DNA from: Candidatus Bathyarchaeota archaeon
GTDB lineage: Archaea; Thermoproteota; Bathyarchaeia; Bathyarchaeales; Bathycorpusculaceae
Length of the DNA: 64,000 nucleotides
Direction: 5' to 3'
Assembly: GCA_963832745.1 (NCBI GenBank)
Contig: CAWHVC010000003.1
Span: forward strand, 448,001-512,000
In this document: positions 1 through 64,000 of the stretch, in pieces
Numbering within the stretch: position 1 is the stretch's first letter
How the letters are laid out: every line of letters begins with the position of its first letter
Notes under the pieces: model-generated
The model's database searches: none
What the model saw: the letters and a program-made list of their open reading frames with translations, nothing else
Told to the model about the DNA's origin: nothing
Translations under genes and position numbers: made by a program

Positions 1-366
1 TTCGGCATCGCATGGCCATGTGCAGGCATCGAAAGCTTCCTAATCTACACTGTTGTGGTGCTGCTGTTTTTGAAGCGTATGCCAATTTCTTGGAAAGCAA
101 AAATCGGTTACTTTGCATTCGGCGCAATAGTCACATATTTCATCAATATCGCAAGAATAATGAACATTTTTTTAATTGGCATGCAGTACGGCGCAGCTTC
201 ACCCGAAGTAGACCTGTTCCATAGCTATTACGGACCACTCTATTCGATAACATGGATAATTATGTATCCGCTTTTGATATTTTTAGTTCAAAACATGTGG
301 CACAGGTACAAAAGCAACAAATTAACCAAAGCATCCGTGCCAAAAAACAATTTGCCAATAAAATAA
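1..366 (+). CDS. Exosortase/archaeosortase family protein, C-terminal part (5' truncated by window edge)
   Basis: Frame 1 is open from base 1: FGIAWPCAGIESFLIY...FINIARI...FHSYYG, giving the Cys-Arg-His catalytic triad in a hydrophobic protein. Confidence 0.8.
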   Translation, partial: FGIAWPCAGIESFLIYTVVVLLFLKRMPISWKAKIGYFAFGAIVTYFINIARIMNIFLIGMQYGAASPEVDLFHSYYGPLYSITWIIMYPLLIFLVQNMWHRYKSNKLTKASVPKNNLPIK

Positions 367-371
367 GCAGA

Positions 372-917
372 TTAAGTTACATCAACTATTACGGCTAAAC
401 CCTGCTTAACAAAGATTTTAGCGTTCTGAACCGGCAAAGAGGCAACGTCTTCAGCAATAAATGGCCCGTAGGCTTTCATGTCGGCGCCCATGATTTGGGG
501 AATATTCTTGAAGAAACGCAGTGTGATACGTTTATGCAGTTCCTGATTTGACTGGCTAGTTTGTCCTTGAAGCAGGCTTCTTGCAAATTTTTGGTAAGCT
601 TCAGTGAAGGGAACAAAGTTTTCAAAGATTTGAGCTTCCTCAAACGCTAACAGTTCAGTGGATAGTTTCTGGGTTTTTGTAGTAAATTTGATTAGTTTTT
701 TGTATCTTGCCCACAGCAGTTCCCCAAGCATACGTTTAACGTTTACGGCTTCCTTTTCAAGCAGAGTTGCTTTAAGAGTCTTGTTTTCCATTAAACGATT
801 CTCTTCTTTTATTTTACGCAGATAACTTGTGATGCGTTCATAAAAGTCACGTGGCAAAGTACCAAGTGTAGGCTCTGTTACTTCATGTTTCCATGCTTGG
901 TATAGTTCGTCGTACAT
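372..917 (-). CDS. GINS complex subunit (Gins51/Gins15-like)
   Basis: Helical A domain plus C-terminal B domain (IPQIMGADMKAYGPF..EDVASLP..NA); directly downstream of priS. Confidence 0.8.
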   Translation of the reverse strand: MYDELYQAWKHEVTEPTLGTLPRDFYERITSYLRKIKEENRLMENKTLKATLLEKEAVNVKRMLGELLWARYKKLIKFTTKTQKLSTELLAFEEAQIFENFVPFTEAYQKFARSLLQGQTSQSNQELHKRITLRFFKNIPQIMGADMKAYGPFIAEDVASLPVQNAKIFVKQGLAVIVDVT

Positions 918-2162
918 TTAATTTGCAACCTCAGCTCTGCCTTTTAGGATAAGCATAACAGCGGCAGCCGTGGACACCTCGACCTTAACGTTTTTGTATG
1001 GTCCCCATGTTTCTCCGCCTAACCTAAACTCAGGTGCGTCAGAGACCAACACTTTAGCTGTGCCCTTTTTAAAAGCTACTGCTTGCGTGAACGGGTCAAA
1101 ATCATCAAGTTGATGCGCTGGAAACTCTATCTTAAGCAAACCGGTTTTGCCGTGCAAGGTGCCGTTCATCCTGATTAACCGGTGAATATCTGTAGTTACA
1201 ACCGTATCAATGTTTGCTGACTCCAAGTTTTTCACCTGCTCAGCCAACTTTAACCATGTTGCCACGCTAACGCCGTCAATATTGTCCCAGTGTCCATCCT
1301 CAATGGCGCGTCGAATGATAAGGTCTTTGTTTTTCAGTAGATTACTGTTTTTTAAGCCTAATTTTTTTAGGTCTTCAGCCGTGGCGTTTGAAAGCAACTT
1401 TTCCATACCCACCTTTAAACGTCGGTTCCAGCCGTAATCATGCAGATTAAACTTTTTTGCCCCAGCCACCCGTTTTTTTCCTCGGGCAGGTTTCTCTTTA
1501 GCATCCTTATCAAGTACTGAGAGACCAAGACCAGTTACGTAATCAACAATTTCTTTTCTTGATAACGCATCAAGCGACCGCACCGCTTCATCCTCCACAT
1601 GCACGTGATAGCCTCGGTGACCAGAAAAATAGACATGCAACTCGTTTGCGGCAAACCCAAAATCCTTCTCCAACATATCAATCAGTTTAGCAGTTTCTAC
1701 ACGGGTTGATTCAAGACATTCGTCACAAGCCCAAATTTTAGTTGAAAATTTGTCGCCACTGCAGATTGGGCATTCTTCGGGTGTTATACCTTTACCGGTA
1801 AACTCACATTTTTGGCATGTCCATTCGTCGTGGATTTTGCCGCATGACGTGGGAATGTGGTCGGCGTCGATGTCGAAGACGAGGTCTGAGCCAGTCCAGC
1901 CTTTTTTGTCCATTTCAAGGTCAGGGTTTTCGTAGTAGGCGCAGGAGTGATAAACGTCTGAGGGCACGTTTCTTGCTAGCACGTTTTGGAAGACTTGTAT
2001 GCTTTCAAATCGTTTGTGGCGGACCATAAAACGTTCTTTAAACATTAGGTAAGCAAATTCGCGTTGTTCAAAATTTGCTGGCGCAGGAATCACCATTGAG
2101 GGGTCATTGTAAAACTCTGTGAATTTGGAGTAAACAAAATCCCTTGAAGACACATGCGTCAC
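918..2162 (-). CDS. priS: DNA primase catalytic (small) subunit
   Basis: REFA, DLVFDIDAD, FSGHRGYH and DIHRLIR motifs of archaeo-eukaryotic primases. Confidence 0.95.
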   Translation of the reverse strand: MTHVSSRDFVYSKFTEFYNDPSMVIPAPANFEQREFAYLMFKERFMVRHKRFESIQVFQNVLARNVPSDVYHSCAYYENPDLEMDKKGWTGSDLVFDIDADHIPTSCGKIHDEWTCQKCEFTGKGITPEECPICSGDKFSTKIWACDECLESTRVETAKLIDMLEKDFGFAANELHVYFSGHRGYHVHVEDEAVRSLDALSRKEIVDYVTGLGLSVLDKDAKEKPARGKKRVAGAKKFNLHDYGWNRRLKVGMEKLLSNATAEDLKKLGLKNSNLLKNKDLIIRRAIEDGHWDNIDGVSVATWLKLAEQVKNLESANIDTVVTTDIHRLIRMNGTLHGKTGLLKIEFPAHQLDDFDPFTQAVAFKKGTAKVLVSDAPEFRLGGETWGPYKNVKVEVSTAAAVMLILKGRAEVAN

Positions 2163-2239
2163 CCTAAACAGATTATATGCCTTGTTTCCCTAATTTAACC
2201 ATTAACCACCCTGCCAAAGCGTTTTCATGATACTTGAGG

Positions 2240-3964
2240 CTAAAGGTGAAGCATTGTTTTAAGATTCTCAAAAATCAAAACAGGATTAAATGATGAGCCA
2301 CCGAAAGAAAGCATAATCACCATGAAAACCAGCCAAATCATTGTTGCACCAAGCTCCTTTTTTTCCTGAGGGACTAAAATGTAAACAAACAAAAATGGCA
2401 GATACCAGTTTTGGATGTAAGGCATCAGGAAACTTGGTAACAACATAAACATGGCTGAAAGAGACAGCAAACTGTTTCGCCTGTACATGTAAGCAGCGTA
2501 AACAAGCGTAACTCCTAAAGTTAACATGACAGCTAAAGTTTGAAGCCACCAGGGAATCTGCGAATGTGAATTAAACGCGTTAATGCCGTTCATTATAAGT
2601 TCAGGCCGAGTTTGCATTAGGTAAGGAGCGCTAAGAACAGCTGTGAAACCACTGGCAACGGCTAAAGCAGCGCCAGCAAGCACAGCTTTATTCCGTATAA
2701 GCCCCGAGAACTTGTTTGCACGGTAAAGTTCAACAAGCGCGTAAATAATTAGGGGCAACAGGAAAATGCCTGCTTGATATTTGAAAATAATCGAAACCCC
2801 AACCAGCAAAATGAAGAAGTCATACCGTTTAGTCAAAAACATGATTAACCCAAAGAGGCTAAACAAGAATGCAACTGCGTCAAACATGCCGTTAGCCGCA
2901 AAAATGACCAATGAAACGTAAATTATGTAAACGCCGATAAGCTTCCAGGGTAAATCGAGAGGTTTCTTCCAGAAATATTTTAAGAAAAAGTACAGGCAAA
3001 CATGTGCTGCTACGATAAATAATGCTATTTCGAGTTTGAAAACTAAAGAGGGGTCAACGCCGTTTTGAAGCATCAACCCAAAAGGCATAAACAGTAAAAT
3101 GCTGCCCAACGGGTACAAATGCGGCATTTCCGGCCAAGTAACAAACTTGAAATATGAACCGTCAGAGCTTGACAGTACACCTAGCGGAGTATCAAAAACC
3201 GCTAAACCCTTGTCTAAAAACAGGGTTGACGTGTAGGAGTGCCTAGCGTGATCAGTGTACCAGCCCTCAAAATCGGCTAACGAATTAGTGTTAACCGCTA
3301 AAAGAGTAAACCAAACCATCAATGAAACCAGAAGTAAAATGATTAAGCGTCTACGTCCAGTTCGACCGATAGATGGCAAAACGTTGGATGAAGGATTTTT
3401 GGTGTTTTGGCTTATCGCTGTTTTCAAGGTGACAAGAATAATTACTGATAAGCTTACGGCAAAAAGCATTTTTGCAGGGCTACCAAGCATGCTCCAAGGG
3501 TATTCAACGGCGGGTTTGTTGATAACCACTGTTAAATGCACATTACCTTGGGTTTGGGGTAAACAGTAAAACACTGCTTCGTAGTAGTCGGCACCTGCAA
3601 GAAAAGAAAAAGTGATGTCTTCTCTGGATTGGTAGGTGAAGTTGATTGCTCGATAAGTTATAATTGAAACATTTTTGACAAAGTCAGGGTCGCCTTGGAC
3701 GTTAACAGTAAGGTTTTCTCCACCATGAAAAGAGCCTAAACCTTGTCGACGCGTCTCTAAAGAGCTTAAATGAAAGTTGCTGTCAAGCAAAACAGAACTC
3801 TGCAACTGACCATTCGGCACCGGATAAATGCTAACGACAGCCAAGGCAACACTTAAAACCAGTAAAGCAGCCAAAACAGCTATAGATACTTTTATTGAAA
3901 CTGCACGCTTCAACAGGTTTGCCCTCAACTTTCCAAGCCACATACAGTAAGCTAAACAATACAA
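2240..3964 (-). CDS. Polytopic membrane protein, probable GT-C type glycosyltransferase (start may be near 3913)
   Basis: Many TM segments, an extracytoplasmic loop with YTDH, and YPLG, FDAV and KYQ motifs reminiscent of lipid-linked-donor transferases; adjacent to a GT2 gene. Confidence 0.5.
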   Translation of the reverse strand: MYCLAYCMWLGKLRANLLKRAVSIKVSIAVLAALLVLSVALAVVSIYPVPNGQLQSSVLLDSNFHLSSLETRRQGLGSFHGGENLTVNVQGDPDFVKNVSIITYRAINFTYQSREDITFSFLAGADYYEAVFYCLPQTQGNVHLTVVINKPAVEYPWSMLGSPAKMLFAVSLSVIILVTLKTAISQNTKNPSSNVLPSIGRTGRRRLIILLLVSLMVWFTLLAVNTNSLADFEGWYTDHARHSYTSTLFLDKGLAVFDTPLGVLSSSDGSYFKFVTWPEMPHLYPLGSILLFMPFGLMLQNGVDPSLVFKLEIALFIVAAHVCLYFFLKYFWKKPLDLPWKLIGVYIIYVSLVIFAANGMFDAVAFLFSLFGLIMFLTKRYDFFILLVGVSIIFKYQAGIFLLPLIIYALVELYRANKFSGLIRNKAVLAGAALAVASGFTAVLSAPYLMQTRPELIMNGINAFNSHSQIPWWLQTLAVMLTLGVTLVYAAYMYRRNSLLSLSAMFMLLPSFLMPYIQNWYLPFLFVYILVPQEKKELGATMIWLVFMVIMLSFGGSSFNPVLIFENLKTMLHL

Positions 3965-3996
3965 AAACCTGGTTAAAGCAGATAAGCCTATCGTGA

Positions 3997-4746
3997 CTAG
4001 GAACGTTTGGGCATAGCAGCTTTAAAAGTGTAAGTTAAGTAGCTTTTAATTTCTGTTAACGTAAGCTTGGATTTGCCGCGTTTACGGTTGACAAACAAAA
4101 TTGGGGTCTCCTTGACCATAAAATCCTTTGAAACTGCCTGCCGGATGGTTTCTATTTGGATTTCATATGTTTGACTGTGCAGGTTGCTTATGGCTTCTTT
4201 AAGAAACGCGGTAGAATAACATCGGAAACCACTTGTGCAATCATGCAAGTTAAGCCCAAGCGAGTTTTGAGCAATAAAATTGGCAACGCGACTAACTATT
4301 TTTCGTGTAAAAGGCCACCCCGCGGTTTTTCCGCCCTTACAGTAACGGCTGCCAATTACCACGCCACAATTGTTTTCCATGCTTGAAAGAAGCTGCGGTA
4401 TAGCTTTTGGGTCATGCGAATAATCTGCATCCATTGTCACGACGTATTTAGGCAAGATTGGCATGGAAAGAAAAATTTTGAATCCATCTGTGATTGCAGT
4501 ACCTAACCCTGTTTTTTTGGGTCTGACGCACAACATTATGTTACTATATTTCTGCTGCATTTGCCTGACAATTTCTGCAGTATGATCGGGGCTTAAATCG
4601 TCGATTACCAAGATTGAAACGTTAAGATTTAGAGCTTCGATGTCTTTTATGAGGTTTGCAATATTTTCTGCTTCACCGTATGTGGGCAAAATCACGCCAA
4701 TCTTTGAAGAAACCTGCATGTTCCCTGACAACTCATAAGTCATCAA
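3997..4746 (-). CDS. GT2 polyprenol-phosphate mannosyltransferase (DPM1-like)
   Basis: ILPTYGEAENI, IDDLSPDHT, MDADYSHDP, GSRY and DCTSGFR motifs. Confidence 0.9.
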   Translation of the reverse strand: MMTYELSGNMQVSSKIGVILPTYGEAENIANLIKDIEALNLNVSILVIDDLSPDHTAEIVRQMQQKYSNIMLCVRPKKTGLGTAITDGFKIFLSMPILPKYVVTMDADYSHDPKAIPQLLSSMENNCGVVIGSRYCKGGKTAGWPFTRKIVSRVANFIAQNSLGLNLHDCTSGFRCYSTAFLKEAISNLHSQTYEIQIETIRQAVSKDFMVKETPILFVNRKRGKSKLTLTEIKSYLTYTFKAAMPKRS

Positions 4747-4823
4747 AAAAATTCACTTCAAAAGTCCACTAAAACTAGAGGAGTGTGACCTAATAAACTT
4801 TTGATATTAAGACGCCTGCTTAG

Positions 4824-5933
4824 CTACTTTTTAGCTGCCTGCTCCTGCGACTGCTCAGGAGGCCTTTCAGATTTTATCTTATAATATTTTAAAGGATGAT
4901 AAATTCGTTTACAGAGTTCATCGCGATTTTTGCAGACATTATGGGTTTGAAGAATTGAACATTGAGGGCAAGTATATTTTGTCCCTGAACCCCGTTCGCC
5001 TGCAATGTGTTCAACTTGATAACGAGTAAGCCGCTCATTATAGTCAGAAAATGATTTGAAAAGTTCTGTTACAGATTCTGGGCTCATACCGATGTTAACC
5101 AGAAAAGCCACAAGCGCAAAACGACCCATGTGTGGTAAATGATGATTCTTTGAAGCCCCATCATAAAGGGCGTTGATACACGGTGGAAAAGCGTCCTGAA
5201 CAACAACTTTCGGAAACTCTGTTTCAGTTTGCCCGATACGTTCAGCGGCAAGAACCTTTAACTTTTCCGCTAAATCAGAAATTTCAGGCGGATATCTGTC
5301 TAAAGTTGAGTTGCTGAGCCGTTTTTCTATACGCCGTTTAACCTCTTCCTGAAGTAAGCGTACAACGTCATGCTTGTTAAGGTAAACGTTACCCTCAGAA
5401 AGGATACTGTTAACTAGTTTCCATTTTTCGTCATGCAAGTGACTAGCGTTCTGCAAGAAATCGGTAAAATATAAAACAAACTCAAACGCGGAGGTACCAT
5501 CGGAAGGAGCCTGAGCGATTTTCCAGCCAAAATCAAGGGCGACTTTGAGGATGTTTTCTTTTGATTCAATAGCTAACTCGCTTGTTGCCTGTTTGGCTTC
5601 GGCTAGCGCGTAACGTTTTTTGATCAAAGAGTTATCGGTTGCGGAAACAAGCATTATTGCAACAGGAAAGGATATTATTTCTTTTTGCAAGTCTTTTATT
5701 ATATACTTGTTTCCCTGCTCATCAGTTAACGGCCTAACAATCAGGTCAGTTATTGCTGAAGTCACCCGTTCCATTGCCCGGTCTAAAATTTGATGCATAC
5801 CAGGGCTGGTTAAATCTTCAATCTGTAAATCTAAAGGAGAAAGATACCTAGCGGTTTCTTTCAAAAAGGGATATTTAGCTAAATCGCTTTTTGTGAAACC
5901 CGCTGGTTCAATCGGCAAATTTCTAGCCATCAT
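4824..5933 (-). CDS. priL: DNA primase large subunit
   Basis: AKYPF N-terminus; FPPCI, H.GRF, YQVEHIAG and C..C...C Fe-S motifs. Confidence 0.93.
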   Translation of the reverse strand: MMARNLPIEPAGFTKSDLAKYPFLKETARYLSPLDLQIEDLTSPGMHQILDRAMERVTSAITDLIVRPLTDEQGNKYIIKDLQKEIISFPVAIMLVSATDNSLIKKRYALAEAKQATSELAIESKENILKVALDFGWKIAQAPSDGTSAFEFVLYFTDFLQNASHLHDEKWKLVNSILSEGNVYLNKHDVVRLLQEEVKRRIEKRLSNSTLDRYPPEISDLAEKLKVLAAERIGQTETEFPKVVVQDAFPPCINALYDGASKNHHLPHMGRFALVAFLVNIGMSPESVTELFKSFSDYNERLTRYQVEHIAGERGSGTKYTCPQCSILQTHNVCKNRDELCKRIYHPLKYYKIKSERPPEQSQEQAAKK

Positions 5934-6688
5934 TATTCTGTTTCTATTCTTGGCGCCAAGAAGAACGTCAATTTACCTTCTTTAGTCTGCTGGAAATCAA
6001 TGCGTACAGGCATGTCACTTGAAAATTCAAGCGTTGCAATGTCTGAAGTAGCTGAAGCTGCCTTGATTATTTCAGAAAGATAACTTAAGCTGAAGGTGGC
6101 TTTGGCGTTTTCTTTAACTTCCAAGTCAAGCAAGGCGTCGCTGCCTTTTTGTAAGGTTATTGTTGCACCCATCAAGTCACCGGTTGCGCTGAGAACTAGT
6201 TTTTCTGGGTCAGCTTCGATTCGCACGTGGTCACTGACTAACTGTGCGTCTTCGATGGCTTGGCTTAAACCGCTAGTGGTGCTTTTTGCTTTAACATTGA
6301 AGCTTATTTTTGGAGTAGGAACCTCTTCTTCAGATGCTTCAAGAGTTGGCATCGTAAAGTTTCTGGCGTATTTGCCCATGATTTTTATTTGCAGACGTCC
6401 AGTTTTGTCATCAAGTGAAAGTTCGACGGATTCGTCGCGGCCTGCACGTTTGAGAAGTTTGAGGAGTTCACTTATGTTTATGCACATTTTTGTTGGTTCA
6501 GTGCACACGTATTCTTCGAAAATGGTTTTTGGCCATTCGAAATCTATCATTGCTACGCGTGATGGGTCCATGGCGCGTAGTTTCAATCCTTCAGTGTCTA
6601 TTTTGAAGGTTGCTTCATCAACTAGTATTGAGATTGCGGTAGCCATATCTCTTAAGAGTTTAGCGTCAGATACTTTGAGCTTAAACAC
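5933..6688 (-). CDS. pcn: DNA polymerase sliding clamp PCNA
   Basis: RAMDPSRVAM and LTFFLAPRIE motifs; GTG start at 6688 after a purine-rich RBS. Confidence 0.96.
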   Translation of the reverse strand: MFKLKVSDAKLLRDMATAISILVDEATFKIDTEGLKLRAMDPSRVAMIDFEWPKTIFEEYVCTEPTKMCINISELLKLLKRAGRDESVELSLDDKTGRLQIKIMGKYARNFTMPTLEASEEEVPTPKISFNVKAKSTTSGLSQAIEDAQLVSDHVRIEADPEKLVLSATGDLMGATITLQKGSDALLDLEVKENAKATFSLSYLSEIIKAASATSDIATLEFSSDMPVRIDFQQTKEGKLTFFLAPRIETE

Positions 6689-6871
6689 GGTTCCTCTTCC
6701 TCGCCTAAATGCATATGTTGTATATTTATATAAGTTATCCTTAATCGCTGACCTTATAGATAAACTTGTTCTAAAACCCCTAAAACAACCCATAAAAGAA
6801 CAAAAATTTTAGAGAATCGCTAAAAAAACCAAAAACGGCAGATTAAAAATGAAAAAAGAGAATTTTTCAGT

Positions 6872-7225
6872 TTAACTGTATTCTCTATAAGTGTAATTGC
6901 ATTTTGTGCAACGCAGAAACTGCGTAGAAGACTCATCTGCCCCGCGTGTTTGCACTTGCCACACGTAAGCTTGATTGTTTCCGCACCTTGGACATTCCAC
7001 CCTAACTGTTGGCAACGTATTTAGTTTCTGTTCTTCCTTGCCTATCACAGCTACAAACTGTTGTGGATTATGCTGAATAACTTTTGCAGGTTTTGGTTCA
7101 AGTGCTGCACCAGTTTCAGGTTTTTTGTATCCGCATTTAGGGCAAGCAAGAACCAAAGAAGCTTCTTTACCAATTTTTGATTTCTTCGGTTCAAGACGAC
7201 TACCGCATTTAGGACAGAATTCCAT
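6872..7225 (-). CDS. tfs: Transcription factor S (RpoM/TFS)
   Basis: MEFCPKCG N-terminal Zn ribbon; QTRGADESSTQFLRCTKC C-terminal ribbon with catalytic DE. Confidence 0.95.
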   Translation of the reverse strand: MEFCPKCGSRLEPKKSKIGKEASLVLACPKCGYKKPETGAALEPKPAKVIQHNPQQFVAVIGKEEQKLNTLPTVRVECPRCGNNQAYVWQVQTRGADESSTQFLRCTKCNYTYREYS

Positions 7226-7292
7226 TTTGGTTCCCTCATCCGTTTTTGATTCCCTTATCTTTATCGCTTTTAAACTTTTTCTAAGTATTCGA

Positions 7293-7874
7293 TTACAAAA
7301 AGCTGATTCCCGAAGCAACTAGATGTGCCACCCTTAACGGTTCAGGAATACTGCTTCTTGTGGAAGTCAAAGCAATAATTTTTTGGGCATCCTCGCAGTA
7401 TAATCCGGCAGTTTGCATAAAAATTTTTTTGCCATTATTTTGTAGAGCAAAAATTTCGCCAGCTTTAAGCAAAGTTTCAAAGCGTACTTCTGAATGGTCA
7501 AGATTGCTTAAGGCTGAACAGATGCTATCCATGTTCGGTTTATCTTTTGTTATAGCAATAACAGGCAAATCGGTTGCCTTGTTAAGCTCGTCAATATCTA
7601 TGACGTTGAAGCCTGCAAACGTTAACCCATTAAGCATTATGACCCGCAGTTGCCTGTAATGCGTGGAAGCCTGAATCATTTTAGCAACGTTTTCTGTAAC
7701 ATCAAAGCCGTCAACCCAAACCTTGGTTGCCATTAAGCCTTCAAACCATAACCCACCTTTGTAAACCACGCCGACTACGGGCACTTGAGTTTTGGAGCGA
7801 AAAAGATGCTTTCCATCATCGACACCTACGACTCGAATCTCAGGCTTAATAGTTCTAAAACGTTTAACAGCCAA
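7293..7874 (-). CDS. DUF99 family (endonuclease V-like) protein
   Basis: VGVDDG, DGFDVT, GLTFAGFNVID and PEPLRVAHL motifs. Confidence 0.85.
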   Translation of the reverse strand: MAVKRFRTIKPEIRVVGVDDGKHLFRSKTQVPVVGVVYKGGLWFEGLMATKVWVDGFDVTENVAKMIQASTHYRQLRVIMLNGLTFAGFNVIDIDELNKATDLPVIAITKDKPNMDSICSALSNLDHSEVRFETLLKAGEIFALQNNGKKIFMQTAGLYCEDAQKIIALTSTRSSIPEPLRVAHLVASGISFL

Positions 7875-7951
7875 AATTCAGCCTCACAAAAACAATAGGG
7901 AAGCTAAACCAATTTAACACTTTATCAAAAATAAAAGAAAACAAGAAAAGT

Positions 7952-8233
7952 TTAAGCTTTTAGGGCTTTTTTGAGTTCTCGGCTGAACTCTTCATTGTCT
8001 GCTATTGCCTTTTTGGCTGCAGCAACTAATGTGTCTTCGGGCTTTAAGTCGCCTTTCATTCTGATGTAAATGATTGGGCTTGAAGCTAAAGGGTGAGGAA
8101 CGTCATAACCTGCTAAATCTACGTTTTCGTCTTGCAAGATTTTTTTCTGAAGCAGATTACATAGGCCATGGTCTGTGCCCTGAATCTCAATTTTTAATTC
8201 GTTACCGTTTTTCTTTAAAACATTAATTTTCAT
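7952..8233 (-). CDS. rpoL: RNA polymerase subunit L (Rpo11)
   Basis: DHGLCNLL...AGYDVPHPL motif; conserved csl4-rpoL-DUF99-tfs order. Confidence 0.93.
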   Translation of the reverse strand: MKINVLKKNGNELKIEIQGTDHGLCNLLQKKILQDENVDLAGYDVPHPLASSPIIYIRMKGDLKPEDTLVAAAKKAIADNEEFSRELKKALKA

Positions 8234-8246
8234 TCTTGGTTACCTC

Positions 8247-8828
8247 TTAGAGTGGTTCTGTTCCATAGTCAATGGCTGTTTTTCGTTTTTCGATGTTACC
8301 GCATTTGGGGCAACGCATTTCATACCGGTCAAGATTTAGAAGGCTACTGCATCTTGAACAGAAACCGTACAGTACACCCAAGTTTTTGTCTTGAGTAGTT
8401 AAATGGTAAATTTGGTTCTTTTCACTGATAACTTTAGCGCGGATGATGTCACCAGGTTTACAGACTTCATTCATCGAATTAATGTAACGGTCGGAAACAT
8501 CAGAGATATGAAGAATGCCGCCGAAAACACCGCTGATTTTTTTGTTACCCACTCTAAAGATTCTGACCAAAACATTGTCTGACTGAGCATTCCCAACTTG
8601 ACCAATAACGGTTGTTCCAGCTTTTGGAGTTACTGCGCCGTTAATTAATGGATAAACTGAAACACGCTTGTTAAGAAGATCCATTAATGCGCGTCCAACA
8701 ATTTTTGAGTAAATAACGCCGTCTTTAACGTATGTTCCTGAATCAGGAATAAACTCTTCAATAACACCTAAGCGTTCGCCCGGTAAAACTAGATGGCCGC
8801 TTTTTTGTTCCGGTGGTTTTAGACTCAT
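8247..8828 (-). CDS. csl4: Exosome RNA-binding subunit Csl4
   Basis: VLPGERLG..EEF, S1 domain (GDIIRAKV), C-terminal CxxC...CPKCG..EKRK. Confidence 0.93.
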   Translation of the reverse strand: MSLKPPEQKSGHLVLPGERLGVIEEFIPDSGTYVKDGVIYSKIVGRALMDLLNKRVSVYPLINGAVTPKAGTTVIGQVGNAQSDNVLVRIFRVGNKKISGVFGGILHISDVSDRYINSMNEVCKPGDIIRAKVISEKNQIYHLTTQDKNLGVLYGFCSRCSSLLNLDRYEMRCPKCGNIEKRKTAIDYGTEPL

Positions 8829-8966
8829 GACAGTTCTCTCTTTAAACTTGTTTTAATAAGCGAAATTATAATCGCGTCTTGCTAAGTAGCATATGCTAAG
8901 ATTCTACGCTACGCAATAAACCTTTTGATTTAGTTCAGAAAATCAAACCTGACATAAAAAATGCCT

Positions 8967-9671
8967 CTATGAACATTTATGCTCTATAACGTAAAGGTCA
9001 ATGATAAAGTCATGATGCTCTTTTGTGTGAAAATCAAACATTTTAGGAATAGTCATAAGTGTAGCGTAAACCGCCCTAACAGCCCCACCGTGTTGCTCAA
9101 TTAAACGTTTCAAAAAAGCGTTTGGCTGAACCTCAACTAAACCATTCCCAGACGTTTTTAACTTGCCAATTAAGCGTTTGTCCACTTCAGGATGATTATG
9201 CAATGAGTAAACCATTTTGCCAGACTCTAAGGCTTTAACAAGAAAGGCGCGGTCAGCATTACGAGTTTGAACCCCAAAAGGCGGATTCTGCAACACCGTA
9301 TCAAAACAGCCTTCAACAGCGGCGATGTCACCGTTAATCCACTGCGTATTAGCTGCCAAGCCAACAGTTTGAGAGTTTTCAACGGCAACCTTCAACGCTG
9401 ACTTATCAACGTCAACGCCCAAAACGTTAGCGGCTCCAAGAAAAGCTGCACCCAAAGCCAATCGGCCAGTACCGCAACCTAAATCCAAGACACGTTTGCC
9501 GACAATATCGTTGTTTGCGTAGGCTGCAATATAAAGCATTGTTGCGGCGATACTCTCTGAAATGGTGTACTGTTCAAGGTCGACTTTGGGTGCGGGGTTA
9601 ACTTTGACGCCTGCTAGGAACCGTTCAAGGTCTAGTTTTCGAATAAGCCTTTTTTGAGCATACTCTCCCAT
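8967..9671 (-). CDS. METTL5-family SAM-dependent RNA methyltransferase
   Basis: LEQY, DLGCGTG and QNPPFG motifs. Confidence 0.88.
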   Translation of the reverse strand: MGEYAQKRLIRKLDLERFLAGVKVNPAPKVDLEQYTISESIAATMLYIAAYANNDIVGKRVLDLGCGTGRLALGAAFLGAANVLGVDVDKSALKVAVENSQTVGLAANTQWINGDIAAVEGCFDTVLQNPPFGVQTRNADRAFLVKALESGKMVYSLHNHPEVDKRLIGKLKTSGNGLVEVQPNAFLKRLIEQHGGAVRAVYATLMTIPKMFDFHTKEHHDFIIDLYVIEHKCS

Positions 9672-10633
9672 GAAGCTTCGCCGGATGCAACCATAAACTC
9701 GTTAACGGTTAATATGGGCTTCGCGAATTTTCCAGGTGCATCAAGTGAGATTCTTGGGCAGGCAGTGTTCACGTAAGCGTCGATTGTTGGGAACTCAAGT
9801 AGGGATTCAGGCGTAACCTCACGTATTGCCATCAGATACGCGGTTTTACCTTGTTTTTCGATTAATTCTTTGACTTTTAGGGCTTCTTCAACACGTTTTT
9901 GGCCGGGTTTTAAGCCGATGATTATGCCGATGCTTTTGGCATTTTTTGCCTGCTCAATGCAGGCCCAATGCTGCTTGAGAAGCTTTTGCGCTTCTTCACT
10001 AAGGGAAAATGCTCTGTTATCGTATGGGTCAGCGACAATTGTCGGTTTTGAAGTGCTCAAAGCTATGCCCAAAGCATGAAAAATTCCGCCGCCGACAAAC
10101 AGGTACGCTTCCACATCGTCCGCTATAGATTTAACGTTACTGTAATCGCATCCGATAACTTGCCCAGCATACCCCACGTGTCCAGCTTCACCGATTATCA
10201 CTGTTTTTCCTGAACGAACTAGCAACTCGCGGGTTTCGTTTAAGGTTTGTAGGTGTTGAACAGAGGTTGCTAACCCAATTTTCGAGTAACTACTAAGTAG
10301 CGGCAGGGCTTTCTCTATTGCTTCATTAACGTTTGCTGAAGCTCTTGCTTCAACATAAATGGTGGGAACAGGTTCATGTTTAACAAGTTTTGAATGCCCA
10401 AAATGAATAACCAAATCCGCACCTAAACTTGCCGCTTCATTAGTGGCGATGTCACATGCACCGTAGCATGGGTCAGCTGAAATCATGGCAAGTGCGCCAG
10501 TTTTCTCCACTATTTTTCCTAGTCGGGTGGCTTCAGGTTTTAAGCCTTGGGGCATCTGGATTAAAACTCGTTTAGCGCCAAGGTTTTGGATTTCATTTTT
10601 GATTCTTTCTTCTTCAAAATCAAAATTTTTCAT
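9632..10633 (-). CDS. dph2: Diphthamide biosynthesis enzyme Dph2
   Basis: QMPQGLK, CYGACD, HFGH, GQVIGC and TACPRI motifs. Confidence 0.95.
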   Translation of the reverse strand: MKNFDFEEERIKNEIQNLGAKRVLIQMPQGLKPEATRLGKIVEKTGALAMISADPCYGACDIATNEAASLGADLVIHFGHSKLVKHEPVPTIYVEARASANVNEAIEKALPLLSSYSKIGLATSVQHLQTLNETRELLVRSGKTVIIGEAGHVGYAGQVIGCDYSNVKSIADDVEAYLFVGGGIFHALGIALSTSKPTIVADPYDNRAFSLSEEAQKLLKQHWACIEQAKNAKSIGIIIGLKPGQKRVEEALKVKELIEKQGKTAYLMAIREVTPESLLEFPTIDAYVNTACPRISLDAPGKFAKPILTVNEFMVASGEASWESMLKKGLFEN

Positions 10634-10702
10634 GTTCTCAAGCCCTTAAGATAATATTAGTTGTCAAAAATTAAAAAAGAATTAGGTTAAACGGGGGATG
10701 TT

Positions 10703-13111
10703 TTACCATTCCCAGTCGGGAACGGGTCTCTTAAGCGGTTTACCTGCGGCGATTGCTGCTTGCTCGGCTAAGCGGTCAAGAACAATTCTTTGCTCTACAC
10801 CTGCAACATTCCTTCTTGTAGCTGCGACTGCATCATTGTTTACAGATATGCTGTCAATTCCAGCGCGGACGAGAAATTCTGCAAAGTCTGGCAGGTTTGA
10901 TGGTCCTTCACCGCAAATGCTCACAGTGCACCCGTTTTCATGTGCAACCTGAATTAAGTGTGCAATGATGCGTTTTACTGCTGGGTCGCGTTCGTCAAAG
11001 TAACCCATTTGTCCGAGACGTTCTGAGTCGCGGTCGATCATTAGAACTCCTTGGGTCATGTCGTTGCTGCCGATGCTAAAGCCATCTACGAGTTTGCTGA
11101 ATTCATCGGCCATGATTGCAATGCTTGGAGTTTCTGCCATGAACCAAATCTTGAAGTCGCGTGAACGTTCAAGACCTTCTTGGCGCATAATTTCAAGGAC
11201 TTGCTTTGCCTCCCAGAGGGTTCTGACCATTGGGAGCATAACGTAAACGTTCTTAAGACCCCATTCAGAACGGCATTTCTTAATTGCTTGGCATTCAAGA
11301 CGGAAGGCTTTCTCGTACCATTTGCTGATGTAACGACTGCAACCTCTCCAACCTAACATTGGGTTTTCTTCAACTATTTCGTATTTTTCGCCGCCTTTAA
11401 GGTCACGGTACTCGTTAGTCTTGAAATCGCTAAATCTAACGACCACTATGCGCGGCTGGATTGCACGTGCAACTTTGGCGACTCCTTCAGCGAATTTTTC
11501 AACCAGTTTTTGTTCTTGACCGGTTTCAACTAGATATAATGGATGTTCTCCAATGTAATCTGCGAAGATAAATTCTGTACGCATTAAACCGATGCCTTGG
11601 AATGGCAGGTTCTTGTAGTCATCAATCTTATCAGGAATGGCTAAGTTCATGTAGATTTTAGTTGCGGTTACTGGAGCAGGAGCATCAACAGTGTGAAGTA
11701 CCGTGCTTGTGGCTTCTGGGTCTTGTTTCATTATGCCTTCATAGATTATGCCGTTTCTTGAGTCAACAGTGTATTCTTTGCCGGTCTTCATAACTTCTGT
11801 GGCGGTTTCTGTTCCAACAACACAGGGTATGTTGAGTTCTCGGCTTACGATTGCTGCGTGTGAGGTGATTCCGCCTTTGTCTGTTACAATCGCGCTTGCG
11901 ATTTTCATGTATGGGACAAAGTCGGGGTTTGTCATGTCTGTAACTAGAACGTCGCCTTTTTGCATCATTGCGGATGCTTCATCAGTGGTTAGGGCAACTT
12001 TAGCTACCCCAAAGCCGTAACCGCGTTTACCAGCGCTGATGCCTCTGACGGCGACTTTAAGTTGTTCGTTAGTTTTTCCTTTTGACTCATCTGGGGTTTC
12101 CATAGTTTTTGACCACACTGTTTCTGGGCGTGCTTGAACCAAGAAGATGTTACTCGGATAAGGTAAGTCTTGATCAATTGCCCATTCAATATCCATGGGT
12201 TTACCGTAATGTTTCTCAATTTTGCGTGCAAGTTCTGCAAGCGCCATTATTTCTTCGTCGCTGACGCAGACTACCTTTTGCTGTTCAGGCGGAATATCCA
12301 AGTGTATAGTTTTTCCTGTTTCAGGGTCTCTAATGTACTTAATTGTTTTTCGTGCAATTCGGCGTTCCTTGATGTCCATAGCTGTTTTGTCGATAACAAA
12401 GTCATCGGGGTTAACAGCACCTGAAACCACTGATTCGCCAAGACCATAATTGCCTTCAATCACGATCTCATTTCGGTTTCCAGTAACAGGGTTAATTGTG
12501 AACATTACACCTGCAGCACGAGAGTTAACCATTTTTTGCACGCCGACACTGATAAAGACTTTATCGTGCGCAAAATTTTTCTCTGTTCGGTAAAATATGG
12601 CTCGTGGAGTAAAGAGGCTTGACCAGCATTTAACTACTTTGTCAACCAGGTCATCTGCGCCTTTCACGTTCAAATAAGTTTCTTGTTGACCCGCAAATGA
12701 AGCATCTGGCAAATCTTCTGCAGTTGCGCTTGAACGGACAGCAACAAACGTGTCTTTAAGATTGAAACGTTTGTTTAACTGTTTGTAAGCTTCTCTGATG
12801 GCTTCTTCGATGTCTTTAGGCATCGGAGTTTTTTCCATTAATTCACGGATCCGTTTTGAAGCCACTTCATACTGCTTAGGGTCATTAGGGTCAGTGACGG
12901 TTTCTTTAATTACAGCATAGATTTTTTTTGCAATCTGCGTCTCTTCAATAAATTTTTCATAAGAAAAAGCTGTAACGGCAAAACCGTTGGGAACCGGCAA
13001 CCCGGCATGGATCATTTCACCAAGGCTGGCGTTCTTGCCGCCAACAATGGGGACGTCATTATTTCTTACATTATCAAATAATAAAACCAAAGCTTTGCTT
13101 GGATCACTCAA
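10703..13111 (-). CDS. ppsA: Phosphoenolpyruvate synthase
   Basis: VGGKNASLGEM, AVRSSATAED..ASFAGQ, GGITSHAAIVSRE, SIGSNDMTQ. Confidence 0.95.
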   Translation of the reverse strand: MSDPSKALVLLFDNVRNNDVPIVGGKNASLGEMIHAGLPVPNGFAVTAFSYEKFIEETQIAKKIYAVIKETVTDPNDPKQYEVASKRIRELMEKTPMPKDIEEAIREAYKQLNKRFNLKDTFVAVRSSATAEDLPDASFAGQQETYLNVKGADDLVDKVVKCWSSLFTPRAIFYRTEKNFAHDKVFISVGVQKMVNSRAAGVMFTINPVTGNRNEIVIEGNYGLGESVVSGAVNPDDFVIDKTAMDIKERRIARKTIKYIRDPETGKTIHLDIPPEQQKVVCVSDEEIMALAELARKIEKHYGKPMDIEWAIDQDLPYPSNIFLVQARPETVWSKTMETPDESKGKTNEQLKVAVRGISAGKRGYGFGVAKVALTTDEASAMMQKGDVLVTDMTNPDFVPYMKIASAIVTDKGGITSHAAIVSRELNIPCVVGTETATEVMKTGKEYTVDSRNGIIYEGIMKQDPEATSTVLHTVDAPAPVTATKIYMNLAIPDKIDDYKNLPFQGIGLMRTEFIFADYIGEHPLYLVETGQEQKLVEKFAEGVAKVARAIQPRIVVVRFSDFKTNEYRDLKGGEKYEIVEENPMLGWRGCSRYISKWYEKAFRLECQAIKKCRSEWGLKNVYVMLPMVRTLWEAKQVLEIMRQEGLERSRDFKIWFMAETPSIAIMADEFSKLVDGFSIGSNDMTQGVLMIDRDSERLGQMGYFDERDPAVKRIIAHLIQVAHENGCTVSICGEGPSNLPDFAEFLVRAGIDSISVNNDAVAATRRNVAGVEQRIVLDRLAEQAAIAAGKPLKRPVPDWEW

Positions 13112-13647
13112 GCGGTTTCAGTCTCCGTCGGGGCCTTCTCGGCGGCAGCTGACATAGGAGATTTGGTCACCACGATTTTGCAGTGGATTGGGAGTTTTGC
13201 GCTGCCACGTTTAAGAGATTCTTTTGCAATCTCAGCGGATGCTGCTTTCACTTTCACAGTGATGATTGGTTGATCTACCTCAACTTTCGCTGCTGTGCCT
13301 ACTGCTGTTCCGAATGAGCGTCTCATTCCTTGCTGAAGTCGGTCAGCATGGGCACCGAAGATCATCTTGTTTTCCCGTAGGATAATGTGTGGATATGGAT
13401 GGACAACCATAAGATATTCATTAACCAGTTTGTCCATTAGAACACGGTTTGTGGCTACACGCGCCGCTTCGAGTGCGCTATGGCGTACTTGCACTCTTTT
13501 TGTTGATAAGAGCTGGACTTCGAAGTCAAAGTTGCCTTTTGTGTCGCCCATAGTGAACTTTACGATTTTTGGTGGTGGAAAGCCTCGAGCGTATTCTTTT
13601 CTTGTGTAAGCTCGATTTTTAACGTGCCTGAAATTTCTTGCGTGCAT
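13108..13647 (-). CDS. rpl10e: 50S ribosomal protein uL16 (L10e)
   Basis: AYTRKEY, ALEAAR, RENKM..GA.ADRLQQGMR.SFG. Confidence 0.95.
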   Translation of the reverse strand: MHARNFRHVKNRAYTRKEYARGFPPPKIVKFTMGDTKGNFDFEVQLLSTKRVQVRHSALEAARVATNRVLMDKLVNEYLMVVHPYPHIILRENKMIFGAHADRLQQGMRRSFGTAVGTAAKVEVDQPIITVKVKAASAEIAKESLKRGSAKLPIHCKIVVTKSPMSAAAEKAPTETETA

Positions 13648-13815
13648 TCAGCGTCCCTTTTTAACGTAACACTTTCAGCGGTATTTAAACAATTTGCAAT
13701 TTTATGTCAACATTTACGTGAGTTTTCCGCTTATCCACTAATTAAGCGCTTTATGCATGGATAATGATGTTTTTTGTAATGCGCTTAAATAGTTTAGTTG
13801 ACTTGTAGGTTTTTA

Positions 13816-15114
13816 ATGTTTACGTTACTGTTCATTTCAGGAAAGAATTGGCAACTTTCCCTAGCAGAGGTTACAGCCTACCTGCAAGCAAGGCAAATTA
13901 GCTTTGAAGTACAGCATTTTAACAAAGAATTTTTCACAATCCAAACACAGCAAGCCTTAGACCCAGCGGTTATAGAGGATTTAGGCGGCACCATAAAAAT
14001 CGGTCAAGCCATGCTGACGCTTCCAACCCAGCAAGTAAAGGAAGCCTACGTAAAGCACGACAAACAAGCAGAAAAACAAGTTGCAGAAGCTTTAGAGAAA
14101 AGTGGCATAGTTGACCAGATGGCCAAACAAGCACAAGGCAGAGTCTTCTTTGGTGTTAGTGTTTACTATGAAGAAAACCAACTTAAGTCACGTGCCGGTG
14201 AAATCCAGCGTCTTTTAGGAAGCGCCGTTAAAGATGAGCTAGCTGAGTACGGCAAGAAAGCTCGTTTCATGGGGTTTGCAGACAAGTCACAGGGGCAACT
14301 TAGCCACGTAGAAGTTTTAAAGAAGAAGCTTGTGGAAACCAAGTCCGAGGTTCTTTTGTGCATTGGTAAAGAAGCCAGCTGGATAGCAACAACCATTGCA
14401 GTCCATAACCCGTTTGAGTTTCAGAAACGTGACATTTACAAGCCAAGGCAAAGAAAAATTTTCGGCATGCCACCGCGACTTGCTAAAATCATGGTTAACC
14501 TTTCAGGTTGCACAGAAGGAAAAACTTTGCTTGATGCTTTCTGTGGTGTAGGCACGGTCTTGCAGGAAGCATTGCTAAGTAAAGCCCATGTTGTAGGCAC
14601 AGACATTAATCCTTGGTGTATCAAAGCGGCAGAAGACAATCTTGAATGGCTAACACAGGAATATGAACTTAGAGATGTAGATTACCGTGTTGTTCAAAGC
14701 GATGTGGGTTTTCTGTCAAGAAAAATTGGCAGAGAAACCGTTGATTGCATCGTATCAGAACCGGATTTAGGTCCAGCATTGCGGCAGGTTCCAACCACGC
14801 CCTACGCACAAAAGGTCATCGATAAACTTACGCCACTGTTTTTCAGCTTTGTTGAAGAAGCCTACAGTGTCCTCAAACCTGACGGCAGGCTTGTTGTGGT
14901 TACGCCGTATATTGTTGCACGTTCGGGCCAAGTTGTTACGATGCCAATTGGCGAAAAAGCTCAGAACGTTGGTTTTGTGCGTGTTAAACCGTTTAGCCCA
15001 GAAATCTTTGCAAAAAACGCAGTTGACATCGAAGCGTTAACGGGTTTGGAGTCGCTTGTCGAAGTTGACTCAAGGCATTTGATTGGCAGAGAAATTCATG
15101 TTTTCCGTAAATAA
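13816..15114 (+). CDS. Trm11/TrmG10-like RNA methyltransferase
   Basis: LGGTIKIG N-terminal region; MPPRLAKIMVNL, DAFCGVGT and SEPDLG. Confidence 0.75.
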   Translation: MFTLLFISGKNWQLSLAEVTAYLQARQISFEVQHFNKEFFTIQTQQALDPAVIEDLGGTIKIGQAMLTLPTQQVKEAYVKHDKQAEKQVAEALEKSGIVDQMAKQAQGRVFFGVSVYYEENQLKSRAGEIQRLLGSAVKDELAEYGKKARFMGFADKSQGQLSHVEVLKKKLVETKSEVLLCIGKEASWIATTIAVHNPFEFQKRDIYKPRQRKIFGMPPRLAKIMVNLSGCTEGKTLLDAFCGVGTVLQEALLSKAHVVGTDINPWCIKAAEDNLEWLTQEYELRDVDYRVVQSDVGFLSRKIGRETVDCIVSEPDLGPALRQVPTTPYAQKVIDKLTPLFFSFVEEAYSVLKPDGRLVVVTPYIVARSGQVVTMPIGEKAQNVGFVRVKPFSPEIFAKNAVDIEALTGLESLVEVDSRHLIGREIHVFRK

Positions 15115-15176
15115 TCGTTAATGTTATTAGTTTGGTTCTTGTTTGTTTCTAAAACAAAACTGGGCAGTGTAAACCA

Positions 15177-15671
15177 TTGAGCAGTGAAAAAGTTAACACA
15201 AGACCCGATTGGGACCGATACTTCCTCGACCTTTGTGAAGCAGTTTCTAAACGTGCAACCTGTGACCGTGGAAGATGCGGCGCCGTAATTGTCAAAGACA
15301 AACGCATAATGACCACAGGTTATGTGGGAGCGCCAGCAGGTTTACCACATTGCGACGAAGCTGGACATGACATGCGCAAAGTCTTCAATGGAGACGGAAC
15401 CATAACACAACATTGCGTACGAACTTTGCATGCAGAACAAAATGCCATTATCCAAGCTGCAAGGTTTGGAATCAGACTTGAAGGTTCAACATTGTACTGC
15501 AAGATGACGCCGTGTCGGGTTTGTGCCATGATGATAATTAACGCGGGCATTAAACGAGTGGTCTGCGAGAAACGTTACCACGCCGACGCCGATACGATTT
15601 TGTATTTTAAAGAGGCAGGCATTGAGTTAACGATAATGAATAACGAGTTTGAGCAATACAAAAATCAATAG
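15177..15671 (+). CDS. dCMP deaminase family protein
   Basis: RPDWDRYF, RATC, HAEQNAI and PCRVC zinc motifs. Confidence 0.92.
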   Translation: MSSEKVNTRPDWDRYFLDLCEAVSKRATCDRGRCGAVIVKDKRIMTTGYVGAPAGLPHCDEAGHDMRKVFNGDGTITQHCVRTLHAEQNAIIQAARFGIRLEGSTLYCKMTPCRVCAMMIINAGIKRVVCEKRYHADADTILYFKEAGIELTIMNNEFEQYKNQ

Positions 15672-15749
15672 CACTGTTTTTTAACATATTAATGGCTTAA
15701 AAAGTAGCCATTACGGACCTACCCCTCTTAGGTTTCAAAGATTGCTGTT

Positions 15750-16112
15750 TCATCTTTGCAAAGGGTTTAATGAAGAGCGACGTTTTACACTGGTCAAAGT
15801 TGCAATCCATTTTACATTATCAAACCCATACTTGGTTATAAGCGGGTCAATAAAGCTGGGTGCCAAATTGTCATCAATTTCAGCAAAGACCACAGTGTCA
15901 CCTATGCGGTAAACAATTCCCACAACCGTCAAGTCTTTTAGGGGCGCGTATTTTGCTTTGATTTCCCAGTAACCGGGCTCGTCACGGCCTGCCTCAATAA
16001 TCCAAGAATACTTATCCTCGGGATGCTCGCCTTGAGTAAAATTGAAGGCACAAACTGCTTCGCCGACAGCTTTAGGCTCGTCCTTTGTTTTAACGTAAAA
16101 CCACAACGTCAT
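15750..16112 (-). CDS. Hypothetical protein
   Basis: Clean 120-codon ORF following hemK on the same strand; no family recognised. Confidence 0.6.
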   Translation of the reverse strand: MTLWFYVKTKDEPKAVGEAVCAFNFTQGEHPEDKYSWIIEAGRDEPGYWEIKAKYAPLKDLTVVGIVYRIGDTVVFAEIDDNLAPSFIDPLITKYGFDNVKWIATLTSVKRRSSLNPLQR

Positions 16113-16160
16113 AAAAACCACTATAAAATAACTACCAGCCACTTGCTTTTAACAGTTTTT

Positions 16161-16781
16161 TTAATGCACAGCTTTAGCTTCGATTAAATGGATAGTTTCA
16201 AAGAAGGGCAGTTTACTTTCAGCCTTAACCGACGCCTCAAAGCCGCATTCTTGGAATTTGTGGATTGTCAATTCTAACCCTGTCAAGCTTGATTGTAACA
16301 AAAGGATTCTTCCAGACGGTTTCAAGTGGACGGTTACTTGGGGAATGAAACGGTCAACCACGTCGCGTCCAGTGGTGCCGCCAGCCCAAGCGCGACCAAT
16401 CCAAGTTTTAACTTCATGAGGCTCCGAAGGCAAATAGGGAGCATTAAACAATACCAAATCAAACAAGGCGTTGGCAGTTAAGGCCGTGAACAAGTCCGAC
16501 TGCATGAAAGCCATTTTATCCCGTACATGGTTAAGTATAGCGTTTTGTTTGGCACACCGAACCGCGTAAGGGTTAATATCGATGGCTAGCACGCTTTTTG
16601 CCCTTTGAGCCGCCAGTATGCCGAGGATTCCGCTGCCTGTGCCCAAATCTAAAACCTCCTCTGCAGCCTGAACATCAAGATTTTCAGCGAATAGAAAAGA
16701 ATCCTCAGAGGGCTCAAAAACGTCATCGGTTATGTCAAACTTGAGGTTGCCAAACCAGACGCGTTTAATTGGTGAATGCAT
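16161..16781 (-). CDS. HemK2/PrmC-like release factor glutamine methyltransferase
   Basis: VFEPSEDSFL, DLGTGSG and FNAPYLP motifs. Confidence 0.88.
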   Translation of the reverse strand: MHSPIKRVWFGNLKFDITDDVFEPSEDSFLFAENLDVQAAEEVLDLGTGSGILGILAAQRAKSVLAIDINPYAVRCAKQNAILNHVRDKMAFMQSDLFTALTANALFDLVLFNAPYLPSEPHEVKTWIGRAWAGGTTGRDVVDRFIPQVTVHLKPSGRILLLQSSLTGLELTIHKFQECGFEASVKAESKLPFFETIHLIEAKAVH

Positions 16782-17583
16782 TAGCGAGGTCTCCAAAGTT
16801 TTTGGGGGTTAGTTCGCGGGGACGCATTTCTCGGAATGGTGAAGACTGAATGATTTTTTTGTATTCCTGTTTGCTCAGTTTAAGGGAGGATTTGATAAAG
16901 GGTTCAAGTGCGTTTGAGAGTTTTTTGTTGCGTTCAGTAAACAGCCATTTAACCATCTTAGCAAAGAACACTTCGTCCTTAACGGTGAAGGGCGGAGTCG
17001 TCCAAGGTTTTATACGAAGAATTACAGAGTCAACTTCTGGTTGCGGGAAAAACATGTCTTTAGGGACAGAATCAAGCAGTTCAACGTGGGCTTTTTGATA
17101 AACGGTGACTGTTAACCAACTGTAGTTTTCAGTGCCGACTTTTGCGTTGAGGCGGTCGGCGAATTCTTTTTGCACAATCAACACGGCACAGTCGACCTTG
17201 TGTGCCAGAAGGAAAAGCACGAGTTTTGATGATAAATAGTATGGTGGGGCAGCAATCGTCTTGTTAAAATTGGGTAACTCTGATTTTAGCACGTCACCTT
17301 CAACAACAGCAACATTGCTATAGCCACTCACCTGTTGCCTCAACACCTCAACGATTTGCGGGTCTTTTTCAGCAGCAACAACGCCACGGCATTTGTCTGA
17401 GAGAAAACGTGCCAGAAACCCAAAACCAGCCCCTGCATCTAGCACCACATCGGACTTGGATAGCCCAGCGTATTCTGCAAGCTTGGGATAGAATGTGGGC
17501 TCAATCATAAAGTTTTGCCCAAGAAGCGTGTTTGGCGTAATCTGAAAAGTCCGTAGCAACTGCTTAGTTTCTTCAATGCTCAT
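16765..17583 (-). CDS. rsmA: 16S rRNA adenine dimethyltransferase
   Basis: LGQNFM, QKEFADRL and FFPQPEVDS motifs (KsgA/Dim1). Confidence 0.92.
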   Translation of the reverse strand: MSIEETKQLLRTFQITPNTLLGQNFMIEPTFYPKLAEYAGLSKSDVVLDAGAGFGFLARFLSDKCRGVVAAEKDPQIVEVLRQQVSGYSNVAVVEGDVLKSELPNFNKTIAAPPYYLSSKLVLFLLAHKVDCAVLIVQKEFADRLNAKVGTENYSWLTVTVYQKAHVELLDSVPKDMFFPQPEVDSVILRIKPWTTPPFTVKDEVFFAKMVKWLFTERNKKLSNALEPFIKSSLKLSKQEYKKIIQSSPFREMRPRELTPKNFGDLANAFTN

Positions 17584-17588
17584 GTTGG

Positions 17589-18164
17589 TTACTGTGCCCG
17601 AGTGAAAAGACGGTATTTGCTGTCGCCTTCAAGCTCCTCCATAACTCGTTTCGTTATAAGTTTGGCGGGACTTGGCAGTTCGGTTCGTTTCTGCAGGTCG
17701 TCAAAGCTTTCAAAGGGTTTGCGTGTGCGTTCGTTGATGACTTGCCACATGTATTTTTTACCGATTCCAGGGACCAACTCGAGTGCATGCATGCGGGGTG
17801 TAATCGCGCGTGCAGTATTAAAGAAGTTGACGAACCATTGCTCACGGTTAACCACGACTTTGTTAATGACGCTTGGAAGCTCAGCTTTGGCTGAGGCAGT
17901 TAATTCTTCATAACCGATTCTACCGATAATGTACGTTACTTCTTCGCGTGAATCTTTTCCGACGTAAACTCGATCGCCTGGCTTAAGCATTAAACCTTCT
18001 TTCACTAATGCTTCAAGAACAGTAAAGAATTCTTCGCCGACGCATTGAATAAGAGCTCCCGCTCTGTAACCAGCTCTTCCAGTTGGACGGAACCCAGGCT
18101 TACCGTGTGGCAGGAAGTCTAACACGTAAGCGTACTCTTCGTATCGCTTCTCCATAATAGTCAC
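17589..18164 (-). CDS. DUF655 family putative nucleic-acid-binding protein
   Basis: EEYAYVLDFL, FFN.A..ITPRMH.LEL.PGIGKK; conserved rpl21e-rpoF-DUF655-ksgA order. Confidence 0.9.
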   Translation of the reverse strand: MTIMEKRYEEYAYVLDFLPHGKPGFRPTGRAGYRAGALIQCVGEEFFTVLEALVKEGLMLKPGDRVYVGKDSREEVTYIIGRIGYEELTASAKAELPSVINKVVVNREQWFVNFFNTARAITPRMHALELVPGIGKKYMWQVINERTRKPFESFDDLQKRTELPSPAKLITKRVMEELEGDSKYRLFTRAQ

Positions 18165-18217
18165 TAGACCCTCATCTGTAATTACATTTAATGCTTAAAA
18201 ATACTTACTCGCTTGAA

Positions 18218-18556
18218 CTACTTGAGGGTTCTGCTTTCATTTAGAATTGAAACTATTTTTTCTAGCTTTTGGGTTTCTATAATTTTACGTCCGCCGGCAA
18301 GAAAGACACGTAATTCATCAACAGTTTCGGGCATACAATTTATGATTTGAACAGCTTCAACCTCGTCAAGCTCGTACTCTTTAACAAGCATCGCCACCAA
18401 CTCCTCTGCTTTTTCTGGTTCAACTTTGGTGAATTTGCTTACGTAGTCGAGTGTGCGACGTTGGAATTGATCGAGATTTTCCTCGCCTATAGATTCCAGC
18501 ACCTTCTTGACTTGCGGCAAAGTAAGCCGGGTTTCGCTGATTTCTTTTTGGCCCAT
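18218..18556 (-). CDS. rpoF: RNA polymerase subunit F (Rpo4)
   Basis: HRDC-like AVQIINCMPETVDELRVF motif and gene context. Confidence 0.9.
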   Translation of the reverse strand: MGQKEISETRLTLPQVKKVLESIGEENLDQFQRRTLDYVSKFTKVEPEKAEELVAMLVKEYELDEVEAVQIINCMPETVDELRVFLAGGRKIIETQKLEKIVSILNESRTLK

Positions 18557-18562
18557 TTCTGC

Positions 18563-18859
18563 TCAGTTCCCAGTGTATGGCTCTAAATGTTCACAGCGTA
18601 CAATGATTGTTTTGATTGATTCACCTTGTGGAACATTAACGACGTATCCTCGTCCACGCTTTTCCTGAATGACTCCGATTTTGCCATGGAACCGTTTGTG
18701 AGGCATACTTTTCTGTACGCTAGAATTCATTTTTATGATTACTTCTGAACCAAGCTCATACTCGTGGAGTAGCTTGCTGATGTTGGGTTTTCCGCGTTCA
18801 CGTTGGGGTTTGCGTAGCAAACTGCGAGTTCCAGAGTAATATCCTTTTGAACCTCTCAT
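18563..18859 (-). CDS. rpl21e: 50S ribosomal protein eL21
   Basis: SKG..SGTR, MPHKRFHGKIG, EHLEP. Confidence 0.95.
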   Translation of the reverse strand: MRGSKGYYSGTRSLLRKPQRERGKPNISKLLHEYELGSEVIIKMNSSVQKSMPHKRFHGKIGVIQEKRGRGYVVNVPQGESIKTIIVRCEHLEPYTGN

Positions 18860-18872
18860 TCTATTTTCACCT

Positions 18873-20204
18873 TTAATTATCATCCATTATGACGTTGAGC
18901 ACGTCAAGCTTAAGCGTCTTTGCCCTGAATCCAAGCAAACCTGAAACGCTTGGAACTGTTCGGCCTTCATCTCCAGAGACCAATTCTTTTACGTAAAGGC
19001 CACCTTGGCAACGAATTTCCATCAGAGCCGTCTTAAGCGACACCTTCTTAACTTTAACCTTATATATGTACCTTTCTCGAATTAAATCCGCCCTTCGATG
19101 CAAAACACGCAAAGGCGTTTGCTGTTTAACAGTAACTCCCGTAAGTTTTTCTTCAATCAAACGCAAACTCTCATCATCAACATCGTTTTCAAACTCGGCA
19201 AGCAACCGATACTCTTTCTGGGCGCCTTCACCTTTCTTGAGCCGACGCACCTTGTCCTTGGTTGTAAAATGAAGCTCTGAAACCTCAACCTTATCAACGG
19301 CACCAGCGTTAATTGCCACTTCCGCTGCCTTTAGATCTATAAAACGTTTTTTGGGTTTAGAAATTTCAACAATAAAAGGTCGCCCAGTGCCGAGCATGCG
19401 TGCATCGATGTCTTCGCGTCCTGAGGCATGGAAAAAGGAGTCTTCACCTTGGGATGCTTCTAAAATCGGTTTGGATGTTAATTGCTCAACTGATTCAGGA
19501 TAAAGCTTACCTGTTCCACCACATTTCTCGCATCCTCTGCCTCGACAATTTGAACAGAACCATTCGGATTGCGGGATAGTGCGGACGAGTTTGCGGTATC
19601 TACCACCGACAAACAGGGGATTAACTTGAAGCCTAATTTTACCCGAGAATGGGTTGAATACAACAACGATGTCAGGAATTAGATATTCTGCTTCTTTGCC
19701 TGTGCGTGCACCCAACGCTTTGCCAAAAATCCTGCCGAATTCATGCTTCATACTTTCAGCGGTACCAATGCTGAATGAGGCTTTGAATTCGTCTTCGCGT
19801 TCTTCTATTTTTACGGGCAATTCTATGCCTACAAGATAAGTTGTGAATTCGTAATCGTTAAGGGTAGAGAGGGCTTTTTGGGTTAACTCTTCAACCTGGT
19901 CAAAGGTACCGTTACAAAGATAACATTTCTCTGCTTGGGGAGCGGGTTCTTGTTTTAAGTGTTTTAGGGTTTCCTGTGCAGTTTTACTGAAACCATTAAC
20001 GGCTAAAACTTGAAGCTGCAGGATTCCTTGGTCAGGTTTTTCTTTTGCAAGGTCGTTGGCTTGCATGGTTAAAGACACCTTCAGCGAGGAGCCTCGAATA
20101 TTGTTTTCCATGCTGTAACCTAAAGCTGCAAATTGTCGACCCAAACAGTGGTCGCATAGGGGATATTTGCTAAGAAGTTCAAACGCTTTTTGCTGTACAT
20201 CCAT
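18873..20204 (-). CDS. pus10: tRNA pseudouridine(54/55) synthase Pus10
   Basis: LCDHCLGR, GRYRKLVR, GREDIDARMLG, QQTPLRV, GGLYVKEL. Confidence 0.95.
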   Translation of the reverse strand: MDVQQKAFELLSKYPLCDHCLGRQFAALGYSMENNIRGSSLKVSLTMQANDLAKEKPDQGILQLQVLAVNGFSKTAQETLKHLKQEPAPQAEKCYLCNGTFDQVEELTQKALSTLNDYEFTTYLVGIELPVKIEEREDEFKASFSIGTAESMKHEFGRIFGKALGARTGKEAEYLIPDIVVVFNPFSGKIRLQVNPLFVGGRYRKLVRTIPQSEWFCSNCRGRGCEKCGGTGKLYPESVEQLTSKPILEASQGEDSFFHASGREDIDARMLGTGRPFIVEISKPKKRFIDLKAAEVAINAGAVDKVEVSELHFTTKDKVRRLKKGEGAQKEYRLLAEFENDVDDESLRLIEEKLTGVTVKQQTPLRVLHRRADLIRERYIYKVKVKKVSLKTALMEIRCQGGLYVKELVSGDEGRTVPSVSGLLGFRAKTLKLDVLNVIMDDN

Positions 20205-20215
20205 AAGTTGTGTGC

Positions 20216-21574
20216 CTACTTGAAGTTTGGTGGAATACCGCCCATTCCCATGCCGCCTTTTCCGCCAAGACCGAAGGGCAGTTTCTTTTTGCGCTTAAAC
20301 ATCTTTAACATTTTACGCATCATAACATACTGTTTAAGCAGTTCCTTAACGTCTTTCTCCGTTGTTCCGGAACCACGAGCGATGCGTCTTCCGCGTGAAG
20401 AAGTGATAAGCTTGGGGTTTTCTTTTTCTTCAGGAGTCATTGACTGAATGATTACGCGCCATTTATCTAGGCGACCTTCAGCAGTGTTCAGCATATCGTC
20501 TGGTACATCATAGGACATGCCGGGCAACATTTTTAGAACTTTACCAAAAGGCCCCATGTTTTTAACGGCACTAAACTGTTCATACATGTCAGTTAATGTG
20601 AATTTGCCACTTAGGATTTCTTTGGCCTTCTTCTGTGGAACCTTTACTTCAGCGTCATGCACTTTCTCAAGCAAGGTTTCCAAGTCACCCATGCCCAGCA
20701 GGCGACCAACAAAACGGGAGGGTACGAAGGATTCGATATCCTCAATTTTTTCTCCTGTACCAATAAACTTGATTGGCGCACCGGTTGCTGCTACTGCCGA
20801 AAGGGCACCGCCTCCGCGTGAGGAACCGTCAAGTTTGGTGACGATGATGGCGCCAATCGGTGTTGCTTCATGGAAACTTTTTGCTTGAATAAGCGCTTGC
20901 TGACCGATAGTGCCGTCGATAACCATTATGACTTCATCAGGATGAATGTTCTTTTCAAGGTCTTTCATTTCTTTGATGAGGTCTTTTTCTTCTTTGTGTC
21001 GACCCGCAGTGTCAACAATGATCAAGTCTTTATCTGCAAAGACCTTGAGTCCTTCACGGACGACTTTGACGGGGTTATTGGCTTTTACGTCGCCGAAAAC
21101 TGGAAGATTTATTCTGTTGCCCAACTGCAAAAGCTGAGCGTAAGCGCCTGGACGAAAAGTGTCAGCCGCAATCAATCCAGGTTTAAAGCCGCGTTTCTGG
21201 TAGTAACGGGCTAGTTTGGCGGCGTGAGTGGTTTTGCCTGAACCTTGAATGCCGACCAGCATGACAATTTTCTTTTTGCCTGGCTCCACCTTTAATGGAA
21301 CTGGCTTGTCGCCGACGAACCGTGTCAATTCTTCGTACACGACTTTGATAACGTGTTCGCGTCGTGAGATTCCCGGAGGCACTTTTTCTTTTAACGCTCG
21401 GTCTTCGATGCGTTTGGAGATTTCGAGCACTAACTGTACGTTAACGTCTGACTGAAGCAACGCACGTTGTATGTCGCGGACGAGTTCTTTTACTGCTGCC
21501 TCGTCAACTACGCCTGCTTTAAACAGTTTTTTTATAGCGTTAGTTAGTGATGAACCTAAACGATCAAGTGCCAT
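20216..21574 (-). CDS. srp54: Signal recognition particle protein SRP54
   Basis: GIQGSGKTT, DTAGRH, TKLDG and a Met-rich M domain. Confidence 0.97.
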   Translation of the reverse strand: MALDRLGSSLTNAIKKLFKAGVVDEAAVKELVRDIQRALLQSDVNVQLVLEISKRIEDRALKEKVPPGISRREHVIKVVYEELTRFVGDKPVPLKVEPGKKKIVMLVGIQGSGKTTHAAKLARYYQKRGFKPGLIAADTFRPGAYAQLLQLGNRINLPVFGDVKANNPVKVVREGLKVFADKDLIIVDTAGRHKEEKDLIKEMKDLEKNIHPDEVIMVIDGTIGQQALIQAKSFHEATPIGAIIVTKLDGSSRGGGALSAVAATGAPIKFIGTGEKIEDIESFVPSRFVGRLLGMGDLETLLEKVHDAEVKVPQKKAKEILSGKFTLTDMYEQFSAVKNMGPFGKVLKMLPGMSYDVPDDMLNTAEGRLDKWRVIIQSMTPEEKENPKLITSSRGRRIARGSGTTEKDVKELLKQYVMMRKMLKMFKRKKKLPFGLGGKGGMGMGGIPPNFK

Positions 21575-21698
21575 CCATTCTCACTCCAGCTTTAATCATT
21601 CACATCTGCCTTTAAATAAATATTACAGCATAAAAACCTATCAATACAGGCAAAACCGCACAGGAGAAAATTTTTGTGAGGAAAATGTTTGCCGCAAG

Positions 21699-21767
21699 TT
21701 GAAGCCTCAGTTCCCCATAAAATATTCTTCACAATTCAGACGGCTCTTCATGCATCATTGGCTTCAA
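21699..21767 (-). ncRNA. Candidate box C/D guide sRNA
   Basis: Minus strand reads TTGAAGCC-A-ATGATGC (C) - 12 nt - CTGA (D') - ATT - GTGAAGA (C') - 15 nt - CTGA (D) - GGCTTCAA, closed by a perfect 8-bp terminal stem. Confidence 0.65.
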
Positions 21768-21890
21768 TCCACAAAGAGGCAGTAAGCTAACAAATAAACC
21801 TATACCGAAAAAACTCGGCAACAAATACAAGCAAATATTGACAAAAAATCGGACTAAGATAGATTGGAAAATAATTTGGTTAGGGCAGAA

Positions 21891-22283
21891 CTATTTGACC
21901 CTACTGATTTTGATTTTGCCCAAGATTTTCCAGTACTCGATTTCTGCGCCGGCAACCAACTTGGCCTTTAAATCTTCCTCGTCTGGAAATGGAGCATCAA
22001 TATACTCGTATGTTTCCAAATCCATGATTTGTACACCGGTTGGATTTACTGCGAAAATTTGGCCTGCACGTTTGTCAATAATTGGAATTTCAGCGCTTCC
22101 GTCAACTGGTTTTACGAATTGTCTTTTTTGGTTATCAAAAACGCCAATGGCAACGATTCTTGCTTTTGCTGCGCCGTGTTTTCCAGGTTTAGATTTTGCA
22201 ATGTCCATAATGCGGCAGGGTTCTCCATCAATCATCATATAGCCGCCGACACGAAGTTCTCCTACATCAACTGGTTTGCTCAT
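21891..22283 (-). CDS. eif5a: Translation factor aIF5A
   Basis: SKPGKHGAAK hypusine motif. Confidence 0.96.
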   Translation of the reverse strand: MSKPVDVGELRVGGYMMIDGEPCRIMDIAKSKPGKHGAAKARIVAIGVFDNQKRQFVKPVDGSAEIPIIDKRAGQIFAVNPTGVQIMDLETYEYIDAPFPDEEDLKAKLVAGAEIEYWKILGKIKISRVK

Positions 22284-22378
22284 TCTCTCACCACAATTTC
22301 TTTTCTATTTATGCAAAAAACTGAACAACACCCATAATATAGATTAAGGTGACGGTATTAAGGCTGAAAGGTGACATT

Positions 22379-23218
22379 GTGTTCAAAAGCGTAGGGTTAG
22401 TCGCTCGTTATGATAAAGATAAGGCTCTACAGCTAACAGAAGAGCTGGCAGTGCACCTTAACAGCAAGGGCCTCAAAGTTTTCATCGAAGACACTCTGGC
22501 AGACAAGATAAAGGTAAACGCTGAAGCGGTTACACTTGAAAAAATGAAAACTGACTTCATCATCACCATAGGGGGCGACGGCACAATCCTGCGCACCTGT
22601 CTAAACAGTCCAAAACCAGAACCACCCATCCTAGGCATAAACATGGGTGTCAGGGGATTCTTAACAGAAGTCGAGCCCAATGACGCCTTAAAAGCTGTTG
22701 ACAGAATCCTCAAAGACGACTTTAGAATCGAAAAATGTACCAAACTTTCAGCCAAAATCGGCGACATAACCCTGCCAGACGCTTTGAATGATGTAGTAAT
22801 TTCTGCGGGAGAACCCTCAAAAATTCTTTACACCGAAATTTGCAAAGATGGAAAAGCAATTCTGAAGTGTCAAGCTGACGGTTTGATTGTAGCAACCCAA
22901 ACAGGCTCTACGGGTTACTCGCTTTCCGCTGGTGGTCCAGTGCTTGACAAGGCTATGGACGCAATTTTGGTTACTCCAATATGCGCATTGACCGTGTTTA
23001 GGTCTCTTGTGTTTCCTGCTGATTCCGAAATTACCTTAAACGTTATCAGGCCAAAGCAAATGCTGGTCATGATTGACGGAAATTATCATCACATGGAAAG
23101 CGAAAAAGAACTCACGGTTAAAGTTACAAAGTCGAAGAATGTTTCAAGCTTTATAAGATTTGGAAACGACTTCTATGACCGTTTAAGCTGCAGGTTACTA
23201 TTTCAAGGATCGAGATGA
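22379..23218 (+). CDS. nadK: NAD kinase
   Basis: GGDGT, ALNDVV, DGLIVAT.TGSTGYSLSAGGP; GTG start after an AGGTGA RBS. Confidence 0.95.
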   Translation: MFKSVGLVARYDKDKALQLTEELAVHLNSKGLKVFIEDTLADKIKVNAEAVTLEKMKTDFIITIGGDGTILRTCLNSPKPEPPILGINMGVRGFLTEVEPNDALKAVDRILKDDFRIEKCTKLSAKIGDITLPDALNDVVISAGEPSKILYTEICKDGKAILKCQADGLIVATQTGSTGYSLSAGGPVLDKAMDAILVTPICALTVFRSLVFPADSEITLNVIRPKQMLVMIDGNYHHMESEKELTVKVTKSKNVSSFIRFGNDFYDRLSCRLLFQGSR

Positions 23219-23773
23219 TAAAAAATACAGGCACGCAACAATTCTCAGAAAAAAATTGTCGTTTTAGATACCTCCGCGTTTATAGCTGGATTTGACCCGT
23301 TTTCGCTTGGAGAAGAGCAAGTAACTGTGCCAAAAGTGGGCGATGAAATAAGAAACAATTCGATGGCTTGGGTTCGTTTTAACACTGCTGTTGAAAGCGG
23401 CAAAATCAAAATTAAAATGCCCCACGAAGAATTTTCAAACAAAGTAAAAACCTCCGCAAGCAAAGTAGGCGATTCATATCTTCTTTCAGAAACCGACATG
23501 CAACTTCTTGCCTTAGCGTTAGAATTAAAAGCGCAAGGTGAAAATCCAGAAATAATTACGGATGATTACTCAATTCAAAATGTTGCTAAACAAAACGGCA
23601 TAGGGTTTTACGCGCTTGCCACCTTTGGCATTAGGCGGCTTCTGGAATGGATTCGCTATTGTCCCGCGTGCCACCGAGAATATCCCGTTAACAGTAGTTT
23701 TAGTGCTTGTCGAGTTTGCGGAACAGAACTCAAAAGAAAACCTAAACGAACAGCCAAAAAAGTAAAAGCCTAA
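23215..23773 (+). CDS. nob1: Nob1 endoribonuclease (PIN domain plus Zn ribbon); start codon anomalous
   Basis: VVLDTSAFI, LSETD, TDDYSIQN, CPAC..CRVCG. The PIN N-terminus lies upstream of the first in-frame canonical start, so a frameshift or non-canonical start is needed. Confidence 0.85.
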
Positions 23774-23783
23774 AAACTGTTTG

Positions 23784-25616
23784 TTAAAGCAGGGCTAAAA
23801 TCAGAATCAACAGTAAACCTTCAACAAGGAACACTGGAACAACTATCTTTTTTGCTTTTACAAGCGCTTTGTCTACAAGTAGTGATAGGGATGCAATGCG
23901 TGACCCTCCGATAACTCGGACCTGGGGGATAATTAGGTGTTTGCATCCGGCTTTGGCTGGTTCCAAGTTGGCAACGGCGGCTTTTGCAGCGTCTATAATG
24001 TAATTGATTAATGCTGTGTGATTCATGACTTCTCCTACTGGATGATAACCACGGCTGCCTGTTACGAGTGCGCTTACGGCGTGGGTGTCGGTTGTGAAAA
24101 CTTCGCTTGCATTAAACCCAGCTGCGTTTATGGCGGGCAAGATTTTTTCTCGTAGCCCAGAAATCATGTTGTTGCCGTCTATGACAATGTAAGCTGTTTT
24201 TTGCTCTTCAACTTGGACAATTATGGCTGTGATACCGCCAGTGCCCATGCCCTCTTTGAGCGTGAAGTCTTTCGGGTAAACTGTCGAGGAGCCAACTTTG
24301 AATGGTTTCTTTGGCATCGCGGCTGCTTTTTGGAGGCATTTGAAAGCTGCAGTCTCAAATTCTGCAAGATGCTCAACGGTGTCAATTACATCGTTTAAGC
24401 TGTTGTGACAGTTCACTACGATGGTGCAATTTAACCCGTATTTCTTGGCTTCTTCCTGAACTGCTTGTCCCAGTTCCTGAGGCAAATCCTCGGTAGTTTT
24501 CGGTGAAAGCGTGAATGAAAGGAAAGCTGTGTCTCCGAAGATTTGGCATGAAGCTGTAGCGTATCCTTCGGAAACTTGAACAAACGGTGTAGCCACAGTT
24601 TCCTCAGCGTCATACTTGGCGGCTTCAATCACCTGATTAATAACCTTAAAGTTTTGAGATTGTGAAGCCAAGTCTAGTTCGTGACCTAAAATGCCTAGTG
24701 GTGTACAAGTTTGACATCCGTAGGCTTCTTCAAAGTGTTTCTTAAGCAGTGAAGGCAAAAGACTGCTGCCAATATTCTTGAATGGTCCCGGATGTACAAG
24801 AGGCACGATTATCGCCGCTTTAGGCTTAGATGCGTCAAACCGCAGCATTGTAACGTCGATGTCTTCATTTTCACCCATCTTTTCCAAATACGCCTCTAGA
24901 GGCGCGTTTGCAGCGACAACCCAGTTAAGCATAAAAGCCCTAAACAATGGCAATGCAGGCATGCCGTTAAGCTGTTTACCGATTTTGTCGAGTGCGTTTA
25001 GGAATATGAAGACTGCCGCGTAAGCAATTATTGGCGTTACTATGAGGTATGGTAAAGTTTGGGTTACTGCGTTGCCTGTAATGTTTGACCAGAATCCTAT
25101 GAATACTCCAACGCAAAGGTAAGGCCAAAGCAGGGCAGACAAAACCTGCCGAGCAGCACCCGCTGAGGATGTTGCAAGCAGAACGATTAAACGCAGGGTC
25201 AAAACTGCGCCAAAACCTAACAGCATCAGTTTGAACCACCATGAGGCGTCAAACGATAGTCCCAAGACGGCGCCTAGTATGAGGAAGAATACCCAAAATA
25301 TCCAGCAGAAAAGCGACATTGCAACTGTTCGGCGCAGAATAAAGATGGGGTCTTTTAAGATTGCTTTGCTCATTACAGCATCAACAACAATGGTTATAGC
25401 AAACAGGGTAATGCCCAGAGCTAAGCTGTTTATTAGTCCCTGAGTTGTGGGAAACAAGGCGTAAGTTGATAGCCCAATTATGCCAATACAAATCGCGGCT
25501 ATAGTTAAGACTGCACGTTTGTAAGGTGGAAGAAAGAACATTGCTGAGTAATGTTTCAGGGCGCCATCCATTGAATCACTTAAGGAATTGCCAGAATTGT
25601 TGTTCGCCATGTTCAA
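23784..25616 (-). CDS. DUF2070 family membrane protein
   Basis: N-terminal TM bundle; VHPGPF, HELD, NCHNS, DGNNM and TTDTH motifs. Confidence 0.85.
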   Translation of the reverse strand: MNMANNNSGNSLSDSMDGALKHYSAMFFLPPYKRAVLTIAAICIGIIGLSTYALFPTTQGLINSLALGITLFAITIVVDAVMSKAILKDPIFILRRTVAMSLFCWIFWVFFLILGAVLGLSFDASWWFKLMLLGFGAVLTLRLIVLLATSSAGAARQVLSALLWPYLCVGVFIGFWSNITGNAVTQTLPYLIVTPIIAYAAVFIFLNALDKIGKQLNGMPALPLFRAFMLNWVVAANAPLEAYLEKMGENEDIDVTMLRFDASKPKAAIIVPLVHPGPFKNIGSSLLPSLLKKHFEEAYGCQTCTPLGILGHELDLASQSQNFKVINQVIEAAKYDAEETVATPFVQVSEGYATASCQIFGDTAFLSFTLSPKTTEDLPQELGQAVQEEAKKYGLNCTIVVNCHNSLNDVIDTVEHLAEFETAAFKCLQKAAAMPKKPFKVGSSTVYPKDFTLKEGMGTGGITAIIVQVEEQKTAYIVIDGNNMISGLREKILPAINAAGFNASEVFTTDTHAVSALVTGSRGYHPVGEVMNHTALINYIIDAAKAAVANLEPAKAGCKHLIIPQVRVIGGSRIASLSLLVDKALVKAKKIVVPVFLVEGLLLILILALL

Positions 25617-25874
25617 GCATCTCAGGTTTGGTTTTCTATTGAAACTTGTTAGAGTTATTAAAATGTAGCTTAAGTTAAGGGGTTAAATATCTGACAATAA
25701 ATACAAAATTCCATACTTTCAAATAAGCAAGCAAGCCAACTTTAGGCATAAAAAACGCAAAACTCAAAGACACCTCAGACGCCAAAAGCTTCCAGATATC
25801 ATGCCCAGAAGGGTTTTTCACAGGGAGAACTGTTTTATCCCCAAAACGACAACTATGTTAATTCTGCAAAGCCT

Positions 25875-26174
25875 ATGCCAGCGCAAGATTTGCCTCCATC
25901 CATATTTCAGATGCTTGAAAGGAATGTTGGCAAGAAAGTCAGAGTAATATTGGATTCAGCCTACGGTTTTGAAGGCACCTTGGAAGCGGTCACTCAGGAA
26001 CCATCAGGTGTCTGGTTATCAGGCGTAGACGCGATAGTTTTGCGTTCAACCCTTGCGCAGCCGATTCCGCAAGTAGCAAGCCGAGAAGAAACAGGCGATT
26101 TGTATCTCCATTTAAACTCGGTGCAAAGAATTGAAGTATTACACGAAACGCCATCTAGAACAAAGATAAAATAA
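25875..26174 (+). CDS. Sm/LSm-fold-like small protein
   Basis: Helix followed by VGKKVRVIL...FEGTL (Sm1-like) and GDLYLHLNSV..IE (Sm2-like). Confidence 0.5.
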   Translation: MPAQDLPPSIFQMLERNVGKKVRVILDSAYGFEGTLEAVTQEPSGVWLSGVDAIVLRSTLAQPIPQVASREETGDLYLHLNSVQRIEVLHETPSRTKIK

Positions 26175-26202
26175 AACTGTTTTTTAGAAAAGAAATTGTT
26201 GT

Positions 26203-26373
26203 TTAGGTTGGGAAGAAAACTTTTGCCAGAATTGAAACAACAATTAAAGTTACAGAGAGAACCACTAAGAGTTCAGGTCTAACTTTGATGCCTTCGGTTT
26301 CTTCCTCAAAGAACCTAAGTAAGCCTGCACTTGCAGCTGGCATTGGACCTGCTTCTTTTCGTTTTCGACTCAT
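26203..26373 (-). CDS. secG: Preprotein translocase subunit Sec61beta (SecG); absent from the ORF track
   Basis: Manual translation MSRKRKEAGPMPAASAGLLRFFEEETEGIKVRPELLVVLSVTLIVVSILAKVFFPT; AGLLRFF-EE motif plus one TM helix. Confidence 0.9.
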   Translation of the reverse strand: MSRKRKEAGPMPAASAGLLRFFEEETEGIKVRPELLVVLSVTLIVVSILAKVFFPT

Positions 26374-26505
26374 TAACATCCCACTATTACGATTAAGTAG
26401 GTATCCTATAATTTCTTGTAGATTATTAATGTTGCGTAAAAACAGTCAACATTGCTACCTTATGGTTTTAAAACATGCAAAGCAATACGTAAGCGAGGAC
26501 TTTAC

Positions 26506-26829
26506 GTGCAGATTTACGATTTTCAAGAAATGATGAAAAGACTATACATACAAAGTGACAAGGAACGCGGAGTAGATGCAACCTTCAAATGGCTCTCAGA
26601 CGAACTGCAGGAACTAAAAGAAGCTTTAAACGGACAAGATAAAACAGCCTTAGAGAAAGAGTTCGCCGACGTCTTAGCCTGGCTTGCATCTTTAGCCAAC
26701 ATCACAGACGTAGACCTTGAAAAAGCCGCTTTAGAGAAATACAATCACAAATGCCCAAAATGTCAACAGGCGCCATGCACCTGTAAATTTATCAAAATCA
26801 AGCCAGACGTGTCTGCCCAACACCCGTAG
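26506..26829 (+). CDS. MazG-like nucleotide pyrophosphohydrolase
   Basis: WL.DE..EL.EA...EFADVLAWL motif; C-terminal CPKC...C.C. Confidence 0.85.
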   Translation: MQIYDFQEMMKRLYIQSDKERGVDATFKWLSDELQELKEALNGQDKTALEKEFADVLAWLASLANITDVDLEKAALEKYNHKCPKCQQAPCTCKFIKIKPDVSAQHP

Positions 26830-27088
26830 GCAACCAAACATATCGCCTACCGCCCTTACGTTCCACGATGTCTTCCCGGCACAGCAAGCGTAAATGATGC
26901 ATTACAACATTATACGACAGATCTGTTTTGTTGGCTAATTCACTTGCGCTGCAATATTGGGTATCAAGCAACACTAAAATTTTTGTTCTTGCCTTAAGAC
27001 CACATCGAACGTTACGGATTTTTTTTAGGTAAGCATTTGGATGAAACGCGCCAGTGATACCCTTTTTCCCCCCCAAACATAAATGCAC
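26798..27088 (-). CDS. ArsR-like winged-helix protein
   Basis: ARTKIL..L....SASELA....LSYNVVMHHLRLL..E.IV; start uncertain. Confidence 0.75.
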   Translation of the reverse strand: MHLCLGGKKGITGAFHPNAYLKKIRNVRCGLKARTKILVLLDTQYCSASELANKTDLSYNVVMHHLRLLCREDIVERKGGRRYVWLPTGVGQTRLA

Positions 27089-27110
27089 AGGTTTATTTGT
27101 AAAGCTTTAG

Positions 27111-30100
27111 TTAACCAAAATCAAAAAGCGTTGCCTGCTTAGCTTTCTTGTTATCAAACATTAAAGAAATTTCTTGTTTAATCAAAATCATCCGTTGAGT
27201 GTAATATTTAGGCAACCCATACTTATCCACAAGATGCTGAGCAACAGCCAAATACTTTTCAATGTTACCACGATAAACTGTAAGCGTAAGGTTTCCGCCA
27301 CAGAAAGAGCATTTCCCAGTTAACGGCAGCCTACGAAACTTTTTGTTACAACTCTTGCACCTAAAAGATTGTGTAGAGAACGCACGCAAGTTTCCAGCGA
27401 TGTCACGCATGAAATGAGTATTTATAACTTTAAGCGCGACTCGTTTAGCATCAACGGCTTCAATCTGTTCACCCAAACTTAACTGCATATTAAGCTTGTC
27501 AATCATTGATTTGAATTCCTTGTAGGCGCTATTTGCGTTGCCAAGATTAATATTTGTACAGGGCACAGTAAACATGAATCCTTCAAACTGCGCTTCAGTA
27601 CCTAACCGGTGGCTGATGGTATCCATAATCGAGCTTATTGGTCTAGCTTCAACTTTCTGCCAAGACCTCTGATAAAACTCTAATGGATAAGTTGCACTAA
27701 CATCAAAATCGTGCGCTTGCCGTTGCACTTCTTTAGTGTTAACAAAAGGAATCATTAAAATGGGGGCATCCATGATTCCGCCGATTTGAGCCGGCAAATA
27801 ACGTCTTGAGAAGTTGATCAAGGTATCAAGGGCTAGCATTATTGCATCTTCGTCGCCGTCGCAATCTCTACGCTTGGCAGAATGCCAAACAGGATGAGCA
27901 TAAATCAAGTTACGGTCAGTATATCCGATTACACGTCCAAGAATACAAGCGCATGTGTGAGGAGCCAACCCAAAAATCAATTGCCCTACAAGATCCTCTG
28001 CCTTTTTAACGTTATAGAAACGCGGCATCTTGTAAACGCGTTCCAGCAGGTTATCAATGAAATCAGCTATTTGGAGAAAATACTCACCTGCTTTACAAGG
28101 AATAACAACATCTTGAATTTTAAGTTCCAAAACTTGATGGGGGTCAGTTAATTCCTTACCATAAACATCATAACTGTAACCTAACGAGCGGAGTCTTTCA
28201 ACTGAGACACCAACTTCGGCAGGCGTAATGTGCGTTAGGGGGGCGTTGGTACCGTCAAAACGGATAGTACCATCCTTGTAAACAGACACACCGTACTTAG
28301 CCCGCAAAACTCCCTTCTCAAGGATTTCAGGCATTTTATCCTCATTAGTCAACCCTTTAACCCCACGTAGCATCTTTGGAGCAGAAACACCCAAAGAAGA
28401 ACAAGCCGATTCAAGCATCTCCTTAAAGTTAACGGCCTGTCTAGAATACAATACCGATTTAGTCTTGCATCCACCACAGTAATTATCTTTTAGGGCTCGA
28501 CCACAACGTGGACAAGTATTTTCTGCAACCGTGTCACAACCGCAGGCTGGGCACTGCACTTTTAACGTGTAGGTTTTACATTGTGGACATTTGCGTTTGG
28601 CTATTTCAACAAACACGGGACCTTTTTTTCCTGCTTCCACAAAATCCCTGTGCGAGCCGCCAGCCAACCCAACTGGGAACAAGACATGAACAAGAGGTCT
28701 CATTTCACGGTGCTTGGCTTTTTCGGGTCTACCCATACGCCCACCTACATAGCTGGGCGCTTTATCCTTAATCTGCACACCACTGAGCAGAGTCAGCAAA
28801 TCCAAAACTGAAACCACTTCAAAAGAAGTTGTCAGCCTAGGCGTGCCATAACCAAGAGTAAACGCAAAAGCAGCGGCATCTTCACCCTCAATTACCACTT
28901 TATCCTCAACGATTCGGTGAGGCACCAAAATTTTCCTCAGCAACTTAACAACATCATCGCTAGCGGTTCCGCTGATAGTGCATGCAAGCCCATCAGTTAA
29001 AACAACGTCACAGGTTGATAGCCAGTTTCTTAGGGAATCAACTTCTTGAACAGTAGAAAGGCTCGTCCAAAAGAATATACAGTTAGGCGCTAGGGGAACA
29101 TCCAAGTTTTTGCTTAATGCGATGGCTTCTTTGACTGTGGGCTTGTTTTTGAAGGAGTCAGAAAGAAAATCCTCCAGCTGATGCACTGGAATGCAACAAA
29201 TTTCTGCTGCTTTTGTGTTGTCGACGCCAAATTTTGCGGTGATAGCGTTTTTCAGGTCTTTTACCCACCATTCCTCCACGTAGCCTGAAGGTAATAGTGC
29301 CTTGTTGCAGTAGAGAAAGTCGCCGAAATCAATCAGCATATCACCTAGGAAAAGGATTTTCTGAATCTTACCTTTAACTTCCGGAAAGCTCTCAAGTGAC
29401 ACACGCACTACGGAATTGTCTTTAAGCAGTACGATGGGTTTCTCAAGGCTGTCTACAGGCATTGTGACACCGCCTTTTCCAGGCAGTTCCAGACGCATTT
29501 GTGTACCCGCCGCCAAGAAGCCTTCAACTACAGACATTGTAGCAGGATGTATGCCAACCGCTGAAAGCCCTGTGTTTCGGGACCGCCCATACCTTAACCT
29601 AAAACCGCCCTTAGTAGACGGAAAAGCAAAAATCGGTCTGCCAGCAATTACATCATCCATAAAGCCGCCAGATTTTTTCTCAGACTTTTTCTTAAAATTT
29701 TTCAGCCAGTCCCAACCCTGGAAGCCCAGCTTGTCGATGATTACAAATACTTTCTGTGCACGACCAACAATGCCGTCGTTGATGACTCTTAAGGCGCCAC
29801 CTCGGACACGGTTGGTTTCAACCCGTTCCAGATTACGGTAGGATGATACTTCAACGGGGTCTGATTCCGTCCCGGTGCATTCAACGGGAACAAGGTTAAG
29901 CGCTTTTCGCAATTCCTCATCTGGGATGTGATACTGGAAACGTCCCACAGAGCGTTCATAAAGACGCAGTTCCTCAACAAACCGTGAAACCTCTTCTTCG
30001 GTGGGCTTATAAGTATCCAAAGCGAGTTCCCGTCGCACGTAGTCCCCCACGACCAAAGTTAAAGCTTGGTCAGTACCGCCTGCAGACCTAATTGGTCCAG

Positions 30101-30539
30101 CGAAATAAACGGCTAGATAACGGGATTGGTCAGCATTCTTTTTAATTTTAACTTGAGCTATGCCCTGAATTGGGGCGGCGGTTAAGCCTTCAGTGAAAAT
30201 TGCAAGCGCAGTCCTAATAGCCTGCTCAGCTAGCTGTTCCTGATTTAAGTCTTCTTCAGGCTGATTAAATTTGCCTTGGGCAATTTCCTGCGCAACCTTG
30301 AAAGCTACTTCTTCACGGGGCATTTGACTGCTGAGCCTACGGATGCTTAAGGCAACATTTTTTGGTCCCACGAGACCTTCTACGAGATCAGCAATGTCTT
30401 GAGCTTCGATGCATTCAGTTTTAAGCGCGGGATCTAAGCCTTTAGCTCTGGCGTTATCGCTAATCACGTATAACTCTTTTAATTGGCGCCTCATCTCGTC
30501 AATGTAATCTTGGTAACTTCGACTCAGTTTACTGCTCAA
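27111..30539 (-). CDS. polC: DNA polymerase D large subunit DP2 (no intein evident)
   Basis: YFAGPIRSAGGT, GGFRLRYGR, RMGRPEKA, catalytic RRDCDGDED and C-terminal Zn fingers. Confidence 0.97.
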   Translation of the reverse strand: MSSKLSRSYQDYIDEMRRQLKELYVISDNARAKGLDPALKTECIEAQDIADLVEGLVGPKNVALSIRRLSSQMPREEVAFKVAQEIAQGKFNQPEEDLNQEQLAEQAIRTALAIFTEGLTAAPIQGIAQVKIKKNADQSRYLAVYFAGPIRSAGGTDQALTLVVGDYVRRELALDTYKPTEEEVSRFVEELRLYERSVGRFQYHIPDEELRKALNLVPVECTGTESDPVEVSSYRNLERVETNRVRGGALRVINDGIVGRAQKVFVIIDKLGFQGWDWLKNFKKKSEKKSGGFMDDVIAGRPIFAFPSTKGGFRLRYGRSRNTGLSAVGIHPATMSVVEGFLAAGTQMRLELPGKGGVTMPVDSLEKPIVLLKDNSVVRVSLESFPEVKGKIQKILFLGDMLIDFGDFLYCNKALLPSGYVEEWWVKDLKNAITAKFGVDNTKAAEICCIPVHQLEDFLSDSFKNKPTVKEAIALSKNLDVPLAPNCIFFWTSLSTVQEVDSLRNWLSTCDVVLTDGLACTISGTASDDVVKLLRKILVPHRIVEDKVVIEGEDAAAFAFTLGYGTPRLTTSFEVVSVLDLLTLLSGVQIKDKAPSYVGGRMGRPEKAKHREMRPLVHVLFPVGLAGGSHRDFVEAGKKGPVFVEIAKRKCPQCKTYTLKVQCPACGCDTVAENTCPRCGRALKDNYCGGCKTKSVLYSRQAVNFKEMLESACSSLGVSAPKMLRGVKGLTNEDKMPEILEKGVLRAKYGVSVYKDGTIRFDGTNAPLTHITPAEVGVSVERLRSLGYSYDVYGKELTDPHQVLELKIQDVVIPCKAGEYFLQIADFIDNLLERVYKMPRFYNVKKAEDLVGQLIFGLAPHTCACILGRVIGYTDRNLIYAHPVWHSAKRRDCDGDEDAIMLALDTLINFSRRYLPAQIGGIMDAPILMIPFVNTKEVQRQAHDFDVSATYPLEFYQRSWQKVEARPISSIMDTISHRLGTEAQFEGFMFTVPCTNINLGNANSAYKEFKSMIDKLNMQLSLGEQIEAVDAKRVALKVINTHFMRDIAGNLRAFSTQSFRCKSCNKKFRRLPLTGKCSFCGGNLTLTVYRGNIEKYLAVAQHLVDKYGLPKYYTQRMILIKQEISLMFDNKKAKQATLFDFG

Positions 30540-30634
30540 GCAATCCCTTCATAGAATAGTTAAGGTTAACAGGAGAGTATTTTGGCTTTTCTAAGGGAAA
30601 AATTAAAACTCAAACATCAAAGAAGGGGCAGTTA

Positions 30635-31384
30635 TTACTTTTTTTGCTTAATCCCTTCAATAACCTCAGCGATGCGTTGCTTATTATCATCTGCCTCAAT
30701 AAGGTTTCCAGTAACGATAATGTCTGCGCCCGCTTGAGCTGCTGCCGCCGCTTGCTCACGAGTTCGGATACCGCCACCGACAATCAAGGGAACATCAAGG
30801 TATTTCTTTACAGTTTTAATCATTTCTGGCGGAACAGGGTTTGCAACTCCAGAGCCACCTTCAAGATAAATAAACTTCATACCGAAGTATTGTCCAGCTA
30901 AAGCGTGTGCTGCTGCCAAGTCTGGTTTATCGTAGGGTATGGCGATTGCTTTTCCGACGATTCCTGCAGTTCCACCTTGACCAACAATAATGTAGCCCAT
31001 AGAGATAGGTTCAATATTGAATTTTTTGATTAAAGGTGCACCTAGGATTTGGGCGCCGACTAAAAAGTACGGGTCTACAGAATTTAGCAGTGACATGAAC
31101 CAGATGGCGTCAGAGTACCTACTGATGCCGCTTACATTGTTGGGGAATAGTATTGTTGGTAAATCAACAGCGCTTTTAATTGCCTTTACAACTGAATCCA
31201 AATGTTCCTGAGAAGAAAATGTTGAACCACCAATCATTATTGCAGCGGTTCCACTGTTCTTTGAGTTCTCTGCCACAAGGGAGGCTTGAGTCGGAGTAAT
31301 CTTTTCTGGATCAATAAGGGTCATGTGGATTGCTTTTTCAGCCGCAATTTTTTCAAGGAGATATTTTTCTACTCGCCCAAGCAT
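30635..31384 (-). CDS. Geranylgeranylglyceryl phosphate synthase
   Basis: HMTLIDPEK, IMIGGST, YLEGGSG and VGGGIR. Confidence 0.92.
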   Translation of the reverse strand: MLGRVEKYLLEKIAAEKAIHMTLIDPEKITPTQASLVAENSKNSGTAAIMIGGSTFSSQEHLDSVVKAIKSAVDLPTILFPNNVSGISRYSDAIWFMSLLNSVDPYFLVGAQILGAPLIKKFNIEPISMGYIIVGQGGTAGIVGKAIAIPYDKPDLAAAHALAGQYFGMKFIYLEGGSGVANPVPPEMIKTVKKYLDVPLIVGGGIRTREQAAAAAQAGADIIVTGNLIEADDNKQRIAEVIEGIKQKK

Positions 31385-31399
31385 TGGCTATCTCTCAAG

Positions 31400-31666
31400 T
31401 TACTCTTTAGGTTTGGTAATTGGTGTACGCTTTAAAGTGCTGTACACACGGTCGGTTAGCATGCAGTAAACGTCAACTTCGCCTTGTGCTTGTTTCACTT
31501 GGAATTCTTCTTTAAGACCACAACTGCTGCATTGTGCAACTGCGTGACCGCCTTCATCCCTGTTTATTTCAACGAGTACCGTTTCTTTTCCGCATCTAGG
31601 GCAAGAGAAAAATTTAGGTAACCGTTTTTTTGGAATATGAACAACTTTTTTCCTTCTTCGCCCCAT
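31400..31666 (-). CDS. elf1: Transcription elongation factor Elf1
   Basis: MGRRRKK...LPKFFSCPRCG...CSSCG...VDVY. Confidence 0.9.
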   Translation of the reverse strand: MGRRRKKVVHIPKKRLPKFFSCPRCGKETVLVEINRDEGGHAVAQCSSCGLKEEFQVKQAQGEVDVYCMLTDRVYSTLKRTPITKPKE

Positions 31667-31763
31667 GAAATAACCTTCACTATCGATGTTATGTTCCTTT
31701 AATATTTATGCTTGTCCTTAAATACTTGCCTACCAACCATGAAAATAGAGAAGTGCACAAACC

Positions 31764-32606
31764 GTGAAGTTGACACCTTCCGTATTAGACACGAATTTCT
31801 CCGAAGTAGAAACAAGAATCAGTCGCTTCATCAAAGAATATGTTTCTAACAGTCAAGCAAAAGGCGTCGTGCTTGGGCTTTCAGGCGGAATCGACAGCGC
31901 AACCATCGCCGGCTTATGCAGTAAAGCCTTGGGAAGCGAAAACGTCTTAGCATTATTATTGCCTGAAGAGGAAACAAGAAACCAAAAAGACATTAACGAC
32001 GCAAAAGCCATTGCAGAACAATTTAACATTGAAACCCAAATGGTTGATATGACACTCATCGTCGACAACTTTTACAAGGCAATACCAGTCTTTGACCAAA
32101 GCGACAGGGTTTGTAAAGGAAACATCAAAGCACGAACTCGAATGATTATTCTTTACTATTACGCAAACAAACTTAACAAAATCGTTTGCGGAAGCTCAGA
32201 CAAGTCAGAAACCCTAATGGGATACTTTACCAAGTGGGGAGACGGCGCAGCAGACATGGCGCCCATAATGGACCTCTACAAAACCCAAGTCCGAAAACTC
32301 GCAATCCACCTTGGAATACCCGAACCAATTGCCTTGAAGCCTTCAACACCTGCGCTTTGGCCTAACCAGTCCGCTGAGGGTGAACTGGGAATAAAATATG
32401 ACACCTTAGACCTTATCCTGTATGGTCTTGAAAGATTTATGCCAACAGAAGAAATCGCTAGCCAAGTGGGAATTGAACAAGAGATTGTTGAAAAGGTTAA
32501 AAGTCGTTGGCTGGATAACGAGCATAAACGGCGAATGCCAATAGCGCCCAAACTTGGCTTTAGAACAGTGGGAAGCGATTTTAGGCTTCCAAGACAAGAT
32601 TATTAA
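31764..32606 (+). CDS. nadE: NAD+ synthetase (synthetase domain only)
   Basis: GLSGGIDS, GNIKAR.RM, GYFTKWGDG and EHKR. Confidence 0.95.
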   Translation: MKLTPSVLDTNFSEVETRISRFIKEYVSNSQAKGVVLGLSGGIDSATIAGLCSKALGSENVLALLLPEEETRNQKDINDAKAIAEQFNIETQMVDMTLIVDNFYKAIPVFDQSDRVCKGNIKARTRMIILYYYANKLNKIVCGSSDKSETLMGYFTKWGDGAADMAPIMDLYKTQVRKLAIHLGIPEPIALKPSTPALWPNQSAEGELGIKYDTLDLILYGLERFMPTEEIASQVGIEQEIVEKVKSRWLDNEHKRRMPIAPKLGFRTVGSDFRLPRQDY

Positions 32607-32621
32607 AAAGGCGAAAACCGG

Positions 32622-33455
32622 ATGAAAGATAACATCAAGCTGGCTCTTGCCCAAATCAGCAGTAAACGAGAAGATAAACAGGCAAACCTACGGCAATACG
32701 AGGAGTTAACACTCAAAGCAAAGAAGCAAAATGCAGATTTGGTTATCTTTCCTGAAATGTCCTTAACAGGCTACGTGGTCAAAGACCAAGTCTACGAGTT
32801 AGCCGAAAACATACCGGGACCTTCAGTGGAAAAGGTTGAGGCGTTGGCTAAAAAGACGGGTATGCACATTATTTTTGGGATGCCGGAAGTAAGCGAAAAA
32901 ACTAAAGCCACCCTTTACAACAGTTCGGTTCTTGTTGGTCCCGGTGGTTACATTGGTAAATACCATAAAATGTACTTGCCTACGCACAGTGTTTTTGAAG
33001 AGAAACGTTATTTTCGTCCTGGATATCAGCCTGCAGTGTTTGATACGGCGATTGGAAAAATTGGGTTAACCATTTGCTATGATATATTCTTTCCAGAAGT
33101 GTTTAGGCTTGCCCGTTTAGGTGGCGCTCAACTAATTGTATGCATTTCAGCTTCTCCAGCAGTGCGTAGGAGCTATTTTGAAGTTTTAACTGCTGCAAGG
33201 GCAATAGAAAACACGTCTTATCTTGCTTATGTGAATCTTTCAGGCGTAGAAGAGGGATTGCAGTTTTGGGGTGGAAGTTGCCTTGTTAGCCCAACAGGGG
33301 ACATTTTAGCTAAGGCAAAGTATGATGAACCAGATTTTGTTTGCTGTGAAGCGGATTTCCATGACCTACGGACAGCAGAAGCCTTCATTCCAACGCTTAG
33401 AGACTTAAGACCTGAACTGTTTGATAAACTAAAGAGTCAATCAGAAAATCTCTAA
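32622..33455 (+). CDS. Carbon-nitrogen hydrolase (nitrilase family), probable glutaminase partner of NadE
   Basis: FPEM, YHKMYLP and ICYD (E-K-C triad); 15 bp downstream of nadE. Confidence 0.85.
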   Translation: MKDNIKLALAQISSKREDKQANLRQYEELTLKAKKQNADLVIFPEMSLTGYVVKDQVYELAENIPGPSVEKVEALAKKTGMHIIFGMPEVSEKTKATLYNSSVLVGPGGYIGKYHKMYLPTHSVFEEKRYFRPGYQPAVFDTAIGKIGLTICYDIFFPEVFRLARLGGAQLIVCISASPAVRRSYFEVLTAARAIENTSYLAYVNLSGVEEGLQFWGGSCLVSPTGDILAKAKYDEPDFVCCEADFHDLRTAEAFIPTLRDLRPELFDKLKSQSENL

Positions 33456-33487
33456 TCAGAATAAACCAGTTTTTAGGGCTGTAACTG

Positions 33488-33625
33488 GTGATTATCACAA
33501 ATCACAGTAAGTCACAGTTGCGTCACAACCCCATCACAAGCCTGTGATATCATGCTTTTTTATGGAAAAATCACGTGATTTCAGCGTGATTTGTGTGTGA
33601 TTAGCCGTGATTAGGTGACATCACG
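33488..33625. repeat. Array A: about 14 copies of RTCAC/GTGAY, partly at 10-11 bp spacing
   Basis: RTCACA at 33494, 33501, 33511, 33522, 33533; GTGAY at 33575, 33586, 33597, 33607, 33615; palindrome AAATCACGTGATTT. Confidence 0.85.
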
Positions 33626-34018
33626 ATGTCAATTTATCATTATTCACAAGCAGAATAGTAGGGAAAAGATGTAACGATAATGAGAAAGAAAGTATGTTTT
33701 GTTCTTGAAATATAAGCGCCAAAAGAGCAAAGTTACGGTTCAAGGTTAACGGATATTTAGCATGAAGGTTTAAAAAAAGGCAAAACACCACTATAGTAAC
33801 AAAAACCAATAAGCTCAAATTAAACCTCAAAAACAAATATGGCCCAAATTTGAAGCTAAAATTTGGTAATAATCATTTAAATACCATAATAATCACTAAT
33901 AGGCTAAAATTATGCCGTTTTAGTGCTCAATTTTTAGTCTTTTTAGGGGTAACAAGCTATAAAAGCCCTGATAGTATACAAAGTTGTATCCATTAAGCAT
34001 AACGAGGAGAACATAGTT

Positions 34019-34498
34019 TTGAAGTTAAAAGACGGCGTAACCGCATGGTTAAATGGGGCATTAAATGACCCCATTGTAAAAATACTATCCAAAAACAGCC
34101 AATTAACCAAAACACAGCTTGAAACACTGCTTATTGACATTTTAGCCGAGAATATAGCAGGCAAACAGCTAAAGTACGATGAAAAAGCCAAATTACGCTT
34201 AACCAAGTCCAAAATAAGCCGCGGTTCGTTTAACAGGACTTTAGCACAGTCTAAAGAAAACGTTATAAAATCCATTTACACGGTACTACTTTTAGGTTAT
34301 TTGGGTGTTTTTGAGAGCTCAACTCTTGACCCATACCTCGAAATAGCAAACAAACTGAGAGATTATGTAGAGGCCCACCAGGACATACCTGGCAAGCAGG
34401 AAGAGCTAGAGGACCATGTAAAGTTGATAGAAATCATCAGAGAGGAGCTAGAAACGAGCCTAAAACGGCTTTCTAGTCCATCAGGAGAGCCCTTGTGA
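34019..34498 (+). CDS. Uncharacterised helical protein with putative HTH
   Basis: GAGGAG RBS; LT.TQLE...KA.LR....ISRGSFNRTL.Q resembles an HTH with recognition helix. Confidence 0.7.
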   Translation: MKLKDGVTAWLNGALNDPIVKILSKNSQLTKTQLETLLIDILAENIAGKQLKYDEKAKLRLTKSKISRGSFNRTLAQSKENVIKSIYTVLLLGYLGVFESSTLDPYLEIANKLRDYVEAHQDIPGKQEELEDHVKLIEIIREELETSLKRLSSPSGEPL

Positions 34499-34787
34499 CG
34501 TCACAAATCACATAAAATAAGGATGTTTTGGGCTTCTTTTTTGAAGGCCCGCAGCATCATTTTTTATTCTCTAAATTATAGATTATTTAGGAAATAGGGC
34601 ATAATTTAGGGTTGTTTTAGAGAGGTTTGAAGCATGATAGTGTGACTTGTGATCGTGTGATTTTGTGATGTGTGATGTCATGCGGTTGGTTCCCATAGAA
34701 GTTACCGTAAGGCTTAAAAGGAATATGGGAAACTGTGATGTGTGATGCAACACATTAAATCACGGGTCAAATCACGCCTATATCACA
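34493..34787. repeat. Array B: about 13 copies of TGTGAY/RTCACR around the promoter of the downstream gene
   Basis: Palindrome TTGTGACGTCACAA at 34493; TGTGAY at 34641, 34648, 34656, 34664, 34671, 34734, 34741; ATCACR at 34507, 34759, 34771, 34782. Confidence 0.85.
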
Positions 34788-34800
34788 TTGAGGTGGAAAC

Positions 34801-35628
34801 TTGAGTGAAATCATAGTGCCAGCATTGATAGGTGCCTTGTTAGTAGCTACAGTTGTTGCATCTACAGGTTATTATAGACGGATACGCCAAGCTCAAAAAG
34901 AATATGAGAAAGCCAGAGATGCTGTTGAGGATATTGTACTAAGTTTTAACCGTGAACTTAAGCGTGAATCTGAAAGGCTTGAGCAGATAGCGTTTAAAGT
35001 TGAGGGAAGTCTAGCAAAATCTGATACTGGACTAAGAAGAATAGACAATATTGAGAAAAGAATTTCCCCTGTTGAGAGTCAACTTAGCAATCTTGAAGAT
35101 CAAAGAAGAAACTTTGAGAATCAACGTAGCACTATTGAAAACCAGAAAAATATCATTGAGACACAAATTAATCAACTTAGTAGTTTAACGCAAAACAACA
35201 GTAACCTGTCTTCTTCATTAGCATGTTTAGATGTAAAAATAAAAGACATTGAAGCATCTCAGGAATCTTTGAAGAACAAAATCAGCGAGTTTGAGGAGCA
35301 AATTCAAAAAATCGCACTGTTACCTCCTGAAAGCAAAATTGAGCAGGCAATACCTGTTGTGCCCATTAAGCGTGATAAAGCCCTAGCCGCATTAACCAAC
35401 ACAGAAGTTGCAGTGTTGGAAATGTTATCTTCAGAAGGGTCAAAAACAGCTCCCGAAATCAAAGAGAGAGTAGGCCTTAGTCGAGAGCATACAGCTCGGT
35501 TAATGAAAAAACTCTATGAGGAAGGTTACCTTGAACGGGAAATGGGTAAAATTCCATTCAGATATAGTGTTAAGAAGGAAATGGAAAAATTCCTAAAGAA
35601 GGAAGACCCAAGCACACCCCAAACATAA
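34801..35628 (+). CDS. Membrane-anchored coiled-coil protein with C-terminal winged HTH
   Basis: GAGGTG RBS; N-terminal TM (IIVPALIGALLVATVVA) followed by RR; long heptad region; C-terminal LTNTE..VL..L...G.KTAPEI...VGLSREHTARLMKKLYEEGYLER. Confidence 0.8.
   Translation: MSEIIVPALIGALLVATVVASTGYYRRIRQAQKEYEKARDAVEDIVLSFNRELKRESERLEQIAFKVEGSLAKSDTGLRRIDNIEKRISPVESQLSNLEDQRRNFENQRSTIENQKNIIETQINQLSSLTQNNSNLSSSLACLDVKIKDIEASQESLKNKISEFEEQIQKIALLPPESKIEQAIPVVPIKRDKALAALTNTEVAVLEMLSSEGSKTAPEIKERVGLSREHTARLMKKLYEEGYLEREMGKIPFRYSVKKEMEKFLKKEDPSTPQT
35050..35175 (+). repeat. Six degenerate 21-bp (7-aa) in-frame tandem repeats
   Basis: IEKRISP/VESQLSN/LEDQRRN/FENQRST/IENQKNI/IETQINQ; each DNA unit starts NTTGAR. 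Confidence 0.7.
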
Positions 35629-35644
35629 TCGTATCACAAAAACA

Positions 35645-35710
35645 TTACAGGGACTTCACAAACTGTAAAATTGTGAACTAAAAAGTGTTAACAGTTCACA
35701 ACCTGTGAAG
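35645..35710. repeat. Array C: TTCACA/TGTGAA copies between convergent genes
   Basis: TTCACA at 35655 and 35695; TGTGAA at 35672 and 35704; TTCACA-N3-TGTGAA palindrome. Confidence 0.7.
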
Positions 35711-35716
35711 GAAAGT

Positions 35717-36157
35717 TTAGTAGTTGTTTTTAATTTGTTGCTTGATTGTTGCCTGTGGCAGATTTGGTGCAGCTTTGTACTTAAGGTTGTTTCCTGAACC
35801 TGTCCTTAAAAGTAGTCCTTTGCTTGCCATTCTTGATAGATATGTTGAGACAGTACTCAAACTGACTGGTTCCTTAAGCTCCTGCTCATAAACAGACTGT
35901 ATATCTTTTGATGCAAACCAGATTAACGGAAAACTTTTCTGGATAACCATTTGAACTTTTTCAAAACGTGTAGTCGCATTTGGAAGAGCTTGAGTTGAGC
36001 CGCCGGTTGATGGACCTTCATTTGGCATGCCACCTAGCAATTCGACAAGATCCAAGAGGCGTAGAGCTTTGTCGCGGGTTATTTGACCCTCGAACGCGAC
36101 GGTATATCGGTTTCCGTCGTTATCGAATAGCTCCACACGCATTTTACGTGCTGGCAT
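35717..36157 (-). CDS. Uncharacterised protein: small N-terminal beta-beta-alpha domain, linker, C-terminal winged HTH
   Basis: MRVELFDNDGNRYTVAFEGQITRDKALRLLDL; low-complexity linker; F.SKDIQ..YE......SLSTVSTYLSRM..KGLL.R.G wHTH. Confidence 0.75.
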   Translation of the reverse strand: MPARKMRVELFDNDGNRYTVAFEGQITRDKALRLLDLVELLGGMPNEGPSTGGSTQALPNATTRFEKVQMVIQKSFPLIWFASKDIQSVYEQELKEPVSLSTVSTYLSRMASKGLLLRTGSGNNLKYKAAPNLPQATIKQQIKNNY

Positions 36158-36178
36158 TCTTGCTTACCTAGGTGTCTG

Positions 36179-36480
36179 TTCACAACTTTACGACTTCACA
36201 GCTTATAGCTGTTATGGTGAACAACAGCAATGTGAAAAGCCGTAAACAAGATTTAAATTGATTTTTAGCCATGAATTTCATCGTTTTAAGAATTACAAGC
36301 TTCACATGAAAACGGAATGTGAAAAAAAAATCATTCCTTACCCTGTTTGCATTCTCCAGTAGAAGCGTAGGGGTGTGTCATTCACATCGAATAAGCATAA
36401 TTACAGATAGAAACAACCAAAATAACCCGGAAATGAAGACTTCACAATGCAACTTCACATACAGTTCACAGTTTTGTGAA
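36179..36480. repeat. Array D: about 10 exact TTCACA/TGTGAA copies running into the origin
   Basis: TTCACA at 36179, 36195, 36301, 36381, 36441, 36454, 36465; TGTGAA at 36231, 36318, 36475. Confidence 0.8.
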
Positions 36481-36940
36481 GTTTGAAATAGGTAAATTTC
36501 ATGCTTAAAAAACAGTTTATGGATAGCAAGGTGCATTGGAAAAACAAATTTGATGTTTATGGGAAATAGATAGAGTTTTTTATGGACTTTTTGAAATTTT
36601 AATCTGTTTATAGGCACACCCCTTGGTTTCCGCTCGAGAGTTTGCTGACAGAACTTGATATCAGGAGATCAAAAATTTTGCTGAAAAATCATCTAAATTC
36701 TTGGATAATAATTGTTAATATACTTAAAACTAACTTAACTCCCAGAGTATATTATATAATTAATATATAATAGTAATTTTATTAATTTTTAAAGTTCTTG
36801 TCCAGTGGAAATTTTGGGGTGTGTCTCCTTAACCGTTTACTTGATTGGTACCTAATCTACTCATTGATTTGTAGGATTATTGTGTTCTAAAACCAGTTTT
36901 TTGTACTGTATGCTTTATCTGTTCCAATAGAAATAACGGT
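36354..36940. other. Replication origin oriC (ORB elements plus AT-rich DUE)
   Basis: ORB-like TCCAGTAGAAGCGTAGGGGT (36355, +), TCGAGCGGAAACCAAGGGGT (about 36613-36638, -) and TCCAGTGGAAATTTTGGGGT (36801, +); very AT-rich 36700-36795; mini-ORB GTTCCAATAGAAAT at 36921; directly upstream of cdc6. Confidence 0.88.
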
Positions 36941-36970
36941 GTTACCTCTGAAACATTGAGGGGATGGCAA

Positions 36971-38215
36971 ATGGGAAATCCAAGCGTATTAGATGATGTA
37001 TTTGATAGTTTCGTAAACAGAGTAAACCTGTTTAAGGACAGAGAAGTGCTTAGACACGACTATATACCAGACAAGTTACCTCACAGAGAAGATCAAATTC
37101 GTCTTTTAGGCGAAAGAGTCGCTCCAGTCCTTAAAGACGCTAGATGTTCAAACATTTTCATATACGGAAAAACTGGCACTGGCAAAACAGCAGTAACAAA
37201 ATATGTCCTTAGCCATCTCGAAGCAAAAGCAAAACAGTATGGTGCGCAAGTAAAATTTTGCTACATAAACTGCCGCATGACAGGCTCGGAATACCGCGTT
37301 TTTGCCAGTTTAAGTCAAAGTGTCGGAATGTCCATACCCTTTACCGGTCTGTCAGTAGGCGAAGTTTTTGACCGATTCCGCGCTGGCCTTGACACTTCAA
37401 GAATACTTTTCATAATAGTACTTGACGAGGTTGATGCCCTGATTAAAGAACAAGGAGACGCCTTCATGTACGAATTAACCAGAATCAACGAAACCCTCAG
37501 CAAAAGCAAAGTCTCCATCATCGGCATCTCCAACGACTTGCGCCTTAAAGAGTTTCTTGACCCAAGAGTCTTCAGTTCACTTAGTGAGGAAGAATTAGTC
37601 TTCCGTCCCTATGATGCTGGAGAATTAAGAAACATTCTTCTTGAACGCTCAAAGCTTTCTTTCCAAGAAGGCGTCCTAACAGACTCCGCTTTAAGTATCT
37701 GCTCAGCCCTTGCGGCAGCAGAACATGGAGACGCTCGCCGAGCGTTAGACCTATTGCGTGTCGCAGGAGAAGTGGCTGAACGTCAAGGAGCAAAAACTAT
37801 AATGGAAGAGCATGTGCGTCAAGCTGAAAAACATATTGAACACAACCGTGTTGTTGAAGCCCTTAAAAACTTGACCCTACATTCAAAACTGGTATTGCTA
37901 AGTGTTTATCATCTTAACAAATCTAATGCAACAACAGGTGAAATCTATGATGTTTACAACGAGCTTTGCGGTGAATTCGGAGCTGGTCTTCTAACACAGC
38001 GGCGTTTAGGTAGTTTGGTTAATGAGTTAGATTCAATGGGTCTTGTTAACGCCAAAGTTGTAAGCATGGGACGATATGGGCGAACAAAAAAGATTCGCCT
38101 TGAAATTTCCCGCAGTTTAATCCGGGACGTTTTCGGCACCGATGCACGCTTTGGACGAATAATAGAATATACACCGCATGCTTCTCAAAAAAACACTCTT
38201 GACAACAACAGCTAA
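36971..38215 (+). CDS. cdc6: Orc1/Cdc6 replication initiator
   Basis: YIPDKLPHRE, GKTGTGKT, VLDEVD, HGDARRALDLLR and C-terminal wHTH (GRYGRTK). Confidence 0.97.
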   Translation: MGNPSVLDDVFDSFVNRVNLFKDREVLRHDYIPDKLPHREDQIRLLGERVAPVLKDARCSNIFIYGKTGTGKTAVTKYVLSHLEAKAKQYGAQVKFCYINCRMTGSEYRVFASLSQSVGMSIPFTGLSVGEVFDRFRAGLDTSRILFIIVLDEVDALIKEQGDAFMYELTRINETLSKSKVSIIGISNDLRLKEFLDPRVFSSLSEEELVFRPYDAGELRNILLERSKLSFQEGVLTDSALSICSALAAAEHGDARRALDLLRVAGEVAERQGAKTIMEEHVRQAEKHIEHNRVVEALKNLTLHSKLVLLSVYHLNKSNATTGEIYDVYNELCGEFGAGLLTQRRLGSLVNELDSMGLVNAKVVSMGRYGRTKKIRLEISRSLIRDVFGTDARFGRIIEYTPHASQKNTLDNNS

Positions 38216-39858
38216 CACTCAGCTTTGAAGTCTAAGACTGTTGTTTCAAGGGTCATCAAGTTAATTACTGGTACCTTCCCAGGGGTTGGAACAAGACCAA
38301 GTTTTTCCATGTAATCTGTTTGTTCTTGCCAACCTCCAGAATTAACCACTAAGACGCCTCTATAATTGCAATAACCTAAAACATGCACATGCCCAGCATG
38401 TAAGATGTCTGGAACCTTATCAATTACTAAGTAATCACGATTTTCTGGAGAAAGCATGGTTTTTCCACCGTAAACCGGGGCTAAATGTCGACCTTGTAGA
38501 AGTAGTCTCATGGATTTTTCTGGGTGGTCATGACTCATTTCTGGAATAACTGAAATGATGTCGTCTAAGCTTCTGCCGTGATCCATAAGTACGTCGACGC
38601 CATGAATGCTTACCAGACATGGACTTCCAACAGAGTGAATATTGGGTTTGCCCTCAATTGCGGTTAGGTAGTCTGGTGGGATTGCGGGCTGTGGCAACGC
38701 TTTTCTTGAGGCATCATGGTTTCCTGGAGCCAAAACAATTTCAATATATTTGGGAATTTTTTCCAAGTATTTGATGGCAAAATTGTATTGCTTGTGCACG
38801 TCACGTATGGTTAGTTCATATTGTTGACCGGGGTAAACTCCAACGCCATCAACAATGTCTCCTGCTACAAGCAGGTATTTTACGCGGCCAGCAATTTCTT
38901 TCATTTCTGGGGTGCCATATTTGCCTTTAAGCCAAAGGATGAATTTTTTGAAGGCTTCCCGGTTAAATTTTGTGCTACCCACATGAATGTCTGAGGTAAG
39001 AACGGCGTAAACTGGTTCTTGCGCTCGCTGTGGGGCTTTGCGGCCCACGTCAGGAAAGATTATATCTTCAGCCAAAAACAAGTTTGTTCTAGTTTTGATA
39101 ACCGCTAGACAGATTACTTGGTCAGGTAGAATTTGTAGTGCTTTCTTTTTAACTTCATCTGGAGCCTTGTTTGGAACTAGCACGGTTGCGCTGCTGTCAA
39201 GGTCTTCTACAGAAAGTATTGTTTGCTGTTTGGCATCTCTTCTTTCGGTTAGCATGCAAATGATTTTCAGTTTGGTTTTAGGTTGTGATTTTAGGGCTTC
39301 GCGGATTGGTGTCGCTGCTCTAACGTCGATTCTTTGCCGCAGAATTTTTTCTAAACGCTTGTACCTATCCTGAAAAAGGGCTGTGTATTCTTGGAGGGTT
39401 CCATTTGAAGTTAGTTTGCCTGTTGCATCCTCTAAAATCTTTAGTTCTGAAGGGATGTATTTGGCATAGGGGTAAAAAGTTCCCTCATCAACTATTACTG
39501 GAAGTCTAGACGGTTGTGGCTGCTGCATCTTAACTTCCGAAACATTTGACTTTTCATCTTTAATCTCTAAAACTTGCGTTGTTGCTTGGACGGAAACTTG
39601 GACTTTACCGCTTTTAACTGCTTGAGCTGCTTGCCTTGTCTGGGTTAACTGAGTAACCATGTTTTCCAAAAAAATTTTTTCTATAAAAAACGGTTTATCT
39701 TTTAAGTTCTTCATTTCATGCAATACCATGTTCATTATCGCTAGCGGGTCAGTTCCTTCGCAGTTGTGGCATAAATAGTGAAAAGCATCAGTGCTAAGTT
39801 GGTAGCCTGCAATGATTGTTGCCTCGATGGCTTTTTGTAGTCTTTCATTTCCGCTCAT
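38212..39858 (-). CDS. polB: DNA polymerase D small subunit DP1
   Basis: OB fold and phosphoesterase motifs SDIHVGS, GDIVDG, PGNHD, HGRS, GHVH. Confidence 0.95.
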   Translation of the reverse strand: MSGNERLQKAIEATIIAGYQLSTDAFHYLCHNCEGTDPLAIMNMVLHEMKNLKDKPFFIEKIFLENMVTQLTQTRQAAQAVKSGKVQVSVQATTQVLEIKDEKSNVSEVKMQQPQPSRLPVIVDEGTFYPYAKYIPSELKILEDATGKLTSNGTLQEYTALFQDRYKRLEKILRQRIDVRAATPIREALKSQPKTKLKIICMLTERRDAKQQTILSVEDLDSSATVLVPNKAPDEVKKKALQILPDQVICLAVIKTRTNLFLAEDIIFPDVGRKAPQRAQEPVYAVLTSDIHVGSTKFNREAFKKFILWLKGKYGTPEMKEIAGRVKYLLVAGDIVDGVGVYPGQQYELTIRDVHKQYNFAIKYLEKIPKYIEIVLAPGNHDASRKALPQPAIPPDYLTAIEGKPNIHSVGSPCLVSIHGVDVLMDHGRSLDDIISVIPEMSHDHPEKSMRLLLQGRHLAPVYGGKTMLSPENRDYLVIDKVPDILHAGHVHVLGYCNYRGVLVVNSGGWQEQTDYMEKLGLVPTPGKVPVINLMTLETTVLDFKAEC

Positions 39859-40093
39859 GCTTATGCTTTCTCGCCCTGAACCACATCAAATTGATGATTT
39901 TACGTTTAGCCACTTATGCGTTGGCTTATTTACTGTTATTGCTTAGATGCCTAAAACTTTAAAGATGCATTTTTAGGTGCTTTTTCAACTTGTTGTTCAG
40001 CCTGCCTGATTGATTGTTTACCAGTCGATGCTAAATTTATATAAGCTGTGAAATGTTTAGATAAGTTATAATAGATTTGCAAGGGGAACTTAA

Positions 40094-41065
40094 TTGAGTG
40101 ATTTACGTAAGGTTCAGCAAACTCCAACTGGCACGTTTTTCGTTTGTGTGCCAAGGTCTTGGGCTCAACAGAATGGATTGAAAAAGGGCGCCATGGTTAA
40201 CTTGGAAGTTACTGGAGATGGCAAACTTGTCGTTGACGCTAAGTATGATTCGGAGCAGCAGCAAAAAGTAGCCGCTTTAACTGTTGGGCCATTTTTAAGC
40301 CGAGAAATTATCGGTCGCTACTTGTTGGGTTTCGATGTTATACGTGTTGAAGCAAAGGACCGAATAGACCTTGATGTTAGAAATACTGTAAAATCCACCG
40401 TCAGCTCGCTTGTAGGTTTGGAGATTGTTGAAGAAAACTATTCTCAAGTTGTTTTGCAGTGCCTGCTTGACCCTTCAGGTTCACAGCCAGAAAAAATCCT
40501 GCGCAGAAACTATGCAATTATTTCTGGTATGACTCGTGACGTTACGAATTCTTTTATTAACGGTGACTTGCAGCTGGCTAAAGCTGTAGTAGCTCGAGAC
40601 GTTGAAAGCAATCGATTGTATTTTCTTTTGGTTCGGATCCTTAGGACAATTATTCAGAATCCAAGATTAAGTGAGAAGCTGGGAATAACGCCGATTGATT
40701 GTCTTGATTATCGTCTTGCTGCAAGCTTAATCGAATCTATGGGCGATGCTTGTGTACAAGTAGCTACAAAAACCCTCGAATTAGACGGGTTTAAACCATC
40801 TGGTGAATTGCAAAAGCTGTTAGGTGATTTGCAAACTGTTTGCCTTGAAGCAAACGAACAAGCATTAAAATCGTTTGTTAACAAGGACATGGCGTTAGCT
40901 GAAAACGTTCGCAATATGCAAGTAAGAATTCGTGATATCTATGCTAACATTGAGAAGGTGGCTAAGAACCAGCCGGTTGATGTTATGCCTCAGCTTTTGG
41001 CAGCTATCTCTTTTGTACGGCAGATTTACGAGCACAGTTTAGACATGGCTGACCTTGTCGCATAG
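40094..41065 (+). CDS. phoU: Phosphate uptake regulator (AbrB-like N-terminus plus PhoU domains)
   Basis: RKVQ..G.FFV.VP.SWA....LKKG N-terminus; RD.E.NRLYFL and ESMGD PhoU repeats. Confidence 0.85.
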   Translation: MSDLRKVQQTPTGTFFVCVPRSWAQQNGLKKGAMVNLEVTGDGKLVVDAKYDSEQQQKVAALTVGPFLSREIIGRYLLGFDVIRVEAKDRIDLDVRNTVKSTVSSLVGLEIVEENYSQVVLQCLLDPSGSQPEKILRRNYAIISGMTRDVTNSFINGDLQLAKAVVARDVESNRLYFLLVRILRTIIQNPRLSEKLGITPIDCLDYRLAASLIESMGDACVQVATKTLELDGFKPSGELQKLLGDLQTVCLEANEQALKSFVNKDMALAENVRNMQVRIRDIYANIEKVAKNQPVDVMPQLLAAISFVRQIYEHSLDMADLVA

Positions 41066-41295
41066 CTTCTTTTTCTTTTTAACATTTTTTGGCTTGAAAA
41101 GTCATCTATAGCACCTACTTCGCCCTTAGCGTTTCCTTGAAAATTAAACCGATTTTACTTTTTCTTTTTAATAGATAAGTAAATTTCAGAAAAAATAAGC
41201 AAGTTTGCAAGGGCATATTTAGTTTAACATAAATTTTTTCGTTTTAAATACAAAAAAATATTAACCTATACAGATTTTGTTTGCTTGATACAGAG

Positions 41296-41637
41296 ATGAG
41301 TGGTATCACTAGCCCAAAAATCTTGTTGGGGCAAAGTAAACAAGAATATGCAAAGTTTCTCAAATGTCAAGACACGGATGTTTTCGCTGAAGCAGGCGAG
41401 TTGCTATGGGAATCCTTAAAGGCATACCTAAAGCAGGCAACAAAGCAGAAATTAGATGGTGCTAACGCTTTGGCAAATATGGCTGGTCAAATGGGTGACG
41501 TGTTTAACGAGCTTTTCTTTCATTGCCAACATTTCCATTCATGGTACAGTGGTGTAGGTGTTCCAAATGATTTTGTCGCCGAAAAGAAGCTTTATACCCA
41601 ATCGTTGGAAACTCTTGAAAAAATAATTAATCATTGA
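41296..41637 (+). CDS. Hypothetical protein, possibly PaREP1/HEPN-like
   Basis: EAGELLWESLKAYLK and QHFHSWY resemble PaREP1 motifs (remembered pattern, not searched). Confidence 0.45.
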   Translation: MSGITSPKILLGQSKQEYAKFLKCQDTDVFAEAGELLWESLKAYLKQATKQKLDGANALANMAGQMGDVFNELFFHCQHFHSWYSGVGVPNDFVAEKKLYTQSLETLEKIINH

Positions 41638-41709
41638 ACATATACAACAAGATTGAGTCTTTAGAGATTAAAAAGTTAGCAGTAAGCCTCACAGTTTACG
41701 ATTCAATCA

Positions 41710-42047
41710 TTACTGCATTTGATAACATAAAGTTTTTTTGGGTTTGTTTAGCGCTGATTTAATTGTATAATTTTTAAGCCTTTTTTCAAGGGCACTTTTT
41801 GTTAGTGCATCTTTTTCACGGAGAATTGCCTCTTTTAGTAGTTTAACCGCAACATTTACGCTGTCGCCGCCGAACCTTTTGGCAAAGACACTTAATGGTT
41901 TGCCTTTATCAAAGATTTTTTGTGGTAACATACATAGTTTGCTGGATACCCCCTGTGATCGTTTGGGTTTATCACCATGAAACGGTATATTCCTTTCCAG
42001 TCACCGTTTTCAAAGGGTTTGCACACTTGTAATTTGTAGTCGCTCAT
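41710..42047 (-). pseudogene. Hypothetical gene apparently split by a frameshift near 41930
   Basis: ATG at 42047 reads MSDYKLQVCKPF...GYPANYVC and stops at 41892; a second frame continues MLPQKIF... from 41931; junction is a TATGTATG microrepeat. Confidence 0.4.
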
Positions 42048-42205
42048 CTGAGGAACACTTGAAAACTTCAAAAGGATTTTTTGCTAATAATAGTTATTTG
42101 CATACATTCTATAGACTATTGAGAGCCGTGATACAGCTTGATAATTAGGTCTTTTTGGTTTTATTGGAAACTCTTTTAGACTGGCATGCAGACTCTATTG
42201 TTGCT

Positions 42206-42331
42206 GCCGGGGTGGCGGAGTGGTTATCGCGCCAGCCTCGAGATCTAAACTGAAATGTGGGCTTGGCCAAAATGGCAAGATAGCTGGTGGGCTTCGTGCT
42301 CGCAGGGGTTCGAATCCCTTCCCCGGCGCCA
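42206..42331 (+). tRNA. tRNA-Ser(CGA) with a 39-nt intron at 37/38 (about 42243-42281) and encoded CCA
   Basis: Acceptor stem GCCGGGG/CCCCGGC, G73, CCA; anticodon stem CCAGC/GCTGG around CT-CGA-G; long variable arm; GTTCGAATC T-loop. Confidence 0.92.
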
Positions 42332-42586
42332 GAACTTTTAAGCAATTGCTATATTGATGCATTATTTTGTATCAAATAATAAATTGTTTAAGAGCTAACT
42401 TGTCAATACAAACGCTTAGAGAAAACTTTATACCGATTTATTCAGCTTATTGTACATAGACGTTTCTTTTGTTTTAAAAAAATCTCTTGCCAGTTATGGA
42501 GACCTTTTTTTGAATATTAACAAAGCACTCAACAGCATCAACTTTTCTTCAGCCCAAAAAAGTACGTTAACAAAGGAGGCTTCATA

Positions 42587-45316
42587 ATGCCTAAAAAACA
42601 AAAAACCGTGTCTCCCAGACAGGGCGAAACAGAAAAATGGTACCAATTAAGCGCCGAAGAAACCGCATCTAAACTAAACGTAGACCCTCAAAAAGGCTTA
42701 AGCGCCTCAGAAGCAGAAGAACGCCTCCAAAAAGACGGCCCGAACATTCTCTCAGGCAAAAAGAAGGAATCAGGTTGGCACGCGTTTGCGCGTCAATACC
42801 GCGACTTCATGCAAATCATCCTAGTTTTCGCCGCAATAATCAGCATAATCTTCACTGCCAAGCTTGGTACTGGTCTTTTATTGTTTGGTTTAACAATAGG
42901 CAACGCTTTGATGGGGCTGAAACAGGAAGCCAAAGCCCAAGCCAGTATAGAATCCTTGAAAAAAATGGTAAAAAACGTTGTTAAAGTCCGTAGGGATGGG
43001 CAGGCAACAGAGGCTGACCCTGAAAAGCTTGTACCAGGCGACATTGTTTTAATGGAAGCAGGAGACCGGGTTCCGGCTGATGGACGTCTTTTTGTTTCTG
43101 CTTCACTTGAAATTGAAGAAGCCGCATTGACAGGAGAAAGTGTTGCTTCACCAAAAATCACTCAAGCCATAACTGGTGCCAACACGGCATTGGGCGATCG
43201 GCACTGCATGGCTTACATGAATACTTCAGTAACCCGTGGCAGGGGCGAAATGATAGTTACCACCACTGGAATGGCTACCGAAATGGGCCATATTGCCGAG
43301 ATGCTTAACAAAACTAAAACTGAAAAAACGCCTTTGCAGAAACAGCTTGACCATCTTACTCTTATTATTGCTGGATTGGCGGGTATCACTTTTGTTTTGA
43401 TGGTTATTTTTGGATTGCAGCAAGGGCAAGCGTTTGAAACCTTGTTTATTGCGGGGGTAGCTTTGGCAATTGCCGCTATTCCCACTGGCATGCCCGTAGT
43501 AGTCACCACATTGTATTCAGAGGGCACCAGAATTTTAGCCAGCCGCAACGCCATCGTAAAACGTCTGCCCTCGGTGGAAACTTTAGGGTCAGTTTCCGCA
43601 ATTTGCTCTGATAAAACTGGAACGTTAACCCTTAACAAAATGACCTCCCGCGAATTTACCGTTCCCGGCAATAACCATTATAACATAACAGGCGAAGGCT
43701 ATAGCACCCAAGGTCAATTGTTACGTGACGGCGGTGGAACAATCGACTTAAACGATGTATTACTGCCAATGGCTTTATGCGCTGACGCAACCTTGGAAGG
43801 TGGTAACTTAATTGGTGACCCAACCGAGGGCGCCTTGATTGTGCTTGCCGAGAAGGGTGGCATCAGCGTTGTAGGTGCAAGAAAGAATTATCCAAGAATC
43901 GCCGAAGTGCCTTTTGATTCAGAATACAAGTTCATGGCAACATTCCATAACCTGACCGACAAAGAAGGCAAACATGTAGTACGCGCTTTCGTCAAGGGGG
44001 CACCTGACGTTCTAATTGCCAAAGGTAGCTTTTATTGGACCCCTGAAGGAAAACTTATTCCAATTACTGAAGAGAATCGCACGTTAGCAAACGCTGAAAA
44101 TGAACGTATGGCAAAAGCTGGCGAACGCGTAATTGTTGTAGCCCGAAAAGATTTTGATCCCAAACAGTTTGAACCAACAGGTAACATGAAAGATTTAATC
44201 AATGACTTAACTCTGCTGGCAATAGTTGGCATGGTGGACCCACCGCGAAGTGAAGCCAAAGAATCAATCGCCAAATGCCACAGCGCAGGCATACAGGTTC
44301 GAATGATAACAGGTGACTATGCTACAACAGCAGACGTGATTGGTCACGAATTGGGAATTGAAGGTAAAACTTTGACTGGTGCCCAGTTTTCTACAACCAG
44401 CGATAGTGAACTCGAGAAGGAACTGGACGAAATTGGTGTAATCGCCCGGGTTGCTCCCGAAGATAAACTGCGGCTTGTAACTTTGCTTCAAAAGAAACAA
44501 AACATTGTAGCCATGACGGGTGACGGCGTTAATGACGCTCCTGCATTAAAGAAAGCTGACATCGGAGTTGCAATGGGAATTACCGGCACGGAAGTGTCAA
44601 AGGATGCCGCAACAATGATTCTAACAGACGACAATTTCGCCACAATTGTCAACGCTGTCGAATACGGACGAGGTATCTACGATAACTTAATCAAGTATAT
44701 TCGTTTCCAAATGGGCACCTTAATCGCTTTCATCGCGACGTTTCTAGGCGCAGCATTTTTCCATATTCTAAACGGAACACCCTTTGGTGCAATAACGGTT
44801 TTGTGGATAAACTTTCTCATTCAAGTTCCTGTAGCCATGGCTTTAGGCTTCGACGAGGCGTCCCCTGGCTTGATGAAACGTAAACCCCGCCCACTCTCTG
44901 AACCGGTTCTTTCACGCAAAAAGTGGGTTCGCATCATTTTTATGGGCTTAATCATTACAGCAGCCACGTTGTTTGTTGAAGCCTATTACAGTATGGTTGG
45001 TGATAGTCAAGCTATAACAATGGGGTTTGCTGTTTTTTCTTTACTTAGTATTGCTCTTGGGGTTACCTCAAAAAGCGAAACACAAACGATATTTTCAAAA
45101 GACATGCTGCCAGGTTGGCGCCAACTGGGTTTATATGTGCTGTCGCTGTTTTTCCTATTTGTGGGCGCCTTTTTGCTGCGCGAAACCTCCAACACCACAC
45201 CGTTAACAAGTCAACAATGGCTGATTTGCTTTGGATTCGCTGCTCTCTTGATACTTGTTGATGAAGTAGTCAAGTTTTTCATGCGTAGACATAGCCCCTC
45301 AAAAACAAGAAAGTAA
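42587..45316 (+). CDS. P-type ATPase, type II-like scaffold, substrate unclear
   Basis: TGES, DKTGT, KGAP, DPPR and TGDGVNDAPAL motifs; about 10 TM helices. Confidence 0.93.
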   Translation: MPKKQKTVSPRQGETEKWYQLSAEETASKLNVDPQKGLSASEAEERLQKDGPNILSGKKKESGWHAFARQYRDFMQIILVFAAIISIIFTAKLGTGLLLFGLTIGNALMGLKQEAKAQASIESLKKMVKNVVKVRRDGQATEADPEKLVPGDIVLMEAGDRVPADGRLFVSASLEIEEAALTGESVASPKITQAITGANTALGDRHCMAYMNTSVTRGRGEMIVTTTGMATEMGHIAEMLNKTKTEKTPLQKQLDHLTLIIAGLAGITFVLMVIFGLQQGQAFETLFIAGVALAIAAIPTGMPVVVTTLYSEGTRILASRNAIVKRLPSVETLGSVSAICSDKTGTLTLNKMTSREFTVPGNNHYNITGEGYSTQGQLLRDGGGTIDLNDVLLPMALCADATLEGGNLIGDPTEGALIVLAEKGGISVVGARKNYPRIAEVPFDSEYKFMATFHNLTDKEGKHVVRAFVKGAPDVLIAKGSFYWTPEGKLIPITEENRTLANAENERMAKAGERVIVVARKDFDPKQFEPTGNMKDLINDLTLLAIVGMVDPPRSEAKESIAKCHSAGIQVRMITGDYATTADVIGHELGIEGKTLTGAQFSTTSDSELEKELDEIGVIARVAPEDKLRLVTLLQKKQNIVAMTGDGVNDAPALKKADIGVAMGITGTEVSKDAATMILTDDNFATIVNAVEYGRGIYDNLIKYIRFQMGTLIAFIATFLGAAFFHILNGTPFGAITVLWINFLIQVPVAMALGFDEASPGLMKRKPRPLSEPVLSRKKWVRIIFMGLIITAATLFVEAYYSMVGDSQAITMGFAVFSLLSIALGVTSKSETQTIFSKDMLPGWRQLGLYVLSLFFLFVGAFLLRETSNTTPLTSQQWLICFGFAALLILVDEVVKFFMRRHSPSKTRK

Positions 45317-45329
45317 GGAGCAAAAAGAC

Positions 45330-46241
45330 ATGGAACGTTCTGAGCGAATGAAGTTATTCATGAATTTGACGAAGGTTAAGCCTGAAAAAAAAATTTGCCT
45401 AAAAGATTTAGATACTGGTTGGGCACAAAACGAAGAAGTTAAAATCATAGGTAAAGGTGAGTTAAAGGAACGGGCAAACAAACTGCTTGAAGTCAACCGG
45501 ACAGAGCTTGCAAAAGCGCAAGAACTACTTTACGCTAATCACGCGTGGTCTATTTTGATTATTTTTCAGGGCATGGACGCTGCAGGTAAAGACAGCACCA
45601 TTAAACATGTAATGTCTGGTGTTAACCCTCAAGGCTGTAGCGTTAAAAGTTTTAAACAGCCTTCAACTACGGAGCTTGACCACGATTTTATGTGGCGGCA
45701 GGTTTTGGAGTTGCCGGCAAAGGGTATGATTGGAATTTTTAACAGGTCATACTATGAAGAGGTCCTAATCGTTAAAGTGCACCCCAACATTTTAGAAAAT
45801 CAGCATTTACCAACTAAAAAAATTGATAAAGAATTCTGGAATAACCGTTATGAAGACATATCAAGTTATGAACGTTACCTTTCACGCAACGGCACATTAA
45901 TCCTCAAGTTTTTTTTGCACATATCTAAAGAGGAACAGAAAAAAAGGTTCTTGGACCGATTAAACACTCCAGATAAGCATTGGAAGTTTTCTGCATCAGA
46001 CCTGAAAGAGCGCGATTACTGGGACAAGTATATTGAAGCTTATGAAGACATGCTTAGCAATACCAGTTCTAAGTGGGCGCCTTGGTTTGTTATACCTGCA
46101 GATTACAAGTGGATAGCTCGGTCGCTGGTCGCAGATATCATTACTACCAGCATTTACCAACTCGACATTAAATATCCTGAGGTTGACGCACAGAAACGTA
46201 AAGATATTGAAGCAGCCAAGAAACAGCTTGAATCAGAATAG
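45330..46241 (+). CDS. ppk2: Polyphosphate kinase 2 family protein
   Basis: QGMDAAGKD, GVNPQG, FNRSYYEEVL and WKFS..DL.ER. Confidence 0.93.
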   Translation: MERSERMKLFMNLTKVKPEKKICLKDLDTGWAQNEEVKIIGKGELKERANKLLEVNRTELAKAQELLYANHAWSILIIFQGMDAAGKDSTIKHVMSGVNPQGCSVKSFKQPSTTELDHDFMWRQVLELPAKGMIGIFNRSYYEEVLIVKVHPNILENQHLPTKKIDKEFWNNRYEDISSYERYLSRNGTLILKFFLHISKEEQKKRFLDRLNTPDKHWKFSASDLKERDYWDKYIEAYEDMLSNTSSKWAPWFVIPADYKWIARSLVADIITTSIYQLDIKYPEVDAQKRKDIEAAKKQLESE

Positions 46242-46395
46242 CTCCATTTTAAAATCTTCTATAGTTTCTTTATTTCCTTGCTGCAGAAAAACCGTTTGAG
46301 CGAGTTACCTAAAGAATTAAAATCAGCTTCCAACCCCGATAAAAAGGACATTTAAAGGTACATGCCATCGTTTACTATTTCTGAGTGAATGCTTA

Positions 46396-46920
46396 TTATC
46401 TTTGGTTTCTTTGCCTCTTGCGATACACCAACATGGTTGCTGCAAAGGCTATTACAACTAGCAAAATTATGGTTGCTGTAGTCCATGTTTCCCACTGGTT
46501 AGTTTCTAAAACCTCAAATTTTACTGTTTCAGCGTTTAAAGCGCGTGCAATCTGTGAACAAGAAATTTGCCAAACATCAAACGTGTAATTTCCCTCTGGC
46601 AGATAACGAGTAGCTTCTCCTTTGAAAATTAGCCAGCCGTCTGACGTGTTGCCTGCATAAGTTGCGTTGATAACGAATTCTTCATGGTTAAGATAGCAGT
46701 AAAATCGGGGTCCAGACTCGTTAACATAGTATCTTTCCATAACTTGGCCCATCACTTTAAACTCAACGGTTCCTGAATTGAGAGTGCCACTTACTGGTGA
46801 TTCTATCTCAAATTTTGGCATACTAGCAAAAACCGTAGGATTAGCTGTTGCTTCAAGCGAAAAAATCAATGCCACAGCGATAAAAATTCCTAAAATAAAC
46901 ACTGCCAATAATATTTTCAC
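46396..46920 (-). CDS. Hypothetical secreted/surface protein with C-terminal membrane anchor
   Basis: N-terminal signal-like hydrophobic stretch, beta-rich middle, C-terminal TM followed by RKRQR. Confidence 0.65.
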   Translation of the reverse strand: MKILLAVFILGIFIAVALIFSLEATANPTVFASMPKFEIESPVSGTLNSGTVEFKVMGQVMERYYVNESGPRFYCYLNHEEFVINATYAGNTSDGWLIFKGEATRYLPEGNYTFDVWQISCSQIARALNAETVKFEVLETNQWETWTTATIILLVVIAFAATMLVYRKRQRNQR

Positions 46921-46992
46921 AGCTTAGCCCTCAAATAGGCAGTATAGTTTTTGCTTAAAAATTTTATTAAAAAACCTTTTTTCACCAGAAAG

Positions 46993-48081
46993 TTACCTGT
47001 TTTGCATTAAAATTTTTGCGTCCCCCAGAAGGTTCAGCACATGCATAGGGTTTAATTCGTAGGTGTAAACGTAACCCCTAACACAAGTACGAATGCAAAT
47101 ATTACATCCTTGTGCTCTATCAACATGTTCTTTGAAGAGTTTGCTTGAAAAGTAATCATTAAATGAACCCCTGTTTAGGTCGTACGTGTGGTCGTAGGTA
47201 CAACTGAAAATTTTGTTGTCAGCTGACACATAAACAAACATTTTAGGAAAATTGCACTTCCAAGGTCTGCCTTCCACAAAATGTTTGAGCACAAGCTCAG
47301 TTTCCATGAGTGGATACCCCTCACGTTTAAGCTCTAACAGCTTGACATAAAATGTTTGCAACTGCAATTTAGTTAACCCATAATCCGCCACTGGCGTCTC
47401 TGACCTTCCAGCTTCAAAACTTGATTTAACTGTGGGCTCAACTGAATTGTACGATATTCCAACATGCAAATCTCTTGCAAACTTAGCCATGGGCTCAATT
47501 GCATTAAAATTTAGAGAACTAATTGTTGTAACCAAAACAACTCTTGTATGCCCCGCTTTGCGAATTTTTTCAATTCCATCTATAACCTCCTTAAACGAGC
47601 CGGGTTTACCTCTGATTAAGTCATGGTAGTCATTAAAGTAATCCAGTGAAACAAACATCATGTCTATGTTATGTAGCTCCTGAGCTTTAGATGCCAGCAG
47701 TGACCCGTTTGTGTTCATGGTTGTCAAGAAACCCTTATTCTTAGCGTAATCGACCACTTTTCCAATGTCATTTCTGACTGTAGGTTCGCCGCCGAAAAGG
47801 TAGTAGCCCCGCATGCCGCAATCGTACGCTTCATCAAGAAGCCTAAAAACCTGCCTTGTACTCATGTCCTCGCTTTTTCTGTCTGTCATTTGCCAGTAGG
47901 TACAAGTTTTACATTTTGAATTGCAGGCATAAGTTATCGCGTGAGCCAAGAAAAATGGCTTTTGAGTAATCCTTGATTTTAGCAGTGAAAGAGCAGCACC
48001 TACATATATGCTTCCAGTGCTCGCTTTGCCGCTTTTCTTCTCAACCAATTTGGAAGTTACCACGGGTAAAATCATCTCCAA
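46993..48081 (-). CDS. Radical SAM protein with C-terminal Cys cluster
   Basis: CNSKCKTC, FGGEP, NTNG; C-terminal C...C...CNIC...C. Confidence 0.88.
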   Translation of the reverse strand: MEMILPVVTSKLVEKKSGKASTGSIYVGAALSLLKSRITQKPFFLAHAITYACNSKCKTCTYWQMTDRKSEDMSTRQVFRLLDEAYDCGMRGYYLFGGEPTVRNDIGKVVDYAKNKGFLTTMNTNGSLLASKAQELHNIDMMFVSLDYFNDYHDLIRGKPGSFKEVIDGIEKIRKAGHTRVVLVTTISSLNFNAIEPMAKFARDLHVGISYNSVEPTVKSSFEAGRSETPVADYGLTKLQLQTFYVKLLELKREGYPLMETELVLKHFVEGRPWKCNFPKMFVYVSADNKIFSCTYDHTYDLNRGSFNDYFSSKLFKEHVDRAQGCNICIRTCVRGYVYTYELNPMHVLNLLGDAKILMQNR

Positions 48082-48285
48082 GTTTGAAAGAGCAAAACCA
48101 GCGAGTTTTGAGGCTAAAGGCGACTTTTTTTCATTTAACCTCTACATTCCAAGCCATCCAAGTCCATAATAAACATTTTCAGACATCACTTTTTGTGTCA
48201 TTGTTGGTGTGGTCTTGAAGGAACAATACTTTTTATGTAATCTCTTGGAAAAATAACATTGATTACACTTTGTTTTTTGGTGTTA

Positions 48286-48750
48286 ATGTTGGCTTCACGA
48301 ATTTATATTGCACTTGCGGTTTGCATCATTGTCGTAATAGTAGTTGCTGGTTTTGCAGTTTACTATTATGATGCTTACAATAAGCTGACTTTTGAGCTTA
48401 AAAGTGTGGGCGTAGGCGATGTCAGCTTAACCTCAATTCAAATAACTTTACGTCTACAAATAACAAACCCCAACGCGCTCCCCGTTTATATTCCTGACGG
48501 CAGCTTTGATATTTACATTAATGCCATCTATCTTGGGGCAGGAACTTTTGGGGCAGTAACAGTAAACGGTAATAGCCAAGACCAAATCACGGTTCCAGTG
48601 ACATTTAACGCTTTGGATGTGCCGTCAGTTTTGTATGGTATAATCACCGGTGGCGGAACTGTAGCTGTAACCGTTAAAGGACAAGCAAATCTTGTCTTAT
48701 CCAGCGTTCCCTTTGAAAGTACACTTTACAATGTAACAATCGGTCAGTAA
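48286..48750 (+). CDS. LEA type 2 (WHy domain) membrane-anchored protein
   Basis: N-terminal TM; L.ITNPN.LP motif followed by beta strands. Confidence 0.75.
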   Translation: MLASRIYIALAVCIIVVIVVAGFAVYYYDAYNKLTFELKSVGVGDVSLTSIQITLRLQITNPNALPVYIPDGSFDIYINAIYLGAGTFGAVTVNGNSQDQITVPVTFNALDVPSVLYGIITGGGTVAVTVKGQANLVLSSVPFESTLYNVTIGQ

Positions 48751-48823
48751 ACCCATATCCTGCTTTTTAGAGTGGCACTTATTTACCTCTTAAGAGTGCA
48801 TATAATTTCACGGAGAAAAAGAG

Positions 48824-49399
48824 ATGCCTTTACGTGTTTACCTTGCAGGTCCCGAAGTTTTCCTGCGGGAGGCTAAAGAAGTAGGAGAACGCAAGAAATC
48901 CCTCTGTAGAAAATACGGTTTTGAAGGCGTTTTCCCTATAGATGTTGAAGTTAACCTTGAAGGTAAATCCTACCGCGAAATCGGTTTTTGCATCAGTGAA
49001 GTTAATGAGGGTTTGATAAAAAGCTGCGATATTGTGATTGCAAATATTACACCTTTTCGTGGCCCAAGTGCTGATGTCGGCACTGTCTATGAAATGGGTT
49101 TTGCGCATGCATTAGGCAAAAAAGTGCTCGCATACAGCAACGTTGATGCCCCGTTTACTGAACGAACAGTTAAAGCACTTGGAAACAAGGTGACCAAAGA
49201 TGTTGACGGCAAACTCCGTGATGATTACGGCATGTTTGTTGAAGAAGTTGGTTTGATTGATAATTTGATGATTGATGGCTGCATTCACTTGAACACGGGG
49301 TTATTAGTTGTAGGGCAGGCGCCCGAGGGTCAACTGTTTACTTTTCTTGGGGGCTTCGAAAACTGCTTAAAAGCGGCTAAAGAATTGCCTCAAAAATAG
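48824..49399 (+). CDS. Nucleoside 2-deoxyribosyltransferase family protein
   Basis: VYLAGPEVF, FRGPSADVGTVYEMGFA.ALGK and NLMI. Confidence 0.88.
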   Translation: MPLRVYLAGPEVFLREAKEVGERKKSLCRKYGFEGVFPIDVEVNLEGKSYREIGFCISEVNEGLIKSCDIVIANITPFRGPSADVGTVYEMGFAHALGKKVLAYSNVDAPFTERTVKALGNKVTKDVDGKLRDDYGMFVEEVGLIDNLMIDGCIHLNTGLLVVGQAPEGQLFTFLGGFENCLKAAKELPQK

Positions 49400-50927
49400 T
49401 TGTTAATCCTCTTGTTTTTCTATCCCTGCCCGTTTCTATAGTAACTTTCGCTAATTCAAAGAAGTGCTTGCTTCGAAACTGTTTAGGTGTTACTCGCCAT
49501 TCCCAATTACCCATAGGACAACTTGGCATGTTGATTCGCGCTTCAGCACCCAGCGATAGTACATCTTGAATTGGAATAATGCAAAGTTTAGCTTTTGATT
49601 TAAGGGCAAGCTTAATCATTTCTAAACCTGCTTGGGTTTCAGTAACTTTTTTTCCAGTTTGATTGAAAAAGTTTGCTTTCTGAGCGATGGATGCTTCAGT
49701 TTTAAACCAGCCTCTTGCCGTGTTAGTGTCATGCGTGCCAGTGTAAGCCACAGCGTTCACTGGGTGATTGCCTAACGCGTGAGGGTTGTCTTCTGAACCG
49801 TTAAACCCAAAAAGCAGCACTTTCATTCCGGGAACTCCCAAAAAGGCAATAGCTTTTTTTACATTGTCATCGATTGCGCCTAAATCTTCAGCGATGAATG
49901 GTAAGTCAGGAAAACAAGTTCTCAGTTTAGCAAAAAATTTTTGGTATGGCGCTTTGACCCATCTGCCTTTCTTGGCCGTTTTAGCGGACGATGTGACACG
50001 CCAATACGCCACAAAACCCCTGAAATGGTCAAGGCGCAGAAAATCATAAATTTTTAAGCTGTGGACGATTCGTTTTAGCCACCAGTCAAAACCTGTTTTT
50101 TCCATTTTACTCCAGTCATATACTGGGTTGCCCCAAAGTTGGCCGTCATCACTAAAATAGTCAGGTGGGACGCCACCGACAAACCGTGCTTTACCGTCTC
50201 GCTTTAAGCTAAATAGGTCTTGATTCACCCAGACATCAACGCTGTCATGAGCAACATAAAACGGGATGTCTCCAATTATTTGGACCTTTTTTTTGTAGCA
50301 AAACTCTTTCAAGTTCTTCCATTGACTAAAAAAGACGTATTGTACAAACTTTTCAAACTCCATCTCGTCGGTTAACTGTCTTGTTTGGGTTGCTAAGGCC
50401 TCTGGATCTCGGCTTCGTAAATTCTGTGGCCAGTTAATCCATGATTTACCCATCTTAGTCCTTAATGCACTGTAAAGGGCATAATCATCTAGCCAATAAC
50501 AGTTTTCAGAACAAAACGCTTCAAAACTCTGCTCAACACTTAACATTGGATGCGTTTGCTTGAAAAGTTCATAAGCTTCGTGAAGCATGGCTTGCTTAAT
50601 TGCATAAACAGCGCAGTAGTTTATTCGGCTAGTTTGAGGCATAACCGCTTCTCTTAACGTGCCCTTTTCAAGCAATCCTTGTTTGGCTAGCTCTTCAGGG
50701 CTTATCAACAATAGGTTTCCCGCGTAAGCTGAACTTGTTAAGTACGGGGAGTTTCCTGCTTCAAGACTAGTTGGCGAAAGAGGTAAAATACTCCAGTAAT
50801 GCTGACCACACTTGGCAAGTAGTTGAACAAATTTTTGGCTTTCAGATCCAAAATCGCCGATGCCAAACTTTGATGGTAAAGACGCCACTGGCAAAAGAAG
50901 ACCGCTAGCTCTTGAAATACTGCTCAT
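49377..50927 (-). CDS. malQ: 4-alpha-glucanotransferase (GH77)
   Basis: GDIPFYV, GVPPDYFS..GQLWGNP, RLDHFRG, AEDLG and YTGTHD. Confidence 0.95.
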   Translation of the reverse strand: MSSISRASGLLLPVASLPSKFGIGDFGSESQKFVQLLAKCGQHYWSILPLSPTSLEAGNSPYLTSSAYAGNLLLISPEELAKQGLLEKGTLREAVMPQTSRINYCAVYAIKQAMLHEAYELFKQTHPMLSVEQSFEAFCSENCYWLDDYALYSALRTKMGKSWINWPQNLRSRDPEALATQTRQLTDEMEFEKFVQYVFFSQWKNLKEFCYKKKVQIIGDIPFYVAHDSVDVWVNQDLFSLKRDGKARFVGGVPPDYFSDDGQLWGNPVYDWSKMEKTGFDWWLKRIVHSLKIYDFLRLDHFRGFVAYWRVTSSAKTAKKGRWVKAPYQKFFAKLRTCFPDLPFIAEDLGAIDDNVKKAIAFLGVPGMKVLLFGFNGSEDNPHALGNHPVNAVAYTGTHDTNTARGWFKTEASIAQKANFFNQTGKKVTETQAGLEMIKLALKSKAKLCIIPIQDVLSLGAEARINMPSCPMGNWEWRVTPKQFRSKHFFELAKVTIETGRDRKTRGLTTIFEAIL

Positions 50928-53473
50928 GTGTTGTCACCTCCGACAAGCAAAGCCACCGGAAAACCCTCTAAAACCTTATTGACAAGTAAACTTCCTGACG
51001 AATGAAAACTTGAACCTGTAAATACTTCCATCCAAGTGGATGATGTATCCGTCGGCAAGTTTATGGCTGTATCTTTCCAATTTACTCTCCATGAACTAAA
51101 CGGTTCAAGCAACTCAACCAAAAATCGTGGAACTACCACAACAACAGAACTATTTTCGTTTTTACGTATGAACGCAAAAACGTGCTCTTTCAAAGTTCCT
51201 TCAACGCTTAATGGGTTGTAGTCGCCCTCTTCAAACAGGCCTTTAAGCCGACGTCGAGTCTGTAGCGCTTTAAAAATTAGATAAATCTTGACTTTTCCTG
51301 ATGTGTAATTTTCCAAAAGCCTTTTCACACTTGATGGCGAGCTTTTTGAAACTTCAGCAAGAAGTTTTTCTCTTTTTTCGTAGTCAACTGGGCGGCGGTT
51401 GTCAGGGTCAACCAAGCTTAGATCCCAAAGCTCTGAACCCTGATAAAAATCTGGGATACCGGGACAAGTGGTTTTTAGAAGAGTTTGTGCTAGCGAGTTG
51501 AAGATTCCATAATATTCGATTTTTTTTTGGAATGGCAGAAAATCGTCAAGAAAGTTGGGGTCCGTTAGGATTTGTCTTGTGAACTTTTCTGCGGCGTTTT
51601 CGTATTGCTTGTTTGGGTTTATCCATGATGTGTGAACTTTTGCTTCTTTTAATGCCTTAATCACAAAAGAGGCGGTTCTCTGGATGAATTCATCTCTTTC
51701 AGTGGTTTCAAAAGGGAATGAACCCAAAATGGATTGGTAAATAAGGTATTCTTCATTACGATTGGGTGCAGGCCAGCCGTTAATGTAGGTTTTATGTTTG
51801 ACGTTGATTTCAGCCCAGTTGGAAATACGCTTTTCTAGTTCTTGCGGAACTTCGCTTAACACATTTAGTCGTGCCCGTGCATCTTCTCCTCTTTTTGTGT
51901 CATGCGTGCTGCTAGCGTTTAACGTTAGAGGCCAACGCATTTGTCTTGCCAAGTTAAACTGGTGAAACTCTTCGGTTGAGCCGCCGAATTTAGCTGGGTC
52001 GCCGCCTACCTCATTAAGCGATATAAACCGGCAGTAACGGTAAAACGTGGTGTCTTCAAGCCCCTTAGCCATGACTGCACCAGTGAATTGCTGCAGCCGC
52101 ATCAACGCATTCAAAGCCGCTCTGTTGACATGGCATTGGTGAAGAATGAACTCGATGGCGCCTAACTCTTCAGCATATTCGTGTTTGCGTTGTTTTGCTT
52201 GCTTTAACGCTGCTTTGAAGTAGCCTTTCTTGTCTATTGGATTTTTTGAGTTTAGGTAAGTGCGGTAGACTGGAAAACAAGCAATTAATGCGGCTATGGC
52301 AAGTGGCATCTTGTTGCTGTCAAACTGGTTGTATCCTAATTTCTGTAGAGTTTGATTAGCCAGACGGGCAATGTTTCTCAGGTCACCCATAAAATAGTTA
52401 TTAATCACAAGGTTTTTGCAATCAAAAAGCAAAGCTTCAAAATCCTGAGTGTTTTCAGTAAAATTTTTGTAAATGTTGTCGATGGCTGTTTCATTGGTTT
52501 GTTTTACAAATAATCTGTTAACAAAGTTAACGAAGTCGTAGCCTGTGTTGCCTTGGATGGGCCAGGATTCAGGCAAGGTTTCGTTGTCGGTTAAGATTTT
52601 TTCTACAAGTAGGTAGGCGTCGGGGGCATGTCTGCGTAGGTTTAGGAGATATTCTTCAGGGTTGTAGATGCCGTCGACGTGGTCTACACGCAAACCTCCA
52701 ATCTTACCAGTGTTAAGCAAATTAAAGATTAACTGATGGGTTTCCTCAAAAACAGTTGGTTCTTCCATCCTTAGGCCGATTAAATCAAGTATGTCAAAGA
52801 ATCTGCGGTAATTAATCTCTTTGAAGGCGTCCCTCCAGTACATGAGCGAGTAAAATTGTTTTGAAAGCAGACTTTTCAGAACCGCAGGGTCATCATTAAC
52901 ACGTTTTACTGTTTGCCCAACGTCTTCTTTTCCTGACAGTTCTTGGATAGACATGCGGTTAACCGGAAAATCTAAACTGTCATATCGAATCTTAACGCTA
53001 AACTCATCATGAACTAAAGTTATTTCACGCTTCTTTATGCATTCGACTAGCTCTTTACCCAAAAAAGGCACAAGAATCCGTCCCTTAAGATTAGTCGAAG
53101 GATGACTCCAGTCGACATCAAAAAACTTATGATATCGTGAATCTGGACCATGCTGTAAGACATCAGAAACCCGTTTGTTCTCCAAAGAATACGCTGCATG
53201 ATTTGGCACGATATCTTGAAGCCAATCTAACCCGTAAGCAGCATTTTCCCTTTTTAGCTCTTCAAAAGCTGCTCTGCCACCTAACTCCGCATTGATTTCA
53301 GTGGGGTCAACTATGTCATAGCCGTGAGTGCTGCCTGCTCTTGCTTTAAAGATTGGAGACGCGTAAATATGCGAAATCCCTAGCTTAGCCAAATATGGCA
53401 CTATCTTTTTGAGTTTTAAGAAATCAAACTCCCTGTTCAATTGAATTCTATAAGTTGCTAAAGGTGTCTTCAA
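50924..53473 (-). CDS. treY: Malto-oligosyltrehalose synthase
   Basis: ATYRIQ, GSTHGYD, DIVPNH, NYRRFFD, RVDHVDG, STHDTKRGED and SLVDPDNRRPVD. Confidence 0.95.
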   Translation of the reverse strand: MKTPLATYRIQLNREFDFLKLKKIVPYLAKLGISHIYASPIFKARAGSTHGYDIVDPTEINAELGGRAAFEELKRENAAYGLDWLQDIVPNHAAYSLENKRVSDVLQHGPDSRYHKFFDVDWSHPSTNLKGRILVPFLGKELVECIKKREITLVHDEFSVKIRYDSLDFPVNRMSIQELSGKEDVGQTVKRVNDDPAVLKSLLSKQFYSLMYWRDAFKEINYRRFFDILDLIGLRMEEPTVFEETHQLIFNLLNTGKIGGLRVDHVDGIYNPEEYLLNLRRHAPDAYLLVEKILTDNETLPESWPIQGNTGYDFVNFVNRLFVKQTNETAIDNIYKNFTENTQDFEALLFDCKNLVINNYFMGDLRNIARLANQTLQKLGYNQFDSNKMPLAIAALIACFPVYRTYLNSKNPIDKKGYFKAALKQAKQRKHEYAEELGAIEFILHQCHVNRAALNALMRLQQFTGAVMAKGLEDTTFYRYCRFISLNEVGGDPAKFGGSTEEFHQFNLARQMRWPLTLNASSTHDTKRGEDARARLNVLSEVPQELEKRISNWAEINVKHKTYINGWPAPNRNEEYLIYQSILGSFPFETTERDEFIQRTASFVIKALKEAKVHTSWINPNKQYENAAEKFTRQILTDPNFLDDFLPFQKKIEYYGIFNSLAQTLLKTTCPGIPDFYQGSELWDLSLVDPDNRRPVDYEKREKLLAEVSKSSPSSVKRLLENYTSGKVKIYLIFKALQTRRRLKGLFEEGDYNPLSVEGTLKEHVFAFIRKNENSSVVVVVPRFLVELLEPFSSWRVNWKDTAINLPTDTSSTWMEVFTGSSFHSSGSLLVNKVLEGFPVALLVGGDNT

Positions 53474-53475
53474 GA

Positions 53476-55917
53476 CTAATCAAGCCGTATTCCGATTAAC
53501 TCACATAACTGCCGAAAACTTGAAACCCACAACAATGCAGTCTCATCCTTTTGCTGTTTCGTGGACTGAAAAAGCTTTTCTGCAAGTTTAAAGGCGATAT
53601 TTTGCGATTGCCAAAGATTCAAGTTAACGGGGAGTTCATTAATATGTGCAATCAAGTTTGCAATGTATTTGATTTTCTGGGTATCTTTCGGGTTAACCTC
53701 GAGTTTTTTGAATTCTTGGGTAATTTTTTCGCTTGCTTGAAAAGTTAATAGTTCAAAATTCAAATTTACTTCAAAGCTTTTGGCGTTTGCAATCAACTTT
53801 TGCAAGTGATTAATATCCACTTCTTCAGCGGTTAAGGCTTCCTCGATTTCCATTTCCAAAACTATTTCGGCTGCTGAGCGAAATGGTTGTGGCTGGGGAA
53901 TCCTGTTTTCCTTCATAAACCGCATCAGCGCTGAATTGTCTCTGTAAACTATTTCATATAGTTCCCGAGTTTTCTTTAGGCTGCCTTCAACGATAAACTC
54001 CAGTATGCATCTTTGGTCATCTTTGAACATGTCTTTTAAAGAATAATTATTTTCTCCAAAAAATTTGGATAAGGAAATGATCATTTCACTGATTTGTCCT
54101 TTCTCAAAACTTTTTAATAAATCAGTTTTCATCGAGTTGAAACTTTCTTGTTGCATGTTAAGCATCGCTCCACAGCTTACGTTATGGTCGCCAAGCCAAA
54201 TTGCTGCGCATCCAAAAGTTTGTTCGTCAAGAGTTATTCCTGAATAAACTGAAGTATGATTTACGATTAGGCGGAATTTGCCATCATCTCGTCCTTCAAG
54301 ATCTTTATGTATGACTTTGAAATAACAGTTAGGCATCTGCGGGGTTAACATTTTAGTGTTTAAATCAGGCGAAAAAAGCGTTATGATAGTGTTTTGAGCG
54401 CTAATCTTGGCAAAATCAACAATTGATGGCTTAACAAACGTATTATAGACTCTTTCGCCATTTAGAAATTCAACAATGTTGCTTGAAGCTTGAGCAAGCA
54501 TCTTTACGTATTGATCTTCTAAATTTAACCCTAATAGTTCCTTTGCAAGTTGCATAGCTCTAGCCGCATACATCATCACTTGCACGGCTTCTATACCGCT
54601 GATTTCATCAAAAAACCAGCCACAGCTTGTAAAAATCAAAAGTGCATGCCGCTGCATTTCAAGCAGTTTAATTACTCGTCGTTTTTCTAAATCGTTTAAT
54701 GGTTTTTTTGCTTCCTCTTCCAAGAATTCATCTATACATTCTTTTGACCTATCTAAAATCACTTTAATGTAGTTATTACGGGCGTTCCATGGGTCTTTAA
54801 GGTATTCTGTTGCTGCTGTTTCAAATCCGATTGCAAGTTGGTCCCTTAACCAATCCATAGCTTGCCTTAATGGTTTACGCCATGCTTGGTTCCAGTTACG
54901 GTTAGGGTCATTTTTACATCCGCAATCATTTCTCCAACGCTCTATTCCGTGAATGCAACTCCACGAAGTATTTTCGATAATTTCCACTTCAAATTCGGGC
55001 TGATTGTTATCTAAAAATTCAGAAAAATTTGTGATTTTTGCAAGCTCGTTTGCCTCGATATAGTATAGGCAATACGCTAGGGTCATATCACCGTGTGGGT
55101 GATGGTGCCCATAGAGTTCTCCGTCACTTGCTACGCTTTCAATTAGATGTTTTGTGTTTTCACCTTTAAATGAGTCTGCGAGACGTTTGGCAAATGCTTC
55201 ACCGTTATTCAGTAGGTTTCCAAAAGCTATGTCACTGGCTGTTTGCCTGTCAAAAAAGAATAAACAAATGCTTTTTCCCGAAGGCAAATTACATTGGTAA
55301 ACTCTTTTTGGATCAATTTGTTTTTCAGATGAATGCACCCATTTTTTGTCACCTATTTTGCGGTATCTAAGAACTTGGCTTGATGAAAGAATCGTGAATT
55401 TAATTTTATTTTCAGCTAACACTTCAAGCGTTTCAATATCCACTGCTGTTTCAGGAAGCCACATTCCCCAGGGAAACCTGCCAAAGCGTGACTCAAAATC
55501 TTTAATTGCCCATTTAACTTGCGTTTCCTTATCACGACGATTTGCCAAAGGCATAATCATGTGATTATAAACCTGTGCTATTGCCGAGCCATGGCCTGAA
55601 AAGTTTTTCATGCTTTCCTTGTCTGCGTTAAGGATGGATTCGTAAACTGCTGGGTTATGACGCGCTAGCCAATACAGCAAAGTTGGTCCAAAGTTAAAGC
55701 TGATTTTTGAATAATTGTTTATCAAACCTATAATTCGCCATGAAGGGTCCATGATGCGGCTGAATGCGTTTGGGGCATAACATTCAGCGGTTATACGTTC
55801 GTTCCAGTCGTGGTAGGGGGCTGCGGATTCTTGAACTTCAACTTCTTCAAGCCACGGGTTTTCACGTGGAGGCTGATAAAAATGTCCATGAATACAAATG
55901 AATTGGTTACTGTTCAA
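53476..55917 (-). CDS. GH57-family glycoside hydrolase with DUF3536
   Basis: IHGHFYQPPRENPW, WLPETAV, DGELYGHH, SWSC.HG.ERW and TSCGWFFDE; TTG start after a GGAGG RBS. Confidence 0.88.
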   Translation of the reverse strand: MNSNQFICIHGHFYQPPRENPWLEEVEVQESAAPYHDWNERITAECYAPNAFSRIMDPSWRIIGLINNYSKISFNFGPTLLYWLARHNPAVYESILNADKESMKNFSGHGSAIAQVYNHMIMPLANRRDKETQVKWAIKDFESRFGRFPWGMWLPETAVDIETLEVLAENKIKFTILSSSQVLRYRKIGDKKWVHSSEKQIDPKRVYQCNLPSGKSICLFFFDRQTASDIAFGNLLNNGEAFAKRLADSFKGENTKHLIESVASDGELYGHHHPHGDMTLAYCLYYIEANELAKITNFSEFLDNNQPEFEVEIIENTSWSCIHGIERWRNDCGCKNDPNRNWNQAWRKPLRQAMDWLRDQLAIGFETAATEYLKDPWNARNNYIKVILDRSKECIDEFLEEEAKKPLNDLEKRRVIKLLEMQRHALLIFTSCGWFFDEISGIEAVQVMMYAARAMQLAKELLGLNLEDQYVKMLAQASSNIVEFLNGERVYNTFVKPSIVDFAKISAQNTIITLFSPDLNTKMLTPQMPNCYFKVIHKDLEGRDDGKFRLIVNHTSVYSGITLDEQTFGCAAIWLGDHNVSCGAMLNMQQESFNSMKTDLLKSFEKGQISEMIISLSKFFGENNYSLKDMFKDDQRCILEFIVEGSLKKTRELYEIVYRDNSALMRFMKENRIPQPQPFRSAAEIVLEMEIEEALTAEEVDINHLQKLIANAKSFEVNLNFELLTFQASEKITQEFKKLEVNPKDTQKIKYIANLIAHINELPVNLNLWQSQNIAFKLAEKLFQSTKQQKDETALLWVSSFRQLCELIGIRLD

Positions 55918-57728
55918 GAGGGTTCCTCCTGGTTTAGGTAGACTGCAAAACACAATCCTGGCATTTTCATGTTTGACAAGGGTTTTTCTGGAAGCCCTAG
56001 TCCTGACCCAGCAAAAAAGGGGTTGGTTGAATCCAAAACTTTTTGGCTGTTAGCTTCAAACTGGATTTGAAGAGTTTGTGTTTCTTTACCCAAATTTGCT
56101 ATAATGTGTGCTTTTGATGTGTTTTTTTGTTTTTCAACCAGCAAAACGTTACCTTGTATATTTACCGTTTTTATTTTTCTGTCTTTATCGACTTGAAAGA
56201 CAGGCACATTTTTCCTTAAACTAATTAACGCTTTGTAGTACTCAGCGATTTTGCTATTTACACCTTGGCTGCGTTTTTCCCATTTAATTTTAGATTTAGT
56301 AAAGCACTCGATGTTTTGAGGGTCCGGCACGTTGCCGGTCCAATGGAAGTCGGTGAATTCCTTCTTTCTTCCTTCCCTAATAGCCTCCCCTAGCCCTTTG
56401 TCTTGGTAATTCGTGAAGAACAAAAAGGGTGTAGTTTCGCCGTATTCTTCCCCCATAAAAATCAGTGGAATATAAGGAGATAGCAAAACCAATCCCGCAG
56501 CAACTTTAGCGGCTTCAAGACCTGAAATCGCTGTTAAGCGGTCACCCTGTAATCGATTTCCTATCTGGTCATGATTCTGGCTAAAAACAACAAGTTTTGA
56601 TGCAGGAATTTGCCGAAATGACTCTTCTGGTTTGCGGCGTCTAAATTCTGGAGGTTTTTTAACGTACACGTAAGCGTCTGTTAAAGCGTCCGCTAAATGC
56701 TCTATTTTGGTAAAGTCTACGTAGTAGCTTCTGTTTTCGCCAGTTAATGCACTGAAAAGGGCGTGATGGTAATCATCTAGCCATTGTGCGTCAAAACCGT
56801 AGCCGCCTGCTTCTGAGGAGGTTAAAACTGTTGGTTCATTGTAGCCTGTTTCCGCAATCATGTACATCTGCCGACCAGTTTCTTGTGAGTATTTTTTTAC
56901 GGCCTGATTCAATTCTGCAAGAAAATGTTTAGGGCTGTTGTCTACTATCCAAAGTATCGCGTCTAACCGAATGCCGTCAATATGATAGTCGCGGAACCAA
57001 TGAAGAGTGTTTTCCAAAAAATAGTTGCGAACACCGCTGCCGTTTGAGCTATCAATATTAAGAGTTGGTCCCCAAGTTGTCATTCGTTTATTGGTGAAGT
57101 AGGGTGCGTAATCTTCTAGAATGTTACCTTCAGGTCCTATGTGATTGTAAACGAAATCAAGAAAAACCGCTAAATGGTGCTTATGGCATTCGTCAACAAG
57201 CGCTTTTAGATCGTCGGGTTCACCATACGTGTTTTGGAGAGCAAACGGGAAAACGCCGTCGTAACCCCAGCCTCTGTTGCCTGAGAACTGTGTAACTGGC
57301 ATCAACTCGACTGCAGTTACTCCAAAATCAGCCAATTCAGCTATCCGTTCTTTCATAGCATTAAGTGTACCCTGGGGTGTGAAAGTTCCCACATGAACCT
57401 CATAGAACACCAAATCTTTAAACTCTAAACCACGCCAAGAATTGTCTTTCCACACATATTTTTCATGGTCAACCACTTTTGAGGGACCGAACACTCCCTT
57501 TGGCTGAAAGTGAGATGCTGGATCTGGTTTGGATGGGTTGGAGTCAAGCTTAAACATGTATTCCAATTTTGGCTCAACTTTTAGCTGTGTTGCCCAGTAA
57601 CCGTTTCCAAGACTTGTCATGTCGACTAATTGTTTACCGTCTTCAAGCGCTAATTTCACGTTAGTGGCGTTTGGAGCCCACACCGTGAATTCGCAGTTAG
57701 GTTGATGATAAATGGCTCCAACGTGCAT
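55914..57728 (-). CDS. treZ: Malto-oligosyltrehalose trehalohydrolase
   Basis: F.VWAP, YEVHVGTF, WGYDG, VYNH.GP.GN, RLDA, QNHDQIGNR and FMGEEYGE. Confidence 0.93.
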   Translation of the reverse strand: MHVGAIYHQPNCEFTVWAPNATNVKLALEDGKQLVDMTSLGNGYWATQLKVEPKLEYMFKLDSNPSKPDPASHFQPKGVFGPSKVVDHEKYVWKDNSWRGLEFKDLVFYEVHVGTFTPQGTLNAMKERIAELADFGVTAVELMPVTQFSGNRGWGYDGVFPFALQNTYGEPDDLKALVDECHKHHLAVFLDFVYNHIGPEGNILEDYAPYFTNKRMTTWGPTLNIDSSNGSGVRNYFLENTLHWFRDYHIDGIRLDAILWIVDNSPKHFLAELNQAVKKYSQETGRQMYMIAETGYNEPTVLTSSEAGGYGFDAQWLDDYHHALFSALTGENRSYYVDFTKIEHLADALTDAYVYVKKPPEFRRRKPEESFRQIPASKLVVFSQNHDQIGNRLQGDRLTAISGLEAAKVAAGLVLLSPYIPLIFMGEEYGETTPFLFFTNYQDKGLGEAIREGRKKEFTDFHWTGNVPDPQNIECFTKSKIKWEKRSQGVNSKIAEYYKALISLRKNVPVFQVDKDRKIKTVNIQGNVLLVEKQKNTSKAHIIANLGKETQTLQIQFEANSQKVLDSTNPFFAGSGLGLPEKPLSNMKMPGLCFAVYLNQEEPS

Positions 57729-57925
57729 TCGTTTAACATTTCCTTTGCTTTGCGAGTTTAACGGCGACTGAAAAGGCAGAAAATTTATGGCTAAAAAACT
57801 GGTGAAATTATTTGCTGGTGATGTTCACCGTTAAAACTCCAACAACATTATTATTGCTGGCAACTAATAATTATTTTGTGTTCTAAGTTTTAGAGGCATT
57901 AACTGACGTTTCTGCGGTGTTTTTT

Positions 57926-59170
57926 ATGTTGCGTGTTGAATTAAATAGAAAAATTGCGCTTAATGATTATATTCCGATTGTTGGAGAAAAAGAAGTTGAA
58001 GATGTTAAAGCTATAGCTGAACAGCTTAAAGGCACTTCAGTTACGCATGTCAACTCTACTGCTTTCGGTGGCGGAGTGGCTGAAATTCTGCATAGTATGA
58101 TTCCACTTATGCGGGATGCAGGCTTAGAGGTGCATTGGGAAGTTATTCATGGTGACATGCCGTTTTTCAATATTACCAAAAAAATCCATAACTCGTTGCA
58201 AGGTGCTAATCTGATTTTAAGCAAAGAGGAAGAGCACATTTATCTTGAATACAACCGAATAAACAGTGAATCCACAAATTTAGATTCTGATATTGTGATG
58301 GTGCATGATAACCAGCCAGCAGCTATTATACAGTTTTATCCTAACAAAAAAAGCAAATGGATATGGCGTTGCCATGTTGATCTTTCGACTCCTAACTTGG
58401 CAGTTTGGAATTTCCTTGAACAATACATCCGTCAGTATGACGCAGCAATTTTCACAGCTAAAGAATACGTTGTTCCAAGTCTAAATGTTCCAACGCTTAC
58501 AATCAGACCGCCCTCAATTAATCCTCTCAGCGAAAAAAACCGAGATTTAACAGAAACTGAAATTTTATCAATACTAGAGCGTTATGATGTTAAACCTAAC
58601 CAGCCGATTATTACTCAAGTTGCACGGTTTGACCCTTGGAAGGATCCTTCAGGCGCAATTGATGTTTACCGACTTGTTAAAAAGGAGATTCCCAATGTGC
58701 AATTGCTACTGATTGCGGGAATGGCTGCTGATGACCCGGAAGGTTGGCTGTATTTTGAAAAAACTGCCCGTCACGCCTGTGAAGATTCTGACGTATATTT
58801 GCTTACAGATTTGAAAGGTGTTAAAGATTTTGAGGTTAACGCTTTTCAGCGAGCTTCGCAAGTGATTTTGCAGATGTCGACTCGTGAAGGTTTCGGGTTA
58901 ACTGTCACTGAAGCCCTTTGGAAGGGTGTTCCAGTGGTGGCAAGGCATGTCGGTGGGATTCCTCTTCAAATTCAAGATGGCACAACCGGTTTCCTGGTTG
59001 ATACGGTTGAGCAGGCTGCTGAACGTACTATTTGTTTGTTAAAGAATCCTGAGATGGCAAGGCAGATTGGTAAAAATGGTAAAGAGTTTGTGAGGGAAAA
59101 CTTTTTGATAATAAAACATTTGAGAGACTATTTTACGCTGTTTACTGAATTGCTTAAATGTGAACCATAA
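57926..59170 (+). CDS. treT: Trehalose glycosyltransferring synthase (GT4)
   Basis: HVNST.FGGGVAEIL, HDNQP, WRCHVD, RFDPWKD and EGFGLTVTEALWK. Confidence 0.88.
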   Translation: MLRVELNRKIALNDYIPIVGEKEVEDVKAIAEQLKGTSVTHVNSTAFGGGVAEILHSMIPLMRDAGLEVHWEVIHGDMPFFNITKKIHNSLQGANLILSKEEEHIYLEYNRINSESTNLDSDIVMVHDNQPAAIIQFYPNKKSKWIWRCHVDLSTPNLAVWNFLEQYIRQYDAAIFTAKEYVVPSLNVPTLTIRPPSINPLSEKNRDLTETEILSILERYDVKPNQPIITQVARFDPWKDPSGAIDVYRLVKKEIPNVQLLLIAGMAADDPEGWLYFEKTARHACEDSDVYLLTDLKGVKDFEVNAFQRASQVILQMSTREGFGLTVTEALWKGVPVVARHVGGIPLQIQDGTTGFLVDTVEQAAERTICLLKNPEMARQIGKNGKEFVRENFLIIKHLRDYFTLFTELLKCEP

Positions 59171-59181
59171 AAAGGGGTTGT

Positions 59182-59475
59182 TTAACCCATAATGGTTGGG
59201 TGCTCGTCTTCCTCGTCGATGTGATGCATAACGTGGAGTCCTAAGCCTGTTGCTGCACCTGCTGAAAGTCCAATCAGTAAATTGTTTAAGGGTGCGTAGC
59301 TGCCGACTAAGCCGATAATTACTAGAATATCAAAGCCTACAGCAACTCCCAAGTAGCCTACGCACCACATTTTAACGCTCATACCTCTTGGCTTGTTTAT
59401 TCCGATTCCGCCAAGTATTCCTAACATAATTAGAAAACCGATTAAGGCGTAAATTAAGTCAAAGCTTAAATCCAA
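59182..59475 (-). CDS. Small membrane protein (about 3 TM) with His/acidic tail
   Basis: Hydrophobic helices; AGGTGA RBS before a TTG start; C-terminal HVMHHIDEEDEH. Confidence 0.6.
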   Translation of the reverse strand: MDLSFDLIYALIGFLIMLGILGGIGINKPRGMSVKMWCVGYLGVAVGFDILVIIGLVGSYAPLNNLLIGLSAGAATGLGLHVMHHIDEEDEHPTIMG

Positions 59476-59631
59476 ACATTTTCACCTGTTATTGTCTGCC
59501 TATGTTCACATTGGGGCTTAATTAGTTTATCGAATTCATCTCTAACTTGAAGATGTAACATCTTTTAGCAACTGATATACTGCTACCTTAAATACAATCA
59601 ACACTTTTTTATCCAACTTATTTGGGTAGGA

Positions 59632-61756
59632 TTGCAAATGACCAACTATGATGAGAGACACTGCCATAAATGGGCACTATTGCTGGCAGAACGAAAAAAC
59701 AAGCTAAACCAAGCACAAACAGCAATAAACACAGGCGACTTTGAAGCGGCTAAGCAGTTATTGAACCAAATTTTTAACGGTAAAATGGGCAAAGACGCTG
59801 ACCCCGGCATGGCTGGTTCACTCTTGTACCATATGGCTATGGTTAGCAAAATGGAGTCAGAAAGCCAAGTCCTGCTCGATGAATTAAAAGTCAAGCAACC
59901 TGAAATAAATTCAAATCTTAACAAACTTTACGACGACTTTTATGTCGACGCTAAAAAACTCACACAAAATGTAATGCAGTTAAACTATGATGCAAACGTT
60001 ATAGCACAAACAAAGCATCTTAACAGCGAAGAAAAAATTGCGCTTTTCACGGACCTAAAACAGAGATTAAAACAAGTTGAAACCCAATTAATTACCAAGG
60101 ATCCCAAAGCAGCCCAAGCATTAGAGCAACTCTTTGACGACTGGGCTCAGCAGGTTGTCTTGATGCGGTTTATCCAAGAGTATGAGACAATCAAAGGTTT
60201 GCTTGTATTAACAGAACTCGTTAAAACTTTTGGCTACGAAAAAATCGAGCAAGCAATGCAAAAGGTCAAAGATGAGTTCGGCCAAAAAACAGTCAGCATC
60301 GCACTCGATGTAACACTCAAAGTGGGTATGCGCCGAGAAAAACTCCAATCTGTTATGCTTGCCGACCACTATATCAATATGGTCATGGATGGCTCAACAC
60401 TTGACGGCAAAATGGAGTTCCTCAACTGTCCCATCCACGGCGGTCACCTTTATGCCCAAGAAAAATGTGGCGTTGACCCCAAAGTATCAACGTTGTTCTG
60501 TAACAATTTCTGCTTTGCCCACGCCAAAGCCATGCTCGACACTGTCTTGCCTTTCCCATTTCACACTTTGGCAGCCAAAACTGATGGGTAAAGACGGCGT
60601 CTGCGAATACTACCTCAAACTCGCCTATTCACCAGAAGCAAAAACCCAAGAACGCTACGTACCCTTAGTAATGTCCTACAACGTAACCCGCGAATGCAAC
60701 ATGAAATGCAGCCATTGCTACATCAACGCCACAGATAAAAAACTTGCAGATGAATTAACTACAAAAGAAGCAAAAGAAGTGATCGACCAAATTTACCAAG
60801 TCAGCAGCCCACTGCTTATCCTTAGCGGTGGCGAACCACTCATGCGTTCAGACATCTACGAACTCATCGAATACGGTGTCAAGAAGGGCTTAAAGATTGG
60901 GATAGGAAGCAACGGTTACCTAATCGACGACACGGTAGCAAAGAAACTCAAGGATGCAGGAGTCGCCACTGTTTCAATCAGTTTAGACTCAAGCATTCCA
61001 GCACAACATGACGAATTTCGTGGAGTGTCCGGGGCTTGGGAGAACGCAATAAACGCCTGCAAAGCGTTGCGAAAACATGGTGTGCTAGTGCAGGTTAACA
61101 CGACATTAACGCATGACAATTATGATCAAATTGATGACATCATGACGCTAGCTGAATCTGTTGGTGTTGAGAACTTCCACTTGTTCTTCCTTGTACCAAC
61201 AGGACGCGGCGTCAAGTTAACTGACATTTCTCCTGAGAAATATGAGGAAATGATAACCAAAACGTTTGCTAAAGTTCACAAACACCGGCTTAATGTAAAG
61301 CCTTCATGTGCGCCGCAGTTTATGCGTATTGCGCAGGGAATGGGTTTGGACATGAGACAATGGATGCGTGGCTGTTTAGCTGGTATGCATTACTGCCGTA
61401 TCTACCCTAACGGCGACGTTACCCCTTGCCCTTATCTGCCAATTAAACTTGGCAACCTCAAAGAACAAAGTTTCAAAGATGTATGGTTTGACTCTGAAGT
61501 CTTCAAAAACCTTAGAAACGTATCCTGTCTAACAGGTAAATGTGGTGAATGCGAATATAAAGTAATTTGTGGCGGCTGCAGGGCAAGAGCATATGGGCTT
61601 TCAGCTGACTTTATTGATTACTGTGGCGATTTGCATGTGCCTACTGAGGCTAAAGGCGACTACCTAAAAGAGGACCCGTGGTGTGTTTATCAGCCGGGTG
61701 CTTCTAAAAACGTGAACACTCCAAAAGGTCACCCACACAACGTGCCAAAACGCTAA
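59632..61756 (+). CDS. Fusion of a helical/V4R-like Cys domain with a radical SAM-SPASM enzyme (AhbC/AhbD/NirJ-like), interrupted by a +1 frameshift near 60560
   Basis: First frame ends ...FCFAHAKAMLDTVLPFPF; second frame continues FTLWQPKLMGKDGVCEYYLK into CNMKCSHC, SGGEP, CLAG..YC.I...GDV.PC and GKCGECEY..ICGGCRARA. Confidence 0.75.
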
Positions 61757-61919
61757 GGGGGATTTTAGGTTGTAATGGCGTTTTTTATGCCATTAAATGT
61801 TAACTTTTTTATTCTTTAATCAGTTTAAGGTTAATGCAAAAGTCGGTAAACTCATTAGCAGAATAGTAGGTTTAAGCTAAAACTATTTAAGCGAAGGCGG
61901 TCTTTTCAAAAATTCATTG

Positions 61920-62160
61920 TTGCCGGCTTAGGCGGCTTGGTATCCCGGTTAAATATGGAATTAAAGGGTAACTGTGGACCGCCAAACAGGCAAAAAGGTC
62001 TGGAGGCCTATGGTTGAAATATGTCCACGTTAACCCAAACAAAGAAGAAGCTTTCACAGCGCAGGCTTCACTGTTGCAAGCAAACGATGCTCTACTCCAT
62101 TTTTTGATTAATACGCCTGTCTTCTTCGGCAGAACCTAACATTTTTTCGGAGGCGATAAA
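61920..62160 (+). promoter_or_regulatory. Candidate structured 5' leader upstream of the mgtE-like gene
   Basis: TATA-like TATTTAAG at 61884; stem GGGTAAC-T-GTGGAC/GTCCAC-GTT-AACCC enclosing two hairpins; CGCCT (62114) can pair with the RBS AGGCG (62151). Confidence 0.4.
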
Positions 62161-63358
62161 ATGTCACATGCAGGAATTTCTAAAGGTGCCATTTCTCTTT
62201 TCAAAGAAACGTCTGTAGCTTACTTTTTTGATATCGCCGGGTTAATCGCTGGATTTTTGGTTGCATATCAACTGGGTGTTTTTCAGCTTTCACCATGGGC
62301 GTTGGCGCTTTATCCTGCCTTAATTAGCACAAAAGTTATCAGTGGACTACTTAGTGGCAGATTAAGCACTGCTTTGCATCTTGGTACGATATATCCAAGG
62401 TTTACTGGAAACACGAGATGCTTCTACAAACTGGTGGACGCTGTAATTGTGCTTACACTTGCAACTAGCCTGTCAGTAAGCTTGATTTCACTGTTTATAG
62501 GCAGCCTCTTTTGGGGTGTTACTGTTGTTGATTTTTCATCAATTCTTATCGTGATGATATCAACACTTGCCATCGGATTATTTTTAACATTATTAACGCT
62601 TAAAGTTGCGTTTGTCTCGTTTAAAAGCGGTTTAGACCCCGACATTTTAGTTTACCCAATAATGTCCACTGTAGTAAGCATCTTGATTACTCTATGCTAT
62701 ATCGGTGTACTCAACCTTTATTTCCTAACCAATATTGGACAATTTCCTTTACTTGTTGTGTGCATGCTTCATGTATTTCTGGCCCTATATCTTGCTCATC
62801 AAAGACCGTCATGAACCAGAATTCAAAAAAACAATGCGGGAATCTTTGGCAATGATGCTTTTCTTCTCATTTATGATAACCCTCACGGGAACTGTTTTCA
62901 GAAGTCTAAGCAACTTCACCACTCAAGAAAAAGAAATTTACACAATTTATCCTGCTTTAATCAACTTGGTGGGTGATGTCGGTTCAGTGGTTGGTTCTAC
63001 TGCCACAACAAAACTCGCCTTAGGCTTACTTACGCCAACTTTTTCTTCACTTAAACATCATGCCAAAAACGTTTTCACCGCTTGGCTATCTTCCTTTTTG
63101 GTTTTCACTCTTTTAGCATTAATTTCATTAGCAATCAACCAATCTTTCATGTTTTCAAGCGTTGTTGATTTCCTTGTGATTATCTGGATTTCCAACATTA
63201 TCTCCGTAATCGCTATTATGCTGATATCTTACGGCGTTTCAATTTTAACCTTCAAGCGTGGATTAGATCCAGACAATTTTGTAATTCCAGTTGAGACTTC
63301 GCTTGCCGCCCTTGTAACTTCAATTGCCCTGCTAGTTGCCCTGCTAATAATGGTTTGA
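62161..63358 (+). CDS. mgtE: MgtE/SLC41-type divalent cation transporter (two membrane repeats), +1 frameshift near 62790
   Basis: Two repeats with YPAL, RLSTALHLG/TTKLALG and GLDPD; first frame ...LALYL continues as LIKDRHEPEF in the next frame. Confidence 0.8.
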
Positions 63359-63418
63359 TTTGGGAACAATATTAAATATGTCAAACCTAAATACACTGTT
63401 TGGAGCGACCTATACGGT

Positions 63419-64000
63419 ATGCCTCGCTTTGAAAAATTAGAATACAAACCAATTCCAGTAAGAGAACTTTTACTCGAAATGAAAAACCTCTCCGAATTAA
63501 TGATTGATTTAGCATACTCCTCAGCGTTATATGACGACCACGATTTAGCTCAAGACGTACTATCTCTTGAAAGCCGAATCGACACCTTATCTTATCTTTT
63601 GGAAATGGAAATCATGGTCGCAGCCCGGGACCCAAAAGACGCTGAAGACATGGTCGGCATTTCGATAGTTGCTTCAGCAACAAACAAAATTTCTGATGCA
63701 GCAGGCGACATAGCGGCTATAGTTACACGAAACATAGGAATACATCCCATTGTAAGAGAAATTTTTGAAAAAGTTGAAGAACGCCTAATGAAAGTAACCG
63801 TTAAAGATGGTTCAGAAATTATTAACCAACAAATCGGCGACTTAGATCTTGCAGCGAGGATGGGTGTTGATATTCTTGCTATAAGGCGGAATCATGATTG
63901 GATACTAAACCCTGATGATAATGAACGCGTTTTTAGAGGTGACGTTCTAATCACCCGTGGCGCCTCCATGGGCATTAAAGAATTCCATGACATCGCTGAA
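63419..64000 (+). CDS. PhoU-like plus TrkA-C (RCK_C) domain protein, 3' truncated by window edge
   Basis: Manual translation MPRFEKLEYKPIPVRELLLEMKNLSELMIDLAYSS...ISDAAGDIA...GVDILAIRR...P......GDVLITRG. Confidence 0.85.
   Translation, partial: MPRFEKLEYKPIPVRELLLEMKNLSELMIDLAYSSALYDDHDLAQDVLSLESRIDTLSYLLEMEIMVAARDPKDAEDMVGISIVASATNKISDAAGDIAAIVTRNIGIHPIVREIFEKVEERLMKVTVKDGSEIINQQIGDLDLAARMGVDILAIRRNHDWILNPDDNERVFRGDVLITRGASMGIKEFHDIAE

Follow-up and report, generated by a model that had tools for sequence, protein, structure and literature searches.

Two classes of short-box arrays and a conserved trio of genes for putative DNA-binding proteins at a predicted orc1-adjacent replication origin in Bathyarchaeia

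Results

Genes and predicted origin features at the locus

We analyzed a stretch of 64,000 nucleotides, here called the window, from contig C3 (CAWHVC010000003.1) of a 3.0-Mb Bathyarchaeia genome; the locus lies at ~484 kb of the contig, and coordinates are those of the window unless a contig is named. Three genes for putative DNA-binding proteins lie side by side: a 159-aa gene (34019 to 34498, forward strand), a 275-aa gene (34801 to 35628, forward) and a 146-aa gene (35717 to 36157, reverse). They are followed by an orc1/cdc6 initiator gene (36956 to 38215, forward), which matched the Pfam families Cdc6_C with 88.6 bits (cut-off 25.1) and Cdc6_lid with 87.3 bits, and by the gene for the small subunit of DNA polymerase D (38212 to 39858, reverse; DNA_pol_E_B, 53.8 bits), in a conserved gene order.

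Upstream of orc1/cdc6 are three ORB-like boxes, which we recognized by the ORB consensus, a TCCAGTGGAAA dyad with a GGGGT run. Box 1, TTCTCCAGTAGAAGCGTAGGGGTGTGTC (36352 to 36379, forward), is directly followed by a TTCACA at 36381 to 36386, box 2 (36613 to 36639, reverse) is inverted, and box 3, TTGTCCAGTGGAAATTTTGGGGTGTGTC, is found at 36798 to 36825 on the forward strand. Boxes 2 and 3 enclose an AT-rich stretch (36640 to 36797; 78.5% A+T vs 58.2% in the window), a candidate unwinding element. An alignment of 22 loci from the genus showed that the three boxes and the AT-rich stretch are all kept. Features of an archaeal oriC are found together, namely an adjoining orc1/cdc6 gene and an AT-rich stretch enclosed by inverted ORB-like boxes. 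The cumulative GC skew of contig C3 forms no more than a broad plateau at 420 to 520 kb, around the locus. The boxes, the AT-rich stretch, orc1/cdc6 and the polymerase D gene mark the locus as a predicted oriC. Comparison of gene orders showed that the linkage to orc1 holds across archaeal classes.

Two classes of short-box arrays

The first-pass annotation of this DNA had described arrays of two short motifs, RTCACR and TTCACA, with a sharp switch from one to the other, and the counts bear this out. On both strands of the window there are 50 TTCACA, without overall excess over the 51.19 ± 7.08 expected from shuffles, and 94 RTCACR vs 91.67 expected. Fourteen of the 50 TTCACA are within 35655 to 36480 (826 bp; 0.66 expected, Poisson 1.9e-14), none of them inside the 146-aa gene, and 25 RTCACR are within 33494 to 34787 (1,294 bp; 1.85 expected, Poisson 5e-20), both far above expectation. 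Two more RTCACR occur at the locus outside this range, at 35371 and 35633. The latter is the last ATCACA (35633 to 35638, forward), 5 bp past the stop codon of the 275-aa gene and kept in the nearest relatives only; TTCACA starts at 35655, and a single stray TTCACA is present on the RTCAC side (33643 to 33648, forward), as had been noted. When clusters were defined as four or more sites with gaps of 40 bp or less, all three RTCACR clusters of the whole genome and two of its three TTCACA clusters fell at the locus, the remaining one being on contig C5 at 621849. All four convergent TTCACA pairs with 3-, 4- or 11-bp spacers in the 3.0-Mb genome are also located here.

Array A (33488 to 33626) consists of 14 (A/G)TCAC boxes, of which 12 match RTCACR exactly and the other two read ATCACC (33488) and GTCACC (33615), in a layout of roughly five forward boxes and one reverse, a 27-bp gap, and one forward box and five reverse. 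Array B1 (34494 to 34512) has three RTCACA boxes that overlap the stop codon of the 159-aa gene, the five RTCACA boxes of Array B2 (34641 to 34676, reverse) lie, at intervals of 7 to 8 bp, upstream of CTTAAAAGG (34713 to 34721, forward), the TATA-like box and putative promoter element of the 275-aa gene, and the five ATCAC(A/G) boxes of Array B3 (34734 to 34787) lie between this TATA-like box and the start codon. The TTCACA class opens with Array C (35655 to 35709), four boxes in two convergent pairs (spacers of 11 and 3 bp) between the convergent 275-aa and 146-aa genes. Array D1 (36179 to 36236), with TTCACA at 36179 and 36195, a reverse TTCACC at 36216 and a reverse TTCACA at 36231, brackets the TATA-like TTATAG (36203 to 36208) of the 146-aa gene. 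In Array D2 (36301 to 36323), two convergent TTCACA are separated by 11 bp, and Array D4 (36441 to 36480) holds four TTCACA, three forward at 11 to 13 bp from each other and one reverse.

A mobile-element or plasmid-iteron origin of the arrays was dismissed because the genes keep the same order, chromosome-wide, from class to class. The arrays were also rejected as a known RNA, since an Rfam scan of 32000 to 38000 with E up to 1 gave one chance miRNA match (20.6 bits, cut-off 100). A word search of sequencing runs listed two DNA runs (word shares 0.08 and 0.05) and no RNA run among them.

The split is conserved across archaeal classes

We compared 36 loci from one taxonomic order, the window and 35 others, and spacers were counted over 33 of them. 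The spacer before the 275-aa gene had at least five A/G-TCAC and at most two TTCAC in 30 of the 33 loci, and the 700 bp before the 159-aa gene had this pattern in 28. The opposite pattern, at least five TTCAC and at most two A/G-TCAC, was found from the 146-aa gene to orc1, again in 30. Pooled over the loci, the base preceding TCAC was A in 277, G in 101, T in 22 and C in 21 cases before the 275-aa gene, and T in 271, A in 26, G in 10 and C in 15 cases beside orc1 (genome background, 41% T). Random mixing of the variants at orthologous loci, the outcome set beforehand by the first-pass annotation as speaking against two specificities, was not seen in these loci. The split between the box families is kept across whole archaeal classes, and T before TCAC would belong to the system of the 146-aa protein and any other base to that of the 275-aa protein.

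In the aligned 22 genus loci, the boxes appear as conserved islands in a spacer that has otherwise diverged. Array C varies within the genus, with at least three copies in just 7 of the 22 genus loci with a short spacer; therefore, flanking of the 146-aa gene on both sides is not a conserved feature.

The 146-aa winged-helix protein and TTCACA boxes

The 146-aa protein is predicted to consist of an N-domain with a beta-hairpin and a helix, joined by a linker to a winged helix at the C-terminus, whose recognition helix reads LSTVSTYLSRM. Its structure model is of middling confidence (pLDDT 68) and retrieved generic winged-helix matches only in Foldseek and VIA searches. A prediction of the two-copy complex (score 0.02, mark 0.42) says nothing for or against self-association. 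Membership in BlaI/MecI (Penicillinase_R) was considered, as the score of 23.4 bits is above the cut-off of 22.6, but the match covers only positions 21 to 70 of the 115 in the profile; the family's winged helix followed by C-terminal dimerization helices is not what is predicted here, as the winged helix is itself C-terminal and the N-domain is a beta-hairpin with a helix, so that no more than the generic fold is shared. Among the 120 matches listed in a homologue search, there were just unnamed or "hypothetical protein" entries. Of 301 Thermoproteota genomes sampled, 199 have a member of the family, and records from Odinarchaeia and Halobacteriota include members whose recognition helix is identical.

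The distribution of this family follows that of the TTCACA boxes in several lineages. In a family of ammonia oxidizers (f19; all 3 genomes searched for archaeal AmoA have it), TTCACA is replaced by TTAACA, 7 to 12 copies of which occur in a spacer of 274 to 583 bp in all 11 loci. The recognition helix of the 146-aa protein there reads LS(V/I)ISTYL and not LSTVSTYL, and the wing differs too. In genomes in which the 146-aa gene is away from orc1, four of five tested keep 5 to 8 TTCACA within 1.5 kb upstream of orc1; these surround ORB-like cores, the 146-aa gene being at least 19 kb off in four genomes, and the genes themselves have 0, 1, 2 and 5 TTCAC in their own upstream regions. The three genomes of family f13 (97 to 100% complete) gave no match to the 146-aa family profile, and their origins have ORB-like boxes and an AT-rich gap with 0, 0 and 1 TTCACA in 1.5 kb. 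Genomes from four families without the protein have 1, 0, 0 and 1 TTCACA upstream of orc1. A match was lacking in 10 genomes in total, seven of which we left out of the presence/absence argument as uninformative, either because the contig breaks off in the orc1 match or ~250 bp or less from it (G033 and G035) or because orc1 was not found at E 1e-60 or better (G034, G036, G021, G269 and G328).

Two further distributions are recorded here. In family f24 the boxes are instead at the gene, in favor of the pairing: 5 to 6 TTCAC were found within 450 bp upstream of the 146-aa gene in 4 of 4 loci. The one genome whose orc1 was tested (G047) has the 146-aa gene but only 1 TTCACA at orc1, a point against the reading proposed below. 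Families with weaker matches to the 146-aa protein (f37, f44, f23, f29 and f38, one genome each) have 2, 1, 1, 3 and 0 TTCACA in the 1 kb upstream of orc1, counts that weigh against a pairing of this protein with TTCACA.

These patterns suggest that the 146-aa protein probably reads the TTCACA boxes. This pairing, like all protein-box pairings proposed here, rests on co-distribution among related, non-independent genomes, in which the change from TTCACA to TTAACA counts as a single evolutionary event and f13 as a single lineage.

The 275-aa protein with a predicted membrane anchor and RTCAC arrays

The 275-aa protein is predicted to carry an N-terminal anchor (hydrophobic residues 4 to 24, then RRIR) followed by a long coiled coil, and to end in a winged helix of the MarR/TrmB type with the recognition helix SREHTARLMKKL. 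Residues 198 to 257 matched the Pfam families MarR (31.1 bits, cut-off 24.6) and TrmB (27.8 bits, cut-off 25.6); the anchor and the coiled coil lie outside these Pfam families and are conserved in 26 of 30 aligned members of the 275-aa family. The helix REHT(A/S)RLMKKL is conserved from Bathyarchaeia to the ammonia oxidizers, where 5 to 15 ATCAC boxes are arrayed at the start of the 275-aa gene in 11 of 11 loci and A precedes TCAC at 84% of 126 sites (10 of the 11 loci). Family f13, which has no 159-aa relative in the 1.5 kb examined, keeps the 275-aa gene along with 6 to 10 ATCAC in 1.5 kb in 3 of 3 loci. Families f14 and f17, in which the 159-aa gene is present, gave no winged-helix match to the 275-aa family, and their 10-kb loci have at most two RTCAC per 200 bp. 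Where the helix reads AREHVARTLKKL, the boxes are (A/C/G)TCAC(A/T), and T stands before TCAC at 6% of 50 sites. As a point against the pairing, one genome (G072) has a short 275-aa-like gene that stands without arrays, and its helix differs too.

Taken together, the RTCAC arrays track the 275-aa gene and not the 159-aa gene, and the 275-aa protein is therefore the better candidate binder, likely reading (A/G)TCAC(A/G) arrays. The two motif classes evolve separately, which points to two DNA-binding specificities. The first-pass annotation had proposed two related but distinct specificities; the distinctness held, as the two classes have separate histories, and the relatedness is confined to the DNA motifs, the winged helices of the 275-aa and 146-aa proteins aligning with an hhalign probability of 37%, i.e., not as close paralogues.

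The 159-aa protein and its palindrome

The 159-aa protein is predicted to be all-helical, with residues 17 to 99 resembling a LuxR or sigma region 4 helix-turn-helix and residues 100 to 158 forming a helical hairpin. Its model (residues 26 to 99) superimposed on the DNA-binding domain of EsrB with Z 7.3 and an rmsd of 2.6 over 63 residues, middling values for a helical model, and on sigma region 4 chains with Z 6.7; Foldseek (E 1.9 or worse) and VIA searches found no specific relative, and no Pfam or NCBIfam family was matched. The palindrome GTATACAAAGTTGTATCC (GTATACAA-N2-TTGTATCC; 33974 to 33991) lies between the putative TATA-like box of this gene, CTATAAAAG (33957 to 33965, forward), and the start codon, and is likely the private operator of the 159-aa protein. 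ATACAA is present within 110 bp upstream of the gene in 32 of the 33 loci, and the palindrome is altered where the helix-turn-helix differs (loci L173, L174 and L196).

These observations do not fit the view of the first-pass annotation that each set of arrays brackets the gene of its own binder. The 159-aa gene has the palindrome to itself, and RTCAC arrays exist where no relative of it is detected, so that the arrays appear not to need this gene. The TTCACA boxes said to bracket the 146-aa gene are better described as the orc1 side of the putative origin, since they stay upstream of orc1 in four genomes in which the gene lies elsewhere.

Discussion

We propose that 33.4 to 37.0 kb of the window is an orc1-adjacent origin joined to a conserved trio of DNA-binding genes, and that it carries three cis-element systems, not two; to this reading as a whole we give a probability of roughly one half. 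From the observed arrays, their conservation and the co-distribution of genes, we infer which protein binds which box and what follows from binding. The 146-aa protein would sit on the four boxes that bracket its own TATA-like box and thereby repress itself. On the remaining TTCACA boxes, which interleave with ORB-like box 1 in the left flank of the origin, it would be an accessory origin-binding factor beside Orc1. The 275-aa protein would likewise repress itself from the five boxes between its TATA-like box and start codon, and the ~20 other RTCAC boxes, in dense arrays, would load many copies of it, so that origin-proximal DNA could be held at the membrane. The 159-aa protein would act on its own promoter palindrome alone. 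The origin-accessory and membrane-tether functions are tentative and less likely than not. A wider view is more speculative still. In it, the 146-aa family is an ancient and widespread second layer of archaeal origin recognition whose TTCACA-type boxes mark the oriC flank next to the ORBs, and the 275-aa protein is a membrane-anchored, centromere-like binder that pins the newly replicated origin region to the envelope via RTCAC arrays; if true, no chromosomal origin-anchoring system would have been proposed before for Bathyarchaeia and ammonia-oxidizing archaea.

The pairings may hold and yet serve only local control of each protein's own promoter or operon, with no role in replication or membrane holding and with boxes in the origin spacer merely because the promoters are there. 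We regard this as doubtful, though it deserves serious attention. The boxes do lie on either side of the TATA-like elements of both the 146-aa and the 275-aa gene, and in family f24 they are at the promoter of the 146-aa gene only. In other families, this gene heads an operon with a gene for a HerA-like ATPase, and the boxes could therefore be plain operon control sharing the origin spacer. However, local control does not readily explain why TTCACA remains at the orc1 origin at least 19 kb from the 146-aa gene in four genomes, or why there are 14 plus 25 boxes, many of them distant from promoters (from Array A it is ~330 bp downstream to the nearest TATA-like box). The conservation of the anchor and coiled coil in 26 of 30 members and the persistence of the orc1 link across classes also speak against it.

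Binding of the flanking RTCAC arrays by the 159-aa protein itself is improbable. Arrays A and B are on both sides of its gene in 28 to 30 of the 33 loci and three boxes overlap its stop codon, but the gene has its own conserved promoter palindrome, the arrays persist in f13 and in the 11 ammonia-oxidizer loci, with a single weak match to the 159-aa protein among the latter, and they are missing in f14 and f17, where the 159-aa gene adjoins the 146-aa gene. Still less probable is that TTCACA is a lineage-specific mini-ORB bound by Orc1/Cdc6. Such a role would suit boxes that interleave with ORB-like boxes, one of them abutting box 1, and that follow orc1 in four genomes; f13, however, has an orc1 that is 51 to 55% identical and ORB-like boxes but no TTCACA boxes to go with them, the boxes of G047 accompany the 146-aa gene instead of orc1, and the hexamer is unlike the ORB dyad of the same spacer, which in solved Orc1-ORB complexes is read by one winged helix. 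That one protein reads both classes through their common core TCAC(A), with the single-base difference tuning affinity, is hardly credible, as the ammonia oxidizers turned TTCACA into TTAACA with ATCACA unchanged, the losses are separate (the T class only in f13, the R class only in f14 and f17), and T before TCAC is avoided in R-class arrays (6 to 9% of sites).

If our preferred reading, an orc1-adjacent origin with three cis-element systems, is right, it gives two concrete protein-box pairs at a single canonical origin of lineages that are important in soils, sediments and oceans. One of them has homologues in ammonia oxidizers, a group with cultured species, and so the idea is testable. The choice between T and another base in front of TCAC would also be a clear example from nature of how two specificities of winged-helix proteins are separated within 22 bp. 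The literature that we searched contained no description of these boxes or proteins, NCBIfam gave nothing above cut-off for the 146-aa, 275-aa and 159-aa proteins, and the clusters that matched in the ESM Atlas, from Bathyarchaeota and Nitrososphaerota, had no label other than "hypothetical protein". Archaeal chromosome segregation and the appearance of centromeres are listed as an open question in a 2016 review (PMC5120986), and the description of archaeal accessory origin-binding proteins has only just begun with UBP in 2025.

The locus resembles the canonical archaeal oriC (PMC4010727) in its orc1/cdc6 gene, inverted ORB-like boxes flanking an AT-rich stretch and adjoining polymerase D gene; the second and third systems of short-box arrays, tied to adjoining DNA-binding genes, are absent from the anatomy as outlined in that source. 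UBP of Sulfolobus origins, a 111-aa protein with a beta-rich saddle fold, binds as a monomer to one 11-bp ucm and to hundreds of other sites, and as a small non-initiator on a specific motif among or beside ORBs it has the role that we propose for the 146-aa protein (Dhanaraju et al. 2025, PMC12141716). The latter differs in being a winged helix with 14 hexamer boxes and one other genomic cluster. No protein named UBP was among the 14 sequences listed in a profile search of solved structures or among the Foldseek matches listed. UBP is at most a functional analogue and probably not a relative. The haloarchaeal origin-associated three-gene cluster oapABC (PMC7002104) is comparable in layout only.

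For the 275-aa protein, the likeness to known systems is one of proposed role. RacA of Bacillus subtilis combines sequence-specific DNA binding with a membrane element and holds origins at the cell periphery. RicO of Staphylococcus aureus does so with an N-terminal DNA-binding domain, a C-terminal amphipathic helix and origin-near sites (bioRxiv 10.64898/2026.03.06.710092). Both are bacterial, in contrast to the 275-aa protein with its N-terminal anchor, coiled coil and C-terminal winged helix. Among centromere-binding proteins of the winged-helix or ribbon type, ParR/parC of plasmid R1 is a case of repeat arrays at a protein's own promoter. No gene for a ParA-type motor was seen in the list of open reading frames at 31 to 40 kb, and none of the six that were scanned with Pfam encodes a ParA-type ATPase. 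With the 146-aa model as query, Foldseek matched the AspA chains 5k5q and 4rs8 weakly (E about 0.011), a match to the generic winged-helix fold. AspA of pNOB8 and the SegB sites resemble the arrangement proposed here in having dense arrays of short boxes at the protein's own promoter, which serve both self-control and the assembly of a large nucleoprotein complex (PMC5120986).

Locus layout and origin features

Reading of positions 33000 to 37500 together with the ORF listing gave the layout of the locus. A carbon-nitrogen hydrolase gene (32622–33455) is followed by genes for a 159-aa predicted helix-turn-helix protein (34019–34498, plus strand), a 275-aa predicted membrane-anchored coiled-coil winged-helix protein (34801–35628, plus) and a 146-aa predicted winged-helix protein (35717–36157, minus), and then, beyond an 800-bp spacer, by orc1/cdc6 (36956–38215, plus) and the gene for the small subunit of DNA polymerase D (PolD; 38212–39858, minus). 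Pfam confirmed the hydrolase, orc1/cdc6 and PolD genes. The spacer holds three boxes, at 36352–36379 (plus), 36613–36639 (minus) and 36798–36825 (plus), which we take, by its consensus, to be like the origin recognition box (ORB); an interval of 78.5% A+T lies between the second and third. Because all three are conserved in 22 genus loci, we consider them meaningful, and the combination of ORB-like boxes, AT-rich stretch, orc1/cdc6 and PolD therefore identifies the locus, by its sequence features, as the probable orc1-adjacent origin of the archaeal chromosome. GC skew around the locus formed a broad plateau and nothing sharper. Immediately 5′ of orc1, a strongly conserved block (36835–36955) includes TTCCAATAGAAAT, which looks like another ORB-type dyad, and a TTTATC box; we regard this block as a probable orc1 promoter that includes a site for Orc1.

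Two box classes in separate stretches

Two classes of short box, RTCACR and TTCACA, differ in the base before TCAC. In the whole window neither is enriched overall (94 RTCACR against 91.67 expected; 50 TTCACA against 51.19). Locally, 33494–34787 holds 25 RTCACR against 1.85 expected, and 35655–36480 holds 14 TTCACA against 0.66, with none inside the 146-aa gene. The first-pass annotation had counted 14 exact TTCACA copies and described a sharp switch between the classes, and we reproduced both: ATCACA ends at 35633, TTCACA starts at 35655, and a single stray TTCACA lies on the RTCAC side, at 33643. Genome-wide, clusters of either class were confined to the locus except for one TTCACA cluster on contig C5; the scan found none on contig C2, which carries a second, distant Orc1/Cdc6 paralogue (C2:279675–280787, 29% identity). 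The genome has four convergent TTCACA pairs spaced by 3, 4 or 11 bp, and all four lie at the locus. Neighbour distances in the genus loci, which are related and not independent, peak at 6–7 and 10–11 bp for RTCAC and at 10, 15–16 and 21 bp for TTCAC.

The C5 cluster comprises four boxes just 5′ of a minus-strand gene and includes a divergent TGTGAA-N3-TTCACA palindrome (C5:621849–621898); the genome's only other such palindrome lies 6 kb away, at C5:627754. The N-terminus encoded by this gene looks like that of a NifH/ParA-type P-loop protein, and the TTCACA reader may bind this cluster as well. Separately, the 300 bp between the RTCAC boxes at 33488–33626 and the 159-aa promoter (33650–33950) are AT-rich, gene-free and little conserved, with no Rfam match.

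We compared 35 related loci, across which the genes from the 159-aa gene through PolD kept their order; of 41 related genomes, 36 had a match to the 146-aa protein. Orthologous loci did not mix the two variants at random: A/G-TCAC predominates 5′ of the 159-aa gene in 28/33 loci and 5′ of the 275-aa gene in 30/33, and TTCAC predominates between the 146-aa gene and orc1 in 30/33. In position weight counts the genus and the other families agreed, giving A-N-(A/G)-TCAC-(A/G) for one side and TTCACA for the opposite side. The array 3′ of the 146-aa gene is variable: among the 22 loci of the genus whose spacer is short, 7 have at least three copies.

TTCACA boxes and the 146-aa family

In the window, four TTCACA-class boxes bracket the TATA-like TTATAG of the 146-aa gene (36203–36208), and the remaining ones are interleaved with the first ORB-like box. 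The main rival to an origin-linked reading is plain self-control by the box-binding proteins, which gains support from other families, where an operon that includes a HerA-like ATPase gene begins with the 146-aa gene. However, the number and placement of boxes speak against it, as does their persistence at orc1 far from the 146-aa gene: in four genomes (three families) the gene lies at least 19 kb from orc1, and 5–8 TTCACA stay within 1.5 kb 5′ of orc1, around ORB-like cores, with few or none at the gene itself. Family f24 showed the opposite pattern, with boxes 5′ of the 146-aa gene in 4/4 loci and not at orc1 (one genome tested). Family f13 (three genomes, 97–100% complete) gave no hit to the 146-aa family; orc1, ORB-like boxes, an AT-rich gap and a 275-aa-like gene with ATCAC boxes are all retained there, and the TTCACA counts were 0, 0 and 1. 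Four further families without the 146-aa protein had 1, 0, 0 and 1 TTCACA 5′ of orc1. Against a link, five families with weaker 146-aa matches had only 0–3 there. Taken together, what genomes with TTCACA boxes have in common appears to be a close member of the 146-aa family, and not adjacency or orc1 alone; Orc1 itself as the TTCACA reader fits this distribution poorly. Of the proposal that these boxes bracket their own gene, the tie to the 146-aa family remains probable, but adjacency is not required.

In two loci of f13 (L211 and L213), the interval from the ORB pair to orc1 holds an ORF of another kind, 124 aa long and oriented like orc1, part of which resembles a helix-turn-helix; it may functionally replace the 146-aa gene. 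At one locus of another family of the same order (L036:5001–8039), two genes come after the 146-aa gene in the same orientation: a 333-aa ORF that matches nothing in Pfam, then a HerA-like ATPase of 519 aa (DUF87, 32.3 bits). Neither is present at the window's locus, where the gap between the 146-aa and 275-aa genes is only 88 bp.

RTCAC arrays and the 275-aa gene

The first-pass annotation had assigned the RTCAC arrays to the helix-turn-helix gene at 34019–34498, an assignment we consider unlikely: across families the arrays follow the 275-aa gene, and the 159-aa gene appears to have a private element of its own. In the window, five RTCAC-class boxes lie between a TATA-like box (34713–34721) and the 275-aa start codon at 34801, and five more just 5′ of that box. 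Among 40 distant loci taken from the phylum sample, the ammonia-oxidiser family f19 (archaeal AmoA in 3/3 genomes tested) retains the order 275-aa-like gene, 146-aa gene, orc1, PolD, and in 11/11 loci clusters of 5–15 ATCAC boxes lie where the 275-aa-like gene begins, with A before TCAC in 84% of 126 sites (10 of the 11 loci); a relative of the 159-aa gene was detected in 1/11, as a weak match. In families f14 and f17 the 159-aa gene adjoins the 146-aa gene, no winged helix matching the 275-aa family was found, and RTCAC did not exceed 2 per 200 bp. Since the arrays are kept in f19 and absent from f14 and f17, it is the 275-aa gene that they accompany, not the 159-aa gene, and the 159-aa protein is a poor fit as RTCAC reader. 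Eleven ammonia-oxidiser loci (L179–L185, L192–L195) have a second conserved cluster of 4–6 A/G-TCAC boxes (about 4360–4600, oriented coordinates), within the winged-helix-encoding part of the 275-aa-like coding region.

Comparative footprinting of the region upstream of the 159-aa gene revealed a TATA-like box (33957–33965) and the palindrome GTATACAAAGTTGTATCC (33974–33991), the candidate private element. ATACAA occurs within 110 bp 5′ of this gene in 32/33 order loci, and other orders also have palindromes of the ATACAA-N4-TTGTAT type.

In several groups of loci a motif and a recognition helix differed together, a covariation that the first-pass annotation had proposed to check. The f19 spacer between the 146-aa gene and orc1 has 7–12 TTAACA in place of TTCACA, and the 146-aa helix there reads LS(V/I)ISTYL versus LSTVSTYL, with a wing that also differs. 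Four loci with the 275-aa-family helix AREHVARTLKKL have (A/C/G)TCAC(A/T) boxes, with T before TCAC in 6% of 50 sites, and three loci whose 159-aa-type helix-turn-helix has SRGTYAKIL in place of SRGAFNRTL carry a different palindrome.

The three proteins

No curated family fitted any of the three proteins. The 159-aa model is all-helical (pLDDT 85.6), and its residues 26–99 show a weak likeness to domains of LuxR and sigma region 4. The 275-aa family keeps an N-terminal hydrophobic anchor (26/30 aligned members), the coiled coil and the recognition helix REHT(A/S)RLMKKL. The 146-aa model (pLDDT 68) has a beta-hairpin-plus-helix N-domain and a C-terminal winged helix that is like RosR, MecI/BlaI, ArsR, Fur and AspA at fold level only; no related solved structure was found. 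Its family profile matched 199 of the 301 genomes sampled from the phylum. At E 0.001 or better the family counts 502 representatives and extends to records titled Odinarchaeia, Halobacteriota and Culexarchaeum, where the architecture is unchanged and the recognition helix nearly identical; among the matches listed, all relatives are unnamed or "hypothetical." The 146-aa and 275-aa winged helices are not close relatives. Of the two related specificities first proposed, the two box classes with separate distributions hold up; the relatedness is seen in the DNA motifs.

Interpretation and comparison with known systems

A single protein reading both box classes fits the distribution data poorly. 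The best reading, which we base on sequence comparison, is that there would be three proteins, each with a private element; two of these elements would be box arrays split by one base, and the TTCACA set would be built into the flank of oriC. We found no published description of these boxes or proteins in the literature searched. By analogy, the 146-aa protein may act on replication, like UBP at Sulfolobus ucm (PMC12141716), and the 275-aa protein might, as RicO does in Staphylococcus aureus, hold DNA near the origin at the membrane.
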